Origin: Okeania sp.
GTDB taxonomy: Bacteria; Cyanobacteriota; Cyanobacteriia; Cyanobacteriales; Microcoleaceae
Assembly: GCF_035285525.1 (NCBI RefSeq)
Contig: NZ_JAYKGW010000139.1
Location: 1-6,421, forward strand
Length of the DNA: 6,421 nt
Direction: 5' to 3'
The stretch's first letter is position 1. Each line of letters starts with the position of its first letter. The position numbers were made by a program, and so were the translations under genes. Under the pieces are notes generated by a model. It was given only the letters and a program-made list of their open reading frames with translations, was not told the origin of the DNA and ran no database searches. Below, piece by piece: positions 1 to 6,421 of the stretch.

Positions 1-124
1 ATTAATTTTTTATCTAAGAGTTCAATGCTCAACCCAAAATTAAGTAAACCCGCCCCTGAAAATTAATTTTTTATCTAAGAGTTCAATGCTCAACCCAAAA
101 TTAAGTAAACCCGCCCCTGAAAAT
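1..124. repeat. Perfect 61-bp tandem duplication (1-63 identical to 62-124), abutting the window edge
   Basis: Read directly: attaattttttatctaagagttcaatgctcaacccaaaattaagtaaacccgcccctgaaa occurs at 1-61 and 62-122, and the next 2 nt also match. Each copy carries the ATG (25-27 and 86-88) and an AAACCCGCCCC half-site (46-56 and 107-117). More copies may lie upstream of the window. Confidence 0.95.
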
Positions 125-1690
125 CACAGAAAATCTCCTCAATCTGTTAACATACTTAAAAAACCCCATTATCCTAAAACCAGAAAAACTCCACAAATTA
201 GTTCTATTGACAAACCTAGGAGAGGTCAAAGAGAAGAATCATTTAACTGGCAAGAATTTTTATGGAAAGTGCAATCTTTACCTTGGCGCAAATGGATAAT
301 TGAATGGATAGGAATTACTTTGTTATTTGGTGGCTCTAGTTTAATGGCCGTGGGAGCATGGCTCAGTGTTAAGTTAATTTCCGATCCAAACGCGATAGTT
401 TCATTCAATCAAGTCTTACCAGGATGGACTAAATTTTACATATCAGGAAATAAGTCTTTAAAGACTTTGGAGCAAATTAAATCTAGTATAAAAGATGAAG
501 GGTTTAGCAGTGAAAAAATTTTTCCTCTTCCTAATACAAAAACAGATTCTGGTTCAGATTTATTAGTGCCAGTAATGCAGGAAATTGCATCTAGAGGTTC
601 GTTACCCTGTGAAACTCCTTGTCGAGAAGTGTTAGAGTTGCGGGTTTATGAGTCAGTTTTATCTATTAATCAACGAGAAGGCAGTCAACCATATTTTCGA
701 TTAGCTAATACTTTACCACTCAAAGGTCCAGCCGAATCTTTTGTTATTGCATCTACTATTGATGCCGATCGGGGTTCAAATCAACCTTTACCTCTGACAG
801 GTGTAAGTCAGTTTCAAGGGAAAGTTCCGAAAGCAGGAGTTTGGTTTACTGTCAGTGGTCAGAGATTACAAAATAATAAAGCTATTTTTTATGGGGAAAT
901 TGTGAATTATAATCCTCGTAAAAATTATTTAAGTTCCATGTTGAGATGGAAAAGTGCTGCTGGTCAAGCTCCGATCTGGCAGGAAATGACTGGAGGCGGA
1001 GATCCAGAGTTATTAATAGAGCAAACTGTGGGACTAGATCCTGATTTTGATATTTATTGGATTCAACCAAGAAAGTTTATACTTAATCCGATTAAATTGG
1101 AAGAAATTTCCCTGAGTGAAACTCCCATTGAAAAAAAGTCTTATCAAGATATTTTAAGGTTAGCTCGTAGTGGTTTATGGTCTCCTGCTTTGGCTTTAAT
1201 GAAACCTTTGCGAGCAAATTTAATGGATAAATCTCAATGGTCGGAAAAAGCCGAAGCTCAGTTTAATTTAATTAAGTTTCATGCCAAGATTACAGAAGCT
1301 CAAGCGATCGCTTCTTGGGCAAGTCCAAGTCAAAAAGTTTTAGCTGGTTTGATAGATGGCCGTTGGCAAGAAAGTCTAGATGTGTTTGAAAATAATTTGA
1401 GTAGCACTTATGATATCGTTAAGTTACTAGAAAATGATACTGGCCGTCTCACCAACCGAGTTGATGCCACTTTAAGAGTAGATCGAACTGAAGTTAATGC
1501 TTTAGCTTGGGGTGCTTTAATTTTGGCAAGTCAAAAAGGACGAAGAAGAGCAGTGTCATGGTTGAATAGACAACCTCAAACTAAAAAGGAGACAAAGGAG
1601 AAGGTTGGGAAATTATTGGATCAACTTGATGCTGCTGTGGCTGAAAATCAGACTATACAAAAACAAAAAACTGAGCGAAGTTTAAGATAA
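86..1690 (+). CDS. Uncharacterised membrane-anchored protein, 534 aa: basic K/R/P-rich N-terminus, one TM helix, large probably extracytoplasmic domain, helical K/Q-rich C-terminus
   Basis: A 1605-nt open frame is very unlikely by chance in such AT-rich DNA. ATG 86 is the first ATG after the in-frame stop at 41-43, and a weak SD-like AAGAG lies at 77-81. The hydrophobic segment spans aa 75-95, and the positive charge N-terminal to it suggests an N-in orientation. I do not recognise a named family. Confidence 0.85.
   Translation: MLNPKLSKPAPENHRKSPQSVNILKKPHYPKTRKTPQISSIDKPRRGQREESFNWQEFLWKVQSLPWRKWIIEWIGITLLFGGSSLMAVGAWLSVKLISDPNAIVSFNQVLPGWTKFYISGNKSLKTLEQIKSSIKDEGFSSEKIFPLPNTKTDSGSDLLVPVMQEIASRGSLPCETPCREVLELRVYESVLSINQREGSQPYFRLANTLPLKGPAESFVIASTIDADRGSNQPLPLTGVSQFQGKVPKAGVWFTVSGQRLQNNKAIFYGEIVNYNPRKNYLSSMLRWKSAAGQAPIWQEMTGGGDPELLIEQTVGLDPDFDIYWIQPRKFILNPIKLEEISLSETPIEKKSYQDILRLARSGLWSPALALMKPLRANLMDKSQWSEKAEAQFNLIKFHAKITEAQAIASWASPSQKVLAGLIDGRWQESLDVFENNLSSTYDIVKLLENDTGRLTNRVDATLRVDRTEVNALAWGALILASQKGRRRAVSWLNRQPQTKKETKEKVGKLLDQLDAAVAENQTIQKQKTERSLR
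308..370 (+). other. Predicted transmembrane helix of the 86..1690 protein (aa 75-95, IGITLLFGGSSLMAVGAWLSV)
   Basis: A 21-residue hydrophobic stretch, preceded by WRKW and a region of about 70 aa rich in K/R/P. The protein's only two cysteines (C175 at 608-610, C179 at 620-622, CETPC) lie after the helix. Confidence 0.7.
1304..1311. repeat. HIP1 octamer GCGATCGC
   Basis: Exact match to the highly iterated palindrome typical of cyanobacterial genomes, located inside the CDS. Confidence 0.9.
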
Positions 1691-1704
1691 AATGGTTGAG
1701 TATC

Positions 1705-1770
1705 GTAGGGGCGGGTTTTCACAGAGAGAGATTTCCCTAGTTCACCTCAGATTTACCTAAACCCGCCCTC
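1705..1770. repeat. Palindromic REP/MITE-like element (GGGGCGGGTTT arms, 40-nt core); possible terminator or 3'-end stabiliser for the 86..1690 gene
   Basis: Left arm GGGGCGGGTTT is at 1708-1718 and right arm AAACCCGCCC at 1759-1768, giving a 10-bp perfect GC-rich stem. The element starts 18 nt after the stop codon (1688-1690) and is followed by T-rich tcttttct (1769-1776). The 40-nt loop is long for a classical intrinsic terminator. Confidence 0.7.
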
Positions 1771-1816
1771 TTTTCTACAACATCAAAATATGTTATTGGC
1801 AGGTTACTCTATGGTG

Positions 1817-1830
1817 GGGGGTGGGTTTAG
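1817..1830. repeat. Degenerate solo left arm (GGGGGTGGGTTTAG)
   Basis: One mismatch (C to T) relative to the GGGGGCGGGTTTAG that starts each array unit. It lies 6 nt upstream of the first unit and has no matching right arm. Confidence 0.6.
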
Positions 1831-1836
1831 TTATGT

Positions 1837-1896
1837 GGGGGCGGGTTTAGCTGACTCTATGTCAAAACTTGTTAACTTAAGGTGGAAACCCGACCC
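1837..1896. repeat. Palindromic element, array copy A (right arm decayed)
   Basis: Left arm GGGGGCGGGTTT is at 1837-1848. Right arm AAACCCGACCC is at 1886-1896, and the A at 1893 breaks the stem. The core is 37 nt: agctgactctatgtcaaaacttgttaacttaaggtgg. Confidence 0.85.
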
Positions 1897-2016
1897 TACA
1901 ATAGTTGATTATATTAAATCCGGTAGGTAACATCAGTAAAATTAAAGAACCTAGGAGTTTTGTCTCCAAACCCTCTACAAAGCAAGCGGGTTCGACACTA
2001 TATCATTATATCATTA

Positions 2017-2076
2017 GGGGGCGGGTTTAGCTGACTCTATGTGAAAACTCGTTAACTTAAGGTGGAAACCCGCCCC
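2017..2076. repeat. Palindromic element, array copy B
   Basis: Left arm GGGGGCGGGTTT is at 2017-2028 and right arm AAACCCGCCCC at 2066-2076, with a 37-nt core. It is flanked by TA...TAC, so the full inverted repeat is about TAGGGG(G)CGGGTTT. Confidence 0.9.
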
Positions 2077-2184
2077 TACAATGGTGGATTATGTTAAATC
2101 CGGTAGCATCATTAAAATTAAAGAATCTAGGGGTTTGGTCTCCCAACCCTCTACAAAGCAAGCGGGTTCGACACTATATCATTA

Positions 2185-2244
2185 GGGGGCGGGTTTAGCT
2201 GACTCTATGTCAAAACTCGTTAACTTAAGATGGAAACCCGCCCC
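2185..2244. repeat. Palindromic element, array copy C; lies 40 nt downstream of the stop of the minus-strand gene
   Basis: Left arm GGGGGCGGGTTT is at 2185-2196 and right arm AAACCCGCCCC at 2234-2244. On the minus strand it is the first strong hairpin after the TAG at 2287-2289, but no U-run follows it on that strand. Confidence 0.9.
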
Positions 2245-2286
2245 TACTATTTTAATTGATAATGAATCTATTTATCTTTAGTTGAA

Positions 2287-5200
2287 CTATTCACAAACTT
2301 CTAAATTTTTCTTCACATCTGGATGAGTAACAAAATAATCTTTAAGCCAATCACAAGAACTTTTTAATAGATCATTTAACCCTTTCACCTGCCATAACTG
2401 TAAATCATTATCTACCAAAGTTGCTACATATTTACCATCCAAACTTAAACCCTTAGAATTTTCAAATTGAGCTATTTGTCGCCCAGTCAGATCCCAAACC
2501 TTTACCATACCATCTTTTCCCATACTAATCACCTGTTCCCTATCAGCACTAAAAATCACATTTTCTACACTACCAATATGCCCTTTTATCTCAGTAATTT
2601 GATTGCCGGAAAAATCCCATATTTTCACCATCCCATCACTATCTCCCGTAGCGACATAATCTCCTGATGAACTAAAACCAATACTTTCCATCCAACTAGA
2701 AACAATTTTTAACTCCAAGACAAGCTGCAAAGAACTATCAAAAATTTTTCCAATACCATCCTCTCCAGCAGTACCAATATATTTTCCATTCGGACTAAAA
2801 CTTATATCCAAAACTCGCCCATTATTACTTTCTAACTCAGCTAACTGCTGACCAGAATTATTCCATATCCGAGCAACACCATCTGCTCCCACCGTTGCTA
2901 AACGTTTTCCATCAGGACTAAAACTAATCTCTTTTTCCCTACCCTCTTCACCCTCTAACTCTATTAACTCCTCTCCCGAAACCTGCCAAATTTTTGCTTG
3001 ACCATTATCTCCAGCAGTTGCCAGACGTTGACCGTCTGGACTAAAATTCAGATCACCAAACATACCTGAATATCCATTTAATTGAGCTAAAGGGTTTCCT
3101 GAAATATCCCAGATACGGGCACTACCATCAACTCCCGCTGTTGCTAACCTCTGATGATTCGGACTGAAACTTACTGTCTCAAAAATATCAGAGTTTCCGG
3201 GAATTTTGACCTCGCCATTACCTTCTAATTCCCAAATCCTACCAGTACCATCTTCTCCTAAAGTTAATAATAATTCTCCATCAGAACTAAAGTTAAGTTC
3301 CAAAACTCGGCCATTATGTCCTTTAAGAGTAGTTAACAAATTACCATTACTGTTCCAAATTTTCACAATACCATCACTACCTGCTGTAGCTAGACGTTGA
3401 CCATTGGGACTAAAATTAACACTGGTGATAATTCCTTGATGTCCAGGAAGTTTCCCTAATAGTTGGCCAGAAACATCCCAAATCTTTCCTGCTCCATCTT
3501 CTCCGGCTGCAACTAACCTTTTACTATCGGGACTAAAGCTAAGATTCGAGACTTTACCTTTAAGTCTGGCATATAGTTGACCAGTACGACGCCACCAAAT
3601 TCTAATAGTGCCATCCCATCCAGCGGTAGCTAGGAGTCTACTATCTGGGCTAAATACTACTTTTTCGACACTACCTTTATGTCCTCTAAGCATAGCTAAC
3701 TGTCTACCTATTCGATTCCAAATTATGACAGTACCATCCCATCCAGCGGTGGCTAAATATTTTCCATCAGGACTGAATTTAATATCTAAGATGCGCTCTT
3801 GATGTTTGGTAAGAGTGGCTATTTTCTGGCCAGAGATATCCCAAATTATGGCAGTGCTGTCTTCTCCAGCAGTGGCTAGGAGTTGACCATCTGGACTGAA
3901 GGCGATTTGCCAAATTTTGCCTTGATGGCCTCTGAGTTCTACTCGCTGTTTGCCCTGAAAATCCCATATTCTGACTGTTCCGTCTTCTGCTGCTGTGGCG
4001 AGGAGGTTGTCTTTTGGGGAAAATTTAATGTGGGAGATTTTGCCTTGATGTCCTCTCAACTGAGAAATAGCTTGACCTGAGAATTTCAGGATTTTAGCTA
4101 TACCATCATTGCTGACTGTGGCTAATAGTTGATTGTTAGGACTCATGGAAATTTTTTTAATGTTAGGAATTTGGTTTTTTTCGTGAATATTATTGAGGAT
4201 TTGTTGTAGGGCAAATATGGGTGTTGTGGCTGGGTAATAGTGGAGGGAGCGACGGTCTTTGACTAATTTTTGGAGTTCTTTTCCTGTTTGGATTGCTGAT
4301 AGTAATGCTTCTATTTCTGCAAATTCAAATTGTTTGAGGGAGTTGATTCCTTGGCGTTCTAATTGTATTCCTAGTTGGGTTTCTTGGAGTTGATATGTGG
4401 TTTGTTGAAGTTGGTTTTGTTTATCTCTGAAAAGTTTGGTTGCCCAGGTGAGGCTGATTATGGCTACTACTGATAATAGGGTTAATCCTGCTACTCCTAT
4501 TTTTAGTTTATTGTTTGGTGAATTTTTACTTTTTTTCTGATTTGTTTGATTATGATGATGACTAATTTTTGATTTTGGTGTTTCTAGTTGTTTATGTTGT
4601 ACTTGAATTACATTATTATGATTAATTTCATCATTTTCTTGATTTGGTAATTTAGAAATATTTGGTTCTGGTTGAAGGTTGGTTGTTTTAGTGTTTAACT
4701 GATTTATATTGAATGGATTTTCTGGTTGTGTTGATTGTGGCTGAATTAGATTATGATTAGGATTTTTGTAATTTTCCTGATTTGGCAAGTTAGGGATATT
4801 TGCTCCTAGTTGGAAGTTTGTTGTCTGAGTGTTGAATTGATTTAAGTTTAATGGATTTCCTACTATTTTTTCTTCTGGATTAATGGCAACATGACTGTTA
4901 TTTTTCTGGTTGTGTTGAATTTCCGAATTAGATATATCTGGTTCTACTTGTCTGGTTTTTGTCTGATTTTGCGAATCATTTAATTCTAATTGTTCTTGAT
5001 TTATAGAAGCAGGCTGAGGGATTTGTGCTAGATATTTTTCTAGCCATTCTTGATTAAAAATTTCTGCATAAATAGGACTATATATTTCTAAAAATCCTCG
5101 ATTAATTTTGGCGATACCAGACCTTAATAGTTCTTTGATTTCCCATTTATGATTAGCGATCGCATCGTTTTTAAATCTTTGATTATTTTGACCGGGTGGT

Positions 5201-6162
5201 TTTAATTTGTCATATTTTAATAGTTGTTGATATATTTCTAAATGAGTTATAGATTTTTGGATATTTCTGAGTAACAATTGTTGGATTTTACTGAAATGAG
5301 CTGGATAGTCTTGAGCATCCCAATTTTCTACGACACAAACTTCGACTAAATCTTGTACTAAGGCTACGTCATCATAATTTTCTTCTCCTTGTCGTTCTGC
5401 TAAATAGTTAATAATTATTTGACATAATTTTTGAGTGAGGAATGGTTGTCCGCCAGACCAAAATAATATTTCTTCGATAACTTTTAATGGTTGTCTGACT
5501 ATTCTTTGAAAGCTATTAGCAAAATGAGCTACTTCTTCTATTTTGAAATTACTCAGTTCAATATATCTACAAATATCTACTAAATTATGAGGTACTGTTG
5601 TGCCTAATAAGGCAAATGTTAAACGTTTAAAGTTTTGATTATTTGCTCTTTCCTGGAGACAATAATCAACCAAAACTCCTAAACTACTCCAACCAGAATT
5701 AACTACATTATCATCATTAATTTCATCTATAAAAATAACAATCTTTTCATCTTGAGTCTGATCTAATAATACTTTTTCAATAAACAGAAATAATTTTTCA
5801 TCCCCACACATATCTGCGGTTTCTTCCCACCATAATTCTGGGAAATGTCGAGGAAAAATAAAACTTTTCTCTAAAGTTAAAATTACTTGATTATACCATT
5901 CTTCTAGAGTTAAAAGTTGATTATTAACTCTGGTCATATCTAGAGCAATACAGATAATATTTTCTGCTTGTAAAAGTTGAATAGTGCTAATTTTTAAACT
6001 TGATTTACCAGTTTGTGGAGAACTTAATACATAACAATATTCACCAGATTTCAAAGCCTGAAATAATTCTTGGTCTGCCCCTCGTTTAACATAAGTCGGA
6101 TGATTTGGTGTTAAATAATTGCCTACTTGATAATTATATTCTTGATTAGTTTGTATATTCAT
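2287..6162 (-). CDS. 1291-aa AAA-like (AAA_35/STAND-type) P-loop NTPase - Q/N-rich linker - TM helix - WD40 repeat protein (14 full blades plus a partial 15th)
   Basis: The 3876-nt open frame has a single possible start: ATG at 6162 is the only start codon after the in-frame stop at 6199-6201. The N-terminus YNYQVGNYLTPNHPTYVKRGADQELFQALKSGEYCYVLSSPQTGKSS, the motif IVIFIDE, and WSGGQPFLTQKLC match my memory of the cyanobacterial 'AAA-like domain' family. The C-terminal half is a 41-aa periodic FSPDG...LATAG.DG...IW WD40 pattern. Confidence 0.95.
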   Translation of the reverse strand: MNIQTNQEYNYQVGNYLTPNHPTYVKRGADQELFQALKSGEYCYVLSSPQTGKSSLKISTIQLLQAENIICIALDMTRVNNQLLTLEEWYNQVILTLEKSFIFPRHFPELWWEETADMCGDEKLFLFIEKVLLDQTQDEKIVIFIDEINDDNVVNSGWSSLGVLVDYCLQERANNQNFKRLTFALLGTTVPHNLVDICRYIELSNFKIEEVAHFANSFQRIVRQPLKVIEEILFWSGGQPFLTQKLCQIIINYLAERQGEENYDDVALVQDLVEVCVVENWDAQDYPAHFSKIQQLLLRNIQKSITHLEIYQQLLKYDKLKPPGQNNQRFKNDAIANHKWEIKELLRSGIAKINRGFLEIYSPIYAEIFNQEWLEKYLAQIPQPASINQEQLELNDSQNQTKTRQVEPDISNSEIQHNQKNNSHVAINPEEKIVGNPLNLNQFNTQTTNFQLGANIPNLPNQENYKNPNHNLIQPQSTQPENPFNINQLNTKTTNLQPEPNISKLPNQENDEINHNNVIQVQHKQLETPKSKISHHHNQTNQKKSKNSPNNKLKIGVAGLTLLSVVAIISLTWATKLFRDKQNQLQQTTYQLQETQLGIQLERQGINSLKQFEFAEIEALLSAIQTGKELQKLVKDRRSLHYYPATTPIFALQQILNNIHEKNQIPNIKKISMSPNNQLLATVSNDGIAKILKFSGQAISQLRGHQGKISHIKFSPKDNLLATAAEDGTVRIWDFQGKQRVELRGHQGKIWQIAFSPDGQLLATAGEDSTAIIWDISGQKIATLTKHQERILDIKFSPDGKYLATAGWDGTVIIWNRIGRQLAMLRGHKGSVEKVVFSPDSRLLATAGWDGTIRIWWRRTGQLYARLKGKVSNLSFSPDSKRLVAAGEDGAGKIWDVSGQLLGKLPGHQGIITSVNFSPNGQRLATAGSDGIVKIWNSNGNLLTTLKGHNGRVLELNFSSDGELLLTLGEDGTGRIWELEGNGEVKIPGNSDIFETVSFSPNHQRLATAGVDGSARIWDISGNPLAQLNGYSGMFGDLNFSPDGQRLATAGDNGQAKIWQVSGEELIELEGEEGREKEISFSPDGKRLATVGADGVARIWNNSGQQLAELESNNGRVLDISFSPNGKYIGTAGEDGIGKIFDSSLQLVLELKIVSSWMESIGFSSSGDYVATGDSDGMVKIWDFSGNQITEIKGHIGSVENVIFSADREQVISMGKDGMVKVWDLTGRQIAQFENSKGLSLDGKYVATLVDNDLQLWQVKGLNDLLKSSCDWLKDYFVTHPDVKKNLEVCE
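2380..4161 (-). other. WD40 repeat region (aa 668-1261): 14 full blades plus a 28-aa partial 15th, enough for two 7-bladed propellers
   Basis: I counted the blades by hand. Eleven are exactly 41 aa, and the other three are 35, 42 and 38 aa. The GH/KH dipeptide is present in blades 2-5, 7, 8 and 14 and absent in 6 and 9-13. The tail LNDLLKSSCDWLKDYFVTHPDVKKNLEVCE (aa 1262-1291) resembles the usual C-terminal cap of cyanobacterial WD40 proteins. Confidence 0.9.
4441..4500 (-). other. Predicted transmembrane helix (aa 555-574, IGVAGLTLLSVVAIISLTWA)
   Basis: A 20-residue uncharged hydrophobic segment, verified from the reverse complement of 4441-4500. It is preceded by QKKSKNSPNNKLK and followed by TKLFRDK. 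Confidence 0.75.
4501..5016 (-). other. Q/N/P/T-rich low-complexity linker (aa 383-554) containing a 46-aa-period internal duplication
   Basis: The composition is visible in the translation. Segments aa 436-476 and aa 482-522 align with 23 of 41 residues identical by hand alignment. The DNA-level duplication is visible at 4597-4857. The linker ends in HHH and a K-rich stretch just before the TM helix. Confidence 0.85.
5023..6138 (-). other. P-loop NTPase module (aa 9-380) with Walker A and Walker B plus a helical/winged-helix-like extension
   Basis: Walker A SPQTGKSS is aa 48-55 (nt 5998-6021). Walker B IVIFIDE is aa 141-147 (nt 5722-5742). Both were checked against the reverse complement. 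The conserved tail NRGFLEIYSPIYAEIFNQEWLEKYL resembles the end of AAA_35-type domains. Confidence 0.8.
5156..5163. repeat. HIP1 octamer GCGATCGC
   Basis: Exact match, inside the minus-strand CDS. Confidence 0.9.
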
Positions 6163-6292
6163 ACTTATATGTAGTATCTTAACCCTAGCAACTTTAAATT
6201 AGAAAAAAGTTAGCATTCAATACAATAGGTGTTATATCATATCCGGTTGAGTAGGATAATTAGAAGTCCGTGGTATTGCTTTGGGAAGCAGA

Positions 6293-6319
6293 CACGGATG
6301 AGGCCACGGATACACGGAT
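6293..6319. repeat. Three closely spaced CACGGAT heptamers leading into the 28-bp array
   Basis: CACGGAT occurs at 6293-6299, 6305-6311 and 6313-6319. TCCGTGG at 6267-6273 is the exact inverted complement of CCACGGA at 6304-6310. Confidence 0.85.
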
Positions 6320-6421
6320 GGATTTAGGGATTTCTCTTGAGTTGCATGGATTTAGGGATTTCTCTTGAGTTGCATGGATTTAGGGATTTCTCTTGAGTTG
6401 CATGGATTTAGGGATTTCTCT
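6318..6421. repeat. Perfect 28-bp tandem repeat (ATGGATTTAGGGATTTCTCTTGAGTTGC), at least 3.7 copies, cut by the window end
   Basis: Units at 6318-6345, 6346-6373 and 6374-6401 and the partial unit 6402-6421 are identical. The unit contains TAG and TGA on the plus strand and TAA on the minus strand. Because 28 is not a multiple of 3, every frame meets a stop within 84 nt, so the array is non-coding. Confidence 0.95.

Follow-up and report, generated by a model that had tools for sequence, protein, structure and literature searches.

A cyanobacterial AAA_35-WD40 protein of Okeania sp. as a candidate single-pass transmembrane STAND-like switch

The window (the whole stretch of Okeania sp. DNA that was analysed, 6,421 nt) encodes an ordinary member of the AAA_35-WD40 proteins, a cyanobacterial family that is very large and uncharacterised. 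A conserved hydrophobic helix separates its NTPase from its WD40 propellers and, judging from the sequence, the propellers probably sit outside the cytoplasm and the NTPase inside. We propose that the protein is a STAND-like switch that crosses the membrane once and has no enzymatic effector, with a cytoplasmic NTPase and exported propellers, and we give this reading about an even chance of being correct.

Domain organisation of the gene product

The coding sequence (Table 1) is preceded by a stop codon just upstream of its ATG, so an N-terminal extension is impossible, and an identical product is encoded on one Logan contig. The order of domains is AAA_35 NTPase, Q/N-rich linker, predicted transmembrane (TM) helix, stalk, 14 WD40 blades and a cap with two cysteines. 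The ORF, motifs, linker, helix and WD40 array reported in a preliminary description of this DNA were all recovered in place. Its account of a convergent neighbour and repeat-bearing flanks also agrees with the ORF list and with the 180-nt and 28-nt tandem repeats found on the two sides of the gene.

Table 1. Features of the window and of the protein encoded at 2287..6162
Feature	Residues (aa)	Position (nt)	Strand	Basis or remark
Complete CDS	1291 aa + stop	2287..6162	-	ORF list, ATG start
AAA_35 NTPase module (P-loop domain, helical domain, winged-helix)	1-385	5008..6162	-	PF14516, AF2, Foldseek
Walker A / P-loop, SSPQTGKS (K53)	47-54	6001..6024	-	Read from sequence
Walker B, IVIFIDE (D146, E147)	141-147	5722..5742	-	On model strand 141-148
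GxP-type motif, GGQPFLTQK, start of helical domain	237-245	5428..5454	-	Family alignment
Disordered Q/N- and P-rich linker	386-545	4528..5007	-	Composition, pLDDT
Single TM helix (N-in/C-out, predicted), LKIGVAGLTLLSVVAIISLTWAT	553-575	4438..4506	-	Hydropathy, flank charges
Stalk helix and small helical bundle ahead of propellers	576-660	4183..4437	-	AF2 cassette model
14 WD40 blades and partial closing blade	661-1258	2389..4182	-	Pfam, periodic motifs, AF2
C-terminal helical cap	1259-1291	2290..2388	-	Motif LNDLLKSSC(1270)DWLKDYFVTHP...VC(1290)E
Neighbour ORF		86..1690	+	Convergent with the 2287..6162 gene
180-nt unit x 2.4		1837-2247		Third, diverged copy reaching 2274
28-nt unit x 3.7		6318-6421		

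The N-terminus, previously described as an AAA-like NTPase, gave a significant Pfam match to AAA_35 (PF14516) over aa 19-246, with an E-value of 5.4e-13 and a score of 48.9 bits, the gathering cutoff being 27 bits. The Walker A stretch reads 47-SSPQTGKSS-55, and 104 family members, as well as all orthologues, show no variation at G52, K53, S54 and S55. Both Walker motifs that had been recognised earlier (K53; D146/E147) hold up, being unchanged in 9 orthologues. Some near-invariant AAA_35 positions are altered in the window's clade (N47S, R49P, D149N, R166D), and with this departure from the consensus ATPase activity is not assured. Across the family alignment G238, P240, F241, L242 and K245 do not vary, the model helix at this place spanning residues 240-256, and GGQPFLTQK may represent the STAND GxP motif.

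The AF2 model of the N-terminal module (pLDDT 85.5, pTM 0.86) predicts an NTPase domain with helical and winged-helix domains, most like Arch_ATPase and ORC/Cdc6 proteins and then like NB-ARC, CED-4 and NOD2. The best Foldseek matches were SSO1545 (2fna) and PABY2304 (2qen), then ORC/Cdc6, and then NRC1, CED-4 and NOD2; the matches to NB-ARC, CED-4 and NOD2 were significant. Matches to 2fna, 2qen and ORC/Cdc6 had E-values of 5e-9 to 3e-7 and TM-scores up to 0.53-0.58 at a sequence identity of only 12-15%, and PDB sequence and profile searches with the N-terminal part gave no match to proteins of this type. No effector domain was found in the 1291-aa protein, as the preliminary description had said. 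This absence extends to most of the AAA_35-WD40 family, since 116 of the 120 homologues have their Walker A at about residue 50.

From aa 386 onward the AF2 pLDDT is below 50. The linker that starts here (34% Q+N, 8% P) had no match in a Pfam search of aa 386-545, and contains a 46-aa repeat in two copies (138 nt x 2 at nt 4576-4851, 73% identical). It is about 50% identical among orthologues, with a dN/dS of 0.5-0.8; at the corresponding place the AAA_35 family has an 'LRPY...LLRG...WA' segment instead.

In the AF2 model of the C-terminal cassette (aa 546-1291; pLDDT 89.6, about 58 beta-strands), the stalk is continuous with the TM helix, forming one helix at aa 558-612, and helices are seen at cassette residues 13-67, 71-89 and 102-113. 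The stalk region is 73% identical among orthologues. The blades are modelled as a tandem propeller pair. Pfam detected 13 WD40 stretches (E 8e-122), and 15 blade-end motifs, 41 aa apart, run from aa 692 to aa 1257, in agreement with 14 full blades and one partial blade; together with the model, these data confirm the earlier count. No Cys occurs in aa 661-1258. C1270 and C1290 of the cap are the only Cys after the TM helix, and all 9 orthologues keep the two, at positions -21 and -1 counted from the C-terminus. The cap motif, with helices modelled at cassette residues 717-741, is conserved family-wide. Its two-Cys tail is present also in helix-less, presumably cytoplasmic, paralogues, so that it need not form a disulfide.

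Family, orthologues and selection

A profile search with AAA_35 retrieved 11,696 cluster representatives, and the 431 close homologues are all cyanobacterial among those that are named. AAA_35-WD40 proteins of about 1100-1390 aa are found in many cyanobacteria (120 full-length relatives were collected), and hundreds of annotated cyanobacterial proteins, listed by NCBI as 'AAA-like domain-containing protein', share the NTPase, the helix, the 14 WD40 blades and the C-terminal motif. The expression 'lone giant' used previously was thus overstated, the architecture being common and the family members numbering thousands. The window's orthogroup branches off divergently and shares about 36-40% identity with other AAA_35 proteins. 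No experimentally defined function for the AAA_35 family was found in the literature.

Full-length orthologues of 1304-1374 aa, with an N-terminal identity of 74-84%, are present in Trichodesmium, Okeania and Dapis; the relatives are thus Oscillatoriales and not, as had been supposed, Nostocales. The orthologues are under purifying selection in both the NTPase (dN/dS 0.20-0.42) and the propellers (0.09-0.51), the latter evolving no faster than the former, and with these values the gene is not arms-race-like. Neighbouring genes of the orthologues are partly conserved and metabolic (RPE65 oxygenase, acyltransferase, thioredoxin-like), and no conserved co-transcribed partner was found in these neighbourhoods. 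Conservation over three genera, purifying selection and the partly conserved metabolic neighbours thus speak in part against the conflict system suggested earlier. PADLOC, to which the preliminary description had looked for a defence assignment, matched no model to the gene or to its T. erythraeum neighbours, and no defence genes were found within +/-10 kb of the T. erythraeum orthologue. We also observed nSTAND1-WD40 genes near the relatives in Dapis (L005/L006) and a TIR-WD40 gene near that in Okeania (L012).

Predicted transmembrane helix and probable placement of the propellers

The segment at aa 553-575 has a Kyte-Doolittle (KD) score of 2.19. Among the orthologues it consists of 21-23 uncharged residues (KD about 2.0-2.2) and is hydrophobic in 9 of 9, and a hydrophobic helix recurs across the AAA_35 family. 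The helix had already been noted and is conserved, but its implication for topology had been overlooked: with one membrane span, the NTPase and the WD40 array would lie on opposite sides of the membrane.

The topology was predicted from hydropathy, charge bias and Cys statistics. In the 9 orthologues the N-side flank is K/R-rich (+4 to +9, with 0-1 acidic residues) and the C-side flank carries +1 to +3 with 1-2 acidic residues; the 1-3 positive charges on the C side count against an N-in/C-out topology. The orthologues contain 6-7 Cys before the helix, and in the approximately 720 aa after it 8 of 9 have only the two invariant Cys, the remaining one (L007) having one more. In a family-wide comparison that leaves out the 45-aa C-tail and corrects only partly for phylogeny, the median number of Cys per 100 aa after the helix was 0 in helix-bearing members (n = 95) as compared to 1.21 in helix-less ones (n = 18; p = 2.4e-13), whereas the density in the NTPase part was alike (1.30 vs. 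1.25, p = 0.42). On the NTPase tree, helix-less members turn up in at least 7 separate positions, and the depletion was seen again in a second AAA_35 set (p = 3e-7). Of 20 related WD40 arrays whose head is a Ser/Thr-kinase, nSTAND1 or sigma-70 domain, 18 also have a helix, and the median Cys count beyond it is 0. AAA_35 is also found joined to CHASE2, which is known to act as an extracytoplasmic sensor, and the Synechocystis WD-repeat protein Slr1410 carries a periplasmic annotation. Taken together, this compositional signature of export and the flank charges argue for a cytoplasmic NTPase and exported propellers.

Comparison with known systems and alternative readings

SSO1545, PABY2304 and ORC/Cdc6 are similar to aa 1-400 (P-loop domain, helical lid and winged helix), but they are soluble and have neither a TM helix nor a WD40 array. 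Apaf-1, CED-4, plant NB-ARC and bacterial Avs/bNACHT proteins share the NTPase, helical and winged-helix module, followed by superstructure-forming repeats, and the WD region of Apaf-1 matches the modelled propeller pair (E about 1e-34 to 1e-36). Unlike these STAND/NLR proteins, the window's protein has no N-terminal CARD, effector or EAD domain and no PADLOC Avs match, its NTPase belongs to AAA_35 and not to NB-ARC or NACHT, and a TM helix lies between the NOD-like module and the propellers. Transmembrane receptor Ser/Thr kinases follow the same plan of a cytoplasmic signalling head, a single hydrophobic helix and a beta-propeller, as in M. tuberculosis PknD, a kinase-TM-beta-propeller receptor with an extracytoplasmic sensor. 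Homologous WD40 cassettes, each with a helix, stand behind Pkinase heads in P0423, P0437, P0456, P0461 and P0473. However, the window's protein has an NTPase switch for a head where these have a kinase, so that no covalent output is evident. The closest solved structure to the cassette is the 14-blade 'highly repetitive propeller' of Nostoc punctiforme (2ymu; E 2e-51, 36% identity), which is a propeller fragment only; the window's blades, 123-nt repeats at the DNA level, are 61-75% identical and not near-identical copies. The Hat protein of Synechocystis PCC 6803 is reported (Hisbergues and colleagues, 2001) to consist of two domains with a hydrophobic linker, some 20 aa long, between them and with a C-terminal WD-repeat array, and on this description its overall plan would be that of the window's protein. 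Hat, from a unicellular species and reportedly with 11 repeats, is also reported to be localised in the thylakoid membrane and to be needed for high-affinity uptake of inorganic carbon.

A cytosolic Avs/NLR-like antiviral or programmed-death sensor, in which the WD40 array would bind a phage protein and NTPase oligomerisation would trigger an unrecognised output, is favoured by a STAND-like fold whose structural matches include NB-ARC, CED-4 and NOD2, by the Apaf-1-like double propeller, by the size of this paralogue-rich family, which is typical of NLR-like expansions, and by the STAND-WD40 or TIR-WD40 genes close by in some relatives. However, propellers on the far side of the membrane would be at odds with an Avs-type cytosolic sensor, and we consider it the least probable of the readings, given the conserved helix followed by exported-type Cys depletion, the lack of an effector domain here and in most of the family, the lack of a PADLOC match to any Avs or other NTPase model, a T. 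erythraeum neighbourhood without defence genes over +/-10 kb, and propellers under purifying selection and conserved as much as the NTPase. Of the conflict or defence role put forward earlier, the STAND-like fold and the missing effector stand, but specific support for conflict or immunity was not found. It is also unlikely that the protein is entirely cytosolic, with the hydrophobic segment acting as a buried oligomerisation helix, even though the helix was called from hydropathy, its AF2 confidence is low (pLDDT 36-57) and some paralogues are without it. The length and conserved hydrophobicity of the uncharged segment and its flanking K/R clusters speak against this, Cys depletion tracking helix presence would be left without explanation, and Ser/Thr-kinase heads, which commonly belong to transmembrane receptors, show this layout too.

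The topology evidence would also suit a membrane-anchored conflict system, in which the exported propellers would pick up, at the envelope, a signal from phage, competitors or non-kin and NTPase-driven clustering of the single TM helices would then damage the membrane, the helix itself being the effector. No other candidate effector is present, the AAA_35 family has expanded in a lineage-specific manner, and other STAND systems of multicellular bacteria have been predicted to use periplasmic sensors (PMC10907252). Nevertheless, a pore formed from a single TM helix is pure speculation, and the purifying selection on the sensor, the vertical conservation over three genera with metabolic neighbours and the lack of a defence-island context make this reading quite improbable. 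Unlikely as well, in our opinion, is a physiological inside-out or scaffold role, comparable to that of Hat, where the NTPase would control how an exported WD40 platform that organises envelope or thylakoid-lumen proteins is assembled or positioned. Conserved orthologues, purifying selection and adjoining metabolic genes are in line with such a role; WD40 propellers are generic scaffolds, one family member bears a legacy 'Hat/HatR' annotation, and the Hat phenotype is cited in PMC4057619. On the other hand, many WD40 proteins carry this RAST-type label, no operon partner proved to be conserved, and the comparison presupposes an AAA_35 head in Hat.

The reading that we prefer, a transmembrane STAND-like switch, would place aa 1-385 in the cytoplasm as a P-loop NTPase with a helical and winged-helix module of the ORC/Arch_ATPase/STAND type, connected by the disordered Q/N-rich tether to the single TM helix, and the stalk, helical bundle, tandem propellers and two-Cys cap all in the periplasm or thylakoid lumen. 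The exported propellers may bind a protein or envelope ligand, and the signal, relayed by the stalk and the TM helix, would make the NTPase on the cytoplasmic side oligomerise in a nucleotide-dependent manner, as STAND/NLR proteins do. With no enzymatic effector domain present, the output may consist of cytoplasmic partners that are recruited or released by the assembled NTPase/winged-helix platform. On this view, the protein resembles a transmembrane receptor more closely than it does an intracellular antiviral sensor.

The N-terminal NTPase module and its family

The subject protein belongs to Pfam AAA_35. In a Pfam search of its N-terminal 405 residues, PF14516 matched residues 19-246 (48.9 bits, E 5.4e-13, profile positions 8-239 of 331) against a curated gathering cutoff of 27 bits, which bears out the AAA-like NTPase assignment of the preliminary description. 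A stop just upstream of the ATG makes an N-terminal extension impossible. Walker A (47-SSPQTGKSS-55, with K53 within GKS) and Walker B (141-IVIFIDE-147, following the hhhhDE pattern) are both present, and the window protein retains the columns that are invariant in a 104-sequence alignment that includes it: Y24, R27, D30, G52-K53-S54-S55-L56, W111, G187, G238/P240/F241/L242/K245 and H289. Several AAA_35 columns that are merely nearly invariant are changed in the Trichodesmium/Okeania/Dapis clade. At residues at least 90% conserved across AAA_35, the orthogroup carries N47S, R49P, D149N, D160S, F161L, F162G and R166D. Such substitutions suggest a functionally shifted subfamily, or an altered handling of the nucleotide.

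The AlphaFold2 model of residues 1-400, obtained with the 104-sequence alignment as input (pLDDT 85.5, pTM 0.86), consists of three domains, namely the alpha/beta P-loop domain, one that is helical and a helix-rich one that closes with a beta-hairpin; in the model, helices 265-348 and the hairpin at 351-360 resemble a winged helix. The invariant GGQPF motif (G238, P240) opens helix 240-256, where the helical domain starts, and would be consistent with the 'GxP' motif of STAND proteins. When the model was compared with the PDB by Foldseek, the top matches were the archaeal Arch_ATPase-type proteins SSO1545 (2fna, E 5e-9) and PABY2304 (2qen), with ORC/Cdc6 proteins scoring beside them; NB-ARC (NRC1, NRC3), CED-4, NLRP7 and NOD2 ranked below (E about 1e-6 to 1e-4), so that the matches to Arch_ATPase, ORC/Cdc6, NB-ARC, CED-4 and NOD2 together span 5e-9 to 1e-4. 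A sequence-based PDB search, with either the N-terminus or the family profile as query, gave no meaningful match. On the basis of the predicted fold, the module appears to sit on the ORC/STAND boundary. In the sense of Leipe et al. (2004), the subject protein shares with STAND NTPases the P-loop with Walker A and B and the superstructure-forming repeats at the C-terminus, here 14 WD40 blades (TPR fusions occur elsewhere in the family). The overall plan is also like that of STAND/NLR proteins, and the protein may belong to STAND proper.

The exact protein is on record in one short Logan contig only. Orthologues were found in Okeania sp. SIO2F4, three Dapis strains, a 'Cyanobacteria bacterium' MAG, Trichodesmium erythraeum IMS101 and four Trichodesmium MAGs; those of full length have 1304-1374 residues, with 74-84% identity in the NTPase region. 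The Dapis BLCC M229 copy is cut by a contig end and that of one Trichodesmium MAG is a fragment. This distribution places the source within the Trichodesmium/Okeania/Dapis clade (Oscillatoriales), and not in the Nostocales to which the preliminary description had related it. Outside the orthogroup, identity falls to about 40% and the matches blend into a very large family. The 431 close homologues are all cyanobacterial where named, with Walker A positioned close to residue 50 in 116 of the 120 that were listed; among the partners that follow their AAA_35 module are WD40, TPR, REC, CHASE2 and Macro, and in some nothing follows it. An exhaustive profile search returned 11,696 representatives at 50% identity (5,779 at E <= 1e-30). 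The full-length query retrieved AAA_35-WD40 proteins of about 1100-1390 residues from Okeania, Trichodesmium, Coleofasciculus, Nostoc, Tolypothrix, Phormidium, Symploca and others. In many representatives (profile-search matches P0241-P0386) there are 2-6 matched stretches, as in tandem modules, or the module has another N-terminal region ahead of it and begins around residue 360-770, which indicates that some relatives carry extra N-terminal domains.

A literature search on the function of the AAA_35 family found nothing, and the STAND surveys published in eLife in 2020 and in Nature in 2026 do not mention it by name. The subject gene, described at first as a lone gene and candidate single-gene system, is an ordinary member of this annotated ('AAA-like domain-containing protein') and functionally uncharacterised family.

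WD40 cassette, linker and predicted topology

Pfam recognised 13 WD40 stretches in the C-terminal half (E 8e-122), where 15 blade-end motifs follow each other with a strict 41-aa spacing, visible in the DNA as 123-nt periodic repeats. The AlphaFold2 model of residues 546-1291 (pLDDT 89.6, pTM 0.86) shows, in order, an unbroken helix at 558-612, which is the hydrophobic segment continuing as a stalk, two more helices, about 58 strands and, at the C-terminus, a helical cap. Of the PDB entries, 2ymu, a cyanobacterial propeller with 14 blades, matched it best (36% identity, E 2e-51), followed by tandem-propeller proteins, the Apaf-1 WD region among them.

The linker (residues 386-545) contains 34% Q+N and 8% P and matched no Pfam domain. 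Its conserved unit of about 46 residues, NPLxLNxFNTQxTNFQLGANIxNLxNQEN, occurs twice in the window protein and three times in that of Okeania SIO2F4; it alternates polar and hydrophobic residues and is reminiscent of amyloid-type signalling motifs. Its reading as an amyloid-signalling motif common to a partner is speculative; no copy was found outside the orthologous genes in the fetched loci.

Residues 553-575 form an uncharged hydrophobic stretch (Kyte-Doolittle 2.19), a single segment of about 20 residues that is hydrophobic in all nine orthologues compared (1.95-2.22). The 15 residues on its N-terminal side carry +4 to +9 with 0-1 acidic residues in the orthologues (+4/-0 in the window), and the 15 on its C-terminal side +1 to +3 with 1-2 acidic residues. 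Under the positive-inside rule these charges predict an N-in/C-out orientation, which also fits the need of the NTPase for ATP; a single internal helix of this kind would leave the two halves of the protein on opposite sides of the membrane.

The distribution of cysteines was compared with this prediction, avoidance of Cys being a well-known compositional trait of exported domains. Ahead of the helix, every orthologue has 6-7 Cys. The approximately 720 residues after it contain just two in eight of nine orthologues, both invariant (positions -21 and -1 relative to the C-terminus); that of T. erythraeum has one more. As the same two-Cys tail is found in helix-less paralogues, it need not form a disulfide. 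Helix-less family members served as internal control among 113 full-length AAA_35-WD40 proteins, with helices called at Kyte-Doolittle >= 1.6 and the 45-aa C-terminal tail left out of the count. The median after the helix was 0 Cys per 100 residues in helix-bearing members (n = 95) as compared to 1.21 in helix-less ones (n = 18; Mann-Whitney p = 2.4e-13, relatedness being corrected only roughly in this and the other Cys statistics), whereas the density in the NTPase part was alike (1.30 vs. 1.25, p = 0.42). The helix-less members fall at no fewer than seven separate spots on an NTPase-based tree and hence do not reflect a single clade effect. A second AAA_35 set repeated the result (42 with helix vs. 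22 without, p = 3e-7). The helix was present in 18 of 20 related WD40 arrays behind nSTAND1, Ser/Thr-kinase or sigma-70 heads, and the median number of Cys that followed it was 0. CHASE2, another AAA_35 fusion partner, is a bona fide extracytoplasmic sensor domain.

Indirectly and with moderate strength, these data argue for an N-in/C-out topology with the WD40 propellers outside the cytoplasm. As far as our literature search showed, this apparent family-wide signature of exported WD40 arrays is undescribed, and it is testable. One Synechocystis WD-repeat protein carries a periplasmic annotation, and other STAND proteins have been predicted to have periplasmic sensors (PMC10907252).

Gene neighbourhood and the rest of the window

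Synteny is conserved in part only. An RPE65-type carotenoid oxygenase gene lies upstream of the orthologue in Trichodesmium (three loci), Okeania SIO2F4 and Dapis BLCC M229, and a Condensation/PapA_C acyltransferase gene and one for an exported thioredoxin-like protein lie downstream in most Trichodesmium/Dapis loci and in the P01_H01 MAG. Okeania strains retain the thioredoxin-like gene alone, with P-II and a TPP enzyme upstream, and in two Dapis strains (loci L005 and L006) a divergent nSTAND1-WD40 gene takes the place of the RPE65 gene. The latter (L006 326-5569 (-); L005 1-2796 (-)) encodes 1747 residues, with a hydrophobic helix at about residue 793 between NTPase and WD40 array. In one Okeania strain (L012, GCA_010672625.1, 19129-23459), the region about 5.5 kb downstream of the orthologue contains two TIR genes, a small one and a TIR-WD40 gene of 1330 aa; of these, only the small one is retained in the sister strain (L013), which indicates a variable, conflict-like patch near the locus.

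Two neighbours in the relatives were considered as partners and rejected. The acyltransferase, co-directional and downstream and a candidate operon partner or effector, occurs neither in Okeania nor in the window. Of all neighbours, the one conserved most consistently is the Thioredoxin_2-like protein (192 aa; 15936-16514 in the T. erythraeum locus L007, with equivalents in L004, L005, L008, L011, L012 and L013), which has a signal-peptide-like N-terminus and a single Cys; lacking CxxC, and missing from the window, it was set aside as redox partner of the two-Cys tail.

The features of the window are collected in the table, and the preliminary description had reported the ORF, the Walker motifs, the WD40 array, the linker, the helix, the convergent neighbour and the flanking repeats accurately.

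Features of the window and their coordinates
Feature	Position	Strand	Details
Subject gene	2287..6162	-	3876 nt, ATG start, 1291 aa
Substituted stretches, orthogroup vs. AAA_35 alignment	6001-6024 and 5680-5720		aa 47-55 and 148-166
Linker repeat, 138 nt x 2	4576-4851		2 x 46 aa (aa 438-529)
Downstream neighbour ORF	86..1690	+	534 aa, convergent with subject gene
~180-nt unit x 2.4 (89% match)	1837-2274		inverted arms GGGGGCGGGTTT...AAACCCGCCCC per unit
Half-sites related to ~180-nt unit	1702-1722, 1749-1771, 45-55, 106-116
Perfect 28-nt tandem repeat ATGGATTTAGGGATTTCTCTTGAGTTGC x 3.7	6318-6421		upstream of subject gene, runs off window end
Perfect 61-nt direct duplication	1-124		second copy contains ATG of ORF 86..1690

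Searches of Pfam, NCBIfam, PADLOC and the PDB yielded no match for the neighbour ORF, which is unrecorded in the contig index and missing from all 12 orthologous loci. Its product has a basic N-terminus and one hydrophobic segment at about residues 70-98, and is an orphan or fast-evolving membrane protein. Having neither database matches nor copies in the orthologous loci, it was set aside as a clue to the function of the subject gene. Its ATG lies inside the 61-nt duplication, which makes its true start, or the assembly there, uncertain. Tandem repeats flank the subject gene on both sides. The ~180-nt unit resembles a hairpin or MITE; the 11-mer of its arms has eight copies in the window and none in the roughly 175 kb of sequence that the 12 orthologous loci of other genomes add up to, and the intergenic repeats as a whole are window-specific, with none in the related loci. 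The 28-nt repeat has no spacers and is therefore not CRISPR-like; it could be an assembly-end artefact. Scans of the window gave one sub-threshold chance snoRNA match in Rfam, no tRNA, promoter and terminator signals at chance level, and, for the window proteins in NCBIfam, only spurious sub-cutoff matches driven by WD40.

The modules of the subject gene evolve in an ordinary way. Identity among orthologues was 80% in the NTPase (dN/dS 0.20-0.42), 77-78% in the propellers (0.09-0.51) and 50% in the linker (0.47-0.84), and the propeller values indicate that the putative sensor is not diversifying. The analysis establishes the evolutionary mode, along with the family membership, the domain order and the predicted folds.

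Proposed mechanism, alternatives and significance

We propose that the protein is a single-pass transmembrane STAND-like switch, a reading whose topology has the moderate support described. The exported pair of propellers would be the platform that binds a ligand or partner, and the stalk and TM helix would link this platform to an oligomerisation of the AAA_35 module in the cytoplasm that depends on nucleotide. As regards the direction of signalling and the output, we infer that cytoplasmic partners would be recruited or released, rather than a reaction catalysed, since most of the family lacks an effector domain. The closest layout is that of transmembrane receptor kinases with extracytoplasmic propellers, which have a kinase where the subject protein has the NTPase.

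The preliminary description favoured a cytosolic Avs-like sensor. Its statement that no effector is recognisable agrees with our results, since Pfam shows AAA_35 and WD40 alone and Walker A begins at residue 47 with a stop upstream; no effector gene was found in the conserved neighbourhood of the orthologues either. The Avs-like assignment itself found no support. PADLOC gave no Avs-type match for the gene: the sole match of the full-length protein was HEAT-ARM_XIII, driven by WD40, and that of the N-terminus was PDC-S20 (E 0.0043 over 39 residues). No PADLOC match was obtained for the nine proteins encoded beside the T. erythraeum orthologue either, so the locus cannot be recognised as a defence island. 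Effector, model match and defence context, the defining Avs-type features examined, are all absent, and the subject gene is a conserved, ordinarily evolving gene, not a unique single-gene defence system.

An envelope-sensing conflict system, with clustered TM helices as effector, would share the membrane span of the proposed switch, and to it apply both the lack of a defence context and the non-diversifying propellers. A further alternative is a physiological or scaffold role of the kind described for Hat, a WD-repeat protein of Synechocystis to which a resemblance is presumed. The protein might also be fully cytosolic, its hydrophobic helix not being a membrane span. The flanking charges and the Cys depletion after the helix argue for the span.

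Cyanobacteria, filamentous ones above all, encode many STAND-like NTPase-WD40 proteins. These are usually treated as cytosolic NLR/Apaf-1 analogues, and to our knowledge almost none has a known function. Should the helix indeed span the membrane, a large part of these proteins, the subject protein included, would combine a cytoplasmic switch with a sensor outside. The ligands to seek would then be envelope, periplasmic or lumenal ones and not cytosolic phage proteins, the evolutionary link to eukaryotic apoptosome/NLR proteins would be read differently, and their treatment in defence-system catalogues would change. As a test, Cys depletion is inexpensive and general, and could be used on all bacterial STAND proteins that contain repeats. 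Tentatively, and with slightly less than even confidence, we suggest that the AAA_35-helix-WD40 proteins and their nSTAND1, kinase and sigma-factor versions make up a large unrecognised class of 'inside-out NLR', in which a cytoplasmic STAND-type nucleotide switch is joined through a single TM helix to exported WD40 double propellers that sense ligands of the periplasm or thylakoid lumen. If this class is real, many of the abundant cyanobacterial WD40 arrays would not be cytosolic, and these cyanobacteria would own receptor-like, extracytoplasmic analogues of NLRs.
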